A DNA stretch of 64,000 nucleotides from an uncultured Verrucomicrobiae bacterium (GTDB taxonomy: Bacteria > Verrucomicrobiota > Verrucomicrobiia > Chthoniobacterales > JAFAMB01), in assembly GCA_963813025.1 (NCBI GenBank), contig CAWEXO010000014.1, positions 32,001 through 96,000 of the forward strand, written 5' to 3'. Below are positions 1 through 64,000 of the stretch, one piece after another; within the stretch, counting starts at the first letter, position 1; the number at the start of each line of letters is the position of its first letter. Position numbers and translations under genes: made by a program. A model generated the notes under the pieces. The model was given only the letters and a program-made list of their open reading frames with translations, made no database searches and had not been told where the DNA came from.

Positions 1-241
1 CGGCTTCCAATAGCGATTGCAACCTAACCGATCCTCTCTTCTTGCCGAATCAAAGGAAGCCGGCTCAGCTAGGGTTCGCCCGGCAAAACCTTTTTGGGCG
101 CGCCTCAGCTCAGAATTGGGGACCGTTTGCTTCCCAGGAAAACTTCGGCGACAATTTAGAAGGCGGATATCTCCCTTTTTAGAAGCCTCATCAGAGCAAG
201 GATCTGAAGGGAAAACGCAATCACAAATCACCGGAAAGCCT

Positions 242-1087
242 ATGAGCCAGAACCTGAACCTGCTCCGGCAAAACTATTGCCGGCCTGCCATCGCCACTAG
301 CAAGGAAATCCCTTACCTCTTTCCCTTGGAGAAAGAGTGCGAGCAGGGGAAAGCCCTCCTCGCGAAAGCACCAAAAAAGTTCCTTCACCTGCAGAAGTTC
401 GATCCATACGGTCTTCAACAGACCTATCGAGACGAAACTACCGGCGCGGAGTTACCGGTCTTCGCGGTCTTCAACCTCGAAGGCGACCACCGATCCGCTT
501 TCGAAATCACCACAGACTCCGTTCCCGAAATCGCTGGGTCCGGCAGCCTTCCCGCCTACATCCCATTTCATAGAACCCAAGCGTTCGTAAGAAAGATCAA
601 TGAAGGGCGGATGAAGGCCGAACGGCCAATGGCTCGAATCTCTCTGGTCCTGGGTAGCTTCCCTGCATTGGCTTATCTCTTCTCCCACGTCGCGGTATTG
701 GCCAGCCCCAGAGCACCGTTCATTTTTGCGGGCGGATGGGCCCTTGGCGCGTTCCTCGCGTACCTGCTGAGTCTGTGGGTGCTCGATTGGCTTTACCCCT
801 GGAAGAAATTGGTGATCACGGCAGAATTTAACGGTATCCTTCCGAAAGAAGTCCGGGAAAAAGCACGCGTGGCCAGAGATCGCTTCGACAACCTATACCT
901 CATCGTCGATCAGCAACACCGTTGGAAAAGTGCATTCTTGACCGATCCAAGACCGCGCGCCTTAGACCCGCTTTTGATCGGCGAGCTCAAGCACGGCCAG
1001 CGGCATCAATTTTTCCTGATCGACCAATTCGATCTCACCGAAGCAGAGCAGTACCTCGCTGACGAATTTGCTACTAAGCCGGCTTGA
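242..1087 (+). CDS. Hypothetical membrane protein (2 predicted TM helices)
   Basis: Long ORF (open from 17; ATG at 242 preferred) with two hydrophobic stretches; no recognised motif. Confidence 0.6.
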   Translation: MSQNLNLLRQNYCRPAIATSKEIPYLFPLEKECEQGKALLAKAPKKFLHLQKFDPYGLQQTYRDETTGAELPVFAVFNLEGDHRSAFEITTDSVPEIAGSGSLPAYIPFHRTQAFVRKINEGRMKAERPMARISLVLGSFPALAYLFSHVAVLASPRAPFIFAGGWALGAFLAYLLSLWVLDWLYPWKKLVITAEFNGILPKEVREKARVARDRFDNLYLIVDQQHRWKSAFLTDPRPRALDPLLIGELKHGQRHQFFLIDQFDLTEAEQYLADEFATKPA

Positions 1088-1355
1088 GCTTTTGCCCGTC
1101 GACGGCACTACGATCGGGAATCCGGCGCTAGAAATTGCGAGGCGTGACTGGGGTCACGTACTTGATGACCTCGCAGAGAATGTAAGGCGGACGCATCGGT
1201 CGTGGCGGTCTCGCTCTTAGTGGCCTCGACCACGATGGTCACTCATCTCACCTAAAGTCTGCAGCGAATCGACCCGTTGCGTTGACCAGATATTTCGGCA
1301 AGGCAGATATCTACTTTAGCGAGCATTTTGGCTCGGAGTGGAACCATCCAACTTG

Positions 1356-1500
1356 CTACACCTGCCCACTGGATCGCAGGAACCGGTGAGTTCGCTCTGC
1401 AGTGGTCGGTCTAGCGATTTTGCGATGATAGATCCAGGTTTTCAGGGTGACAAGCGGTACACCGAGCTGATCCGCCAAATTTGATGAGTGCAGGTGTGGT
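1356..1500 (-). pseudogene. Possible HTH DNA-binding protein fragment
   Basis: LADQLGVPLVTLKTWI resembles an XRE-type helix-turn-helix; no good start. Confidence 0.25.
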
Positions 1501-2145
1501 GCGCTCGACAGTTGAGCAGCTGGCGGACCAAGTTCGCGAACTCGGTTCGCCATTCGGTTTGCGTGTCTTCGATTTTTCAACGCCTTACTCCTTAGCCCGA
1601 AGACCATTCAAAACCATATGGGAAGTATTCTCCGAACTGAAAGCGGAGACTCGTACCGGTGCTGCAGAGGCCATTGAGATGCTAAAAAGAGCGGAAGTCG
1701 CGCCTCAATGAGTATTCTTACCGAAAGTGGATTTGTATGTTTTGATCTCCCCCATCGGAGCGAATTACACAAGGCTGATGGCCCGTGATGATGAGTTTGG
1801 TCCTCGTATCACCGTCGGCAACGGATAGAACTTGCCTTGGAGATTGGGGCTCGCGCCGTCGCAAGCTCATCTCTATTCGACAAGCCAAAGGGCGCCGTCA
1901 GGATCAACGATGTCAGCGGCGCGATAACAGATGGGCCAGCACGAAGCCTGGGGTACAGCTACGTCCTCTGGAGTTACAGATTCTCCGCCAGTGCATCGAG
2001 AGAACCTGTGTGCCGAGCAAATATATACAAGAACGCTTCGGTCTACTGCATTTAAGAGGAGGAGCATATGTCGATGGGGTACTTCCCTTTCCGCGACTAC
2101 TGTGCTAAGAGAAAGCTGCAGGTAAAAGTAGACCGGTAGGAAATT

Positions 2146-2493
2146 ATGGCTTTGACACTAACGTTAACTACAGAGGCGCTCACAACTGTAGACGATGCGG
2201 CTGGGAACTGGCAATTTGAGGGTGGAAGGGTGCTGGACAACCAGAAGCAGGTTGGTAATTACGCGAGCACCAAACGCTTTGTGTTCAAAGGGACCGACGC
2301 TCAGAATACTGCAATGTTGACCCTTACTATCTTCTTTCTCGGCCAGCAGCCAGCCGAGAACATTACTCTTCAAGGTGACCACGACTTCAACGCTGGAAGC
2401 GAGATTGGCAGCGTTAGTGCTGCGTCGGCCGGGTTCGCTTCGTACATTGGCAAGCACTTCTCGCGAGTTGGCGACACGCTCAGAATCCGGTGA
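2146..2493 (+). CDS. Hypothetical small beta-rich protein
   Basis: 115 aa ORF with AGGA RBS upstream of ATG; alternating beta-strand pattern. Confidence 0.7.
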   Translation: MALTLTLTTEALTTVDDAAGNWQFEGGRVLDNQKQVGNYASTKRFVFKGTDAQNTAMLTLTIFFLGQQPAENITLQGDHDFNAGSEIGSVSAASAGFASYIGKHFSRVGDTLRIR

Positions 2494-2709
2494 AAGAAGA
2501 TTCGCCTGAAAAATATCTGTCGATAGGCTTCTCAGTCAGGAGTTCCGACCAAATGCCCATTCCAAACTAAGGAAGTGGTGTTCTCCGAAGAACGGCGCCA
2601 GCGGTTCGAACGGGGCTTTGATGGAGGCGGGGTCAATCAACCCACCAGGCTAGTACGTCCGCAGATCGATTCCTACCCAATAATCGAGATTTGAGTTTTG
2701 GTTCAGGCC

Positions 2710-3702
2710 CTAAGTGCCGGGACGATGAGGCGGATTGCGCCTTTCCCCGATGGTCGCGTATTCGGCAAGCAGGCTGTTCACGAATACCTGAGTCAGGTAG
2801 TGCTCCCGCACACAGTTCTCGAGCGTCGCTGTTACTTGGCTGAGCTGTGCCGGCAGCAACGGAGGGCCACCGTCCTTGATGATCTGCTGGAGAAACTCCA
2901 CGACCTGGGTGCAGGTCTGTTGCTCATGTGATGGAGGTGGCGGGGCTTTGTAGAAGGCCAGAGCGATTACGGAAACACCCTTGCCGACTGTGAGAACGTT
3001 CCCCACATCCGGGCCTGGCGGTAGTAAGATCCGCCACTGGTCGAAGATCGCGCCTGACGATGTAGGAGAGATGGCGGTGATCGCCTCCTGGCTGTTGGTC
3101 GTGTCCACATAGCCCAGGTTATTGCCTGAAGTAGTCAATGCGCCCCCGGCATCGGGCGCGACCGATACGAAAATATCATTGAAAAGACTGCCTGTGGTCT
3201 CGTCGAACGAGTCGATCGTTGCGCCCGAGCCACCAGGAGGCCCGCCGCTACCCACACCAGGTGGCGGGACATACAAAACGAGGACATTGATAGGGGACGA
3301 CGCGACCGTGACGTATGGCGGTGGGTTGGCGCTGTCGAAAGAAACCTGAGCGCCACTCGGTGTTCCGCCCGAGACGTTCACGAAGGCGAAGTTGTAAGTC
3401 ACGCCGTCGACTAACTGGGTCGATGGCAGCGGCACACCGATTTGGAACTGATCGCCGGTTTGCAATGTGCCGCCGGACTTTTGTGAGATCGGTTCAAAGC
3501 CGCCTGGGCCTCCAGGCGTCCTTACCGGCCGCCGCTCGTGTGGGCCGCCTGCGCCAAAGTAGACGTAACTGTACGTCAGAGCTACTTGTGCCATGGCATT
3601 ATCGTGGTCCGCCCAACCTGGAATGCAAAAAAATTCGCGTACGATTAGGTCGAGCGGCATCGCGACCAGGGGCAATTTTCCCGTTTTCTTAAGAAACGCC
3701 AC
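2710..3702 (-). CDS. Hypothetical Pro/Gly-rich protein
   Basis: 330 aa ORF with protein-like composition; GTG start uncertain. Confidence 0.6.
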   Translation of the reverse strand: MAFLKKTGKLPLVAMPLDLIVREFFCIPGWADHDNAMAQVALTYSYVYFGAGGPHERRPVRTPGGPGGFEPISQKSGGTLQTGDQFQIGVPLPSTQLVDGVTYNFAFVNVSGGTPSGAQVSFDSANPPPYVTVASSPINVLVLYVPPPGVGSGGPPGGSGATIDSFDETTGSLFNDIFVSVAPDAGGALTTSGNNLGYVDTTNSQEAITAISPTSSGAIFDQWRILLPPGPDVGNVLTVGKGVSVIALAFYKAPPPPSHEQQTCTQVVEFLQQIIKDGGPPLLPAQLSQVTATLENCVREHYLTQVFVNSLLAEYATIGERRNPPHRPGT

Positions 3703-3729
3703 GCAATTGAGCCTATCATCAGTTTACGG

Positions 3730-4782
3730 ATGGACTTCATTGTGGTCGGAATTGGTCGTTGGGGCAGAGAGTGGGCTGAACTCTTGCAGGCTCACCCGCT
3801 CGCCTCGGTGGCGTCGACCGTCGACGTCAGCGAAGCAGCCGCCAAATGGTCACAGGAAACTCTTGGAATTCCTTGCTTTCCGAGCCTAAGGGAAGCTATC
3901 GAAAAAGCGCCGGCGGATGCTGTGTTAGTGGTCACCAATCCTGGCCAGCACAAGCCGGTCGTTCTGGAAGCGCTTCGCTACGGAAAACATGTGTTGGTTG
4001 AGAAGCCGATGGTAACTTCGATTGAGGAAGCCGACGAGATTGCGGCTGCGGCCGAACGTTCAACCGGTAAGGTCATGACTGCTCAAGGTTACCGATTCCT
4101 ACACTCTGCTGGTTTCATTCGCGAACAGCTGGCTGCTGGCGTTATTGGCGAACTGAAGGGCGTCAAGGTCCGGTTCCGGCGCCACGTACCTGATCTCATT
4201 GCCAATCCCGAACATCCAATCTTTGCTCTACCACATTCCATCCTTCTCGATATGTCGGTCCATCATTTTGATCTCCTCCGTTACATGACTCAGCTGGAGG
4301 CTATCAGTGTGGTAGCGATGGAGCATGACACTCCGGATAACGCATTTAAGCATCCTTCCAACGCGATCTGTTTCGTTCGGCTGCGACAAGACGTTCCTGT
4401 CGTATGGGACGGAGACTGGTGCGCTCGTGGACCTGTGACTTCATGGGAAGGCGAGTGGCAGTTCATCGGCAATAGAGCACGCCTGTTTTGGGAAGGGAAT
4501 ATAGATGGAAAAAACCTGACTTCGGTCCAGTTGGAGGTGCCAGGAGAAAAACCACAGAAACTCCTGGCACACGAGCCGATTTGGGAGCGACGCCTTCCCG
4601 TCTTGGAACACTTTATTAAGAGCATTAAGCGGGGCAAACAACCGGAACCTGGTGTTCTTGATAACCGAAAGACACTTGCCATCGTGTTTGGCAGTCTGGA
4701 GTCGTTGGTTACGAAGGCCGAGGTCCGGCTGGAAGATAGTGCTCCCGCACACAGCTCTTTCCGGCCGGAACTTCTGAAGTGA
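3730..4782 (+). CDS. Gfo/Idh/MocA family oxidoreductase
   Basis: VVGIGRWG Rossmann motif, GKHVLVEKP, DMSVHHFD. Confidence 0.92.
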   Translation: MDFIVVGIGRWGREWAELLQAHPLASVASTVDVSEAAAKWSQETLGIPCFPSLREAIEKAPADAVLVVTNPGQHKPVVLEALRYGKHVLVEKPMVTSIEEADEIAAAAERSTGKVMTAQGYRFLHSAGFIREQLAAGVIGELKGVKVRFRRHVPDLIANPEHPIFALPHSILLDMSVHHFDLLRYMTQLEAISVVAMEHDTPDNAFKHPSNAICFVRLRQDVPVVWDGDWCARGPVTSWEGEWQFIGNRARLFWEGNIDGKNLTSVQLEVPGEKPQKLLAHEPIWERRLPVLEHFIKSIKRGKQPEPGVLDNRKTLAIVFGSLESLVTKAEVRLEDSAPAHSSFRPELLK

Positions 4783-4985
4783 ACCTGGATTCTCCGAAAA
4801 GCCTTGGTTGACGCTGTATGGTGGTCTGCAGGCGATCAAGCGTACGTCGTGCCCCCTTGTTAACTTGCCAGAGAAAAGACCCTGGTTCCGGCGCCAAGGA
4901 ATTAGGTCCGCAGTGATGAAGCGGTGCCATTGGGTTGAACCTATGAGCCTGTGCTGGTTTGCCCAAATCAAGTTCACCGAATGGA

Positions 4986-5220
4986 CTCCTAAGAAACTGG
5001 ATAAGGCCGGTCAAATAAAGTTAGCTCTTCCTCGCCAAACAGCCCCAATGAGAACTGGATGGTTTCTTGCCGCAACAAGAACCGCAGCGGTTCTGGCGAA
5101 CTCCTAAGAAACTGGATAAGGCCGGTCTAATAAAGTTAGCCTTCCAAGAGCCAAACAGCCCCCAATCGAGAACTCGGATGGTTTCTTGCCGCAACAAGAA
5201 CCCGCAGCGGTTCTGGCGAA
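4986..5220 (-). repeat. Two tandem miniature IS110 derivatives (115 and 120 bp)
   Basis: Units 4986-5100 and 5101-5220 each start CTCCTAAGAAACT (IS110 right end) and finish with ~40 bp closely matching the IS110 left end at 6874-6914. Confidence 0.85.
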
Positions 5221-5223
5221 CTC

Positions 5224-6615
5224 CTAAGAAACTAAATCCGTGGCTGGGTCTAGAGGCGTGAGTTGGAGTCCGAATTCTTTGGCTCGTCGGCTGAGATTGT
5301 GAAGTAGGCGGTCTTTGTATTTTTTCTCGTAGTAGAGTTGCCCTTGCTCGACATAGGCAGCTCCGAACTTGAGCATGCGATAGAACAAGCGTGCCAGTTT
5401 ATGAGCTCCGGCGTTGATGGCGGTGGGTGCCCCCAATCGGGCTTTGATGCGGCGGATAAAAGCGCCGATGGCCGTCTTACTTTGCATGGCTCCTTGGGCC
5501 GCCAGCCGGAACATGGCCGCCGCGCGATTCTTGGTTTTTCTGGGGCTGGAACTGAGCAGTTTGCCGCCACTGATGCGATTGTCCGGACAGAGTTTAAGCC
5601 AGGAGCAAAAGTGTTTTTCGCTTTTCCAACAGTTCATGTCTAAACCCGTTTCCGAAATGATGACTTCCACCGCCAAGGTGCTCAAGCCAGGCAACTGACT
5701 CAGATCGACACCACAAACGCTGGCCAGATGCGCTCGGCGCTGCAGGGCTAGGCGAACTTGGGCCGACCGTGCTTTGGCCGCCCCGCTTTGCTCGAGGGCT
5801 TGCTCCAAATCTAGTTTAGTGTCGAATTGCTCAAGTTGTTGCTCAATCTTGCTTTCGCAGGCGGTGATCTTGAGCTGGTAGGTGTCATAGAGTTCCAGGG
5901 CCGTTTGCAAGGCGAAGAGATGCTCGGCTCGGTAATCTCCCTGTAAGGCTTTGACGATCTGATCAGTGGATGCTTTCACTTGGGGGTGTTTCATCTGGGC
6001 AAGCTTGAGCGGATTGCGTTCTCCGGCCAAAATCGCCCGAATCATCGCCATGCCACTATAACCGGTGATGTCGCTCAACACGCGGTGCACTTGGATATTC
6101 ATTTCGGTTAAGGCCTTCTGCATGCGTAACACATGGCTGCTGCAGTCCTTAACCAAGGTGTCGCGCAGGCGCAGGAAGCTGCGCAAGACGCAGACCTCGT
6201 CCTTGGGTCGGAACGAGCCGTTTAAAAGACCAAAGGTGTGGAGTTGTTGAAGCCATTGGCAGTCCGAGACGTCGCTTTTGCGTCCAGGCAGATTCTTGAC
6301 ATGAGCTGCGTTGACCAATTTTACCTCCAACCCTCTCTGCTCCAGAATCTGGAACACCGGTATCCAATAAACCCCCGTTGATTCCATCACTACGGTCTCA
6401 ATGTGGTGTTCGCTCAGCCAGTCAGCCATCCGCTGCAGATCGCTCGTAAAAGGGCCAAACTTGCGCACCGTTTCTGAGCCGCGGTCTTCGGGAATGGCCA
6501 CCAGGTGAAAATTCGCCCCGATATCGATTCCTGCGGCCTTGAGATTGATCCGTTCCAGAACACTCCGGTGAGTTTTTGATTTGTTCTTTCGCTTGGTCGT
6601 GGTTTTCTTTGCCAT
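5224..6615 (-). CDS. IS110 family transposase/recombinase
   Basis: DEDD motifs AAGIDIG, VMESTGVYW, RKSDVSD; C-terminal CPDNRISGG serine motif. Confidence 0.96.
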   Translation of the reverse strand: MAKKTTTKRKNKSKTHRSVLERINLKAAGIDIGANFHLVAIPEDRGSETVRKFGPFTSDLQRMADWLSEHHIETVVMESTGVYWIPVFQILEQRGLEVKLVNAAHVKNLPGRKSDVSDCQWLQQLHTFGLLNGSFRPKDEVCVLRSFLRLRDTLVKDCSSHVLRMQKALTEMNIQVHRVLSDITGYSGMAMIRAILAGERNPLKLAQMKHPQVKASTDQIVKALQGDYRAEHLFALQTALELYDTYQLKITACESKIEQQLEQFDTKLDLEQALEQSGAAKARSAQVRLALQRRAHLASVCGVDLSQLPGLSTLAVEVIISETGLDMNCWKSEKHFCSWLKLCPDNRISGGKLLSSSPRKTKNRAAAMFRLAAQGAMQSKTAIGAFIRRIKARLGAPTAINAGAHKLARLFYRMLKFGAAYVEQGQLYYEKKYKDRLLHNLSRRAKEFGLQLTPLDPATDLVS

Positions 6616-6914
6616 ACCTCTCTTGGGTTAGATGTTGTTCTTGCTTTCACACTGCAGCGCATCGGCCCGAGTTGGTAGATAGAGAGAAATCTCCTAAACA
6701 GGATAGCTCCAGATCGGCAAACAACCCGATCTGGAGCTTCGCTAATGCAACAACCAAAACGCTCGGAACCAAACTAGCTATCGGGCATAAAGCTCCAATG
6801 CCACACCGGTCTTAACTGCCGACCCACTGCTGCCTACTTTCTACGTCGAGATGCCCAAGGCAATCAATCCAGTGTTTCTTGCCGCAAAAAGAACGCGCAG
6901 AGTTCTGGGGAACT
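6616..6914 (-). ncRNA. Putative IS110 bridge RNA region (left non-coding end)
   Basis: Structured end with 13-bp perfect hairpin and a loop containing TTAGGAG and AACT that match the element's own end junction. Confidence 0.6.
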
Positions 6915-7056
6915 AAGCCTGTAGCGACGGCCAGTTGCGGTCTGCGCGTCTTCCTGCGGCGGCGAGGGGACGAAAAAGGCAATGGAGGTCGTTTCACGGT
7001 AATACTCGTTCTGTCGCAATCCGCTTGGTTCGAACTCAAGCACTAGCCGCCTAATC

Positions 7057-7235
7057 GGAACTGCTCACCTGGTCTGGAAGCGCGTCAAATAGGCAAATCA
7101 TAGAGGAGGTTCAGACCAGAACTATACCAAGCCGTGGAGATGGTTCTCCGGGGCGGAAAGACAGTCAGGGAAGTGGCTGAAAATCTTGGGGCAAGCCAAT
7201 ATTCGAGCGGCTATTATCAATGGGTGGAGCGGCGG
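7057..7235 (+). pseudogene. Degenerate IS3-family OrfA remnant
   Basis: GGAACTGCTC start like IS3 IRL; fragments AVEMVLRG / TVREVAENLG of an HTH_Tnp_1-like protein. Confidence 0.45.
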
Positions 7236-7365
7236 GACAAGCCCGAAGGCCGGGTGCAGGTTCGAGCTCTGTTATTCTCTGACCCAAATTCCAAAGTTAC
7301 GCGGTAATTGAATTGGCTCAACCCCCAACTGCCGAAGCCGTTCGCCGCCGTGCCACCCATGGAGG

Positions 7366-8442
7366 ATGAGAGACTGCTGGCTGCCTGGTGTGGTCGTAGC
7401 TGACGGCGTCGCGGTGCCGGTTCGGGGGTTATGTTCCAGGTCAGCATCCGAATTTTCCAAATATCGCCCTCATGAACGTTATCCTTACGAAGGCGGCCGT
7501 AACAATATTCTCAACGATGGTCGACAATATAAGCTTGCAGCGATCGAATTTGGCGAGCTCGGAAGTTACGCGGACGCCGATAAAGGCGAGCTCAATAACA
7601 CGATTCAGTTATTGAAAAACACAGAACGGCCATTGCTGGTCGTATACATCCATGGATGGCTCAATAACGCCACATCGGGCGACCTCGGCAAGTTTAAAGG
7701 GTTCCTAAGTTCGGCTGTCCCAATCCAGACAAGTGAAAATCCATCACTATAATGTGGTTGGCGTCTATTTTGCCTGGCCTGGTAAAACTCTCGCAATTCC
7801 TTACCTCCAATATTTGACCTTCTGGAACCGGAAGCAAGCAGCGAAACGGATCGCCAGCAATGGCGATTGTCTGGATGCCATCGAGCAGCTTTCCCAAACG
7901 GCTCGACTCCACCAAAACAACTATGTTTTCTTAATTAGGTCATTCATTCGGGGGGCTGATTCTGGAACGAACCGTGGAACACACTATGCGCGCGTGGCAG
8001 GGCCAGAAAGTGAGGCCACCATGGGATCTGGCTCTGACAACGACCGTTTTCGGGTGATTCGGACGCTTTCGACTACAACCTGGAGAACAATCCAGTAGGC
8101 GGAATTTTCTTCACGAGCGCTCCCAAGGATTCCGAGACTGCTGCGGAAGCAGGGAAACAATCGCGGCCAGCAGTGGCCGCTCCAAAAACTCAGCTGCAAG
8201 CTTGGCAAATTCAATTTGTACGAGATCACGACAAATTTATCGGTGTTCACGTGCCGTTTTGGATCGTCCGCGTTCCATCCGATATTATCGACAATCACGG
8301 CGGTATCTGGAGCGACAATAATATGGCACTGATGGCCGCGATCTTCCGCATGCACCGGCCAATACTGCCAAACAACGTTATCGCTCCAGCCAAATCCTAT
8401 GTTCTACCATCGCGGGTCGAGCTGAAGCAGAAACCACATTGA
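7366..8442 (+). pseudogene. Fragmented alpha/beta-hydrolase (esterase-like)
   Basis: VVYIHGW, YFAWPG, LTFWNRK and GHSFGG (~7938-7955) motifs spread over different frames. Confidence 0.75.
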
Positions 8443-8487
8443 CGGGTTTTCAACTGGCCGCGGGCGCCGCAGACGCGGTGGGGGACA

Positions 8488-10574
8488 TCATCGGTCCGGT
8501 GGGGATACGGTAATGTAACCGTTGGAATCCTTCCCGCCCACGCCATGAACCCAAGCGCGGAGGCTATATTTGGAGGCGGGATTAACCGTGGAAATCTTCA
8601 AGCGAAACTCGTTGTTGTCATACCCCGGACCCGCCGGGGCGAGATGCTCGTCGACGGCCACGGGTTTTCCGTTCTCCAGCATTGCGATCTTCTCCACCAT
8701 TATGGCATTTCCGCTTTGGTAGTTGAAATGTATCTTCCAGCCTCCTGGCACGACCTGCCAGTGACCAGCTTCCGGCAACGGACCAGTGACAACCCAGCCG
8801 GTTATGGGCCACTCGATCGAGGAAGTGCCCGATTCGAGATTCGCCGGGCCCCAACGGAAGGGTAGACCGTCGGGCGTCCTCCCATAATAGTCCAGGTCCA
8901 TGGCGTTCAGACGCTCGAAGTCGTAGCCCAGACGCCTTTGAAAATCTCCAAAATCCCGAGCTTCCTGCGGCGTCCAAGCGACCTCCGCAACGGCACAGGC
9001 GCGAGGCAACAGTTGGTATTGGATCTTGAGCCAGTCCTCCACGTTTTCAGTCCACACATTTCCCTGTATTCCCAGCACCAGCTTTGTCTCTTCTGGAGTC
9101 GCTGCGCGCCCGGGATCGGCGAAAAACCATAGACAGCTTCGAGCGAATTCAACCCTTCGGCTGCGACCGGCTGAGGAACAATCTTGATGTCCGTCTGGTA
9201 GAGATCCAAGAAGAGATGTTCCAGAGGGGTCAGAACGACTGCATTACCATTCTTGAAAGCGGGCTGAGCATACTGGAAGTTGTGCCATACCATTACTGCA
9301 GCGGTGTGGGACAGGCTGCCGCCCATAATATCGTCCCAACCAATCAACTTGCGTCCCTTGCTGTTCAAAAATTGTTCGATGCGATTGATGAACCAGCTCT
9401 CGAGTTGGGCCGTAGTAGTGAACTTGTGCTCTTTCATGAGCTGCTGCGCAAAAGGCGAGGTCTGCCATTGATCAGGAGGCACCTCGTCGCCCCCGATATG
9501 AATGTACTCGGAGGGAAAGAGCTCAATTACTTCCTGCAAAATGTTTTCGAGGAACGTGAACGTCTCCTCTTTTGGCGCATAACAATAGGGATGAACGCCC
9601 CAAGATGTTGCCACCTCGGGATGGTAGTTCGGAATATCAGTGTTTCCGTACTGGGGATAGGAGGCAAGGGCGGCCGCCGCGTGGCCGGGCATCTCTATCT
9701 CCGGAACGATCGTGATAAACCGATCGGCCGCATAGGCGACAATTTCGCGAATATCTTCCTGCGTGAAATACCCACTGTACGGTATGCCATCGCTTAGGCT
9801 CGGATTCCCGAGCACCGGGGAGTGAGCCCGCTGGGAGCCGATTTGGGTCAAAAGCGGGTATTGCTTTATCTCGATGCGCCATCCCTGGTCTTCAGTCAAA
9901 TGCCAGTGCAAGACGTTCAATTTATGGCTCGCCATAAAGTCGAGAATCTGTAGCACCACCTTTTTTCCAGTGAAGTGGCGTCCCTCCTCCAAGAGTAAAC
10001 CCCGCCAGGCAAAACGAGGTTGATCCTGGACGTGCGCGCTCGGGATGGACCAGCAGCAGTTGCGCACTGGTTGTTTCGAGTAGATCGCCGGCGGCAACAT
10101 CTGCATCAGGGTCTGAATCGCATGGAATTGCCCGGCCTCCCCGTTGGAGCGCATCACAATTTTCGTCGGCGTAACATCCAGATCGTATCCTTCAGGTCCG
10201 AGATTGGCCAGAGACGGATCTTTCCGGATCACGATTATGTTCCCGCCCGAGGGCGCGGCGAAATCGAAACCCGTCGCTGGCGAGAGGCCCTGCTTAAGGC
10301 GGCGTGCCGTCTTCTGGCTCGCGGCGTCTGCATCGAAGGCGGTTTCGGGTCCGAGCAGGAATGCGCCTGAACCTTCTGTGAAGGTAACCGGTTTTGGCAC
10401 GAGGTCAGGCATGGTAGCCCAGCCCTGACCAGGCAAGAAAAGAGTGACCCAGATCAGCGGAGGAAGACAGTGAACGAGTCTATTTTGCAACCGATCGACG
10501 ATCTTATCAATGGCGGGTAAGCGCCGGATTATTGGATCACTCCGCAATGTGATCGCTTCTGTTATCGTTTTCAT
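8488..10574 (-). pseudogene. GH20 beta-N-acetylhexosaminidase, frameshifted near 9105
   Basis: PRFAWRG, HWHLTEDQGWR, HIGGDE catalytic motif; LGIQGNVWTE and C-terminus continue in another frame (ORF 8488-9078). Confidence 0.9.
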
Positions 10575-10999
10575 GGGGGAGGTATGTTTTACAGGATTTG
10601 GATGAGAGAGCCCGCTGGTCTTAGACGTGGGATAGATCGGACAATCTGACGGGTTTCTATTCGCTATGTATTTCAGTGTGGCATTTAATAAAGCCTCATC
10701 AAAACACATTCCGCCAGCCTTTTGATAGTTGCGTCAATCCCTCCAGTTCAAGATGGGACAAGAAAAAAGTTCGACAGGCCCTTTAAGCCGGACGTGCCGC
10801 GCAGCTTGTTCAAATCAGGATTGACTGCAGCAACGAAGCTTATTAGCCTCAGTCGGTCAGTAAACAAACGAAGCGGTCGAAACGAATTCCAGGCCTACTC
10901 CCCCCTTTAGTACGTCGCAGGTGCTTTAAACAAATCCCTCTATCCCCCTTCAAAGAAAGCCAGCATCGGATCGAAGTCTTTTTGGAAAGAAGAAAAGCA

Positions 11000-11962
11000 A
11001 TGCTTAAAAAAGTAAGCCTCTCCCTGTTTATTCTCGGCGCGATAGTGTCGGGTGCGAACGTTGGCTCCGCCCAGGGCGCGAGACCGATCTACGCTTGGAT
11101 TTCGCACGGATCACCGACCGATCCGGTCTGGACTCTGTTCTTGCAAGGTGCGGAGCAATGGGCCAAAGACAGCGGCAACGACGTTCACACGTCGTTTCAC
11201 AGTGGCGATGTTCCGTCGCAACAGGAAGCCGTCCGCGCAGCCATCTCCGCTCATGCCAGAGGGATCGTTACCAGCACGCCTGATCCGGGCAGTCTGACGC
11301 AGGTGATCTCCGAGGCACATGCCGCCAAAATTCCGGTGATCATCATGAATACCGACGATAAGGCAAGCGGTCGCGACGCTTACGTCGGCGGGGATAACGT
11401 GGCGGCTGGCCATCGCTTGGCTCAATATCTGGTCGACCATGGCTTCGTAAAAAAAGGCGATTTCGTCTGGACGCCGGTTGAAGTCCCCGGTGCAACTTAT
11501 CAGACCCTACAAACCAAGGGTTACGACGCAGTATTCAAACCACTCGGTGTAACCTCAGAGATAACCGAATGTAAACTCGATCAAGCTGAGGTAATCACTC
11601 GCATGTCGGACTACCTGACAGCCAATCGCAGCAAAATTAAAGCGATATACTGCATCGGTGACTTGGTAAGTGGAAGCATCAAGCGTGTGTTCGATCAGGT
11701 TGGAGTCAAGCCCGGCGAGATTCCAGTGGTCGGATGGGGTAATTCGATCGATACAGCCCAGGAGGTTTTGGATGGTTATGTCAACGCGGCGATGTGGCAA
11801 GATCCACAGGCAACCAGCTATATGGCCCTTTCGATGGCGTCAATGGCAGCCAGTGGCATTCCACCGGGGTTCGATATCACCGTTGGTACTCTGTACGAAA
11901 AGGACAAGGCCCCAATTTACCTGAAAATCATGCAGGGTGCCCCCGCCAAGGGAAATAAGTAA
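11000..11962 (+). CDS. Sugar ABC transporter substrate-binding protein
   Basis: Signal peptide; SHGSPTDPVW, AYVGGDNVAAG, WQDPQATSY Peripla_BP_4 pattern. Confidence 0.9.
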   Translation: MLKKVSLSLFILGAIVSGANVGSAQGARPIYAWISHGSPTDPVWTLFLQGAEQWAKDSGNDVHTSFHSGDVPSQQEAVRAAISAHARGIVTSTPDPGSLTQVISEAHAAKIPVIIMNTDDKASGRDAYVGGDNVAAGHRLAQYLVDHGFVKKGDFVWTPVEVPGATYQTLQTKGYDAVFKPLGVTSEITECKLDQAEVITRMSDYLTANRSKIKAIYCIGDLVSGSIKRVFDQVGVKPGEIPVVGWGNSIDTAQEVLDGYVNAAMWQDPQATSYMALSMASMAASGIPPGFDITVGTLYEKDKAPIYLKIMQGAPAKGNK

Positions 11963-12051
11963 CCGGGCGTTGTTTCGAGGTAATGATTTATGGCCGCTGT
12001 GCGGCTTGGAGTGTGCAAGGCGGCGACACGAAACGTGGCTGGTCGGGCGCA

Positions 12052-12385
12052 CTAATGCGCCGTCTCATATATAACGATGACGTCGCCGCAGGTCAGTTGG
12101 CTGTTTTTCAAGGCGCGGTCCGAGCCGGACTGGCAGTAGAAGCGTCCATATCTGGATTCATACGGATCGAGGTCCGAGCCGGACTGGCGAAAGCAACGCC
12201 GAAAAACAGCCGACTGGCCGCGGCCCAAAGGGTTGCGTTGAAAATGGGCCGGCGGCGGGGTTGCTCCTCGGTCACGTATCGCTTCAGATATGCTCCCTCC
12301 TACTGCCAGTCCGGCTCGGACCGCCTTGCCGGCGGCCCATTTTGAACGCAACGACATCATCGGTAAATATGAGACGGTGCACTAG
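12052..12385. mobile_element. MITE (non-autonomous), copy 1
   Basis: Terminal IR TGC(A/G)CCGTCTCATAT, CTAA/CTAG ends; homologous inverted copy at 19862-20145. Confidence 0.85.
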
Positions 12386-13511
12386 TACTTAGTTGCTTTA
12401 GTTCTTTATATTTATGAAAAATTATGATTTGTTGGATGGATGGCAACGGGTCGCATCAAACTTTCTGTGGAAAACCGCAAGCTCTTGGAGGGTTGGAGTC
12501 GAGCGCAACGGGTCGAACACCGGCTCAAGGTCAGGAGTCAGATTATCTTGAAGGCGGCAGCGGGCTTGAGTGGACGTGCGATTGCCAAGAGCCTGCGCAT
12601 TCCCGAGGTGACGGTGAGTAAATGGCGGCGGCGCTTTGTGCGCCAAGGCCTGGCTGGCTTGGAAGACGCGCCACGCAGTGGAAAGCCGGCCAAGTATGAT
12701 CAAATGACGGTCAAGCGGGTCTTGGCGCTGCTGGATGAAGATCCACCGGCGGGCTACGGGCGCTGGAATGGGCGACTGCTGGCGCAGAGTCTGGCCGATG
12801 TTTCCTCCGATCAAGTCTGGCGCATTTTGCGCCAACAAGGCATTGAATTGGAACGGCGCCGCAGCTGGTGCATTTCCACCGATCCGGAGTTTGTGCGCAA
12901 GGCCGCTGACATTGTCGGTCTTTATCTCAATCCGCCCCAGAATGCGCTCATCTTGGCCATTGATGAAAAACCAGCCATTCAAGCCCTGGAAAGAGCCCAA
13001 GGTTGGATTCGCTTGCCCAATGGCAGGGCGCTGACGGGTTTTAGCCACGAGTACAAGCGCCATGGCACCTCCACTCTCTTTGCCGCCCTCAACATTGCCA
13101 GCGGCCAAGTGCAGGCTGGTCATTACCGGCGCCAGCGCCGACGGGAATTCCTGGAGTTTATGAACCAGGTAGTTGCCGGAAATCTCGACAAAGAAATTCA
13201 TGTGGTCTTAGACAACCTTGCGACCCATAAGCCAAAGCAAGATCGCTGGTTGAAGGCTCACCCCAATGTGCATTTTCATTTCACTCCAACCCACGCTTCT
13301 TGGCTCAACCAGATTGAGATCTGGTTTAGTATCTTGAGCCGCCAAGCCCTCCAGGGGGCAAACTTCACCAGCGTGGCAGAGCTGCGCAACGCCATCGACA
13401 CCTTCATCAAGAACTACAATAACAATGCGGCTCCCTTCGAATGGACCAAATCCCAGGTACATCAGGGGAAAGTCGCCATACATATAACTAACTTACGCAA
13501 TTAGGCACTAG
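12382..13511 (+). mobile_element. IS630 family element A, copy 1
   Basis: CTAG-bounded 1130 bp with imperfect IRs; near-identical copy at 36387-37516. Confidence 0.92.
12440..13504 (+). CDS. IS630 family transposase
   Basis: N-terminal HTH, IDEK, YKRHGT, VLDN, SWLNQIE DDE motifs. Confidence 0.96.
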   Translation: MATGRIKLSVENRKLLEGWSRAQRVEHRLKVRSQIILKAAAGLSGRAIAKSLRIPEVTVSKWRRRFVRQGLAGLEDAPRSGKPAKYDQMTVKRVLALLDEDPPAGYGRWNGRLLAQSLADVSSDQVWRILRQQGIELERRRSWCISTDPEFVRKAADIVGLYLNPPQNALILAIDEKPAIQALERAQGWIRLPNGRALTGFSHEYKRHGTSTLFAALNIASGQVQAGHYRRQRRREFLEFMNQVVAGNLDKEIHVVLDNLATHKPKQDRWLKAHPNVHFHFTPTHASWLNQIEIWFSILSRQALQGANFTSVAELRNAIDTFIKNYNNNAAPFEWTKSQVHQGKVAIHITNLRN

Positions 13512-15389
13512 CCCTTAAGGAAGCGTGATTTAACCGCATGAGGGGACAAAAAAGCTCGAAATGTGCTTCGATGCTTGGTTTGCTGGGAAGTGCAAAGCTA
13601 ACCAGACCAAGGAAGAAAGGCATTTCGAGTGAGTAGAAGTTATCCGAAGATCCTGCGTAATCGCAAGCGCCGAATCGAACGTCGTTTGGATCCTGAGCGG
13701 CGATGGAGTGAACAGCCGACACCGATGCTGAGTGCCAGCAACATCCATTTTGAGATGGCTGAACGTAACCGGGCGGTAAACTACGGCGGTATTGGCGCGA
13801 TCCATCTAATGGGGCAGCGGCTAGGATTAGCCGAGGAGATCGATGGGCGGGTGCAGCTTCTCAAGCGGCATTTGCCCTATCACGAAAGCGATCATGTGTT
13901 GAACCTGGCCTACAATGCACTGTTGGATGGCCAACGGCTGGAAGATATCGAGTTGCGGCGCAACGATGAAGCTTTCCTGGAGGGTCTGGGCGCCCAACGT
14001 ATCCCTGATCCGACTACCAGCGGAGATTTTACCCGGCGCTTTGACCAAGGCTCGATTCTGGATTTGCTGGAAGCCATCAACACGACTCGGCAGCGGGTGT
14101 GGAAAAAGCAGCCTCGGGCTTTTCTTGCCCAAGCCTTTCTTGATATCGATGGCACAATGGCTCCGACTTTAGGGGAGTGCAAAGGCGGGGTAGGGCTTTC
14201 CTACAAAGGGATCTGGGGTTATGCGCCCTTGATTGTCTCGTTGGCAAACACCCGAGAAGTGCTTTATCTGGTTAATCGGCCGGGCAACGTCGTCAGCCAT
14301 GAAGGATGTGTGCCATGGATTGAGCGGGCCATCGAGTTGGTGCGCCCCCATGCCGGTGAGATCACGCTGCGCGGGGACAGCGATTTTACGCTCAGCGCCG
14401 AGTTAGATCGCTGGGATAGCCAAGGGATCAAATTTCTCTTTGGCATGGATGCTCATCAGAAAGTAGTGCAACTGGCCGAAGCCTTGCCGGAAGCAGGCTG
14501 GCAGCCGCTGGAACGCTTGGCTCGCTATGAAATTGCCACTGAGCCGCGACGTAAGCCCCTTCGGGTCAAGGAGGCAATTGTGCGGTTTAAGGGGTACTTG
14601 AACAAAAAGTTGGTGGGCGAAAGCGTGGCCGAGTTTAATTATCAGCCACTCAAATGCGGACGCAGCTATCGGCTGGTGGTGGTGCGCAAAAACATCAGCC
14701 TCCAGAAAGGGGAAACGGTGCTCTTGGAAGAGATTAGATACTTCTTCTATCTCACCAACCACACCAATTATCGGGCCCAAGAGATCGTGGCGCTGGCCAA
14801 CCAGCGTTGTGACCAGGAGAATGTGATCGAGCAACTCAAAAATGGGGTTAACGCCATGCGCATGCCGGTAGACGATCTCCTCAGTAATTGGGCTTACATG
14901 GTCATCAGTGCCCTGGCCTGGAATCTCAAATCCTGGTATGGACTGCTTATGCCCAATCGGCAAAGGGGGCTGGAGCTAGTCCAGATGGAGTTCCGGCGCT
15001 TCCTGCATGCCATTGTGTTGTTGCCGGCACAGATCGTGCGCAGCGGTCGGAGGATCATTTATCGGATCATGGGTTACAACAGTTGGCTAAAAGACTTCTT
15101 CGCTGCCTGGGAAAATCTTCGGCGGATGGCACCTGCCTGAAGCAGGCCTATTGACGATACTCTAGGCGGAACGCTCAAATTTCCAAGGCAGAGCTATGCC
15201 CTGGCGAGGCATGTATCGGCGCCCAAAATCGCACTAACTCCAAAAACTTTCATTGTTTTGGCCTGAGAAAAGCAAACCTGGGCCTTCGGTCGCCAGAACC
15301 AACCGGATTTGCACCATTTTCTAAGAATTTGCCTGGCCGAACGGGAAGTTCGTCGCGTCGCATTCGGAACTCGCTTATTTTGAGACTAG
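13508..15389 (+). mobile_element. IS1380 family element
   Basis: Imperfect IRs CTAGCCCTTAAGGAAGCGTG / CTAGTCTCAAAATAAGCGAG around the transposase. Confidence 0.75.
13629..15140 (+). CDS. IS1380 family transposase
   Basis: LDIDGT, LRGDSDF, RCDQENVIEQLKNG motifs. Confidence 0.93.
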   Translation: MSRSYPKILRNRKRRIERRLDPERRWSEQPTPMLSASNIHFEMAERNRAVNYGGIGAIHLMGQRLGLAEEIDGRVQLLKRHLPYHESDHVLNLAYNALLDGQRLEDIELRRNDEAFLEGLGAQRIPDPTTSGDFTRRFDQGSILDLLEAINTTRQRVWKKQPRAFLAQAFLDIDGTMAPTLGECKGGVGLSYKGIWGYAPLIVSLANTREVLYLVNRPGNVVSHEGCVPWIERAIELVRPHAGEITLRGDSDFTLSAELDRWDSQGIKFLFGMDAHQKVVQLAEALPEAGWQPLERLARYEIATEPRRKPLRVKEAIVRFKGYLNKKLVGESVAEFNYQPLKCGRSYRLVVVRKNISLQKGETVLLEEIRYFFYLTNHTNYRAQEIVALANQRCDQENVIEQLKNGVNAMRMPVDDLLSNWAYMVISALAWNLKSWYGLLMPNRQRGLELVQMEFRRFLHAIVLLPAQIVRSGRRIIYRIMGYNSWLKDFFAAWENLRRMAPA

Positions 15390-15508
15390 AACTAGACGAG
15401 CGTCGAGTTCCGAGTTTTTGCCGGCAGATTCTCGGGCACCGCGGTTTTGAGAACAATTAGCGCGCATTGGCAGACGAATCGGCCTGAACGGCCGAAAAGG
15501 AGGATCAA

Positions 15509-16198
15509 GTGTCAAATGGAACCTTGTGGAAACAATTTCCGGCTGGGCGGCTTCTTGCCGACGTATCTTTGTGGTCAGCGAATCTCGGTCGACTCGCTGA
15601 GGAGATCTTACGAATGGAGGATTATGCGGACATGTTTCATATCGACGTGGCAGACTCCCAGTTCACGCCGGGACTGCTTTTTTTCCCAGACCTGGTTGCA
15701 GCTCTTCGTCCTCTGACTACGAAGCCCTTTCACGTACATCTCATGGTTGCCGATCCGAGTGCTTTGGCTCCGGAATTTGTCAGAGCCGGCGCAGACCTCG
15801 TTAGCGTTCACGTCGAAATTGGCTCGTCAGTGGAATCCGCCTTAGCACAACTTCATGATCTCGGTGTGCACGCCGGCATCGCGATTCAACTGGAGACGCC
15901 GGTTGAGGTGATAGTACCTTTCCTCGAACAAGTCGATTTGGTCCTTGTGATGGGCACCCCCATAGGTATCAAGGGCTGTTCGCTTGACAAAAGAGTTCCG
16001 GGAAAGATCTCCGCGCTCAAACGCTTATTAAGTCAATGCGGACGAGCCGCGGACACTAGACTATCGGCAGACGGAGGCATCCGGATAGAGACGGTCCCGG
16101 ACTTGCGGGTTGCCGGAGTGGACGTGATCACCCCAGGTTCCCTGTTCTTCGGAAGCCCCGATATCCGCCATACGGTCGAATGGCTTTATGGACTATAG
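15509..16198 (+). CDS. Ribulose-phosphate 3-epimerase family (AlsE/Rpe-like)
   Basis: HIDVAD, HVHLMV, SADGGI motifs. Confidence 0.9.
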   Translation: MSNGTLWKQFPAGRLLADVSLWSANLGRLAEEILRMEDYADMFHIDVADSQFTPGLLFFPDLVAALRPLTTKPFHVHLMVADPSALAPEFVRAGADLVSVHVEIGSSVESALAQLHDLGVHAGIAIQLETPVEVIVPFLEQVDLVLVMGTPIGIKGCSLDKRVPGKISALKRLLSQCGRAADTRLSADGGIRIETVPDLRVAGVDVITPGSLFFGSPDIRHTVEWLYGL

Positions 16199-16222
16199 CG
16201 CGAGCAAAGCGAAGACACGTTT

Positions 16223-16750
16223 ATGTTGGTAGCGATGGCCGGATTACCAGGTACGGGAAAAACAACAGTAGCTAAACGACTTCAGGCCGAAACAGGCGGT
16301 GTGCTTTTGTCGAAGGATGAAATCCGAGCTGCATTGTTCCCAGCGGAATTTGTCGATTACACCCGCGCTCAAGATGATCTCTGCGTAGATATTATCCTGC
16401 GAGTTGCGGCATATATCCTGGCCTCGAAGAAGGATGGGATCGTTATCGTGGACGGCCGCACCTTTTCCAGAAGCGGTGATATAAAGGCGCTATTTGAGGC
16501 GGCTGAGCAGATCGGTACGCCATTGAGAATTATCGAATGTGTGTGTGCTGAGGCAACCGCTCTAGAAAGAATTGACCAGGCGTCCGGAAAACATCCAGCC
16601 GCAAACCGTGATCGGGATCTGTATAAGTCTCTCAAAGATTCAGCTGAGGAAATCTCAGCCCCAAAATGGGTCGTTGACACTGGCCGGCAATCACCTGAGG
16701 AGGCTATGCGCGGCGTTTTAGGCTATTTGGGGATCCGATCGTTCAATTGA
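16223..16750 (+). CDS. AAA_33-type P-loop kinase
   Basis: GLPGTGKTT Walker A, VIVDG. Confidence 0.85.
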   Translation: MLVAMAGLPGTGKTTVAKRLQAETGGVLLSKDEIRAALFPAEFVDYTRAQDDLCVDIILRVAAYILASKKDGIVIVDGRTFSRSGDIKALFEAAEQIGTPLRIIECVCAEATALERIDQASGKHPAANRDRDLYKSLKDSAEEISAPKWVVDTGRQSPEEAMRGVLGYLGIRSFN

Positions 16751-16754
16751 GCCC

Positions 16755-17462
16755 GTGAAATCGGTCGCACACGTGATGCCCGAGCACCTCCGAGGATACC
16801 GCAGGAGGACTAATTCGAATTCCGCTGTCGTACTCGATATGGGCGGAACGAAGGTGCGGTGTTTGGGGATAAAGAAAGGAACGGTGATCAAAAAAGTGCG
16901 AATTGTCTCAACCCAAATGCTTCGCGAGCGCGACGCAGTGTCACGGCTTGCAGAGATAATCACTGCCTACGCGAGAGAAGCACAATTAGAGAAATTCGAC
17001 GTAGTCGCCGGTTTGCCGGCGAGCTTGGATCGAAAGCATGACCAGATTCTGAAGATTAACAATGTTCCCAATCTTGCTGGCGTGCGGCTGCGTACGGAGC
17101 TGGCGCGGTATTTTGGCGGACGAATTATCCTCGAGCATGACATCATGCTTCAGTTGATGGGAGAGCTGTACGCTGGCGCAGCGGTTGGTTTCGGTCGCGT
17201 TTTCGGAGTGTATTTCGGTACGGGAATAGGCGCAGGTTGTCTTCTTCAGGGACAGCCGTTCCGCCGGGCAGCTACCGGACTTGAAATCGGTCACATTCCA
17301 GTGCGATGCGAAGGCAAGCTTTGCGTTTGTGGCAGGGAGGATTGCTTCGAAGCCTACGCAGGAGGCAAAGTACTCCTCGATTGGGCAGAAACCTTCGCTC
17401 GATTGTGCGCCACAGATTACCTGAAGTCCGATACGCCCAAGATGTCCGGTGTCACGGCGTGA
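16755..17462 (+). pseudogene. ROK family sugar kinase (allose-kinase-like), 3' truncated
   Basis: LDMGGT, GTGIG, EIGH, CVCGREDCFEAY; homology ends ~17396 where a REP-like repeat begins. Confidence 0.8.
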
Positions 17463-17808
17463 AAGTGGCACAGGCCTGTCAGGGTCTGTCGGACTTTGGA
17501 AATCTGTAATAGGCCACCAAGGGATTGGTCACGCGAGCGCTAGAGATCGTCTCAGAATGCCGCACTATCCTGCGCCGGTAGGGCGAAAATTTATTTGAGC
17601 CGGACGCTTGGGTGAGCCACCCGCTCCAGATGGCTCCGCCTTCGCCAAGGCTATGGCGGACACGTCAAAACAAGTTCTCGCTAAGGCTCAAATAAATTTT
17701 CGCCCTACCGGCGCAGGAGCAAAGACGCCTCGGGACATCCCTCGAATCTCCCTTCCGAACCATAGCTCGATTGCGCGCGCCACAGATTACCCAAAGTCCG
17801 ACACGCCC
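17397..17808. repeat. Composite REP-like palindromic repeat cluster
   Basis: Direct repeats CCACAGATTACCxxAAGTCCGA and IR GGTAGGGCGAAAATTTATTTGAGCC; relatives at 50378-50503 and 62499-62758. Confidence 0.8.
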
Positions 17809-18086
17809 TTCCAGCCTGTCAGTGGAGTCTGCGCGGATGCTTTGGTTTCGGCTACGCCGCGCTGTAATCTTGGCCACCTGTTGTTCAAAATCTTCGATTT
17901 CCGATGTGGTTGCTGCCGCGCTGTGGCCCTTTCGGTTAGCCGATGCACAAGTGGCGCGGCCAGTCCAAGCGAGGAGCCCGATATAGTGCTAAGATCACCT
18001 GTCCGCATTTTCGAACACAGACCAGTCGGAGGAAAAATGAGGCAGGAAGAAGTCAAGGATGCGTCATTTGCTAAGCCACGCCGTCT

Positions 18087-19865
18087 ATGAGTTGCCTTGA
18101 CCAGGTAGTGTCCGCGGTTCGGTCCTACCGGGACAACGTCGCTGAGCAGGTTGTCAGGGCCCGGAGCGACCCGGAATTCGCAGCTGAAATAAACCGGCGC
18201 TGGGCGGAAGCCAAGTCTCGGGTGCACGAGTCGGTGACTCCAACTGGTCTTCGGCTGCCCAGCCGCGCATTGCCCGATCTGGACGAGCCCGGCGAGATTG
18301 CGCGCTATCTGAGCAGAGAAGGCCTGCCCGGTGAGTTCCCGTTTCTGGCCGCCGCCTACCCGGAGCAGTATCTCGAGCCGGTGTCGAGCGGATCGGAAAA
18401 CGGTGTCCCCGCCCGGACATCCGGGGAGGAGCCGACCCGCCTTTTCGCCGGGCTCGGCCTGGCGGAAGATACCAACGAACGGTTTCATTATCTTTCGCGG
18501 AATCAACGCAGCAAACGGTTAAGCACGGCGTTTGACGGGCCAACTTTGTATGGCGTCGGCTCTGGCGCGGACGGAGTTTTCGGAAAAATCGGCGAGGGCG
18601 GTGTGGCAATCGACACCGTGGAGGATATGGAACGGCTGTATGCCGGGTTCGAACTGAACCAGCCGAATGTTTCTGTTTCGATGACCATCTCGGGACCGGC
18701 GCCAATTATCCTGGCAATGTATATCGCCGCGGCCAAGCGCCGTTTCGGCCAGGATGTTGAGCGCAATCTGCGCGGGACTATCCAGGCAGATGTGCTGAAG
18801 GAAGTCCAGGCCCAGAACGAGTTAATCTTCCCGATCGAGCCCTCCCTGCGATTCCTGGCCGATATGGTCCAATATTGCGCTACCCGGATGCCGCGTTTTT
18901 ACCCCATTTCCATCAGCGGATATCATATCGCGGAGGCGGGCGCCACGCCCGTCCAGCAGGCGGCCTACACCCTGTCGAACGGATTTGCTTACGTGGAATT
19001 TTTTCGGAATCGCGGGATGGAGATAAATGTCTTCGGCCCGCGTCTTTCCTTTTTCCTCGATTGCGGCTTGGACGTGGAATACGTCGCGCTCGCCCGAGTC
19101 TGCCGAAAGATCTGGGCGATTGGTATGCGCGACGTCTTCCGGGCTGACCGGCGGGCGCAGATCTTGAAGCTCCATACGCAAACGAGCGGACGATCGCTGA
19201 TTGCGGCTGATTGGAAAAACAATCTGACGCGAACCGCGATCGAGCTGGTTCTGGCTTATCTGAACGCGACGAACTCCTGCCATAGCAACTCCGCGGACGA
19301 ACCCTTTACTACTCCCAGTGAGGAATATGCGCGCTACGCCGCGCACGCCCAGGGAATTTTGTTGGAAGAGAGTGGATTGTTCAAACATATGATGGGAACG
19401 CTGGCTGGTTCGCCCGGTATGCGGATAGTCGGTGATGCCGTCGAGGATGCCATTCTGGAGGAGTTCGCTCAAATCGAACAGCAGGGCGGAGTCATCGGAG
19501 CTGTCGAAAGGCGGTATCAACGAAGTCAGATTCAGGCGGCCGGGCACCTACTGGAACAGCAGATCAACGATGGCCGTCGACCGGTAGTCGGTTTGAACCG
19601 TTACGCGGATGACGGCGCGCATTGGCCGGATCTCCAGATGGTTCGGACCAGTAAGGAGAGTAAGCAGCGTCAGCTCAATCGCCTGCATGATTTTGAGCGC
19701 CGCCATGCCGGGCACTCAGGCCGCGCGTTGGACCAGCTATCCGCAGTGGTCGAACACGGCGGCAATGTTTTTACCGAGCTCATCGAGACCGTCGAGCATT
19801 GCTCATTGGGCCAAATAACCGAACGCCTAAGTGAAACTGTGGGAAAATTCCGGCCCATGATCTAG
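18087..19865 (+). CDS. Acyl-CoA mutase large subunit (IcmF-type substrate-binding domain)
   Basis: PTRLFAG, RLSTAFD, GTIQADVLKE, ISISGYHIAEAGA, HTQTSGRSL; no B12-binding DxHxxG. Confidence 0.9.
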   Translation: MSCLDQVVSAVRSYRDNVAEQVVRARSDPEFAAEINRRWAEAKSRVHESVTPTGLRLPSRALPDLDEPGEIARYLSREGLPGEFPFLAAAYPEQYLEPVSSGSENGVPARTSGEEPTRLFAGLGLAEDTNERFHYLSRNQRSKRLSTAFDGPTLYGVGSGADGVFGKIGEGGVAIDTVEDMERLYAGFELNQPNVSVSMTISGPAPIILAMYIAAAKRRFGQDVERNLRGTIQADVLKEVQAQNELIFPIEPSLRFLADMVQYCATRMPRFYPISISGYHIAEAGATPVQQAAYTLSNGFAYVEFFRNRGMEINVFGPRLSFFLDCGLDVEYVALARVCRKIWAIGMRDVFRADRRAQILKLHTQTSGRSLIAADWKNNLTRTAIELVLAYLNATNSCHSNSADEPFTTPSEEYARYAAHAQGILLEESGLFKHMMGTLAGSPGMRIVGDAVEDAILEEFAQIEQQGGVIGAVERRYQRSQIQAAGHLLEQQINDGRRPVVGLNRYADDGAHWPDLQMVRTSKESKQRQLNRLHDFERRHAGHSGRALDQLSAVVEHGGNVFTELIETVEHCSLGQITERLSETVGKFRPMI

Positions 19866-20145
19866 TGCACCGTCTCATATATATACCGATGATGTCGTTG
19901 CGTTCAAAATGGGCCGTCGGCTAGGCGCGAGGAGGGGGGGCATATCTGAAGCGATACGTGACCGAGGAGCAACGCCGCCGCCGGCCCGTTTTCAACGCAA
20001 CCCTTTGGGCCGCGGCCAGTTGGCTGTTTTTCGGCGTTGCTCGCTCGATCCGTATGAATCCAGATATGAACGCTTCGCTCGCGCCTTGAAAAACAGCCAA
20101 CTGACCTGCGGCGACATCATCGTTATATATGAGACGGTGCACTAG
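19862..20145. mobile_element. MITE, copy 2
   Basis: CTAGTGCACCGTCTCATATA ... TATATGAGACGGTGCACTAG perfect terminal IR. Confidence 0.88.
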
Positions 20146-21206
20146 TGCGGCGTAGCGTTTAAACCTGATACGGGATTGATACGACGCTCTGCTGATCGGT
20201 AGGTCCACTTAAAGGGTTTGGCCTTCATGTTATAGCGTCGGATATAGGTCATGAGTTTTTTAGCCAAGTCTTTGACCGAACGGAAGATTCCGCGGGCGAT
20301 GACGTCGCGTTGGATCTTGGAAAACCAGATCTCGACTTGGTTAAGCCATGAAGAATAGGTCGGTGTAAAATGGATCCGCACGTGGCGATGACGATCGATA
20401 AACTGCCAGACTCTGGAGGTGCGATGTGCCGAGAGATTATCTGCGATAATGTGGATCTGCTGGCCCTCGGGAAAGCTGGCGACGATCTGTTCAAGAAAAG
20501 CAACAAACTCGGCACTGGTGTGACGAGGCACAGTTTGGCCCAGCACCTGGCCGGTTTTGGTGTTGAGCGCTGCGTAGAGCGAAAGCGTGCCGTGACGGTA
20601 GTACTCAAAACCGTGCCGCTCGGCTCTTCCGGGCGAGAGCGGCAACACTGGATCGAGCCGGTCCAGCGCTTGGATGGCGCTCTTTTCGTCGACGCAGAAA
20701 ACTGCGGCATTGACCGGAGGCTTCAGATACAAACCAATGATATCAGCAGCCTTGGTTTCAAAATCCGGGTCGTCGCTGGCCATGTAGCGGCGCAGGCGGT
20801 GCGGCTGCAGTCCGGCTTTGGCCAGAACACGGGCGACTCGGGTATGGTTGGTGCCAAGTTCGGCCGCCAACTTCCGAGTACTCCAGTGCGTCGAGCCATC
20901 CGTGGGTTTATGTCGGGCCGCGGCCAAAATCTGAGCTTCGAGCTTGGCGCTCTGTTGGCTGGCTACCTTGCCACGATGACGACTGAAAAGACCTGCCAAA
21001 CGTTCCTCCATAAAGCGCTTCAGCCAAAGTCGCACGGTGTTGATGCTGCATCCCAGTTGCCGACTTACCGCCCATTGCGATCTGCCGCTAGCAATCAAGA
21101 GGACAATCTTGGCTCGCTGCGCCTCCTCTGCTCGCCCGCTACGGGATCGGACCCGCTGCCTAAGTCGTCGACGTTCTGGCGGAGAAAGAACCAATCGTTT
21201 TAACAC
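20142..21206 (-). CDS. IS630 family transposase
   Basis: VDEKS, YYRHGT, ADNLSAH, SWLNQVE. Confidence 0.95.
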   Translation of the reverse strand: MLKRLVLSPPERRRLRQRVRSRSGRAEEAQRAKIVLLIASGRSQWAVSRQLGCSINTVRLWLKRFMEERLAGLFSRHRGKVASQQSAKLEAQILAAARHKPTDGSTHWSTRKLAAELGTNHTRVARVLAKAGLQPHRLRRYMASDDPDFETKAADIIGLYLKPPVNAAVFCVDEKSAIQALDRLDPVLPLSPGRAERHGFEYYRHGTLSLYAALNTKTGQVLGQTVPRHTSAEFVAFLEQIVASFPEGQQIHIIADNLSAHRTSRVWQFIDRHRHVRIHFTPTYSSWLNQVEIWFSKIQRDVIARGIFRSVKDLAKKLMTYIRRYNMKAKPFKWTYRSAERRINPVSGLNATPH

Positions 21207-21258
21207 TCCTTTTTGCTAGCAGATCATCATATCAGAAGTCAATGCTACAATGCACTAG
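20142..21258 (-). mobile_element. IS630 family element B
   Basis: CTAG-bounded, IRs CTAGTGCGGCGTAGCGTT / CTAGTGCATTGTAGCATT. Confidence 0.88.
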
Positions 21259-21481
21259 CCTGCACATCGCTCACAAATCTTAGAGATTTGTGAGCGATGC
21301 AGGCTCTGGCGAAATTCGACGGCTACGCCGGAGAATTCTGCTGTACGTTTTGGTTCTAACATAGAACTCCACATGCAGCTACGCCTCGGATCCTGGGCTT
21401 CCGTGTCCCGTAGATAATACGAATCAAATTCTGAGATCGGTTTTCCTGAGCACGAGGAGGCTTGTCACAAAAGGGACCGAA

Positions 21482-22645
21482 TTAGGCAGGCCAGTTAGTT
21501 CGACCCCAGGCGCATAAGTTTGTGAAACCATCGCCGCTTGCGAACACGTTATCGTCGCGAGTAGAAAAGGGAAATTTGTACTCTGTTTCCTCACCGCTGA
21601 CCACACCGACGATCCGCGGGTCAGTTCCGTTGTTCCACCACGCGTACATGGGCCCCCCAGAATTGCCATGGTTCAGATCACAGTTCTCCGTCTCGAGTTC
21701 CTCCCCGCCGTTATCGTCACCGTCAGTATCATTGATGGTAAAGCCTTGTTGGAACGCCGGCTCCTGCGCGTTGTCGATGTCGCCTGGGTAACCGATATTG
21801 CTCCAGACCGGTAGGTTGTTCCAGTCACTTGAATAGCCGTTGTAACCAAAGTAGCCGAGCGACGTCCCCAGAGGTTCGTACAGGCGCAGTATCGCCCAGT
21901 CATACCCAGTAACGTTGCCGTTCACGTTGTACCCACGCGCGTCAGACACGTACGACTCGACTCCTGCACCGAAGAGAGAGGTTCCGTTAAAGTACGCGGG
22001 CACAAACTGCATCCACCAGCCTGGCTGGCCTCAGGGCACCATGTGACCAGCCGTTATCACAAGTCGATCGCCGATGAGTGAACCCGTACCACTAAATCCC
22101 TGGCTATTGAAAATGCGGCCGACGAGTCCTAACGGCCACGCAGAATTGTCGAACGCGTGACGGGCATTGTCGTAAACCCACAAAGGCCGCACGCGCCTTC
22201 CATCAAACCGGCGTAACCATTGCTGCTCAGGTCGCCGAACTTGCGGTGTGGGAAGTGTGTCAATCCAGTCCGGACGATGCGAGGTGAAAGAGACGGGCTC
22301 GTTGACTTCGCCAAGGAACTTGGTCGCAGGATGGCGCTCCAGGGTAAGGCCCGGACGCGCACCTCGGAGCTCATCATTGACCGGCACTTCGATCCGCCAC
22401 ATATGCCGACCCGTGTGCTCTACGGAATCGACGCGTACTCTCGGTTTCTCCTTTGTCTCTGTTTCCGAGTAAAGAATCCGCGTCCGGGCCATCGCGCGAA
22501 GCGCCGTCGGGATGTTGCCAGTTCCGAGCGCCATTCGCCGTCTATGAATTGACGCTAATGGAGTCGGTGCTGAGCGATCGCCAATGAATCGGTGAGACGC
22601 CATCTGAACTTCCTGCTTTTCTTTCCGTTTTGGTCTTCTAGCCAT
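21482..22645 (-). pseudogene. Trypsin-like (V8/glutamyl endopeptidase-like) serine protease with one in-frame TGA
   Basis: TAGH, YDWAIL, GNSGGP catalytic triad; ORFs 22031-22645 and 21482-22012 are in one frame, separated by TGA at 22031-22033. Confidence 0.85.
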
Positions 22646-23233
22646 AGAAAAAAACTATTCCCACTCGGTGGTTAAATCTATTACCCGTTCGTACTACTCT
22701 TTGGTTAATAGCGGCTCGGGAGTCAAATCTTGAGGTTGACATTGCTCGAGCCATCGCAAGTCTCGAGCACCCAAGATTGGTAAATCTTGTTCGAAAGTTT
22801 CAAGAGTTAGTAACTTGGTCGTGATATTAGAAACCCGTTTTCCCATGAGAACTTATTCATCGTAGCGACGGTCGCGCTATGCCTTTTCGGCTCAAGGGTG
22901 GCGGCCGTTCTGGCCGCTCCTCCTCCACCCACCAACGTGATGAAGGACCACGTTGGCATTGTTATCAGGATCGATGAAAATCGCCGGACAGCAGCAGAGT
23001 AGAATAGGTCGGCTGCTTTGGATAAGAGACCAGGAAGCGAAGGACAAGGAGATCAAGACTCCGCAGGGGAACCTGGTGAGGGGATGCACTGATGGGCAAA
23101 AACCGACACGCGATGCTTTAACTAACACACGACACCGGCTTTGAGGACATTTGTTCCGTGGACGCTATCAATTATGCCCAGGAACAAGCCAAAGAGCGTA
23201 TTCAGGTTTGATTACGAAAGTACCAGTTGAAAG

Positions 23234-24415
23234 TCAACCAATCATCTCGCGATAAAGCCGTTCGTATTGCGCTAGGACGACCTTCCACTCAAAGTCGGCC
23301 GCTCGGATCGCGGATAGAGTCGAATAGTGCCGGCGAAGAGGTTCATCGAGAAAGAACCTTCGCATGGCCGAAGCGAGCTCCGACGCCTTACCCGGAGGTA
23401 CCAGCAAAGCGTCCCGACCGAATCGAACCATTTCCCGACAGCCCGGCACGTCACTTGCGATGATCGGTAAACCGGCGGCCATAGCTTCAAGCAGCGCCGT
23501 GCTGAATCCTTCGAAGACCGAGGGAATAACAAAAGCATCCGCCGTCAAATAGAGATCGATTAAAGCGTCTTGCGGGAAGGTGAGAGTGTTTCCGATGAAA
23601 CCGATCTCTCTGGTCTGCAGATCGTCACCGAGTTCAGGTGAAGCGAGCTTAAGTCCTTCCGTATCGCGTCCAACGATCAGCCACTGCGACGGAAGTCCTT
23701 CACGTTTGAGTTCATGGGCGGCCGCTAACAGCGTCGGATAGTCTTTTTGAGGTGAATTTCGACCGACGGAAAGAAAAAGAAAGGCTTCGGGACGCAGCCC
23801 TAGCGTCCGACGAACGGTTAGGCGGTCAATTGGCCGGCGAAATCGTGAAAGATCAACCGCGTTCGGAATCAAATCGATGCGATCCGGGGAGACACCGAGC
23901 GCGCGGTATTCGCGGGAAATCGATTCGGAAAGTGAAACGAGCCGAGCCGCTCGCGGTAAATACTGCCGAGTTAGCCGGTCGACGAGGGGATTTAGGCGGA
24001 CGCCAACCTGGTTCTCCGAATTCGTGAGAACATCGTCGCCCGCGCAACGGACAAGGTATGGAACGGTTTGCCGCTCATTCTGCCAATGGATCAGGGAAAC
24101 CCCGGTCGGCCAGGTCATCACTCCGTGCCACAGATCGAAGCGATGCCGCGCCTGGAGACGCGACAAGAAAAAGTCCGAAAGTCGAAACGTTAGAGAGACT
24201 GACCGCTTAAAATAGCTCCAGAGGTTTGTTGGGAAAGGGACGAGGCCGTATGGGAAGCAAATACCAATGTCACGAAGCTTTCGAACGTTCTTGCGAGGAA
24301 CGATCAACGTGACCTGGTGCCCGGCCAATGTCAGCCGCGAAGCCAGATTGTGGTGAAATATCTCTGCCCCGGATGCCTTGGGAAGAAACGATGGGGTGAA
24401 CACCGCGATTTTCAT
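23234..24415 (-). CDS. Glycosyltransferase family 4
   Basis: PSVFEGFSTALLEAMAAG EX7E motif. Confidence 0.92.
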   Translation of the reverse strand: MKIAVFTPSFLPKASGAEIFHHNLASRLTLAGHQVTLIVPRKNVRKLRDIGICFPYGLVPFPTNLWSYFKRSVSLTFRLSDFFLSRLQARHRFDLWHGVMTWPTGVSLIHWQNERQTVPYLVRCAGDDVLTNSENQVGVRLNPLVDRLTRQYLPRAARLVSLSESISREYRALGVSPDRIDLIPNAVDLSRFRRPIDRLTVRRTLGLRPEAFLFLSVGRNSPQKDYPTLLAAAHELKREGLPSQWLIVGRDTEGLKLASPELGDDLQTREIGFIGNTLTFPQDALIDLYLTADAFVIPSVFEGFSTALLEAMAAGLPIIASDVPGCREMVRFGRDALLVPPGKASELASAMRRFFLDEPLRRHYSTLSAIRAADFEWKVVLAQYERLYREMIG

Positions 24416-25533
24416 CGCCTTCTCCGAACGCGTCGAGCAGCTAGGAATCGGTAAAACTCCGCCAGCTTGTCGGCTGTCTCCACCGCGTCAGGCACCAAAC
24501 GGTGACTTTGCGCCGCTCTCAGTGCGGATCGAAAATCGGCGCTTTGGATTGCCCTTCGGACCAGCGCTCTATACTCCTCACGATTGTTTTGATCGAACAG
24601 ACCCGGGTGGCTTTCGCCGAGGGCGTGAGTGTTGCCTTCGATCCGGCTGGCCAGGATCGGTACGTCGCAAGAAATCGCCTGGAGCACAGCCAGGGATTGC
24701 CCCTCCCAGTGGGAGGGTAGAACGAAAAGGTCGAGCGCCTGAATCCAGGACGAGACTGGGCGTTGATTGCCGGCAAATTGGATTTTTGCGCCGAGTCCGA
24801 GGGCGTTGACCCGCTCCTCGAGTTCGACCCGATCGGGTCCCTCTCCGACCAGGACGACCCGGAGTTCGGGATGCGAAGCCATAAGGCTGGACGCGACATC
24901 GATCGTGGCCTCATGGTTCTTGACCTTCCGGAGAGAAGCGATTGAACCAACCAGGAAGACGTCGCTCGGCAAGCCAAGCCGTTGCCGAACGGCTAATTTA
25001 TCCTTCGCCGGCGAAAACTCGATTCGATCAATTCCGTTTGGAATCACAGCGATTCGGTCCGGCGGAACGCCAAACGAATGGGCGAAGTCATCCCGAATCT
25101 TCTCAGACAACGTGACCAGGCCGCTGGCTTTTCGAACCAGGATCCAAGTCGTCAGCCACCGATGGAACGTCTGGCGTTCGATCGTCTTATGCTGTTGCAT
25201 GACGGATAGCGCACCGGCCAACCGAGCCGCAGGCACGGAACACGTGTGAGCGTGGTAGGTGTGAGAATGAACGACATCGATCCGGTTCTGCTTCAACCAC
25301 GCAGCAAAACGCCAGCTGCCCCGCGGACTCCACCGTTTCGATCGCGCCGCGGGAATGACGGCTACCCGCTGGTCCCGGTCGCGCAGTTCTTCTCCGAGCA
25401 CTCCAAGTTCGCGCAAACAAACGAATTGCGGCTCGATGCCTTTTTTAGCCAAGTGTGGGGCCAGCGCGATCGTCAGGTCTTCCGCTCCACCGACCGGCAT
25501 CGCGATAAAAACGAAAGCGACCTTCAGTTGCAC
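24412..25533 (-). CDS. Glycosyltransferase family 4
   Basis: VGGAE, IPNGID, PSHWEGQSLAVLQA. Confidence 0.92.
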   Translation of the reverse strand: MQLKVAFVFIAMPVGGAEDLTIALAPHLAKKGIEPQFVCLRELGVLGEELRDRDQRVAVIPAARSKRWSPRGSWRFAAWLKQNRIDVVHSHTYHAHTCSVPAARLAGALSVMQQHKTIERQTFHRWLTTWILVRKASGLVTLSEKIRDDFAHSFGVPPDRIAVIPNGIDRIEFSPAKDKLAVRQRLGLPSDVFLVGSIASLRKVKNHEATIDVASSLMASHPELRVVLVGEGPDRVELEERVNALGLGAKIQFAGNQRPVSSWIQALDLFVLPSHWEGQSLAVLQAISCDVPILASRIEGNTHALGESHPGLFDQNNREEYRALVRRAIQSADFRSALRAAQSHRLVPDAVETADKLAEFYRFLAARRVRRRR

Positions 25534-25536
25534 AGT

Positions 25537-26751
25537 TTAACCCCGTTTCCCGACTGGCCGATGCGCATGCCGCGAGTCAGAGACCCGGTCCATGGCTAGC
25601 CGGTAGGCGGCCAGGATTCGCCGCCGGAAATGATCCCAGGTGAAATGCTGAACAACCCTTTCGCGCCCGGTGGCGCCATAGAGGCGAACCAAGTCGGGAC
25701 GGTCGTACAGGAAACGAAGCGCGCGCACCAGGGCGTCGACGTCGTTGGGTGGGATAATCAGTCCGTTGAGACCGTCGACGACGACGTCACCGGCTTCCCG
25801 GGTGGTTATCTGCGCAAGTCCGCAAGCCGCCGCCTCGTAGGTGGTCTTCGCGCTCCCTTCCAGGCTGGAGGGCAACACATAGACCGAACCCGCACGATAA
25901 ACATTTTCGACATCGCCGGTAAATCCGAGCACCTTTACGTTGGCCGGTGACTCTCTCAGGTAGGGCTTGATTTCTTCGTGGGGATGGCCGGCCAGCCAAA
26001 GCTCTGCGTTAGGCAGCTCCAGCTTTTTCCAAGCCTCCAGTAGCGTATGCACTCCTTTCCGCTTGATCAGCGCACCGACGAAAACTGCTCGAAAAACGGG
26101 AGGAGGAGGACCGGGCTGAAACCGATCGGTGTCGGCTCCCTGTGGCATGCTGTAAAGCTTTTCATTGGAAAATCCGAGCGCCCGAAAAGAGTCGGCGGCT
26201 TTTTCCGACTCGACCAGCAGCAAGTCGGCCAAATCGTACTCCTCCAACGTATCCTGCCGGGGAATCAGGATACGGTTTAGCCAGCGTTGGGGGATCGGCG
26301 CATTCTCCAGAGCGATCTCCTGCTCCGTTTTTGGAGGAAGGATCTTTCCCTTCTGACGATGCCAAGTGGGAATCTCAAGCAGTGACGGTATTCCAAGTAA
26401 CTTGGCGACGCGTAAGCCTTCCAAGGCGTCCCCTTCCCAAGCGTGGAAAAGGTCGAAACGACCGGTTTTGAGCTGCTGCGCAGACACCCGGCTGACTGCT
26501 CGCTTTTTTGCCGCGTAGTAATATTTGCGTTCAAAGTTTGAGAGAAGCCGGATCGGATGAAAGCGGAGCGTTTTCATCTTTCGCCGGTCGATGTCCGGAG
26601 ATCGAACGCCGTACGAAATGGCTTTTCCTAAATAAGGCTGGATTCCTCGAATCGTTTCCAGCGCTACCAGGTCAAGGCCGATCCCGCCAATGCGGGCCGA
26701 GGTCGCGTACAACACGCTTTTGGGCAGTCTTACATCAGACATTCGCAGCAA
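25537..26751 (-). CDS. Glycosyltransferase family 4
   Basis: RKGVHTLLEAW, PSSLEGSAKTTYEAAACG. Confidence 0.92.
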   Translation of the reverse strand: MLRMSDVRLPKSVLYATSARIGGIGLDLVALETIRGIQPYLGKAISYGVRSPDIDRRKMKTLRFHPIRLLSNFERKYYYAAKKRAVSRVSAQQLKTGRFDLFHAWEGDALEGLRVAKLLGIPSLLEIPTWHRQKGKILPPKTEQEIALENAPIPQRWLNRILIPRQDTLEEYDLADLLLVESEKAADSFRALGFSNEKLYSMPQGADTDRFQPGPPPPVFRAVFVGALIKRKGVHTLLEAWKKLELPNAELWLAGHPHEEIKPYLRESPANVKVLGFTGDVENVYRAGSVYVLPSSLEGSAKTTYEAAACGLAQITTREAGDVVVDGLNGLIIPPNDVDALVRALRFLYDRPDLVRLYGATGRERVVQHFTWDHFRRRILAAYRLAMDRVSDSRHAHRPVGKRG

Positions 26752-26859
26752 AGTTAACGAAGGCGATCCAACGTAATCAAGCAGAGTTGGGATCGGCTTG
26801 GAAACAGGTCTGAATTGGCGCGGGCGTCTGGTGCTCTCAGGATTTATGACCGAGGCAGG

Positions 26860-27888
26860 TTAGGCTGCCTGCCGCATGGCGGCGCGCCGGGTGCGATAGA
26901 AGTCAACGATAACCGCCGCCACAATCACGCCGCCGGTGACGAGACGTTTGACAGGCTCCTGAGCACCCAGTTGGGCGAGACCGTTTTCCAAGACCGCAAT
27001 CACTAACACTCCAAAAAATGAGTTAATCACCGAGCCGCGGCCGCCCATGAGACTAGTTCCACCGATGACCACCGCCGCGATCGCTTCCAACTCAAAACCG
27101 CTGCCCGCATTTGGATCGGCTGAAGCCAGCCGGGAACAGAGCGCAATCGAGCCGAGACCAGCCAAGGCGCCGCTGATGCTGAAGACGATTATTTTGATGG
27201 GGCGCGGATCGATCCCCGATAAACGCAGCGCTTCCTCGTTTGTCCCCAGCGCGATGAGATAACGCCCAAACACCGTCCCAGTGAGAATCAACTGCGCCAG
27301 AATCACTCCAAAGATCGCGACCCAAAAGGGCAGGGAAAGGCCGAGAAAACCAAGGTCATTGACCTGCTCGATCTGCGAACCGATGTACTGGGTTTGCGAA
27401 TTGGTCACCAGGTAAGCCGCGCCTCGACCCGCTTCGAGAGCGCCGAGCGTGACAATAAAAGAGGGCAGCTGAAAGCGAACAACCAGACTGCCGTTGATCA
27501 TTCCGCAGACTGCACCGGCGGCAACGCAGAGCAATGCCGCGAAAAATAAGGGCAAGTGCCATTGCACCAAAGCGACACCCAGAATGCCCCCGCAAAGGGC
27601 AAGGACGGAGCCCACCGACAGATCAATTCCGGCAATAATCAAGACAAACGTCATTCCAATGGCGACCAGCGCGGCGGCCGGAACTTGATTCAGAATGGTG
27701 GAGAACGTGACAGCCGAAAAAAAGTGCTGGGTGGTGACACTAAAGAGCGCGATCAGGAGAATAAGCACAACCACCAGCCCGAGGCTGTTCTCGGCAATTT
27801 CTTGCCACTGGCTTTTTCGCCGTAGCGCGCCGCGCACATCGCGGGCGACGCTTGCGGCGGTTGTTGAGGACTGAAGGTCATCCGCCAT
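26860..27888 (-). CDS. rbsC: Ribose-type ABC transporter permease
   Basis: GIDLSVGS, ELEAIAAVVIGGTSLMGGRG. Confidence 0.88.
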   Translation of the reverse strand: MADDLQSSTTAASVARDVRGALRRKSQWQEIAENSLGLVVVLILLIALFSVTTQHFFSAVTFSTILNQVPAAALVAIGMTFVLIIAGIDLSVGSVLALCGGILGVALVQWHLPLFFAALLCVAAGAVCGMINGSLVVRFQLPSFIVTLGALEAGRGAAYLVTNSQTQYIGSQIEQVNDLGFLGLSLPFWVAIFGVILAQLILTGTVFGRYLIALGTNEEALRLSGIDPRPIKIIVFSISGALAGLGSIALCSRLASADPNAGSGFELEAIAAVVIGGTSLMGGRGSVINSFFGVLVIAVLENGLAQLGAQEPVKRLVTGGVIVAAVIVDFYRTRRAAMRQAA

Positions 27889-28197
27889 GGTTGATTTCCT
27901 GGGGTCGAATATTCAGTTCCGTAGGCCTGCATCGCTCATCCGGGCCGGGTCCTGAGCCATGCAGGCAATGGCAGGAGAATTGTCCCGGCTGCGCCGGAAA
28001 GCTCTGCTGCCATGCCGGATTTATTGCCATGATGAGCACATCTCTAAAGATGCGCAAGAGTTCCCCGGTATTCCGAGGCCACCAGCAGCCTTTTTGTGGG
28101 GACTTATTCCTTATCACCTTTCCATTGCATGGTTCGGATAACAGCGGTGCCGAGGTCCGGGATACCGACGAGGCCGTCGGCGCTACGCTCAGTCCGC

Positions 28198-29712
28198 TCA
28201 AGCCGCCGCCTTACCCGACCCAAGCTCGCTGAAAGCGGCCGCCATAATCTTGTCCTCCGACCACTCTTCCCGGCGAAACGTTTTCGTAAGTTTTCCTGCC
28301 GACAGCACGGCGATACGGTCGCAGATCGTCAGCAGTTCTTTCAAATCCGAAGAAATCACAATGATACCTTTGCCTGCCGCGGCCAGGCTGTTCAGCAACC
28401 GGTAGATCTCAAATTTCGATCCGACATCGATTCCGCGGGTTGGCTCATCGCAGATGAGCACTTTACAATCACGATAGAGCCAGCGGGCGAGCAGGACCTT
28501 CTGCTGATTACCGCCGCTCATACTGACGGCCGTTTGCTCAATGCTGCTCACTTTGATGGCGAGCCGGCGGACCCACTCTTTGGCGGTCGCAGCTTCTTTT
28601 TCCCGATCAAGCCAGCCGGCGAATCGGCGCAATTCTGTGCGCAGATTCGCGAGGGTAATATTCATGCGAGCCGGTTTCGGGAGAAGCAGCCCTTGAGTTT
28701 TCCGATCTTCGGTGAGCAGACCGATACCGAGGCGCACGGCATCCGAGGGACGGTCGATCTTTACCGGCACGCTGCTTTCCCCGAGATAAATTTGCCCGGC
28801 GGCTCTGGGGTCAGCGCCAAAGATCGCGCGCACCGTTTCCGTGCGACCGGCCCCCATCAAGCCGGCAAACCCGAGGATTTCGCCTTCGGCAAGATCGAAG
28901 CTGGCCTCGCGCACCATCGGAGGAGCGCGCAATCCGACGACTCGCAATGCGCGCTTTCCGGCGATTCGCTCAGGCCGAGAGCTGGCCTCCAGGTTACGAC
29001 CGACCATCAGCCGGATAACCTCGTCGACCTGGTACTCGCCGCGGTTCAAGGTCGCAACCAGCTCTCCGTCGCGCAGGACCGAAACTCGATCGGCAATGGC
29101 CTCGATCTCTTCGAGGTGATGCGAGATAAAAATAATGCCCACATTCTCCGCCTGGAATTGTCGAATCCGTTCGAAGAGCCGCTCGGCGTCAACCGCGGTG
29201 AGCGCGGCAGTTGGCTCATCAAGAATGAGAACGCGGCAGCGGCGAGAGATTCCCGCCGCGATTTCGACCAGCTGTTTTTGGCCAATCCCTAATCGAGATA
29301 TCAGAATCCCGGGCGGCAGCTTTTCCATCCCCACGGTAGCGAGCGCTCCGGTCGCCGCCTTGTCAAGTGCCGACTTTTTGATCCAGCCCGCCCGATTTGG
29401 CAATTCCTCGAGAAAGAGATTTTCTGCGATTGTGAGGTTCTCGATGAGGTTCAGCTCCTGGAGAACGATCCGGATCCCGCTCGCTTCGGCGTCTTTTCGG
29501 GTCGCGGGCGCATAGGGATCGCCTTCCAGCAACATGCGTCCGGAATCCGGTTGCCGTATGCCGGCGATAATCTGGCAGAGCGTGCTCTTTCCGGCGCCGT
29601 TCTCCCCAACCAAGGCATGCACCTCGCCCGCGGAAAGGGTGAAGTCGACCTCGCGTAAAACGGGTTCGGCGTACGCCTTGGAAAGTTTCTCGGTCTGGAG
29701 AAGAAAAGCCAT
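28198..29712 (-). CDS. rbsA: Ribose-type ABC transporter ATP-binding protein
   Basis: GENGAGKST, two ABC domains, SGGNQQKV, DEPTRGIDVG. Confidence 0.9.
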   Translation of the reverse strand: MAFLLQTEKLSKAYAEPVLREVDFTLSAGEVHALVGENGAGKSTLCQIIAGIRQPDSGRMLLEGDPYAPATRKDAEASGIRIVLQELNLIENLTIAENLFLEELPNRAGWIKKSALDKAATGALATVGMEKLPPGILISRLGIGQKQLVEIAAGISRRCRVLILDEPTAALTAVDAERLFERIRQFQAENVGIIFISHHLEEIEAIADRVSVLRDGELVATLNRGEYQVDEVIRLMVGRNLEASSRPERIAGKRALRVVGLRAPPMVREASFDLAEGEILGFAGLMGAGRTETVRAIFGADPRAAGQIYLGESSVPVKIDRPSDAVRLGIGLLTEDRKTQGLLLPKPARMNITLANLRTELRRFAGWLDREKEAATAKEWVRRLAIKVSSIEQTAVSMSGGNQQKVLLARWLYRDCKVLICDEPTRGIDVGSKFEIYRLLNSLAAAGKGIIVISSDLKELLTICDRIAVLSAGKLTKTFRREEWSEDKIMAAAFSELGSGKAAA

Positions 29713-29818
29713 GCCATCCCGCTCTATCGGGGCGAGCGCACAGGCTTGCGAGCAACGATCCTCCCGGGGCGACGCGGTCGATCCGGCTTCTGTTTCAAAG
29801 GGGCGGCGGCAGAGTTGT

Positions 29819-30781
29819 TCAAGGTTTAGTTGTTGCGCCCAAGGTGGCTGCCGTAATCAGGTCGACTGGGGTCTCCTTGTCGGGAAGATCGGCGTTCTTG
29901 TTTTTGAGACCTTCGAGAGCGTACTGGATCCCAAAGACGGCCAACTTATCGGCGTGCTGGTCGGCGGTCGCCACTACTTCTCCTTGTTTAATCAGTTGCT
30001 GGACGGCCGAGATGTTATCGAATCCGACAACTTTAACCGACTGTAGTTTCCCAGCTGATTTCAGCGCCGACACCGCCCCAAGAGCCATATTATCGTTGGC
30101 CGCCATCAACGCGTTCAGATCGGGATGCTGCGTAATGATGCCCGACGTCACCTGGTTGGCTTTGTCTGTCTCCCACTGGGCGGATTGCGAGCTAACCAGG
30201 TCGAGCTTGGCTTCCTTGATGGCGTCCTCGAACCCGAGCTTTCGCTGGATACCGTTGAACGCTCCCGGAATCCCCTCGAGGATCGCCACTTTGCTCCCCG
30301 GTTGGAGCTGCTTAGCGAGATACTCGCCCACCATTCTGGAGCCCTTCCGGTTATCCGGCCCGACAAAGGGGAATCTCACCTTTTGATCGGCCATGGTCGC
30401 GGCATCAAACTTGTTATCGATATTGATCACCAGAATGCCGGCATCGTGCGCCTTTTTGCACGCCGGTATCAGGCTTTTCGAGTCAGCCGGTGCGATAACA
30501 ATCGCGTCGACACGTTCGGCAACCATTTGTTCGACAAGATCGATCTGCTTCGCGACGTCGGTCTCGTTCTTGATGCCATTGGAGATGAGATCAAACTCAC
30601 TGGAATTCTGGCTCTGATAGTCACGAGCCCCTTTTTCCATTGTCTGAAAAAACTCGTTGGCCAGCGACTTCATAATCAGGGCGATGCGCGGTTTTTTCGC
30701 GGACTGTGCGAGACCATTGGACGTAAAGGCGAAAGCAGCCAGCAGAATGCTGGGGATGAGAAGGCAGCGACGGAGGTTCAT
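29819..30781 (-). CDS. rbsB: Ribose-type ABC transporter substrate-binding protein
   Basis: Signal peptide, KSLANEFF, ANDNMALGA, VVGFD. Confidence 0.85.
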   Translation of the reverse strand: MNLRRCLLIPSILLAAFAFTSNGLAQSAKKPRIALIMKSLANEFFQTMEKGARDYQSQNSSEFDLISNGIKNETDVAKQIDLVEQMVAERVDAIVIAPADSKSLIPACKKAHDAGILVINIDNKFDAATMADQKVRFPFVGPDNRKGSRMVGEYLAKQLQPGSKVAILEGIPGAFNGIQRKLGFEDAIKEAKLDLVSSQSAQWETDKANQVTSGIITQHPDLNALMAANDNMALGAVSALKSAGKLQSVKVVGFDNISAVQQLIKQGEVVATADQHADKLAVFGIQYALEGLKNKNADLPDKETPVDLITAATLGATTKP

Positions 30782-30919
30782 GAGCGTGAATGGGAGGGTA
30801 ATTGGTGGTTGGGGAATGGGGACGGGGAGAGGCAGAGGTTTACAAACTTTAAAATGCGCCCTCGCGATTGGCTTTGTCAATGGGTGAATTCCGGCGGGAG
30901 AGCCAGTGGCATTCGCAGT

Positions 30920-30978
30920 GCCAGTGCTAGTGCTAGTGCTAGTGTCAGTTGTCAGTTGTCAGTTGTCATCGGTCATCG
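30920..30978 (+). repeat. GCTAGT hexamer plus GTCAGTT/GTCATCG heptamer microsatellite
   Basis: Directly visible tandem units. Confidence 0.85.
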
Positions 30979-31074
30979 CCCCGACGGAGAGTTGTTCGCT
31001 GTTGCTTAACTTGAGCTCACGAGCGATTTTAATTCTCGACCCCCATTTAAGTAACCCTCATTCAAGGAAGCATC

Positions 31075-32205
31075 ATGAGATCTCCCCTGTTGGCGCTCCT
31101 CGGTAGCGCTTTATTGTCGTTCACTTCCGGCGTCCTTCCCGGCAACGCCGCCCCGCAGAAAATTATCATCGATACTGATTTCAATACGATTGGAGACGAT
31201 GGGCAGGTATTAGTCATGGCGGCTCAGCTCCAGACCGCAGGTGCGCTCGACATTCTCGGACTGACCATCCCGACCGGCAATCAATGGCGTGACCAGGAAG
31301 TGTCGGACGCCCTCAAAGCCGTCGAGCGGCTTGGCATTGAGCACAAAGTGCGAGTGCATCCCGGCACGCAGTATCCGCTTCTGCACGACTACAAATCCTA
31401 TCTCTACGAAAAAGCAATCTTCGCGGGGACTGATTACGTTGGGGCATATGCGAGCCCGCCTCCGACACCGGCGCAGATTGTGCCGCCACCCGATGGCTTT
31501 GCCACGCATACCAAACCTTCAAATGTGAATGCAATCGACTTCATCATTCGGACGATTCACAGATATCCTCACGAAGTGACCTTGCTCACTATCGGGCCGC
31601 TCACGAACGTTGCCATTGCCATCCGCGAAGACCCGAGCATCGTGCCTTTGATAAAGAGAATCGTTTTCATGGGCGGGCAAATTGATGTAGAAGGCAACGC
31701 GTTCAACGATGTCGGTGAGTTCAACTGGTGGATGGATCCGGAGGCCGTGCAGGTGGTTCTCCGAGCGGACGTACCTCAGTTTATCGTGCCTCTGGACTGC
31801 ACCAACACCGTTCCGCTCACCAAAGCCGTCTATGATAGGATCGCGAACACTCCGCACCCGACGATCATTACCGAACTTTACAAACAGAATTTCGCTCCGT
31901 TTTTCGGGTCCGGACCGGCGCCTTTTGTGCCATACATTTATGACACGATCGCTTTGACGTATGCCTATGATCCTAGTTTCGCTACCGAGTCTCAGAATCG
32001 TTGGGTGGATATCGACACGAGCTTTGGCGGCGACTACGGACACGCCATAGGCTATTTCAGCAATTTGCAAACAGATCTGCTGCAGGAGTCCCTGGTGATA
32101 AAGACGATCAATAACAAACGGTTTTACGATTTTTATGTCGACCTTTTGACCAGGCCTGTGCCGGTGCAGCCGTCACCGGCAGCATCGAACGATCTGGAGC
32201 CGTGA
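31075..32205 (+). CDS. Secreted nucleoside hydrolase (IU-NH family)
   Basis: IIDTDxxxxxDD, TIGPLTNVA, EFNWWMDPEA; N-terminal signal peptide. Confidence 0.92.
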   Translation: MRSPLLALLGSALLSFTSGVLPGNAAPQKIIIDTDFNTIGDDGQVLVMAAQLQTAGALDILGLTIPTGNQWRDQEVSDALKAVERLGIEHKVRVHPGTQYPLLHDYKSYLYEKAIFAGTDYVGAYASPPPTPAQIVPPPDGFATHTKPSNVNAIDFIIRTIHRYPHEVTLLTIGPLTNVAIAIREDPSIVPLIKRIVFMGGQIDVEGNAFNDVGEFNWWMDPEAVQVVLRADVPQFIVPLDCTNTVPLTKAVYDRIANTPHPTIITELYKQNFAPFFGSGPAPFVPYIYDTIALTYAYDPSFATESQNRWVDIDTSFGGDYGHAIGYFSNLQTDLLQESLVIKTINNKRFYDFYVDLLTRPVPVQPSPAASNDLEP

Positions 32206-32208
32206 AAG

Positions 32209-32332
32209 GTCGGTGCCGGTGCCGGTGCTAGTGCTAGTGCTAGTGCTAGTGCTAGTGCTAGTGCTAGTTGCCATCGCTCATCGCTCATCGGTCATTGGCC
32301 ATTCGCCAGTGGTAATCGGCCATCGGTCATCG
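32209..32332 (+). repeat. (GCTAGT)7 microsatellite with flanking degenerate hexamers/heptamers
   Basis: Seven perfect units at 32227-32268. Confidence 0.9.
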
Positions 32333-32389
32333 AATTTGGACTAGGCGCGCGTCGGATATTCGTGCATATTCCGAGCATTCTCCCCTGTC

Positions 32390-32758
32390 ATGCGGCCCTC
32401 CCTGCGAGCGATTTTGATCGAGCCCGAGACCCGCTGGAGCGGGTTCCCTCCACAGTATTGGCTGAACTGTTTTGGGAGTGATCCGGAACAGATTGATCAG
32501 GACGAGCTAGCCAGGGCGGAGTGGCTCTGGCAGCGCCGGCCAAAGCGTCTGCTTTTCAAAGATGCTCGCGTGCGAGTGTGGCGCATCTTGCTCCTCCTCG
32601 CTTGCGTAATTGTGCTCTGCTGTTTCGACGTTGCGGGCATTTTGGCCGCCGCCGGGTTGAGCGTGATTGCCGCGATGTTGTTGACTGCGGACCTTTATCG
32701 AAGTGTCTTCTGGAAACGTGATTACGACGCGGCGATCGCTCGGCTCCCGCGCAGATAA
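32390..32758 (+). CDS. Hypothetical membrane protein
   Basis: 122 aa with two hydrophobic helices. Confidence 0.55.
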   Translation: MRPSLRAILIEPETRWSGFPPQYWLNCFGSDPEQIDQDELARAEWLWQRRPKRLLFKDARVRVWRILLLLACVIVLCCFDVAGILAAAGLSVIAAMLLTADLYRSVFWKRDYDAAIARLPRR

Positions 32759-32759
32759 C

Positions 32760-33239
32760 TTGCCCCTCGAGGAGTTCAACCGCCAGCGAATAGTCGGAGT
32801 GGTGTCGGATACCCACGGCTTGATCCGCGAAACCGTGTTAGCTACGCTTCAAGATGTCGATCTAATCCTTCACGCCGGTGATATCGGGTCCGCCGATGTT
32901 TTGGAAACCTTGCGTAGAGTGGCTCCGGTTATCGCGGTCAAAGGAAATATCGATCATCAATATCCTGGCCTGGCGGACGGGGAACTCATTCGCATCAATG
33001 GAGACTTGATTTATTTATGGCACGATCTGGGAACGCTCGACCTCAATCCGCTGGTAGCGGGCATTCGAATCGTGATCACCGGGCATTCGCACCAGCCTCA
33101 GTTGCGAGAGCAAGGTGGTGTGATCTATCTCAATCCAGGCAGCGTTGGTCCGCGCCGTTTCCGAAACCCGATCTCAATGGCCAAGCTCCGCTGGCCAGCG
33201 GGGATTGTAAAAGCTGAGTTGATCCAGCTTGGGGAGTAG
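32760..33239 (+). CDS. YfcE-like metallophosphoesterase
   Basis: SDTHG, HAGD, KGN, GHSH, NPGS. Confidence 0.9.
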   Translation: MPLEEFNRQRIVGVVSDTHGLIRETVLATLQDVDLILHAGDIGSADVLETLRRVAPVIAVKGNIDHQYPGLADGELIRINGDLIYLWHDLGTLDLNPLVAGIRIVITGHSHQPQLREQGGVIYLNPGSVGPRRFRNPISMAKLRWPAGIVKAELIQLGE

Positions 33240-33241
33240 CT

Positions 33242-36200
33242 AGTTCCCCAGAACTCTGCGCGTTCTTTTTGCGGCAAGAAACACTGGATTGATCGCCTTG
33301 GGCATCTCGACGTAGAAAGTAGGCAGCAGTGGGTCGGCAGTTAAGACCGGTGTGGCATTGGAGCTTTATGCCCGATAGCTAGTTTGGTTCCGAGCGTTTT
33401 GGTTGTTGCATTAGCGAAGCTCCAGATCGGGTTGTTTGCCGATCTGGAGCTATCCTGTTTAGGAGATTTCTCTGTATCTACCAACTCGGGCCGATGCGCT
33501 GCAGTGTGAAAGCAAGAACAACATCTAACCCAAGAGAGGTATGGCAAAGAAAACCACGACCAAGCGAAAGAACAAATCAAAAACTCACCGGAGTGTTCTG
33601 GAACGGATCAATCTCAAGGCCGCAGGAATCGATATCGGGGCGAATTTTCACCTGGTGGCCATTCCCGAAGACCGCGGCTCAGAAACGGTGCGCAAGTTTG
33701 GCCCTTTTACGAGCGATCTGCAGCGGATGGCTGACTGGCTGAGCGAACACCACATTGAGACCGTAGTGATGGAATCAACGGGGGTTTATTGGATACCGGT
33801 GTTCCAGATTCTGGAGCAGAGAGGGTTGGAGGTAAAATTGGTCAACGCAGCTCATGTCAAGAATCTGCCTGGACGCAAAAGCGACGTCTCGGACTGCCAA
33901 TGGCTTCAACAACTCCACACCTTTGGTCTTTTAAACGGGAGATATTGTCAAAAGTTGTGTATCGGGGATGGGCGCATCCTTGTTAAAATGACTGGTTAGG
34001 CAGCTTGTTGGGTTTGTTCTTCGCCATCGACGAATCGGACACCAGTAACTACCTTTGGAATCAGTTCGAAGCCCTGAAGCCGGCGCCAATGCTTTTGGGC
34101 TTCCAGGCCGAGTTTAAAGACCATGGTCAGTGTTGCGATCCGTGAACCGGAACCCTTGGTTCGATGGGTTCGCAGCCGGACGGTAGCGAAGGTCGATTCG
34201 ATGGGATTGGTGGTCCGTAAATGCGGCCAATGTTGCGCCGGAAAGTCGTAAAAGGTAAACAGGACTTCTTTATCTTTCTGCAGGCATTCGCAGGCTTTTG
34301 GGAATTTGATTTGGTAACTGGAGATGAACTGATCGTAGGCTGCCAGAGCTGCTTTGCCGGTCGGCGCCAGGTACATTTCATGGATCAGTTGCTTGGCTTT
34401 GCCCTGAACGCTTTTGGGCATTTTATCCAGGATGTTGGCTGTCTTATGCACCCAGCAACGTTGTTGGGCGATCTGGGCCATATTCTTCCTGCAGAGCGAT
34501 CCAGAAGCCGAGCGAACCATCACCGATGGCCAGTTTCGGCGCGCCGGACAGCCCCAGGCGTTTGAGCTGCCCAAGCAGTTCACGCCAGGATTGAGCGCTT
34601 TCGCGATACCCGTCGACAACAGCTAACAGTTCTTTGGTGCCATCTTCGGTGGCTCCGATCAAGACCAGCACACAGGTTCGCTCTTCGTCGAGCCGGACGT
34701 TGAAATAGACTCCGTCGGCCCACCAGTAAACGTAACGCTTCTGACTCAAGTCGCGCTGACTCCAGGCCTTGTAATCTGCTTTCCCAACCCGCTCTTGAGT
34801 CGGACGATATTGGTTGCTGAAAGCCCACTGGCTCCTTCGCCCAAAATCGCTGTCAACGCTTCGCTGAAATCTCCGGTCGAGATCCCTTTCAGGTAAAGGG
34901 CTGGAATCAGAGCATCGACGCTGGGAGCCCGACGCATATACTTGGGCAGAATCGCACTGGAAAATCGACCCTTGTCACGATGCCGGACCCGTGGCTGACG
35001 AACTCGGATCGGACCAACTCCACTGACGACCTCCCGCTCCGGCAGATGTCCATTGCGTACCACCAACCGCTGTCCATTCTCATCCCGTCGATCCTTGTGG
35101 AATCTGGATATAGTCGATCACCTCATTCTCGATCGCCGCCTGTAACAGCTTCCTGGCTCCTTCTTGCAGCAACTGCTCCAGGAATGGCTTTTCTTCATCT
35201 TTTGCTCGCTCATCAAGCGAGACCACTTTACTCTCTGGCACTGGTGCATCCTTTCTTTTTGGCGCCCTCGAGTGAGGCCGCCGTCGTTTCTTTTTCTTGT
35301 TGAAAGGATGCGCCTTTCTTTTATCTCCTCATACACAAATTTCGGTTATACCTCTTTAAACGGCTCGTTCCGACCCAAGGACGAGGTCTGCGTCTTGCGC
35401 AGCTTCCTGCGCCTGCGCGACACCTTGGTTAAGGACTGCAGCAGCCATGTGTTACGCATGCAGAAGGCCTTAACCGAAATGAATATCCAAGTGCACCGCG
35501 TGTTGAGCGACATCACCGGTTATAGTGGCATGGCGATGATTCGGGCGATTTTGGCCGGAGAACGCAATCCGCTCAAGCTTGCCCAGATGAAACACCCCCA
35601 AGTGAAAGCATCCACTGATCAGATCGTCAAAGCCTTACAGGGAGATTACCGAGCCGAGCATCTCTTCGCCTTGCAAACGGCCCTGGAACTCTATGACACC
35701 TACCAGCTCAAGATCACCGCCTGCGAAAGCAAGATTGAGCAACAACTTGAGCAATTCGACACTAAACTAGATTTGGAGCAAGCCCTCGAGCAAAGCGGGG
35801 CGGCCCAAGCACGGTCGGCCCAAGTTCGCCTAGCCCTGCAGCGCCGAGCGCATCTGGCCAGCGTTTGTGGTGTCGATCTGAGTCAGTTGCCTGGCTTGAG
35901 CACCTTGGCGGTGGAAGTCATCATTTCGGAAACGGGTTTAGACATGACCTGTTGGAAAAGCGAAAAACACTTTTGCTCCTGGCTTAAACTCTGTCCGGAC
36001 AATCGCATCAGCGGCGGCAAACTGCTCAGTTCCAGCCCCAGAAAAACCAAGAATCGCGCGGCGGCCATGTTCCGGCTGGCGGCCCAAGGAGCCATGCAAA
36101 GTAAGACGGCCATCGGCGCTTTTATCCGCCGCATCAAAGCCCGATTGGGGGCACCCACCGCCATCAACGCCGGAGCTCATAAACTGGCACGCTTGTTCTA

Positions 36201-36361
36201 TCGCATGCTCAAGTTCGGAGTTGCCTATGTCGAGCAAGGGCAACTCTACTACGAGAAAAAAATACAAAGACCGCCTACTTCACAATCTCAGCCGACGAGC
36301 CAAAGAATTCGGACTCCAACTCACGCCTCTAGACCCAGCCACGGATTTAGTTTCTTAGGAG
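33242..36361 (+). mobile_element. IS110 element copy 2, interrupted by IS256
   Basis: Near-identical to copy 1; transposase split at 33938/35355 and +1 A in homopolymer ~36256-36262. Confidence 0.92.
33939..35354 (-). mobile_element. IS256 family element with frameshifted transposase
   Basis: IRs GAGATATTGTCAAAAGTTGTGTAT / GAGGTATAACCGAAATTTGTGTAT; 9-bp TSD TTTAAACGG; YLKGIST, WADG, GDG, QRCWVHK, RTTNPIES in different frames. Confidence 0.93.
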
Positions 36362-36386
36362 CCGTTAGCTGGCGCCAGTGCTAGTG

Positions 36387-37516
36387 CTAGTGCCTAATTG
36401 CGTAAGTTAGTTATATGTATGGCGACTTTCCCCTGGTGTACCTGGGATTTGGTCCATTCGAAGGGAGCCGCATTGTTATTGTAGTTCTTGATGAAGGTGT
36501 CGATGGCGTTGCGCAGCTCTGCCACGCTGGTGAAGTTTGCCCCCTGGAGGGCTTGGCGGCTCAAGATACTAAACCAGATCTCAATCTGGTTGAGCCAAGA
36601 AGCGTGGGTTGGAGTGAAATGAAAATGCACATTGGGGTGAGCCTTCAACCAGCGATCTTGCTTTGGCTTATGGGTCGCAAGGTTGTCTAAGACCACATGA
36701 ATTTCTTTGTCGAGATTTCCGGCAACTACCTGGTTCATAAACTCCAGGAATTCCCGTCGGCGCTGGCGCCGGTAATGACCAGCCTGCACTTGGCCGCTGG
36801 CAATGTTGAGGGCGGCAAAGAGAGTGGAGGTGCCATGGCGCTTGTACTCGTGGCTAAAACCCGTCAGCGCCCTGCCATTGGGCAAGCGAATCCAACCTTG
36901 GGCTCTTTCCAGGGCTTGAATGGCTGGTTTTTCATCAATGGCCAAGATGAGCGCATTCTGGGGCGGATTGAGATAAAGACCGACAATGTCAGCGGCCTTG
37001 CGCACAAACTCCGGATCGGTGGAAATGCACCAGCTGCGGCGCCGTTCCAATTCAATGCCTTGTTGGCGCAAAATGCGCCAGACTTGATCGGAGGAAACAT
37101 CGGCCAGACTCTGCGCCAGCAGTCGCCCATTCCAGCGCCCGTAGCCCGCCGGTGGATCTTCATCCAGCAGCGCCAAGACCCGCTTGACCGTCATTTGATC
37201 ATACTTGGCCGGCTTTCCACTGCGTGGCGCGTCTTCCAAGCCAGCCAGGCCTTGGCGCACAAAGCGCCGCCGCCATTTACTCACCGTCACCTCGGGAATG
37301 CGCAGGCTCTTGGCAATCGCACGTCCACTCAAGCCCGCTGCCGCCTTCAAGATAATCTGACTCCTGACCTTGAGCCGGTGTTCGACCCGTTGCGCTCGAC
37401 TCCAACCCTCCAAGAGCTTGCGGTTTTCCACAGAAAGTTTGATGCGACCCGTTGCCATCCATCCAACAAATCATAATTTTTCATAAATATAAAGAACTAA
37501 AGCAACTAAGTACTAG
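36387..37516 (-). mobile_element. IS630 family element A, copy 2
   Basis: Inverted near-identical copy of 12382-13511, inserted in GCTAGT repeats. Confidence 0.93.
36394..37458 (-). CDS. IS630 family transposase
   Basis: Protein identical to 12440-13504. Confidence 0.96.
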   Translation of the reverse strand: MATGRIKLSVENRKLLEGWSRAQRVEHRLKVRSQIILKAAAGLSGRAIAKSLRIPEVTVSKWRRRFVRQGLAGLEDAPRSGKPAKYDQMTVKRVLALLDEDPPAGYGRWNGRLLAQSLADVSSDQVWRILRQQGIELERRRSWCISTDPEFVRKAADIVGLYLNPPQNALILAIDEKPAIQALERAQGWIRLPNGRALTGFSHEYKRHGTSTLFAALNIASGQVQAGHYRRQRRREFLEFMNQVVAGNLDKEIHVVLDNLATHKPKQDRWLKAHPNVHFHFTPTHASWLNQIEIWFSILSRQALQGANFTSVAELRNAIDTFIKNYNNNAAPFEWTKSQVHQGKVAIHITNLRN

Positions 37517-37688
37517 TGTCAGTGCCAGTGCTAGTGCTAGTGTCAGTGCCAGTGCTAGTGTTGGTGCTGGACTGTGCCGCGGCCAGCTCACTGCGTTTCA
37601 CGGCGCTCCTGTCGGAGCTGGCAGCGCCGCAACACTGGCACTAGCCTGACACTAGCACTGACACTAGCACTCACACTAACACTGGCAC
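37513..37688. repeat. Inverted pair of G(C/T)(C/T)AGT microsatellite tracts
   Basis: GCTAGT-type units 37513-37562 and complementary ACTAGC-type units 37633-37688. Confidence 0.75.
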
Positions 37689-38171
37689 TTACCTTACCAG
37701 GAGCGCCAAGGTGACGATCAGCAGAAGGGCAACAAGCAGATACAGCGCGATGACCAGCGCGGCCTGACGGAGGTCATCCCACCCGTGAGGGTAGACCCGA
37801 AACCGGCCGATCGCTTCGCGTTCCTCGGCTCGCGCGCGTTCCAGCGCGTTCTTGGCCTGGCGGAAATCGATGATTTTGCCGGACCGAAACCGGATCGAAG
37901 GCGCATTGCGCGTCGGCCCGGGAAATCTGATGAATTTTCTGGGTTCGTCGGTCAACATTTTTCTCTTTTCAAAGGTTTTCTGGCTGGCCGTTTCGGAGGA
38001 GGTCCGATCGTCTTGTGTCTGAGAGAAAGATCCGGCCGGCCTGCGGTCCAAAAATGTGAAACACAATCGCGTTTCTGGACGATGGCCGGCCCGCTCAGCC
38101 GAGCGAAACAGCGAGCAATCGATTCTGGTTATCCTGCGCTCAAGCGGGAAGCCAGTCAGCGAGCTGCTCAA
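37689..38171 (-). CDS. Hypothetical protein with C-terminal TM helix
   Basis: Hydrophobic C-terminus; start uncertain. Confidence 0.4.
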   Translation of the reverse strand: MSSSLTGFPLERRITRIDCSLFRSAERAGHRPETRLCFTFLDRRPAGSFSQTQDDRTSSETASQKTFEKRKMLTDEPRKFIRFPGPTRNAPSIRFRSGKIIDFRQAKNALERARAEEREAIGRFRVYPHGWDDLRQAALVIALYLLVALLLIVTLALLVR

Positions 38172-38278
38172 AAAGAGCTACTTACAATCATTGGGAGGCC
38201 GTCCACTTGGATCGTGGTAAAAACGGCACGAAAGGCTGCATGGCTCACAAATTTCGGAGGATTTGTGAGCCATGGAGG

Positions 38279-38839
38279 CTAAGGTACTGTTCGCCAAGTG
38301 AACCCGCTGAGCAGGGTTTGGAGCGCCGCCCGATCCGCGGGGGTCAATTGACGCATCTTCATGACGATGGTGACCTCTGTCCCGCCATTGTCCGTTCCCA
38401 AGGAGAACACGACATTTTTCTCCTCCTCGGTGGTACCGCGGCCGCGCACAAAAACTAGACAGAAAGGCTGGCTGGGATTGGCCGGAGACAATTTGCCTTC
38501 CAAGGCCCAGCCGTCGGCCGCGGAGTGATTCGCGGCGGCCACCGCCGCAGTATCAAGCAGAGCGATCGGCTCACGGGTTGAATGGATCTTGATTTCAAAT
38601 GCGTCCGTGGGGGGACCAACCCGTCGAAGGATGATCAACTCAGTGCCGGCCGGAGCGGCATCACTTTGAGTTTCGATCGTCCAATCGGTCACCGCAACCA
38701 CGATCTGCAGAAGACCGTTCGCGGTGGTAATCGTGGACCCGCGGTTCACCGGGTTCTGTCCATCCGCTGTTAGCGCGGCCAAACCGAGAACAAGCAGGCA
38801 AGACAGTCTCACGCGGTACCCACCAGGATGGCATGGCAA
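38279..38839 (-). CDS. Hypothetical secreted protein
   Basis: Signal-peptide-like RLSCLLVLGLAALTADG. Confidence 0.6.
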   Translation of the reverse strand: MPCHPGGYRVRLSCLLVLGLAALTADGQNPVNRGSTITTANGLLQIVVAVTDWTIETQSDAAPAGTELIILRRVGPPTDAFEIKIHSTREPIALLDTAAVAAANHSAADGWALEGKLSPANPSQPFCLVFVRGRGTTEEEKNVVFSLGTDNGGTEVTIVMKMRQLTPADRAALQTLLSGFTWRTVP

Positions 38840-38940
38840 AGCGGTCCGGACAAGAGGAGGCGTAATCCCAAAGGGTAATTGTCCCCGAATCGGCCAGATG
38901 TTAACAGGGGATCTTATTGACGGGGAATCTAAAAAATCCG

Positions 38941-39558
38941 ATGAAAAATGTGGCGAAATTACTTCAAGATGGCTGGACGCGCCGGCACTTCGCGGCCGCT
39001 CTGGCCAAAGGTCCGGGCGGGTTGGCGTGCCTTTTCGCCGCCGCTCTGTTGATCGTGTATTTCATCTGGGAACTGGCTTCAGTCGGGCACATCCGCCATC
39101 GGGTCCTGGCGCTTCTCCCTTATTTCGTCCTGTGCTGTATTGCGTTTCTCTTGATCGACGCGTTCCGCCTGGTTCGTCACAACGGATTAGAGCTGTTCCG
39201 CCGAGTCGCTCGTGACAACCAGGAGCAGCTCCGGCGTGTCGGTGTCGAGTTCCTGCCACTTTCTGACTTCCTTCGCGCACCCTGCCATCAGCCGCGGGGC
39301 CGAGTTGACGAACTTCGTCTCGTGGTGGAAGCGCTGGATCGGCTCACCGGAACGGCGCTGCGCTACGGCAATTCTGGCCGGAGCGTCTTTGAAAAAAATC
39401 TCGAACCGATCTCCATAGCGCTTTGCCTCTGGCGAGCGCTGCCGGAAGAGACCAATCGATCTTTCCTCAACCGGAGTCTCGCTTGCTGGTTACGGGAAGT
39501 GCCTGATTACGATCCGGAGGGTTGGTCCGGCGTGTCGAAACCGCGTCAGCTGGCTTGA
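38941..39558 (+). CDS. 2-TM membrane protein upstream of DAC-domain gene
   Basis: Two hydrophobic helices followed by a soluble region. Confidence 0.65.
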   Translation: MKNVAKLLQDGWTRRHFAAALAKGPGGLACLFAAALLIVYFIWELASVGHIRHRVLALLPYFVLCCIAFLLIDAFRLVRHNGLELFRRVARDNQEQLRRVGVEFLPLSDFLRAPCHQPRGRVDELRLVVEALDRLTGTALRYGNSGRSVFEKNLEPISIALCLWRALPEETNRSFLNRSLACWLREVPDYDPEGWSGVSKPRQLA

Positions 39559-39591
39559 CCTTGCGTGGACGAGTGAGATGTTTCGCGGCAA

Positions 39592-40797
39592 GTGGGAGTA
39601 ACGACTGGCTCAGAAGAGTTTATCGCACAAGGAATCTTTGGTCTGGTTCCTTTCTGGTACGAAGCCGATTGCGGACCGTACGAATATCACTTGGAGGTCG
39701 GTTTGCGGCGTTTTCCGTTTTGCACCCATCGCGCCCTGTCACAGGAATGGCACGCGCTCCTGGATGAAGCAAACTCCAGCGCTCACTCCTTCCTCAGGTT
39801 GGCAAAGACGCTCAAGAGCCTTCACCTGGTTGAGCATATGCAGGACAGCTTCGCGGTTTTCTGGATGAACCGCAAATTTCCCTGGGTGGACTGGAAATCG
39901 CTGATCCAATATCTGAGTGCCGCAGCGCGACGTTCTTACGAGAACAGGCCGGTCTCCGCCAACTTCATCATTTCGCGCAAAGCCGAAGGGCGGCTGAGCA
40001 TCCTTGATCCCTGCCTCAATAAATTTCTCGATCCGCTCACGAGTTCTCCGGACCTCTTCCTCGGGCTGGATGGATCGCTGGCTTTAGTTGATCTGGATCA
40101 GCTCGCCTGGACCGACCGAAAAAGCGAACCGACCTACAAGTATCACTCGGAATATCTCGGCAATTTCTGGACACATCTCGACGACGACGAGGTGTCGGTT
40201 CACCTGAGCCCACAAGGGGATTTCTATTTCATGTCGCGAGCCGGACTGCTCGCCTCCCGGCGGAAGGCGCGCTGGTGTTTACATGACGCAAAATCTCTGA
40301 GGGAAGCTTTTATTGAGATTTTCAAGGATGAATGGATCGGCACTAATCTTATGAGCATCGCCTACAGCCTGAGTTGGGAGCGCCGCGGGGCTGTGTTGAT
40401 TTTTGATCCGCAGCAGACGGTAATCGAAAATCTTTTGAACCCGGAAAGCCGCTTTGGCGGCGCGAGCGACATTGCGCGCAGCCTGATTGAACCAGCCGTG
40501 AGCAAGATTCGCTTAACTGAGCCACTTACCGTCGACCGCAGGCTACTCCTGACGGGAACTGCGGGTATGGACGGCGCGGTAATCTTTTCCAGTGACCGAA
40601 TCCTGGCGGTAGGCGCGATGATCCGGCCGCATCCAGAGGCTGGACGGTTCGTGGGGGCCCGGACCACGGCGACCTTCTCGGCCTACCTGTACGGCGGCAC
40701 ACCTGTCCAGGTCAGTTCGGATGGCGATCTGACATTACATTTTCATAGCGAAGCAAACCATGACAAGGTCTGCGACGCGCAGATGAGCTTTCTCTAG
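39592..40797 (+). CDS. Diadenylate cyclase-like (DisA_N/DAC domain) protein with unknown N-terminal region
   Basis: RRGAVL, MDGAVI, ILAVGAMI, GARTTA, VSSDG follow the DAC motif order. Confidence 0.75.
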   Translation: MGVTTGSEEFIAQGIFGLVPFWYEADCGPYEYHLEVGLRRFPFCTHRALSQEWHALLDEANSSAHSFLRLAKTLKSLHLVEHMQDSFAVFWMNRKFPWVDWKSLIQYLSAAARRSYENRPVSANFIISRKAEGRLSILDPCLNKFLDPLTSSPDLFLGLDGSLALVDLDQLAWTDRKSEPTYKYHSEYLGNFWTHLDDDEVSVHLSPQGDFYFMSRAGLLASRRKARWCLHDAKSLREAFIEIFKDEWIGTNLMSIAYSLSWERRGAVLIFDPQQTVIENLLNPESRFGGASDIARSLIEPAVSKIRLTEPLTVDRRLLLTGTAGMDGAVIFSSDRILAVGAMIRPHPEAGRFVGARTTATFSAYLYGGTPVQVSSDGDLTLHFHSEANHDKVCDAQMSFL

Positions 40798-40818
40798 CCT
40801 GCCTCGCCCCCCAAGTAT

Positions 40819-41292
40819 TTAGAGATTTGGGGGCGAGGCGGGCTGCGGCAGCGGCAAAAGCGGCGCAGTCTCCGGCTTCCAAGGATTGGTCTGGTACCGG
40901 TTTTCGACGAGTTGCTGGCCGTAGTCTCGACAAAGCTGGATCGCGTCAGCTACTTTGAAGCCCAGGTACCCGGGACTGAACGGCGTCAAGTTTTGCTCGG
41001 CCGCCAGGAAGAGGCGATAAGCCGGTCGCAATCGGCGGCCGTGGGTGGCATGTTCCGGGTGCTGGTACTGTTTCTTCAGATGCACGAATGCTCCGGCAAG
41101 CTGGATCAAACCCTTGAAAAACTGGTAAGATTGGTCCGAGGTTTTCAGCCAAAGGTGTTCCAGCACGTCATGCGCTTCATAGTATTTCTGGTCATTGAAG
41201 AGGGAGAAATAACCGAGGAAAAATCCGGCGTGAGATGTCTCGCCCAGAGCCAGCCCACGCACGAGCGATTCGATTCGGTCGGCCTTTTTCAT
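40819..41292 (-). CDS. DUF309 family protein
   Basis: FNDQKYYEAHDVLEHLW ... GLIQLAGAFVH. Confidence 0.88.
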   Translation of the reverse strand: MKKADRIESLVRGLALGETSHAGFFLGYFSLFNDQKYYEAHDVLEHLWLKTSDQSYQFFKGLIQLAGAFVHLKKQYQHPEHATHGRRLRPAYRLFLAAEQNLTPFSPGYLGFKVADAIQLCRDYGQQLVENRYQTNPWKPETAPLLPLPQPASPPNL

Positions 41293-41341
41293 CTGGTATC
41301 AACATCGTCCTTAGCTGGTGCTCTGCGCAAGAGATGTGAGC

Positions 41342-42604
41342 ATGTCGCCTGAGATAGTGCCGGTGGCATCCGCCATTCTGCTCCTTCTGGCTCTGGCATC
41401 GGCTTTTTTTTCGGGAATGGAGACGGCCCTGTTCTCGATCAGTGGTTTCCATCTTCGGCGGTGGCAAGAACGAGACGCGAAGGCGGCGGCTCAATTCCAG
41501 GAACTCATGGCCAAACCGCGGAGTGTGCTGAGTGTTATTCTTCTCACCGACACGCTCATTAATATCCCTCTGATCGTGCTGTCGCTGGCCTGGGTGAACT
41601 CCGTGAGCAGCCCCGTGCCTGCCTGGGTGCAGACCTTAATCCTCTTCGGTCTTATCGTCGTTCTCTGCGATCTCCTGCCGAAGACCCTCGCACTAATCGA
41701 TCCTTTTCGGTTCGCCAAATCGGCTATTCGGATTCTCAGGTTCCTGATGCCGGTGATGGCGCCCGTTTCCAATTCACTGGAGCGGACGGCGGAACGTGCC
41801 GCCGATCTTTTCTCAAAGGCAAAACCCGAAGCCCAGGTCCATCTCGCCGATGACGAATTGATCACCTACATCGAGTGGAGCGCTGAGGAAGGCGAACTGC
41901 GGGATGATGAACGCGAGATGATTCGGGAGATAATCAAGCTCGGGAACAAAACCGTTGGTGACTGTATGACCCCTCGGGTAGATGCCTTCACGATTCCCGA
42001 TACCCTGGACAACGAAGAGGCGGTTCGCGAACTTCGGATTAAGCGCCATGGCTGGGTCCCAGTATACGGCGAAAGTCCGGACGAGATCCTGGGCATCCTT
42101 GATGTGAAACGATTCCTTCTTGATCCGGCGGAACACTACACTGAAAATCTCGATCCACCTTCTTATGTTCCCGAAACAATGCGGGCGCTCGATCTACTCG
42201 GGGCCTTTCTGACCCGTTCCCGGCGTCTCGCGATCGTCGTTGATGAGTTCGGTGGGACGGAGGGGCTGATCACCTTTAATGATCTGGTCGAGGAGATCAT
42301 CGCTGACGCCGCTCCGCGCGGCGACGATGAACTCTATATCGAACCAACCGCCGATGGTAAACTGTTGGCCAGTGGCAGCGCCCGGCTTGATGATTTGAGC
42401 GAAGCGTTGCATGTCGAAGTTGCTCACGAAGGGGTCGATACGATTGGCGGCCTGATCTTTACCCGGCTGGGATACCTGCCAAAGGCCGGCACGCGCGTGG
42501 AAATTCCGCCACTGGCCCTCGAAATTCGTCAGAGCAGCCGGAAACGGATTCTTGAGGTCGTGGTCGAACCGTTGGCGACATCCGAGGCGATCGGGCAGAC
42601 GTGA
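41342..42604 (+). CDS. Hemolysin/CNNM family (DUF21-CBS-CorC) protein
   Basis: FFSGMETA, MTPR, VVDEFGGTEGLIT, DTIGGL. Confidence 0.92.
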   Translation: MSPEIVPVASAILLLLALASAFFSGMETALFSISGFHLRRWQERDAKAAAQFQELMAKPRSVLSVILLTDTLINIPLIVLSLAWVNSVSSPVPAWVQTLILFGLIVVLCDLLPKTLALIDPFRFAKSAIRILRFLMPVMAPVSNSLERTAERAADLFSKAKPEAQVHLADDELITYIEWSAEEGELRDDEREMIREIIKLGNKTVGDCMTPRVDAFTIPDTLDNEEAVRELRIKRHGWVPVYGESPDEILGILDVKRFLLDPAEHYTENLDPPSYVPETMRALDLLGAFLTRSRRLAIVVDEFGGTEGLITFNDLVEEIIADAAPRGDDELYIEPTADGKLLASGSARLDDLSEALHVEVAHEGVDTIGGLIFTRLGYLPKAGTRVEIPPLALEIRQSSRKRILEVVVEPLATSEAIGQT

Positions 42605-43551
42605 ATTGGCTCGTATTCGTGTTTTGTCTGTTTTTTTCTTTCGTTTTCTCCGGGACCGAAACGGGTTTGCTCTCGCTCAATCGAGTGCGTTTACGCCACC
42701 TGGCTCGTCAAAAAGATCCGGCGGCAGTCCGGCTGGAGCGGCTGCTACAGAATCCTACACGGCTGTTTGTCACGGTTCTTTGCATCACTAGTCTCTCGAA
42801 CATCACGGCGATCGTGCTCCTGACCGGCCAGGCTGTTGAGTTTTTCGGCAGGGCCGGGTACCTGGTTGCTTTGGCGGTTGCGGTGCCGCTGCTGCTTCTG
42901 GTGGTCGAAGTGCTACCTAAATCGATTTTTCGACGTTTTCCTTATCGAGCGCTCGCTTCCACCGCCATTCCGCTGGAGATAGCGTCTTTCCTGCTCGCGC
43001 CTTTCCTCAACTGTGGGGCTGTTCTGGCGCGTCACCTGTTTCGCGCCCCTGGACCCCGAGAGCTTTTTGTCGCTCGCGAAGATTTGAAATACGTCACCAG
43101 CGAAATCGAGCGGCTGGGCATGCTCAGTAGTTTCGAACGCCAGATGATTCATAACGTTGTCGATTTTCGCGCAGTGCGGGTGCGCGACGTCATGGTACCG
43201 CTGGCAAATGTTATCTCCGTAAGGCCGGAGACACCCTTGGAAGAGGTTGTCCGTCTCTCACGAGAGACCAAGTACGATCGGTTTCCCGTAGTTAGTTCGG
43301 ACGGGCGAATTCTTGGCGTTGTGAACGTGCTCGACTTGATCGTAGACCGGCGCCCCGAGGCAGTCGCCCGCCAATACCTTCGGCGGGTTCTTCATATCAA
43401 ACCCGACGAGCCTGCATCGACTGTTGTGCGGCGGCTCCGGGCGTCGCCTCAGAGCTTGGCGGTGGTCGACGCGAACCAGAAGCCGGTTGGCGTGGTGAGT
43501 GTGGAGGATCTGCTCAATCCACTGGTAAAAACGCGATCGATTTCCGAGTAG
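42601..43551 (+). CDS. CNNM family DUF21-CBS protein
   Basis: FSGTETG, EVLPK, CBS pair; overlaps upstream stop. Confidence 0.9.
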   Translation: MNWLVFVFCLFFSFVFSGTETGLLSLNRVRLRHLARQKDPAAVRLERLLQNPTRLFVTVLCITSLSNITAIVLLTGQAVEFFGRAGYLVALAVAVPLLLLVVEVLPKSIFRRFPYRALASTAIPLEIASFLLAPFLNCGAVLARHLFRAPGPRELFVAREDLKYVTSEIERLGMLSSFERQMIHNVVDFRAVRVRDVMVPLANVISVRPETPLEEVVRLSRETKYDRFPVVSSDGRILGVVNVLDLIVDRRPEAVARQYLRRVLHIKPDEPASTVVRRLRASPQSLAVVDANQKPVGVVSVEDLLNPLVKTRSISE

Positions 43552-43801
43552 CGAGCGCGAAATCTGCTGTAGCATGTCGGCAAGCGAGGCCGTGCCTCAG
43601 ACAAAAGAGATTTTTTGAAAAAAAACCGACCTGTTGCCTGCCTCATCCGGCAGACTCGCTGTACAAAGTCCCTAGTGAGAGCCGTCCGAAAAAAACTTGA
43701 TTCATCTACGTCAAATTCCAGTGTTCAAGGAGTCTGACGCGGAGCGCCTGTCTGTTAAGAGTATGCGCAGCCCGAAACCAGATCTTTAATTGCCTGGCAT
43801 T

Positions 43802-44971
43802 ATGTCCACCGATTTATCGTCAACCACCGCAGCACCCGCCCCGGTTTACTCCCGGAAAAATCCATTTTCAGCGAAACTGCTCGTGAATCGCAAACTGAAT
43901 CTGGCCGGTTCGGAAAAGGAGACACGCCACTTCGAGTTTTCCCTGGCCGGTTCGGTTTTGCGCTATGAAGTGGGCGATTCCATGGGTGTCTTCCCGCAGA
44001 ACGATCCTGTTCTGGTGGAGGACCTTCTGCACGCCTTGCACTTTTCTGGGGGAGAAACGGTCACGACAAAGGAAGGCGACGTTCTGACCATGCGTGAGGC
44101 GTTGCTCCGTCAATACCAGATCACCCAACCCAGCAAACAGTTCCTGGAAGCGATCGCTCAGCGTTCTGCGAGTGCCGGGGAATTAGCGGAATTGATGCAC
44201 CCCGACCGGAAATACGATCTGGATCATTATCTCTGGGGATTGGAGGTTATCGACTTTCTACTGGATAACCCTTCGGTACGATTCACGCCGGAGGAGCTGG
44301 TGGCAACCTTACGTAAACTGCAGCCGCGCTTATACTCGATCGCTTCCAGTCTCAAAGAGCTGCCGGAGCAGGTACACTTGATGATTGCGACGGTCCGTTA
44401 CGAGAGCCACGGAAGACAACGCACCGGTGTCGCGTCGACTTATCTGTCGGATCGACTCTGCCTTGGTGGGACGGTGCCGATGTTTGTCCACGTCGCTAAA
44501 GGCTTTCGGCTGCCGGAGGATCCAGCGATGCCCATCATCATGGTTGGACCAGGGACGGGTCTGGCGCCGTTCCGGGCCTATCTGCAGGAACGCCGGGCGA
44601 CCGGAGCTACTGGCCGGAATTGGCTCTTTTTCGGTGAACAACGGGCTAACTCCGATTTCTTTTACCGGGAAGAATTTGCCGAGATGCAGCGCGAGGGGGT
44701 GCTTACGCGTTTTGATACCGCGTTCTCACGCGACCAAGCGCACAAAATTTATGTGCAGCACCGCCTGGCGGAGAATGGGCAGGAAGTGTATGCCTGGCTT
44801 GAAGAGGGTGCTCATTTCTATGTCTGCGGCGATGCGGCGCACATGGCCAAAGACGTCGATGTGACGCTCCACAAGATCGTTGAGGAACAGGGCGGTAAAA
44901 CACCGGAGCAGGCCGCAATGTATGTGGAAGACCTGAAAAAGGCGAAACGTTATAAGCGGGACGTATACTAA
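43802..44971 (+). CDS. Sulfite reductase flavoprotein-like FAD/NADPH module (no flavodoxin domain)
   Basis: PRLYSIASS, GPGTGLAPFR, YVCGDA, RYKRDVY. Confidence 0.9.
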   Translation: MSTDLSSTTAAPAPVYSRKNPFSAKLLVNRKLNLAGSEKETRHFEFSLAGSVLRYEVGDSMGVFPQNDPVLVEDLLHALHFSGGETVTTKEGDVLTMREALLRQYQITQPSKQFLEAIAQRSASAGELAELMHPDRKYDLDHYLWGLEVIDFLLDNPSVRFTPEELVATLRKLQPRLYSIASSLKELPEQVHLMIATVRYESHGRQRTGVASTYLSDRLCLGGTVPMFVHVAKGFRLPEDPAMPIIMVGPGTGLAPFRAYLQERRATGATGRNWLFFGEQRANSDFFYREEFAEMQREGVLTRFDTAFSRDQAHKIYVQHRLAENGQEVYAWLEEGAHFYVCGDAAHMAKDVDVTLHKIVEEQGGKTPEQAAMYVEDLKKAKRYKRDVY

Positions 44972-45895
44972 GCGGAGGGAGTGGAGGGAGCGGCTTCAGC
45001 GGAGGGATGTAGCGCGAGAGCAGAGGGAGATGAGAACGGGGGATGTCGGGTAGTGTCGGCTTTTTTGTTTTGCTGTCTAACCTCCGGGGCAAGTTGTTCT
45101 GAGGACGGCAGCTCGAGCCGGCGAGACCGCCCTCCAGGCGGTCGGTCCAGCGCCGGGCGAGCTGTGAGCAACGGGCTTTGGCGTTGTTCAAGTCCTCGGC
45201 AACAACTTGCCACTTTTCTCATGCTTACAGGGCGGCGTCAGCCGCCAAAAATCGTTCGCCGAATTGGATCGCAAATTGCGTCGCGGCCAGCTTCCAGGTC
45301 ACCGGCGGATTTTTCCATCTTTTGGTAATGTTGCCCAAGGCAAGCTAAATCAATTTGCTAGCCGCTTCGTCGCTGGGAAAATGCCCGCGGGTTTTGAGTA
45401 TCTTGCGTAATTGCATGTGCAGACTTTCGATCGCGTTGGTCGAGTAAATGATTCGGCGGATCTCGGCCCGATAGGCAAAGAACGGGACGACTTGGTCCCA
45501 GACTCTGCGCCAGCTTTGGATGCATCGAAACCGCTAAAACGCTTCTGGCCCTTGCGGATAAACTGAGGTTCAAATTGCCCAGCGCGCTCCCGTGGGATGT
45601 CGATTTGCAGCTCGCCTTCCTCGGTCAGCATGGTCTTTTTGCCGGCTCCGTTGCGGTAGTTCTCCCGTACCACCCCCTCTGCGCACTTGGGCGCCTGGCC
45701 TTCTGATAGCCCAAATGATGGCTCATTTCGGTTCCCAAAATCCGCTCGTAGAGCCGTTTTGGTGAGTTGCTCCAGGATCCCTCCACTTCCCACCACCACA
45801 CACAAACCCCGAACACGCTCGATATTTTTGTTAGTTTGATAGCTACATCCCTCCGCTGAAGCCGCTCCCTCCGCTTAATATCCGCTCCCTCCGTT
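44971..45895. repeat. Palindromic GCGGAGGGA-type repeat split by IS256 remnant
   Basis: Arms 44971-45047 and 45821-45895 are inverted; family members at 47808-47982 and 48217-48342. Confidence 0.75.
45048..45820 (-). mobile_element. Internally deleted IS256 remnant
   Basis: YRNG, IPRERAGQFEPQFI and IIYSTNAIES fragments; imperfect IRs. Confidence 0.75.
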
Positions 45896-45897
45896 AG

Positions 45898-47409
45898 CTA
45901 AGGCTCGGTGACTTCCCGGACGAACACGTTCAATTGACCGTCCGCTCCGCGCCGAACATCCATGATCTGAAAGGGTCGATCGGCTCCTCGCTGCAGATTC
46001 TCGCCTTCGCGCGGTGTGGGCAGGCCGCGCGGCACCTCTACGACAACGCGGACATTACCTCGATTGAGCATACGATCGGCCAAGGATTGTCTTGGCCGCA
46101 ACACTGCGCGATTCTCACGCGCCGCGGTCACAACGAATTCCCCCCGCAGATAGATCGGGTCTCGGCCAAGGCCGCGATCAGCCAGATCCGCCGTTCGATC
46201 CGCCTCAATCAACCGCCCTCGCGGCATCTGACCAGGCCGATAGGTTGACCAGGAACGGATCTGGTCGTTGCCGGGCGTCGCTGCGGTGGTAAGCACCGGA
46301 GCCGCGGAAGGGTTTGGCGATGGCTCTGCCACGGGCGCTTTGACGAGCTGGGCTCTCGGCACTACCGGTTCTTTTTTCGCCGCCGCTGTTTCTGCGGAGG
46401 AAAGGCCAGCCGGCGGAGCCTCGGAAATCAACGGGACTGGACCTTTCAGCCCTGACTTTGTCGACGGTTTAGAGGAAGCCGCCGCCGTAGCAGGACCAAC
46501 CGGCAAAGCGCGCGCGATAGGGACCAGCTCGAAGGGCGTCGGGCCATTAGCGGCAGAGCCGGTGAGACCGTTGGCTCGCTTTACCGCGGAGTAAGATGCT
46601 GCCTCGATACCGGTCGCGCGCCGATACTCCGCATATCGCTTTTCGGCGTTCTCGATTTCGGCAGGTTTGGCGACTGGCAGGCCAGCCTTCACATTCACAA
46701 TTTTCGGAGGCTCCAGCCGAAAACCCGCTCCACTTTGAGTCGTACCATACGGGCCATACAACAAAGGCACGCAAGTAAACAGCAAGCGCCCGCCAGAGGC
46801 CGGCTTTACGTGAATAATCGCCGAAAGATCATAGGAGCGCCGAAACTCAATACCCAAGCCGGTAACCAGGATGTGCTGCATGGCCGGCAGGTTTTCCTTG
46901 GAAGCCGGGAAAAGATGTTCGACCAAAACCGCCGGCACGTCGACCGACTGGGCAATTACCGCGACGCCGCTGGTGAAAAACCGATCGTTCTGGAGTGGTA
47001 TCGCATCCAGCACAGTGAACTTTCCGGTTACGTAAGGCAATTTGGAAACCTGGTGATCGTAATTCCGCAAATAAGAGCGCAACAGACCATCGCTTTCGGC
47101 ACTGAGTTGGTTGGCGGTCATTGACCCGTAGCGTTGCAGCAGCTTATCCGGGCTGAGAAATTCTCCGGAAGGAGCAGCAGTCAATTCGAATCGCCTGGGC
47201 GAGTCCAGCTTGTGTAATCGACTGAGCAGCTGATAAGCAAACCCGATTTCCGGATGGCTAAAGATGTACAAGGTGCCGATCCAGCAGGTCAGCGCAAAGC
47301 CACATAAAAGGAGGATGAAGACCGTCCAGGCAAACAAATTCTCGTCCGCCGGAGCATGAATTTCACGACGTATCGGGCGTCCCAGCGGTACAGCTTTCAT
47401 GAAGGGCAC
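45898..47409 (-). CDS. Hypothetical membrane-anchored protein with Pro/Ala linker
   Basis: 503 aa ORF, N-terminal TM, low-complexity linker. Confidence 0.75.
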   Translation of the reverse strand: MPFMKAVPLGRPIRREIHAPADENLFAWTVFILLLCGFALTCWIGTLYIFSHPEIGFAYQLLSRLHKLDSPRRFELTAAPSGEFLSPDKLLQRYGSMTANQLSAESDGLLRSYLRNYDHQVSKLPYVTGKFTVLDAIPLQNDRFFTSGVAVIAQSVDVPAVLVEHLFPASKENLPAMQHILVTGLGIEFRRSYDLSAIIHVKPASGGRLLFTCVPLLYGPYGTTQSGAGFRLEPPKIVNVKAGLPVAKPAEIENAEKRYAEYRRATGIEAASYSAVKRANGLTGSAANGPTPFELVPIARALPVGPATAAASSKPSTKSGLKGPVPLISEAPPAGLSSAETAAAKKEPVVPRAQLVKAPVAEPSPNPSAAPVLTTAATPGNDQIRSWSTYRPGQMPRGRLIEADRTADLADRGLGRDPIYLRGEFVVTAARENRAVLRPRQSLADRMLNRGNVRVVVEVPRGLPTPREGENLQRGADRPFQIMDVRRGADGQLNVFVREVTEP

Positions 47410-47439
47410 GTGGAGCCAATAATAAACGCCCGAGACGTG

Positions 47440-47775
47440 TCAAGCTTCGGCCGATTTTTCAAACGAACTGCCGCAACCGCAACTTCGTACTGCATTCGGA
47501 TTGCTGATTTTAAATCCCGCCCCGGTGAGGCTGTCGGAAAAATCAACCGTCGAACCACGCAGAAAATCGGCGCTATAAGCATCTACCAAAACTTCGACAT
47601 CTTCCCGGCGAACGCGTTGATCGCCCTCCTTGGCGTGATCGAACTGCATTCCGTATTGCATTCCGGCGCAACCCCCGGTCTCGACATAAATCCGGAGCGC
47701 CTTGTCCCGATATTCAGGATGCTCCGAGATCAGCGTCTGAATTTGGCGAAAAGCAGCATCGGTAACAGTGATCAT
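47440..47775 (-). CDS. Fe-S cluster insertion protein (ErpA/IscA family)
   Basis: GGCAGMQY, NPNAVRSCGCGSSF. Confidence 0.93.
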   Translation of the reverse strand: MITVTDAAFRQIQTLISEHPEYRDKALRIYVETGGCAGMQYGMQFDHAKEGDQRVRREDVEVLVDAYSADFLRGSTVDFSDSLTGAGFKISNPNAVRSCGCGSSFEKSAEA

Positions 47776-47789
47776 GATAGCGCGGTAAA

Positions 47790-48376
47790 GTACCAAATTA
47801 TGAGATACCAGTCAATTGAGCGGAGGAAGCGGCGGGAGCGGCTTCAGCTGAGGGAAGTAGCGCGAGAGCGGAGGGAGATGTGAACAGAGAAATGTCGAGG
47901 CCAACCTGATATCTTTCGCAAATTGACACCTACCTCCGCTCGCGGAAGCCGCTCCCGCCGCTTCCTCCGCTCAATTGACTGGCATTTGTCACTTGCCCAG
48001 CTGTACCCTCTCCCATGCCAAAAGAGAGGTGCGTTTTCGCGAGCCCGATCAGGTTCATAGCACCCTCCTCGAAGTCGTTCGATGCACCCTCGAATCCGAT
48101 CGGACCCGCTGGACTTCACAATTTCGCGCCGCGCCGCGAACGACAAGAGGCGCTTTGCCGGCTGACGAACTCACCCACAGGCCCGCAGCCGGGTACGGTA
48201 CCAAGTTATGAGATACCAGTCAATTGAGCGGAGGGAATGTGAACAGAGGGATGTCGAGGCTAACCTGATATCTTTTCTTAGTTGCCACCTACCTCCAGCC
48301 GCGGAAGCCGCTCCCGCTGCTTCCTCCGCTCAATTGACTGGCATTTGTCACTTGCCCAGCTGTACCCTCTCCCATG
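47790..48376 (+). repeat. Duplicated mutL leader flanking a 170-bp internal mutL copy
   Basis: 47790-48017 resembles 48198-48376; 48017-48186 matches 49280-49449 with 2 mismatches. Confidence 0.9.
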
Positions 48377-50269
48377 GGTCGGATCCTGCTCTTGCCCGAT
48401 GAAGTGGCCAGCCAGGTAGCGGCCGGCGAGGTAGTCGAACGTCCGGCCTCTATCGTCAAAGAATTGGTCGAGAACAGCCTAGACGCGCAAGCGAGCAGAA
48501 TTGAGGTGGCGGTTGTGCGTGGCGGCATGACATCGATCCGAGTGACCGACAACGGCACCGGAATGGATCGGGACGATGCGCTGCTCAGCCTCGAGCGCCA
48601 TGCTACGAGCAAAATCCGATCGGGAGAGGATCTCGCTCGGATCCACACCCTTGGTTTTCGGGGAGAAGCGCTTCCCAGCATCGCAAGCGTTACCCGGTTC
48701 CGTATGTCTACCCGGCCGCGCGAGGCTCTGGAGGGAACCGAGATTCTGGTCAGAGGAGGTAAAATCGAGTCGGTTCAAGCCGCAGGCGAAGCGTCCGGAA
48801 CGTCGATCGAGGCACGCTCTCTGTTTTTCAATCTTCCGGCCCGCCGAAAATTCCTGCGGAGCGAAAACACGGAACTGTCCCACATTCAACACCAGTTGTT
48901 GTTGCAGGCAATTGCCCGTCCATCGGTCGGTTTTACTTTTCTGCGAAACGGCGAAGTCGTTTTTCAAGCGCCCCCGGTGCAGGATCTCGTCGATCGGGTG
49001 AGAGACTTGCGAGGTGCGGAATTTCTGGAGCATTTGCTCCCGATTTCTCCCGCGAAAAGCCATCAGATAAGGTTGAGCGGTTTGCTTGGCCGCCCCGGTG
49101 TCAGTCGAGCGACTCGCGCCGAACAGCTGATTTTTGTGAACGGACGGCCGATCGAAAACGCGCTGGTCTCGCGCGCCCTGAGAGAAGGCTATCACACTGC
49201 TCTGATGAAGGGTCAGTACCCGGTCACCATTCTCTTCATTGAAATGGATCCAACGTCGGTCGATGTCAATGTGCATCCGGCCAAAAGAGAGGTGCGTTTT
49301 CGCGAGCCCGATCAGGTTCATAGCACCCTCGTCGAAGTCGTTCGATGCACCCTCGAATCCGATCGGACCCGCTGGACTTCACAATTTCGCGCCGCGCCGC
49401 GAACGACAAGAGGCGCTTTGCCGGCTGAGGAACTCACCCACAGGCCCGCGGCGAAGAACGAACCATCTCAGCCACCCGAAGTCGGTCCACTCATCCCGAC
49501 CGCCGAGCAGGTCTCACTCCGGCATGACTGGTCAGAAATCCCGATTTCGCGTGATACCGGGCGAGCGGACCAATCGTCGATAAGGGGTTCAGCAGCGCGC
49601 CCCGAACACCCGGACAACGATACGGCCGATCGATTCGTTTTACCTGAGTCCAAGCGCGGGGAACCGACTGGTGCGGTCTCGTCGCCGCCCACCGAGATCC
49701 GAATTATCGGGATCTTAGGAAAACTGTTCATTCTAATGGAGAACAAAGACGGGCTGGTGCTGGTCGATCAGCACGCGGCGCATGAACGCATTTTATTTGA
49801 GCGCATGCGTCGGCAGGTTGAGCAGGGTGGAGTGCCAAGCCAGCGATTACTCATTCCGTTGACGATTCAGGTTGGGCCGCGTGACTACGATTGGCTGCTT
49901 GGACATGCAGAAAGCCTCGAACGAATGGGCTTTAATCTCGAGCCTTTCGGTGAGTCGACGCTGAAGATCGATAGCATCCCCCAGTTTTTTCGGGTTTATG
50001 ACCCCGCGGGCGCGGTCCGGCGTCTCCTGGACGAGCTCAAATCAATTACGGCGAGCACTTCCAGCGCTCGGCTGGGCGAAGACGTCATTGCCAAAACAGT
50101 GTGCCGTCACGCGATTAAGGCAAACGACGAGTTACGCCGACCCGAAGCGGAGCAACTGGTGACTGACCTTCTGTCGTGTGACCTGCCTTACTGCTGTCCG
50201 CACGGCCGGCCCACCATGATCCAGATTCCTTATCAGGAATTGGAAAAGAAATTCGGGCGCAGAGGCTAA
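48374..50269 (+). CDS. mutL: DNA mismatch repair protein MutL
   Basis: AAGEVVERP, GFRGEAL, DVNVHPAK, DQHAAHER, CPHGRP. Confidence 0.97.
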   Translation: MGRILLLPDEVASQVAAGEVVERPASIVKELVENSLDAQASRIEVAVVRGGMTSIRVTDNGTGMDRDDALLSLERHATSKIRSGEDLARIHTLGFRGEALPSIASVTRFRMSTRPREALEGTEILVRGGKIESVQAAGEASGTSIEARSLFFNLPARRKFLRSENTELSHIQHQLLLQAIARPSVGFTFLRNGEVVFQAPPVQDLVDRVRDLRGAEFLEHLLPISPAKSHQIRLSGLLGRPGVSRATRAEQLIFVNGRPIENALVSRALREGYHTALMKGQYPVTILFIEMDPTSVDVNVHPAKREVRFREPDQVHSTLVEVVRCTLESDRTRWTSQFRAAPRTTRGALPAEELTHRPAAKNEPSQPPEVGPLIPTAEQVSLRHDWSEIPISRDTGRADQSSIRGSAARPEHPDNDTADRFVLPESKRGEPTGAVSSPPTEIRIIGILGKLFILMENKDGLVLVDQHAAHERILFERMRRQVEQGGVPSQRLLIPLTIQVGPRDYDWLLGHAESLERMGFNLEPFGESTLKIDSIPQFFRVYDPAGAVRRLLDELKSITASTSSARLGEDVIAKTVCRHAIKANDELRRPEAEQLVTDLLSCDLPYCCPHGRPTMIQIPYQELEKKFGRRG

Positions 50270-50377
50270 TCAAAGCCAAGATTTAAAAAAATGTCCCAGA
50301 TGCTAGGGACGAAAACGTGACCGCAGCAGTGGCGAGGCGCCGCTTCAAATTTGTGGCATTTCTCTTGTCCCTATACG

Positions 50378-50503
50378 GGTAGGGCGAAATTTATTCGAGC
50401 GCCAAGGGAGAACTTGTTTGAGCCGTCTGGAGCGCCCGGCCGTTCCAGCGCCCGGCTCGAACGAGTCTTCGCCGAAGGCTCAGATAAATTCTCGCCCTAC
50501 CGG
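50378..50503. repeat. REP-like inverted repeat
   Basis: GGTAGGGCGAAATTTATT ... ATAAATTCTCGCCCTACC, same family as 17577-17711. Confidence 0.75.
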
Positions 50504-50959
50504 AACACGGCCAGCCACCTTGTCGGCGCGGCGAGCGAGTCGCACCAGGCGCTGTTGAACTCCCCGCATCTCGCGAGCGGCATTTGCCTCGCTATCGTCG
50601 TAGCCCGCCAGATGCAAAATACCGTGAACCAGATACAGCTCGACTTCAGCGAGACAGGTCGACCGATACCGGTGCGCTTGTCTGGCGGCTGTCTCAACGC
50701 TGATGAAAATCTCACCGTGATGAAAAGTGATAACGTCAGTCGGTTCGTAAGTTCCCAGGAACTGGTTGTGCAGGCGGGCCATTCGTTCATCCGAGATCAG
50801 CACGACCACGATCTCGAATAAATTGGAGAACTGGCTGGCTCTTTTGGCGAGCGTCAGAGACAGAGCGCGCTCGGCAAATTGCTGAAGTCCTTGTCTGGGT
50901 ATCGAGTGCTTTCGTTGGCGATTAAGCACTCGAACTATCGGGACAGAGGAGCGGGCCAT
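50480..50959 (-). CDS. ybeY: rRNA maturation endoribonuclease YbeY
   Basis: PTDVITF, HGILHLAGYDD. Confidence 0.9.
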   Translation of the reverse strand: MARSSVPIVRVLNRQRKHSIPRQGLQQFAERALSLTLAKRASQFSNLFEIVVVLISDERMARLHNQFLGTYEPTDVITFHHGEIFISVETAARQAHRYRSTCLAEVELYLVHGILHLAGYDDSEANAAREMRGVQQRLVRLARRADKVAGRVPVGREFI

Positions 50960-50986
50960 CGAAAAGCGGACCAATGATCAAGGAGA

Positions 50987-51829
50987 TCAATGCGTTTCCT
51001 CGATGAAGCGATACGGATAATACGGTTCCCGGTATCCTCTTGCCTTCTGTCGTGGAGGGAGATTCACTTTTTCAGGCTTGATATGGTCGTAAGGAATAAT
51101 GCTCAAAAAATGGGCGATGCAGTTCAATCGAGCCCGCCGTTTGTCGTCTGCCTGGACAACATACCAGGGCGATTCGTCGGTGTCGGTGGCGGCGAACATC
51201 GCGTCGCGGGCGCGTGAATAGTCGTACCAGCGCCGGTGGGATTCCAGATCCATTGGACTCAGCTTCCAGGTTTTCCGCGGATCATGGATACGTTCCAAGA
51301 ACCGGCGGGTCTGCTCGTCCTTGCCTACTTCGAACCAGTATTTGATTAGCACGAGACCGGAATCGATGACGTCCTTTTCCCAAGCCGGACAGATTTTCAG
51401 GAACCGCTCATACTGCTCGTCCGTGCAAAATCCCATTACTCTCTCAACGCCGGTGCGGTTATACCAACTCCGATCAAAAATGACGATCTCTCCGGCTGCC
51501 GGAAAATGTTCGAAATACCGCTGAAAATAAATTTGGGTGCGCTCCCGCTCAGATGGGGCAGGGAGAGCAATCACGCGGAAGACCCGGGGACTCACCCGCT
51601 CGGTCAGGCGCTTGATGACGCCGCCCTTACCGGCAGCATCTCTGCCTTCAAAGACAACGATGATCCTTGCGCCGGTGCTCTTCACCCAAAATTGCAATTT
51701 AACTAACTCTTCATGGAGTTCGGCGAGTCGCTGCTCGTATTCCTTGCGCTTCAGTTTCGGCTTAACGGCCGAACTTTCTTCTTCGCCGTTTGGCCTATCG
51801 GCAAGCTGCGTCTTTTGCTTTTGGCCCAT
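50987..51829 (-). CDS. ppk2: Polyphosphate kinase 2
   Basis: FEGRDAAGKGG, FDRSWYNR. Confidence 0.95.
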   Translation of the reverse strand: MGQKQKTQLADRPNGEEESSAVKPKLKRKEYEQRLAELHEELVKLQFWVKSTGARIIVVFEGRDAAGKGGVIKRLTERVSPRVFRVIALPAPSERERTQIYFQRYFEHFPAAGEIVIFDRSWYNRTGVERVMGFCTDEQYERFLKICPAWEKDVIDSGLVLIKYWFEVGKDEQTRRFLERIHDPRKTWKLSPMDLESHRRWYDYSRARDAMFAATDTDESPWYVVQADDKRRARLNCIAHFLSIIPYDHIKPEKVNLPPRQKARGYREPYYPYRFIEETH

Positions 51830-51947
51830 AGTTCAACAGTTAATTCGCCAGTTTATCACGTTGCGAGACGTTTCGGGAATTTTGTCCGACTACGGGAGCA
51901 AAAGCGGACGCATGAAGCCGTAGGTTTTGCGTAGCGCGATCGGCTTC

Positions 51948-53855
51948 TTATCCAGTTGTTAGCGGCGCCGGCTTTCTTTCCGGCGTCAGATGTTTGGAGA
52001 GAAAGCTTTCCATGGCCTCGTAGAAATCGAATCGGTTTTCCTCGTTATGAAAGCCGTGCCCTTCGTTTGGCTTAACCAAATATTCGACATCAATTCCTCG
52101 CTTCTTGAGAGCCTCCACGATCTGGTTTGATTCGTTGATGTTCACGCGCGGATCCTTGGCGCCTTGGGCGACGAACAACGGCGCCTTAATCTTGTCCGCG
52201 TTGAGTGCCGGGGAATGTTCGGTAAACCACGCCTTGTCCTTTTCCGGGTTGCCGACCATATCGTACATCATGTCCAGATAGGGCTTCCAGTACGGGGGCA
52301 CGGTTTTGAGAAAGGTGAAAAGGTTAGATACACCGACATAATCCACGCCAGCGGCGTACAAGTCCGGGTTCTTGGTCAGACCCTCCAGCACAGCGTAACC
52401 GCCGTAACTGCCGCCATAGATCGCAACGCGATGAGGATCGGCAATGCCTTGGTCAATCAGCCAACGCACTCCGTCCGTGATATCGTCCTGCATCGTCCCG
52501 CCCCATTGTTTGAAGCTCGCCTCCCAGAACTTGCGTCCGTAGCCGGTGGAACCCCGGAAATTGACCTGGAGGACGGCGTAGCCGCGATTTGCGAGAAACT
52601 GCACCTCGGGATTAAAGCCCCAGGCGTCGCGCGCCCAGGGACCGCCATGGGGGTTGACGATCGTTGGGAGATTCCGGGGGACGCGCCCTTTTGGCAGAGT
52701 AAGGTAGCCGTGAATAGTCAGACCGTCGCGTGACTGAAATTCGATCGGCTTCATCGGCGCGAGTTGATCCTCCTGTAGCCAGGGATTCCGGTCAGCGATT
52801 TTTGTCAGCTGCCCGGTTGCTTGCTCGTAAAGATAGAAAGCCCCGAGCGACCGGTCGCTGAGTGTTCGGACGACGAATACGTCCTCGTTCTTGTTGGCGG
52901 AGACGACTAACACTTCGTAACCCGGCAATTTCTGCTGGAGCGTGTTGTAAAGATCTTCCGCCTGCTTATCAAAAAAGTGCCGGTCCGTTTTCCAAGTAGT
53001 GTAGACGGCCGAAGTCAAAACCTTCCGCTTACGCGAGTAAGCCAGGCCATCGATGTCGACATCCGGATTCTCATAGAGCACTTTGGATTCTTTTCCGGCC
53101 TCCAGATCAAATTCGACAGCGGCCGCCTTATCTCGGCCGAGATTCGACACGCCGAAGAGATTCTTGTTGTCAAACGTGAAGAATTGGGGGCTGAACGACT
53201 CTTTGTAGTTTGTCGTTAAAATTGTTTTCCACTTCTCCTGGTCATTTTTCCGGTAGAGCAGGCTCGTGTTGACCCCGTCAGTTGTTATCGCAACCCGGAT
53301 GTTGCCGTCATGATCGGTCACCCAGGTGGCGATGTTGCCTGGATTTTCCGCAACCAGGGTAAGCTCGCCGGTTTCAACATTCAGGCGATAGGCGTCAAAG
53401 ACTTCCTTGTTTCGCTTGTTCATGCCAATGATGAGATCGGTCGGGTGATCCTCGAGATCGTCAATTATTTCCACCCGGACTCCATCAAAAGGCGTCAGTT
53501 GGCGCACACTAGTGCCGTCCCGATCGACTGCGTAGAGATGAAAGTTTTCGTCGCCGCCATTGTCCTTCACGTAGACGAGGTACTTGTCGCCTTTCCAAGA
53601 GAAACCGGAGATGTCGCGATCAGTCACTGATGTCACTCGCTTGGCGTCGCCGCCTTGCCGCGGCTGGACCCAGATATTCAGCCGACTTTCGTAGGGCTTG
53701 AGAAAAGCAATGTAATCCCCGCTTGGCGACAACTCGTACGCTGTCGTTTCGGGATTGCGGAAAAAATCCTTCAGAGGGATTTTTGGGGGCACAGACTCCT
53801 GAGCAGATGCAACCATGGCGAGAGAGGCGTAGATGGACAGAAACCCGATCTTCAT
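51948..53855 (-). CDS. S9 family peptidase
   Basis: HGGPW, GGSYGGY, DPRV, EGHGF; signal peptide. Confidence 0.95.
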   Translation of the reverse strand: MKIGFLSIYASLAMVASAQESVPPKIPLKDFFRNPETTAYELSPSGDYIAFLKPYESRLNIWVQPRQGGDAKRVTSVTDRDISGFSWKGDKYLVYVKDNGGDENFHLYAVDRDGTSVRQLTPFDGVRVEIIDDLEDHPTDLIIGMNKRNKEVFDAYRLNVETGELTLVAENPGNIATWVTDHDGNIRVAITTDGVNTSLLYRKNDQEKWKTILTTNYKESFSPQFFTFDNKNLFGVSNLGRDKAAAVEFDLEAGKESKVLYENPDVDIDGLAYSRKRKVLTSAVYTTWKTDRHFFDKQAEDLYNTLQQKLPGYEVLVVSANKNEDVFVVRTLSDRSLGAFYLYEQATGQLTKIADRNPWLQEDQLAPMKPIEFQSRDGLTIHGYLTLPKGRVPRNLPTIVNPHGGPWARDAWGFNPEVQFLANRGYAVLQVNFRGSTGYGRKFWEASFKQWGGTMQDDITDGVRWLIDQGIADPHRVAIYGGSYGGYAVLEGLTKNPDLYAAGVDYVGVSNLFTFLKTVPPYWKPYLDMMYDMVGNPEKDKAWFTEHSPALNADKIKAPLFVAQGAKDPRVNINESNQIVEALKKRGIDVEYLVKPNEGHGFHNEENRFDFYEAMESFLSKHLTPERKPAPLTTG

Positions 53856-53911
53856 AAACCGATTGCCGGGCAGGTAACCGAAAAACCGGCCTTCCGCAAG
53901 TTTAGCCGTCG

Positions 53912-54775
53912 ATGATCACGATACTTTACGATCCGGCAGCCGCGAGATATCATCAACCCGCGCACCCGGAGAGACCGGAGCGGTTGACCCGTAGTGTGCC
54001 ATACCTGCGCGAGCGGCACCCGGCTTGGATTTGGCAAGCCCCGCCGATCGCCGAACCGCGGGACATCCTGGACGCACATTCTCCGGAGCACCTGGCGCGC
54101 CTCGAGCACGGACCGGATTTCGATCTGGATACACCATTTTTTCCAGGAATCAGCAAACATGCCCGGCAATCGGCTGGATCCGCGATCGAGGCGGTGGCAG
54201 TCGTTCTGCGAGGTGGTCGATCGTTCTCGCTGATGCGGCCTCCGGGGCACCACGCGTCGCGGGATCGAGCGATGGGGTTCTGTTATTTGAACTCAGTGGC
54301 AATCGCTGCGTTGCATGCTCTGCGGCAGGGTTGCTCCCGGGTAGGAATCTGGGACTTCGATGCACATCACGGAAACGGTACCGAGGCGATCGTCCGAGAT
54401 CATGGGGGAATCCGATTCAGCTCGATTCACCAATTCCCGGGGTATCCCGGAACAGGCCTAACGTCGATCGGAAATGTTTTTAATTTTCCCATTGCGCCTG
54501 GAACTGATCCGGTCGTACATGCGCGTAAAGTCCGGCAAGCTTTAGAGACGTTGATCGATTTTAAACCAGAGCTGGTTCTGGTTTCGGCGGGGTTCGACGC
54601 TTATGCGGGCGATCCGTTGACTGAAATGACCCTCCAACCGCAGCATTTCCATCAGTTTGGCGTCTGGTTAAACGAGACCGCTGTTCCTTCGGCCGCAATC
54701 CTGGAAGGTGGTTACAGCGATGAGTTGCCAGTCTTAATCGACGCCTTCTTGCGGGGCTGGACCGGTTTGGCGTGA
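53912..54775 (+). CDS. Histone deacetylase family protein
   Basis: HPERPERL, RPPGHHA, DFDAHHGNGT, SAGFDA, LEGGY. Confidence 0.95.
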   Translation: MITILYDPAAARYHQPAHPERPERLTRSVPYLRERHPAWIWQAPPIAEPRDILDAHSPEHLARLEHGPDFDLDTPFFPGISKHARQSAGSAIEAVAVVLRGGRSFSLMRPPGHHASRDRAMGFCYLNSVAIAALHALRQGCSRVGIWDFDAHHGNGTEAIVRDHGGIRFSSIHQFPGYPGTGLTSIGNVFNFPIAPGTDPVVHARKVRQALETLIDFKPELVLVSAGFDAYAGDPLTEMTLQPQHFHQFGVWLNETAVPSAAILEGGYSDELPVLIDAFLRGWTGLA

Positions 54776-55806
54776 TGAGCTGGTTTCATTTCAGCTGGCC
54801 GAGCTTCTGGTTCTCCTTTCTGGCTCTTGCGTTCGAGGGGTTGCCTTTTGTCCTGGTGGGGTCGCTAGTCTCTGGAGCGATTGCGGCCTTTGTTCCGTCG
54901 CGAATGATCACCCGTTGCCTGCCGCGGAATGCGGTGCTCGCGACGTTGATCAGCGGGCTACTCGGTATTGTTTTCCCGGTGTGCGAATGCGGGGTGGTTC
55001 CGGTGGTTCGGCGGTTATTGCGGAAAGGGCTGCCGGTGTCGTGCGGGGTGACCTACATGTTGGCATCGCCAATCGTCAATCCAATCGTCGCGCTGAGCAC
55101 CTTTGCTGCTTTTCGTGGCCAAGCGCCGTGGCAGAGCATGCTTGTGCGCCTGGGCCTTGGTTATTTTGTCGCTGTGCTGGCTGGCTTAGCCGTACTTCGA
55201 CTGGATCCCTTAACCATTCTCAAGGCGACCGCGATCGCGCAACCACGACGTCGGCGTTCCACCTTTGCAATTGCCTCCCTCCCCGACGGCTCGAATGACA
55301 GTTTAACTCTCCGAGTAAAGTTTGGAGGGGCGGTCGCCCTGGCCTGCGACGACTTTATCGATACCGCATTTTATTTTATCATCGGAGCAGCGGTCGCCGC
55401 GACCTTCAACACTGCCGTGGATCAGAGTTTGATCCTGCCTTTGGCGGCAAACCCTATCTTGGCGACAGCATCAATGATGGCGTTCGCCGCAGTGCTCACC
55501 CTGTGCAGCACTTCCGATGCTTTCATTGCCGCGACCTTCGTCTCGTTCCCGATGTCTGCGCGCATGGCATTTTTGGTTTTTGGCCCCATGTTTGATTTCA
55601 AGCTGCTTTTTCTGTACAGCGCACTCTTTCGGAAAAGGTTCGTGGCAGCGCTGGGACTAGCTCTCTTTTGTGTGATTGGACTCGTCTGCAGCCAGGTGTT
55701 AGTGCGTTTGCCCAATGGTCTGGCACCGGCTCCGGCCCCGCTGACGCAGGCGGCGAAGACCGGAGCGCGGGATCGAACATCAACTTTCGGTATTCAAGAA
55801 CTTTAG
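54772..55806 (+). CDS. DUF318-type permease
   Basis: PVCECGVVP, LCSTSDAFIA. Confidence 0.88.
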   Translation: MMSWFHFSWPSFWFSFLALAFEGLPFVLVGSLVSGAIAAFVPSRMITRCLPRNAVLATLISGLLGIVFPVCECGVVPVVRRLLRKGLPVSCGVTYMLASPIVNPIVALSTFAAFRGQAPWQSMLVRLGLGYFVAVLAGLAVLRLDPLTILKATAIAQPRRRRSTFAIASLPDGSNDSLTLRVKFGGAVALACDDFIDTAFYFIIGAAVAATFNTAVDQSLILPLAANPILATASMMAFAAVLTLCSTSDAFIAATFVSFPMSARMAFLVFGPMFDFKLLFLYSALFRKRFVAALGLALFCVIGLVCSQVLVRLPNGLAPAPAPLTQAAKTGARDRTSTFGIQEL

Positions 55807-55832
55807 TTTACTATAACGTCACGACATCTGCG

Positions 55833-56792
55833 ATGAGGACACGAATCACCCGCCTGTTAAATGCGCTTACATTGCTCGGCATCGGCGGTGTACTCATTTT
55901 CTTTTTTGCGAGTGGCCGCCTCGACCACTACTTGCATCCGCTTTTCCGGCCAGGGGTACTTGCTGCCGGTATCCTGTTCCTGGGAGGCGGTCTGGTCTAC
56001 GGTTTGAGCAACACCTCGGTTGAATGTTGTGTTGATGAAGAATGTTTACACCAGAGCACCCGGAGACCGTTTCAAGGCCTGCTGGCTTTCGGTGTTCTTG
56101 TTGTTCCTCTGATTGCCGGGACGGTTTTCTCGAAAGATGCCTATGACGCGACCGCCGTCCTGAACCGTGGCTTTGTCCAGGACGTGACCAAGCTGCCAGG
56201 GCGTAAACCGGAGCTGGCGCCGAACCCGCCGCCCGTCATTCCTTCGCAAGCTCTGGGAGGGGATATCGATGGCGTCGCTTCAGCGCCTGCTGCCTCCGGA
56301 AAGACCGCCGATAATCAGAGTGCCGCTCAATCGACGGCGCCTGCTTCGCAATACGAGCCTGCTCTTCCGCAAGAAAATCAAGCTGGTGGAAGTGACCCAG
56401 CCTCGCCGGATTCGCCCGATTACCTGCCAACCGGACCCGATGGCAACGTGTCCCTTCAGGTCACCGATTTGCTGTACGGTGAAGCCGAAGCGAGCATTCG
56501 GAAAGCGTTCACCGGTAAAAGGATTGAAGTGCTCGGCCAGTACCTGGCCGGCAAGTCAGCCGGGGAATTCAAGCTCGTCCGGATGTTTATCGTTTGCTGC
56601 GCGGCCGATGCCCGGCCGGTAGCGCTTCCCGTCGTTGCTTCAAAGGACTACCGGGGAACCGATATGAGCTGGATCAAGGTGATTGGAACTCCGGTGTATA
56701 AAGTCAATGAGGCAAACGGCAGTGCCACAGTCACGTTTCGGGCGGAAAAGATAGAGCCGGCGGATCCGCCCGAGGACGCCATGTTGTACTAG
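55833..56792 (+). CDS. TIGR03943/DUF1980 putative permease subunit
   Basis: YLHP, RMFIVCCAADA; usual partner of DUF318. Confidence 0.85.
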   Translation: MRTRITRLLNALTLLGIGGVLIFFFASGRLDHYLHPLFRPGVLAAGILFLGGGLVYGLSNTSVECCVDEECLHQSTRRPFQGLLAFGVLVVPLIAGTVFSKDAYDATAVLNRGFVQDVTKLPGRKPELAPNPPPVIPSQALGGDIDGVASAPAASGKTADNQSAAQSTAPASQYEPALPQENQAGGSDPASPDSPDYLPTGPDGNVSLQVTDLLYGEAEASIRKAFTGKRIEVLGQYLAGKSAGEFKLVRMFIVCCAADARPVALPVVASKDYRGTDMSWIKVIGTPVYKVNEANGSATVTFRAEKIEPADPPEDAMLY

Positions 56793-56901
56793 AGCGTACG
56801 TTGGTATCGACACGAACGTGGAGGCGCAGGATGAAGAGAGTGTCTCGCAGCATCCTTCAATTCGAGATCTGGCTGGAAGATTCTGCCAGTTCACGGCGTG
56901 T

Positions 56902-57063
56902 CGTGAAGTGCGCGCGACTTGTCGCCGCTTTGAAACCGCGCGGAGCGCGGCCCCAACCCAAAAATCCCTTCCGCCAAGGAACTCGGCGCTTCGTGTTTAC
57001 TCCAGGACCGAGGCCGCGCTCCGCGCGAATCCGAAAGCGGCGACAAGTCGCGCGCACTCCACG
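56902..57063. repeat. REP-like long inverted repeat
   Basis: AGTGCGCGCGACTTGTCGCCGCTTT ... AAAGCGGCGACAAGTCGCGCGCACT. Confidence 0.85.
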
Positions 57064-57158
57064 ACGCTTTCTACTCGAAACTGGCCCTGCGATAGAGACA
57101 ATGCCAGGCACTCGAGAAATCCTGATCAACTGACCCCGATCAAAGCGGAGAACCGACC

Positions 57159-58181
57159 ATGGATTCAATGAACTGCCTTCTCTATTCCGACTATGAGACC
57201 CTGACGTTCACCCAACAACCATTGCCAGCAATAGAGCCGGGCGAGGTGTTGCTCGGGGTCGCGGCAGTAGGTATCTGCGGGAGTGAGCTGGACTCATTTC
57301 GCCAAAAGAGTCCCCGACGAAAACCGCCGTTAATCTTGGGACACGAGTTTTGCGGACGCATTGAAGAGCTAGGCTCGGCCGTGACCGGATTTGACCGAGG
57401 ACAGAAGGTTGTTTCTAACGCGCTGGTGCCGGATGAGCAATCGCCCGAAAGCAGGCGAGGCAACCCGCACCTCAGTTCGGGACGTCAAGTGTTCGGCATG
57501 AATCGGCCCGGCGCATTCGCCGAATACGTCGCAGTACCGGCATCCTGTTTGCTGCCGTGGCCGGAGGATCTGCCAGCGGAAGCTGCCTGTCTTGCTGAAC
57601 CGTTGGCCAACGGAGTGCACGTCTACAATCTCGTTCGGCACTTTTCTCCCGCCACGGTGCTGGTCATCGGGGCGGGCCCGATCGGTCTTTTCTGTCTGCA
57701 GGTTTTTCGGCTGCACGGAGCCCACGTCCTGGTAAGCGACCCGCGCAGAGCACGAACTGAAATAGCCAAAAGCCTGGGCGCGATGGTCGCGATTGTGCCT
57801 CCAGATGAACAGCCGATCGAGGTTTGCCGGAGGCATACAGGAGGAGAGGGAGTCGATCTGGCCATTGAAGCCTTTGGCAGTGGAGAAACAAAGCGATTGT
57901 CGCTGGAGGCGCTTCGGCCCGGCGGTGTTGCCATTTGGATTGGATTGCATGAAGATCTCATGGATTTGCACTCCCACCGGGTCACGCTACCGGAGAAGGC
58001 CATTTTCGGAACATACGGAGCGCGCACGGCCGAACTTGGTGAAGCTCTGACGCTTCTACACGATAAGCGGGTCGATGTTTCCTCCTGGATCGACGCATTT
58101 CCCTTGCAGAAGGGCGTGGATGCTTTTTACCGGATGCTCCGCGGCGCTGATCGCGACGTTAAGGCTGTACTCGTACCTTGA
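57159..58181 (+). CDS. Zn-dependent alcohol/sugar dehydrogenase (MDR)
   Basis: GICGSE, GHE, GAGPIG. Confidence 0.92.
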   Translation: MDSMNCLLYSDYETLTFTQQPLPAIEPGEVLLGVAAVGICGSELDSFRQKSPRRKPPLILGHEFCGRIEELGSAVTGFDRGQKVVSNALVPDEQSPESRRGNPHLSSGRQVFGMNRPGAFAEYVAVPASCLLPWPEDLPAEAACLAEPLANGVHVYNLVRHFSPATVLVIGAGPIGLFCLQVFRLHGAHVLVSDPRRARTEIAKSLGAMVAIVPPDEQPIEVCRRHTGGEGVDLAIEAFGSGETKRLSLEALRPGGVAIWIGLHEDLMDLHSHRVTLPEKAIFGTYGARTAELGEALTLLHDKRVDVSSWIDAFPLQKGVDAFYRMLRGADRDVKAVLVP

Positions 58182-58238
58182 GACGGGCGCCACGCATGCT
58201 CCCTGAGGTCGCTCAGATCCTGTAGACCCCCATAGGTC

Positions 58239-59471
58239 CTAGGGCTCTCTGAGAATCTCTCGTGCCGCGGTCAGACCGCTTTGCATTGCGCCCTGGATAC
58301 TGGCGTGTGTCACCTGGTCTCCGCTTAGCCAAACGTTGGGGAACGGTTTTGCCACCTGGAGATCAAAAAGGCGTCCCGGGGGCTGCAGAGGTAAAGCGTA
58401 AGAGATCTCAATCAGTTTGATGAGCTGCAGGCTGTCGGCTGCTTCCGGAAAAACCTCGACGATTTCGGACCGCGCCTGAGCCAGGTCCCTGGCGGAAAGC
58501 GCTGGCTGGAGGACAGTTGCGCTGATTAACTGGCGGCCTTCCGGCGCGTATTCCGGAGCGACATTCGTCAGCTGGACAAAATGACGAACCGTCCGGGTCC
58601 GGCCAGCTGGCAAAACGATCAGTTTTTCTGAATAAAGCGGATGCTCAGTCGAGAAGTAGAGAACAGACACACCCTGACCGGGTTCAATCGGTTTTTGCAG
58701 AAGGCGCTGCGCGCAAGGTTGACTGCATGCCAGAACGAGGTGATCGCACCCGACTCGTTGGCCGTCCTTGAGCCGGACGCCGGTTGCACGTCCACGCGCA
58801 AAATCCAGGCCGGTCGCTTCGGAATTAAGTCTGATTGCTCCGCTCCTCAGACGGCCGGAGAGCTGGTCAGGAATGGCTTGCATCCCGCGGCGGGGTACTA
58901 ATGCGCCACCGGTGACAAACTTCCGAAAGTAATACCGGAAAAGAATCGAAGAAGTCTCGAGATCGTTATCCAGAAGAATTCCTCCGAAGAACGGTCGGAA
59001 AAAACGCTCAAACGCTTCATCCGTGAAGCCCCGCAAATAATCTTTGGTCGGGACATCTCCCCGTCCGCTGAGTATTTCGTCATCGGAACGAACCATGAGG
59101 CCGCCGCTCACGAGCGCCAGCCGAACCTTATCGCTCCAACTGATCGCATCATCCTTGGCCGGTCCAAGAATGCCGTCTCCTTGAAGAACGGGTTTTCGCA
59201 GTCGCAGGAACTTGCCTCGATCCCAGATGAGCGCGCCGGACTCGAAGTAGCGCGGCTCCAGTTGTGGAAGATCAAGGATCTCGCGCGCAGCCGGATAACT
59301 GTCGAGCAATATCTGGAAACCGAGGTCAAAGGTAAATCCATCCTGGGTAATCGAACCGACTCGACCGCCGAGGCGGAATGATTTTTCCACTAGCAGGAAT
59401 TCCCTGTCATTTTCCTGAAGCTTCCAAGCGCAGACCAGTCCGGCTAGACCGCCTCCGACAATGATGACCAT
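58239..59471 (-). CDS. FAD-dependent oxidoreductase (amine oxidase family)
   Basis: GGGLAGL, LGGRV, SIQGAMQSG. Confidence 0.9.
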   Translation of the reverse strand: MVIIVGGGLAGLVCAWKLQENDREFLLVEKSFRLGGRVGSITQDGFTFDLGFQILLDSYPAAREILDLPQLEPRYFESGALIWDRGKFLRLRKPVLQGDGILGPAKDDAISWSDKVRLALVSGGLMVRSDDEILSGRGDVPTKDYLRGFTDEAFERFFRPFFGGILLDNDLETSSILFRYYFRKFVTGGALVPRRGMQAIPDQLSGRLRSGAIRLNSEATGLDFARGRATGVRLKDGQRVGCDHLVLACSQPCAQRLLQKPIEPGQGVSVLYFSTEHPLYSEKLIVLPAGRTRTVRHFVQLTNVAPEYAPEGRQLISATVLQPALSARDLAQARSEIVEVFPEAADSLQLIKLIEISYALPLQPPGRLFDLQVAKPFPNVWLSGDQVTHASIQGAMQSGLTAAREILREP

Positions 59472-59591
59472 GAAGGAACGTAGCGATGTGGAGTGCCAGT
59501 GCCAGTGCGAGTGCCAGCGGACGGAGGCCTGCCGTCCCTTCTGGACAAACAGTCAAAGCAACTGCGACTGCTCGTGATAGTTTTGAAACTC

Positions 59592-60338
59592 ATGAACCGA
59601 TTTCTGGATCAAGTCGCCGTTGTCACGGGAGCTGGTCGTGGCATTGGGCAGGCGATCGCGCTGCGCCTTGCTCAGGAGGGCGCCCGGATCGCGGTGGTCA
59701 GCCGTTCCGAAGCGAATGCCCGGCAAACTGTCGAGCAGATCAACCTCGCCCGCTCGGAAAGCGCTCGACCTTATGCAGTCGATGTTTCCGACGGAGACGC
59801 AGTCTCAGCGATCTGCTCGACGATCATCAAGGATTTTGGCGGGGTGACAGTCCTGGTGAACAACGCCGGTATTACGCGCGACAGGATCAGCCTGCGCATG
59901 TCGGAAGTCGACTGGGACTCGGTCATCGATACAAACCTGAAAGGAGCGTTTCACTTTATCCAAAATTTGCAGCGTCCAATGATGCGGCGGTCCTACGGGC
60001 GGATCATTAATATCAGCTCAGTCAGCGGGTTGATCGGACAAGCCGGTCAAGTCAATTATTCGGCCAGCAAGGCAGGCTTGATCGGGTTGACCAAGGCACT
60101 TGCCCGGGAGATCGCTGGGCGAAACGTCACTGTGAATGCCGTAGCGCCGGGCTTTGTAACGACCGATATGACCGCCCGGCTTCCGGACGATGTGCGCAGT
60201 CAGGTATTGACCCACATCCCCTTAGGCCGTTTTGGCGGCGCCGAAGAGATCGCTGCGGCGGTCGCGTTCCTGGCGAGTTCGGAAGCGAGTTACATCACTG
60301 GGCAAGTGCTGACAGTGGATGGCGGCATGGCGATGTAG
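59592..60338 (+). CDS. fabG: 3-oxoacyl-ACP reductase
   Basis: TGAGRGIG, NNAGITRD, YSASKAG, ITGQVLTVDGG. Confidence 0.92.
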   Translation: MNRFLDQVAVVTGAGRGIGQAIALRLAQEGARIAVVSRSEANARQTVEQINLARSESARPYAVDVSDGDAVSAICSTIIKDFGGVTVLVNNAGITRDRISLRMSEVDWDSVIDTNLKGAFHFIQNLQRPMMRRSYGRIINISSVSGLIGQAGQVNYSASKAGLIGLTKALAREIAGRNVTVNAVAPGFVTTDMTARLPDDVRSQVLTHIPLGRFGGAEEIAAAVAFLASSEASYITGQVLTVDGGMAM

Positions 60339-60427
60339 CTCGTTTGATGCTAGCGTTGGATTACCGAGTGGCTGGACCGTCGTGGTCCTGTGGAGCCCTG
60401 CAATGACACCAGACCGGAGTTTCGAGC

Positions 60428-62446
60428 GTGCCTAGTTTGTTTACACCGACGCCGACGGCCCCACCCTCACGCGACAAAACGCCGTCAGGTCGTTCACCGA
60501 ATCGGCCGCAACCGCCGCGAATCGATTGGCGCCAGCTGCTCTGGCTGGCTGTTCTTTTCGTCCTAATGACATGGATGTGGCAGGAAGGGCTTTCCCACAT
60601 GCTCGTGAAGACAATACCCTACAGCGAATTTAAACAGGAGCTGCACCAGGGTAAGGTGGTCGAATGCGTGGTGGGCGACCAGGAGATCGCCGGACGCATC
60701 GATCCGACCACAGGGAACAGTCCAGCGCCGACCGGCACGCCGTCACCAAATCCGAAAGTGTCACCCGCCGGTTCTCCTGCTCCACAAAACGCGTCAGCCG
60801 AGAAGCCTTACGTGTTTCGAACGGTCAGAGTTGACGATCCGAATCTGACTGCTGAGATGCAGGCAGCGCACACTACGTTCTCTGGTGAGCGTCCAGGATT
60901 GTTAACTGCTTTGTTGGGCGCTTGGGGCATTCCGCTCGCGTTGATGCTGCTTTTCTGGTTCGGCTTCAGCCGTTTAGCAGGCGCCGCCGGCCAGTCTGTT
61001 CTGGGTGTAGGTCGCAGTCGGGCAAAGCTATTGGTGGATAAGGACACTGGAGTCAGCTTCGGCGACGTCGCGGGAGAGGACGAGGCGAAACTGGAACTCA
61101 GGGAGGTGGTAGACTTTTTGCGCAACCCGCAGCGCTATCAGCAGCTTGGGGCGAAGATTCCGAAAGGTGTTTTGCTTGTGGGACCGCCCGGCACAGGAAA
61201 AACATTGCTTGCCCGGGCGGCCGCGGGCGAAGCCAAAGTGCCATTCTTCCTTCTGAGTGGCAGCGAGTTTGTCGAGATGTTCGTTGGGGTTGGAGCGGCG
61301 CGAGTACGCGATCTTTTTCGGCAGGCGAAAGAACAGGCCCCTTGCATCGTCTTCATCGATGAGCTTGATGCGATTGGGCGGCAACGAGGTGTGCATGTCC
61401 TGGCCGGAGGGAATGACGAGCGAGAACAAACCTTGAATCAATTGCTGGTGGAGATGGACGGTTTCGATCCAAATCAAGGTGTGATTTTGCTGGGAGCAAC
61501 CAACCGCCCTGAGGTGCTTGACCGGGCGCTCCTTCGTCCTGGTCGATTTGATCGTGTGATCCTGGTGGATGCCCCCGATCTGGACGGAAGAGAGGCGATC
61601 TTGCGGATACATGCGCGGGGGAAGCCTTTGGAACCTTCCGCTGACCTTCGGGAGACCGCCCGTTTGACCGCAGGGTTTTCCGGAGCAGATCTCGCGAATC
61701 TCATGAATGAGGCTGCCCTACTGGCAGCTCGGGAAGGCTCCACGCGTATCCAGGGGAAACATCTGGAGGATGCCTTTGAAAAGGTTGTGGCTGGACCGGA
61801 ACGGAAAAGCAGGCGCTTGGGAGAGAGCGAAAAAAGGCGCGTAGCTTACCATGAGGTTGGACATGCGCTCGTGGCGGCATTCACGAGTCATGGTGATCGG
61901 GTAGGCAAAATCAGCATTGTTCCGCGCGGCAAAGCCGCGCTCGGGTTTACGATGCAACTTCCGACCGAGCAGCAGTTTTTGATGACGCGAGAGGAGATCC
62001 TGGAAAGAGTTACCGGTTTACTAGGGGGCCGCGCGGCAGAGGAGTTGGTGTTCGGCGAGGGGACCACCGGCGCGGAAAGCGATCTGGAGCGAGCAACGGC
62101 CATGGTGCGGCAAATGATTTGTGTATTTGGGATGAGCAGAGTTGTGGGACTCGCCCATTTAGCTCAAAGACAGGATCCGGCGCTGCTCTCCGGGCCGGAC
62201 GGCAGTTTCAAGTACGATTGCAGCGAGGAAACCGCGCGCCTGATTGATCAGGAGGTCAAGGATCTGCTCGAGGAGTGCCACTCGAATGCTAAGAATCTGC
62301 TCTCTTCTCGACGCAACCTCCTGGAGTTGGTTGCGCAGGAGCTACTCGAAAAAGAATCTCTGGATGGCGATTCGTTTTACAAGCTTATCGGTGTAGAGCA
62401 GCCAAGTTCCGCCCGAGCAGAACTTCCGCCCCCGGATCCAGTTTAG
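60428..62446 (+). CDS. ftsH: ATP-dependent zinc metalloprotease FtsH
   Basis: 2 [28 protein letters not shown]. Confidence 0.96.
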
Positions 62447-62498
62447 GGAGCTGCGTCTCCACGACACGCAACGAATTGGCACTGGCTTCCTGGGTCTT

Positions 62499-62758
62499 TC
62501 GGACTTTGGAAATCTGTGGTGCGCGCAGTCGAGCTATGGTTCAGAAGGGAGCTTAGAGACTTGTCCCAACGGGTCTATGGTCCAGCGCCGGTAGGCGCGA
62601 ATTAAAAAGGCTGTCTCACGACACCCAAGGTCGGTAGGGTCAAGCTCCTGCTTGACCTCCTTAATGTTGGATCACGTCTAAATCGGGACGAGCAGGAGCT
62701 CATTCCTACCGCCGATCACGTGGTGGCGTACCACAGATTTCCAAAGTCCGACACGCCC
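62499..62758. repeat. Composite REP-like cluster between convergent genes
   Basis: TCGGACTTTGGAAATCTGTGG ... CCACAGATTTCCAAAGTCCGA outer IR with nested GGTAGG palindrome. Confidence 0.8.
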
Positions 62759-62770
62759 ATCCTACCAATC

Positions 62771-64000
62771 TTATTCCGGAGGCGCTTGATTCAACTTGTT
62801 CCGCAGGGTCCGGATGCTGATACCGAGCATTTGCGCAGCCTGTGTCCGGTTTCCGCCCGCCTTCTGGAGGATGTGGTGGATGTACTGACGCTCAATCTTT
62901 TCCAGCGGCAGGATTTGCTCCGGGAAGGTTAGCGCGTCTGCCTCGATTGTGCCGCTGGCCAGCTTTGTCCGGAGACTCACCGGGAAAAGGGGTGCGAGAA
63001 CTGCCGCCGTAATCGGTTGGCCCGATTCCGCCAGAATAACCGCCCGCTCGATGACGTTCTGTAACTCACGGACATTCCCCGGCCAATCGTAGGCGCTCAA
63101 CAGCCGGATTGCATCCGCCGAAATAGTGGGAGGCCGGACGCCGTGCTTGCGGGAAATGCGCTCGAGGAATAGCCCGGTGAGTTGGGATATGTCCTGTTTC
63201 CGTTGCCGCAAGGGCGGAACAAAAACGGGGAAAACATTTAATCGGTAATAAAGGTCCTGGCGAAACTCACCGCGTTTGACAGACTCCTCCAGATTGCGAT
63301 TGGTCGTGGCAAGCACGCGCACGTTCACCCGCAAAGTCCGGTTGCCGCCGACTCTCTCAAATTCCCGTTCCTGCAGAACCCGCAACAGCTTGGCCTGCAG
63401 TTTCAGCGATACCTCACTGATCTCGTCGAGCAGGATCGTGCCGTTGTTGGCTAGCTCGAAGCGCCCTTCCCTCTTTTCGCTCGCTCCGGTGAAGGAGCCC
63501 TTTTCGTGACCAAAGAATTCACTTTCGATGAGAGTCTCCGAAATAGCCGCGCAATTGACCTTGATGAATGGTTGCTTGTTCCGGCCACTGGCTCGGAAAA
63601 TTTCCCTCGCGACCAACTCCTTGCCGGTCCCATTCTCGCCAATAATTAAAACCGTGGCTTCAGTCGGCGCGACCTTTTGGATCATCTGACGCATCTGCCG
63701 GATAGGCTCGGTTTCACCAATGAGCGGCGCGGAATCGGCGGCTTGATCAATCAGCACCTCGTTAATCCGGATTGCTTGCGTGAAATTGTCCGCTTTCCGA
63801 ATGATGACGTCGATCTGGCTGGTCGTGAATGGCTTGATGATATAGTCGAACGCGCCAGCCCGAATGCAGGTAACGGCGGCCTCAATCGTGCCGTAACCCG
63901 TCATCATCACCATCAGCGGTCGATGGGGAGCAACCGCCAATCGGTTCAGGAGGTCGGTTCCATCGCCGTCCGGCAGGCGAATATCAACAAACATGAGATC
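62771..64000 (-). CDS. Sigma-54 dependent response regulator (NtrC family), 5' end outside window
   Basis: Receiver D, GENGTGKE, GSFTGA, YDWPGNVREL, Fis HTH. Confidence 0.93.
   Translation of the reverse strand, partial: DLMFVDIRLPDGDGTDLLNRLAVAPHRPLMVMMTGYGTIEAAVTCIRAGAFDYIIKPFTTSQIDVIIRKADNFTQAIRINEVLIDQAADSAPLIGETEPIRQMRQMIQKVAPTEATVLIIGENGTGKELVAREIFRASGRNKQPFIKVNCAAISETLIESEFFGHEKGSFTGASEKREGRFELANNGTILLDEISEVSLKLQAKLLRVLQEREFERVGGNRTLRVNVRVLATTNRNLEESVKRGEFRQDLYYRLNVFPVFVPPLRQRKQDISQLTGLFLERISRKHGVRPPTISADAIRLLSAYDWPGNVRELQNVIERAVILAESGQPITAAVLAPLFPVSLRTKLASGTIEADALTFPEQILPLEKIERQYIHHILQKAGGNRTQAAQMLGISIRTLRNKLNQAPPE

Follow-up and report, generated by a model that had tools for sequence, protein, structure and literature searches.

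Short gene-less units stacked head-to-tail behind an IS110-family element, probable passengers of its recombinase

The stretch of DNA analysed here (the window; 64,000 nucleotides) corresponds to positions 32001-96000 of contig C14 in the genome assembly G000, which comprises 16 contigs and 4.4 Mb and is about 80% complete. Close to its start, an insertion sequence (IS) of the IS110 family, together with two short units that directly follow its transposase gene, interrupts the remnant of a DNA ligase paralogue (Table 1). In the sense of the transposase (minus strand), the right end of the IS at 5233-5221 is followed by u2 and then by u1 without spacers; both units start with TTCGCCAGAAC... and finish with ...CCAGTTTCTTAGGAG, and at each joint of the array a single AG is shared between neighbours. 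An earlier, sequence-only reading of the window had described two units of 115 and 120 bp, head-to-tail behind the IS, with IS/unit and unit/unit joints of the form right end-AG-left end; the coordinates, ends and spacer-free joints can be read exactly so in the sequence. The 463-aa open reading frame of the IS matches the Pfam profiles PF01548 (E = 6e-20) and PF02371 (E = 5e-7), each exceeding its curated cut-off, and its N-terminal DEDD RuvC-like domain and C-terminal Tnp domain place it in the IS110 group, with a distant match to the IS621 transposase (8wt6; E = 2.8e-5).

Table 1. Features of the array, the adjoining IS and the second IS copy, in window coordinates.
Feature	Position	Strand	Remarks
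ATP-dependent DNA ligase paralogue remnant, C-terminal region	4790..4985, continuing 6913 to ~7000	+	split by the array and the IS
Right target flank TCCATTC (IS orientation), directly after the AG ending u1	4979..4985	-	
Unit u1, 115 bp	4986..5100	-	39-nt left-end copy from TTCGCC, ~60-nt middle, right end ...AGTTTCTTAGGAG
Unit u2, 120 bp	5101..5220	-	layout as u1; relative to the canonical 122-bp unit, a 2-nt deletion and C-to-G at position 4
IS right end (left-donor arm and AG core), AGTTTCTTAGGAG	5221..5233	-	identical to the right end of each unit
IS110-family recombinase, 463 aa	5224..6615	-	PF01548 and PF02371
Non-coding left end of the IS, candidate bridge RNA	6616..6912	-	consensus fold with two multi-loop domains
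Candidate left donor guide GUUUAGGAG	6691..6699	-	reads in the sense of the right end ...TTAGGAG
Candidate left target guide GAUAGCUAG	6774..6782	-	same sense as the target CTAGCTAG; variants track left flanks in relatives
40-bp left-end block, two overlapping palindromes	6873..6912	-	kept in units and micro-elements
Left junction, AG core at 6914-6913 preceded by left target flank ...CAGGCTT	6913..6921	-	guide match poor, 4/8
Second IS copy, without units behind	33241..36361	+	frameshifted; interrupted by another IS at 33939-35354

The boundaries of the IS are well defined by its 13 copies in the G000 assembly (BLAST), nine of which are uninterrupted with at least 99.6% identity, while one stands at 98.7% and a variant, ISb, at 87.8%; the two others are interrupted by other elements, one of them being the second copy in the window. 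Divergence of the flanks starts exactly before TTCCCC... and after ...TTAGGAG. All 13 copies end in AG and are preceded by AG, within TAGCTAG in 8 of the 13 and within CTAGCTAG in 6, and their right flanks are mutually unrelated. A paralogous empty site, in which CTAACTAG runs directly into CCAAGGGC... (CTAACTAG into CCAAGGGCTTCGCCC...), equals both flanks of occupied copies with only the AG in common, and shows no duplication beyond AG. Terminal inverted repeats are absent, there being only a subterminal inverted repeat of 7-8 bp (AAGAAAC/GTTTCTT). The flank divergence and the empty site together define an element of 1692 bp with an AG core, steered almost wholly by the left half of its target. 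This target is scarce and well occupied: CTAGCTAG occurs at 12 sites in the 4.4 Mb, against about 64 expected from composition, and seven of these adjoin an element. The second IS copy in the window does lack units, as the sequence-only reading had stated, its right flank being CCGTTAGC; the interruption and frameshift of this copy had gone unmentioned there.

In each of the two units, copies of the IS ends enclose a diverged middle. Their first 39-40 nt are 87.5% like the IS's left end (BLAST), and the left-end 21-mer, with up to 2 mismatches allowed, is found four times in the window (0 expected), as is the right-end 13-mer (0.02 expected). The middle of some 60-65 bp gives no match to any of the IS copies in G000, in keeping with what had been reported from the sequence, even with BLAST at word size 7 and E up to 10. 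Across 121 columns u1 and u2 are 91.7% alike, with indels (BLAST), and Tandem Repeats Finder reported nothing between 4500 and 7200, probably because there are only two copies and these differ by indels. The units encode no transposase, and only spurious open reading frames cross them. As RNA, the units fold no more stably than their shuffles (z from -0.8 to +0.6), and a structured small RNA was set aside as unsupported; a promoter scan found no promoter-like site inside the units or at any right end/left end joint; the earlier idea that the array yields small RNAs is left without support by these results, and such a product is a guess.

Outside the array, G000 holds three identical 122-bp units (BLAST), which share the last 13 nt and the first 11 nt of the IS exactly, with one change in u1 and u2. 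One is a solo copy at C13:343107-343228, flanked by ACTAGCTAG and CGTTCAC; the other two form a head-to-tail dimer at C14:104508-104751, beyond the window and with no IS nearby, flanked by GCTTAGCTAG and AAAATCAG. The units of this dimer are 100% identical and keep both donor arms. Both the solo unit and the dimer lie at the target of the IS itself, CTAGCTAG or TTAGCTAG followed by AG, and the left 40 nt of these canonical units are nearer to the ISb variant (2 mismatches) than to the main IS. Read data were available as short Logan contigs of one soil-metagenome DNA run (X1; share 0.38), and no RNA run appeared among the public runs. One of these contigs, with a depth of about 2, joins the right end of a canonical 122-bp unit to 30 letters equal to G000:C12:132735-132764. 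The joint falls exactly after AG, and in the assembly the site at C12:132765 is an empty CTAGCTAG. This is an insertion polymorphism at a cognate target on C12, seen at its right junction in one low-depth contig. Among the public Logan contigs of the same run, none spans the window array and none lies over 4588-5057.

Compared with the canonical unit, the copies in the window are worn. Likeness to the 122-bp form is 92% for u1 and 98% for u2, the window IS carries 3 private changes in 1692 nt, and at position 4 of their left ends u1 and u2 both have G in place of C, a change absent from the other copies. This shared change and the indels probably mark the two units as fossils, and because the change lies in the arm that the RNA should read, both are probably immobile now. 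It is likely that u1 and u2 represent a 122-bp non-autonomous derivative of the IS, in copies that are old and decayed. The order of decay fits growth of the array on its left side with the IS as the last to arrive; the IS may have joined units already in place, or the units may have been added to the IS. Local copying or duplication of u1 and u2 fits the shared change better than independent arrivals do.

Similar forms recur in relatives. The pattern of a left end followed by a right end at 30-115 nt, run on 401 genomes of the order, matched in G000, in four other genomes of the same family and in one further case that is probably a chance match. The relatives from this family contain minis of 114-126 bp, which align over their full length with the G000 unit, and micros of 57-59 bp, in which just 4-6 nt separate the 40-nt left block from the right end. 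One of them, G052, has 16 left ends. One of its arrays reads CTAACTAG, micro, IS, IS, mini, CCGCC, the two ISs differing by one base; in addition, a micro is followed by a mini at two loci and a mini by a mini, and there are six singles, including two identical 58-bp micros at different loci. The mixed arrays of G052 have exact right end-AG-left end joints, and a mini is docked directly behind a transposase gene there, just as u2 and u1 follow the IS in the window. Such exact joints between unlike elements cannot be ascribed to replication slippage and indicate site-specific recombination. On a metagenome contig (L069), a 123-bp mini close to the G000 unit lies at CTAGCTAG with a related IS directly behind it. 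The full 122-bp unit was not found by BLAST in 40 other relatives. Among the 31 metagenome loci listed, a left end follows an ISa-type right end in none (0/31), so that stacking is not frequent for the ISa-type lineage, with the limit that short contigs may hide it. Four matches to the junction pattern in other phyla lacked left-end features and were rejected, their number equalling the chance expectation of about 4 (estimated from pattern information and collection size).

The non-coding left end of the IS is a candidate bridge RNA. In IS621, the left guides are described as having the sense of the top strand and including the core (PMC11208160). In a predicted consensus fold from ten left ends, both candidate guides fall in loops of two domains that have covarying closing stems; the right target guide, the right donor guide and the handshake bases could not be placed from this fold. 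A search of Rfam with E up to 1 returned no bridge RNA family, only a chance-level match to CssrB (E = 0.38), which lies on the strand complementary to the RNA. Across relatives, the candidate guides co-vary with the sites they would read: guide AUAGCUAG goes with CTAGCTAG flanks, guide AUAACUAG with the flank CTAACTAG (L059), and the donor guide variant GUUUAAGAG or UUUAAGAG with right ends ...TTAAGAG (in the related elements ISc and ISd). A counter-example is L076, where guide AUAGCCAG stands with flank CTAGCTAG, a mismatch of 1 nt.

In ISc (G052) and ISd (L068, L069 and L083) the first guide reads (A/C)UUAGGAG, as AUUAGGAG or CUUAGGAG, and equals the right end of the family; the donor guide UUUAAGAG of these elements is one base off their own target guide. 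All three of the metagenome loci with a left flank (L068, L069, L083) have a left neighbour ending in TTAGGAG, and the G052 elements with right end TTAAGAG lie behind TTAGGAG in 6 of 9 cases, behind TTAAGAG in 2 and behind CTAACTAG in 1. A tblastn search detected no transposase remnants within about 600 bp beside the TTAGGAG-flanked sites of G052. A target guide that equals the right end and core of the element's own family would imply homing onto sibling right ends. We suggest tentatively, at somewhat less than even odds, that ISc and ISd home in this way, that their arrays are a programmed outcome and that the mobile 57-59-bp micros represent a natural minimal donor. If so, the arrays of ISc and ISd would be no accident of half-match tolerance, and the mobility of the micros would argue for single-stranded or non-circular transfer, double-stranded circles of 57-59 bp being sterically implausible.

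Taken together, the solo and dimer units at the target of the IS, the insertion polymorphism and the minis and micros of the relatives indicate that the units are non-autonomous passengers, most likely moved in trans by the recombinase and its bridge RNA. This had been proposed in the sequence-only reading, and the places where it could be checked, namely single copies at the AG core within this genome and recurrence in relatives, have both yielded examples, the latter often in head-to-tail arrays. The best explanation of the whole, to which we assign a probability of about 0.7, is that of a 122-bp derivative moved in trans and stacking through re-used joints and ends. The derivative would retain the parts needed in cis, namely some 40 bp from the left end (right-donor arm and palindromes) together with some 13 bp from the right end (left-donor arm), around a diverged, gene-less middle of about 65 bp. 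The 463-aa DEDD/serine recombinase, with the bridge RNA from the IS's left end, would act on these parts, the left target guide AUAGCUAG selecting CTAGCTAG, the left donor guide UUUAGGAG reading the common right end, and exchange taking place at the AG core. Excision, circles and mobilisation in trans are suggested by this anatomy and by analogy with ISPpu9, a related system discussed below. The right end-core-left end junction expected of a circle is the same as the joints found in the chromosomal arrays.

After insertion, the arms that would still match a guide are the left target-AG next to the left end and the right end-AG next to the flank, and a joint between two elements would constitute a complete donor site, right end-AG-left end. 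Re-use of these joints for landing or exchange would produce a head-to-tail pile-up, and arrays probably grow because the ends of the elements keep such guide-matching half-sites. Since the target guide in G000 mismatches the right end and no guide of the ISc/ISd type is assembled, stacking in this genome would have to use the leftovers of insertion; which half-site serves is something we infer. Re-use of occupied sites gains plausibility from the scarcity of CTAGCTAG, from its high occupancy and from the small part played by the right half of the target, and the dimer on C14, which lies at a good target, fits such re-use. Recombination on a half match has been reported for IS621 (bioRxiv 10.64898/2026.08.31.748434), and tolerance of half matches has been inferred for natural IS110 loci (bioRxiv 10.64898/2026.08.14.744561). 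The window locus itself is poorly explained by re-use of a retained target half, because its left flank, AGGCTTAG, matches the target guide at only 4 of 8 positions; this match, together with the position in the ligase remnant, points to an off-target site. A search of the single other genome of the genus for an orthologous empty site matched only ligase paralogues, the locus not being conserved in that genome. From the host's side, the element is ordinary selfish DNA, which at this locus occupies a dead ligase fragment.

The tandem arrangement could also have arisen in place, one unit having transposed in and the second having formed by slipped-strand mispairing or unequal crossing-over at the 13-15-bp right-end repeats, with no part for the recombinase. 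The change at position 4 common to u1 and u2 alone speaks for such a duplication, as do the identical 13-mers on either side of any unit that is docked behind the IS. However, the dimer on C14 has no IS, and a solo unit at that site would be bracketed by AG alone, while the micro-mini and micro-IS-IS-mini arrays of G052 consist of unlike elements with exact cores at their joints, an outcome beyond the reach of duplication; we consider this origin unlikely. Movement of arrays that were built elsewhere, as composites through their outermost ends (a dimer circle, or IS, u2 and u1 in one piece), would agree with the mutual identity of the C14 dimer units, with the non-canonical target of the window array in the ligase remnant and with the circle of IS plus MITE described for ISPpu9 (PMC12288879). 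Yet G000 contains no second IS-u2-u1 arrangement and no other unit of the TTCGCC type, and composite movement would account for the transport of an array rather than for its first formation, which leaves it quite unlikely as the explanation.

A builder of another kind, an ISc/ISd-type relative whose guide reads the family right end (CTTAGGAG) and which has since been lost or was not assembled, appears very unlikely. Guides of this type do occur in relatives, in elements placed exactly behind TTAGGAG ends, every joint in G000 has the form TTAGG-AG followed by a left end, and the assembly is only about 80% complete; against this, the motif TTAGGAGTTTGG has 0 matches in the assembly, and the G000 units end in TTAGGAG and not in the TTAAGAG that the donor guide of ISc and ISd reads. 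That the units are a REP-like repeat targeted by the IS, or that the array is an artefact of assembly, is scarcely credible, even if IS110-family elements often target REPs (PMC12288879) and no contig covers the array. The similarity of the units lies inside the IS boundaries, which empty sites and the mutually unrelated flanks of the 13 copies define, and both candidate guides end at the outer boundaries. Against an artefact, u1 differs from u2 and both differ from all remaining copies, a pattern that neither collapse nor duplication during assembly would yield.

Classical bacterial MITEs have terminal inverted repeats and a target-site duplication and are moved by a transposase supplied in trans. 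The present units resemble them in being short, gene-less, multi-copy and, by our reading, dependent on a transposase in trans, and differ from them in having no terminal inverted repeats, no duplication beyond AG and a site-specific insertion that would be guided by RNA. In common with IS621, the element has a DEDD plus Tnp recombinase, a 2-nt core shared by donor and target and a non-coding left end with sense left target and left donor guide segments, which here are candidates (PMC11208160, PMC11208158). It departs from IS621, as described there, in its core (AG instead of CT), in the length of the protein (463 instead of 328 aa) and in the position of both candidate sense guides on the 3' sides of predicted loops (PMC11208160, PMC11208158).

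Elements of this kind are already in print (PMC12288879; bioRxiv 10.64898/2026.08.14.744561). The closest precedent is MITEPpu9 of Pseudomonas putida KT2440, described as a gene-less module between near-copies of the end blocks of ISPpu9, an A box of 43 bp on the left, which contains an inverted repeat, and a B box of 16 bp on the right, with an AG core (PMC12288879). According to the same article, MITEPpu9 lies directly behind the transposase gene with one shared AG and also occurs solo at the target of the IS, is duplicated in tandem in sister strains and carries the ssr9 small-RNA gene, which is complementary to an antisense RNA of the IS; the IS, the IS together with the MITE, and the MITE by itself each form circles in a transposase-dependent manner (PMC12288879). 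The units here likewise keep a 40-nt left and a 13-nt right block, occur docked and solo and use an AG core. In contrast to MITEPpu9, they reside in a host from another phylum, have CTAGCTAG and not a REP as target and show no evident small-RNA gene within 115-122 bp, and their relatives include forms of 57-59 bp. Circles and dependence on the transposase were shown for MITEPpu9, whereas for the present units both are suggested by the anatomy of the sequence.

Hu et al. (2026) count 468 instances in which tandem non-coding units lie beside an IS110 transposase, and they ascribe the growth of these arrays to re-use of donor half-sites and a lack of target immunity (bioRxiv 10.64898/2026.08.14.744561). 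Their criterion was at least 2 units of at least 50 bp and at least 95% identity with left-donor-only boundaries, and according to that preprint unit boundaries are almost exclusively left-donor matches, complete donor pairs being 'essentially absent' (bioRxiv 10.64898/2026.08.14.744561). The units in the window, too, are non-coding and adjoin an IS110 module; unlike those arrays, they have both donor arms at every boundary and solo copies at the canonical target, and the 91.7% likeness of u1 and u2 is below the 95% detection threshold. A search of the literature found no account of this element, of the 57-59-bp forms or of target guides that equal the element's own right end, which does not prove that none exists.

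What stands out in G000 is the very small size of the units and the presence of both donor arms at each boundary, and, among the relatives, the existence of 57-59-bp forms and of guides directed at the right end of the family itself. The element would be a second, phylogenetically distant natural IS110 recombinase with gene-less passengers. With 1692 bp for the IS, 114-126 bp for the minis and 57-59 bp for the micros, a graded natural series is available, which would delimit the needs in cis to a left-hand stretch of about 40 bp and a right-hand one of 13-17 bp, near the 43- and 16-bp boxes of ISPpu9, and such limits could be useful for the design of minimal donors for bridge recombinases. Natural data on the re-use of occupied sites, whether by half-match or by own-end guides, come from the mixed arrays and from the correspondences between guides and flanks; such re-use bears on the off-target behaviour of these recombinases and on the growth of IS110 loci.

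In G052, the genome of a relative, IS110-family elements and gene-less miniature elements of two size classes (across relatives, micros of 57-59 bp and minis of 114-126 bp) are joined in a head-to-tail array of four members, which reads CTAACTAG, 57-bp micro, 1696-bp IS, 1696-bp IS, 120-bp mini, CCGCC. Its two IS copies are identical except at nt 1693, where G or A makes the difference between TTAGGAG and TTAAGAG right ends. ISd, a related IS whose candidate left target guide is CUUAGGAG, lies directly after the ...TTCTTAGGAG end of another element in three different metagenome contexts, this element being a mini in two of the three and a different IS110-family IS with a 504-aa ORF in the other. 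Among the 8 micros of G052 and G022 (a further relative), both sides of the subterminal inverted repeat are altered together in approximately half, with AAGAAACC..GGTTTCTT in one version versus AAGGAACC..GGTTCCTT in the other; these paired changes hint that pairing, or symmetric binding, is important.

A conserved, hairpin-containing sequence, CTAACTAG CCAAGGGCTTCGCCCTTGATATCCGTTCCGG, serves as a repeated insertion site in two genera and one metagenome contig. These sites constitute a small, REP-like target family, and the palindrome immediately 3' of the core resembles that of the IS left end. Hexamer repeat tracts of the TAGTGC/CAGTGC type adjoin several insertion sites, and the G052 elements on C9 and C21 have flanks with similar GTAGCCA repeats; such repeats may be a source of TAGCTAG-like targets.

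Coordinates of the arrays, insertion sites and neighboring features (G000, the assembly under study; C, contig; L, locus)
Feature	Location	Strand	Remark
Four-member array	L013 (G052:C42:54000-66000), ~57230-60800 (contig coordinates)	minus	
ISd behind another element	L069:1833-2253; L068:2100-2500; L083:1880-2240		
CTAACTAG CCAAGGGCTTCGCCCTTGATATCCGTTCCGG site	G000:C9 ~35567	minus	empty
CTAACTAG CCAAGGGCTTCGCCCTTGATATCCGTTCCGG site	G000 C13:324363 and C14:332937		right flanks of IS copies
CTAACTAG CCAAGGGCTTCGCCCTTGATATCCGTTCCGG site	G052:C2, G052:C36, L069		
Hexamer tracts	window 30902-30981, 32221-32300, 37512-37591, 36365-36395		
Hexamer tracts	G000:C9:93860		flanks of IS
Ligase remnant	window 4790-4985 and 6913-7000		
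Ligase paralogue	G000:C13:658387		likewise remnant
Ligase paralogue	G001:C5		intact 324-aa ORF, PF01068 and PF04679
Other IS	window 33939-35354		
1136-nt inverted repeat	window 12380-13515 and 36383-37518		

The first IS copy of the window, together with its two miniature units, divides an ATP-dependent DNA ligase remnant that derives from the C-terminal region; paralogues of the ligase are found elsewhere in G000 and in the related genome G001. In the second IS110 copy, a different IS, bracketed by a TTTAAACGG repeat, sits within the recombinase gene, and an insertion with similar ends is present in a metagenome relative (L089). A perfect inverted repeat of 1136 nt is also present in the window; its two arms are probably copies of a further mobile element, and 22 bp separate one of them from the second IS110 copy at its right end.
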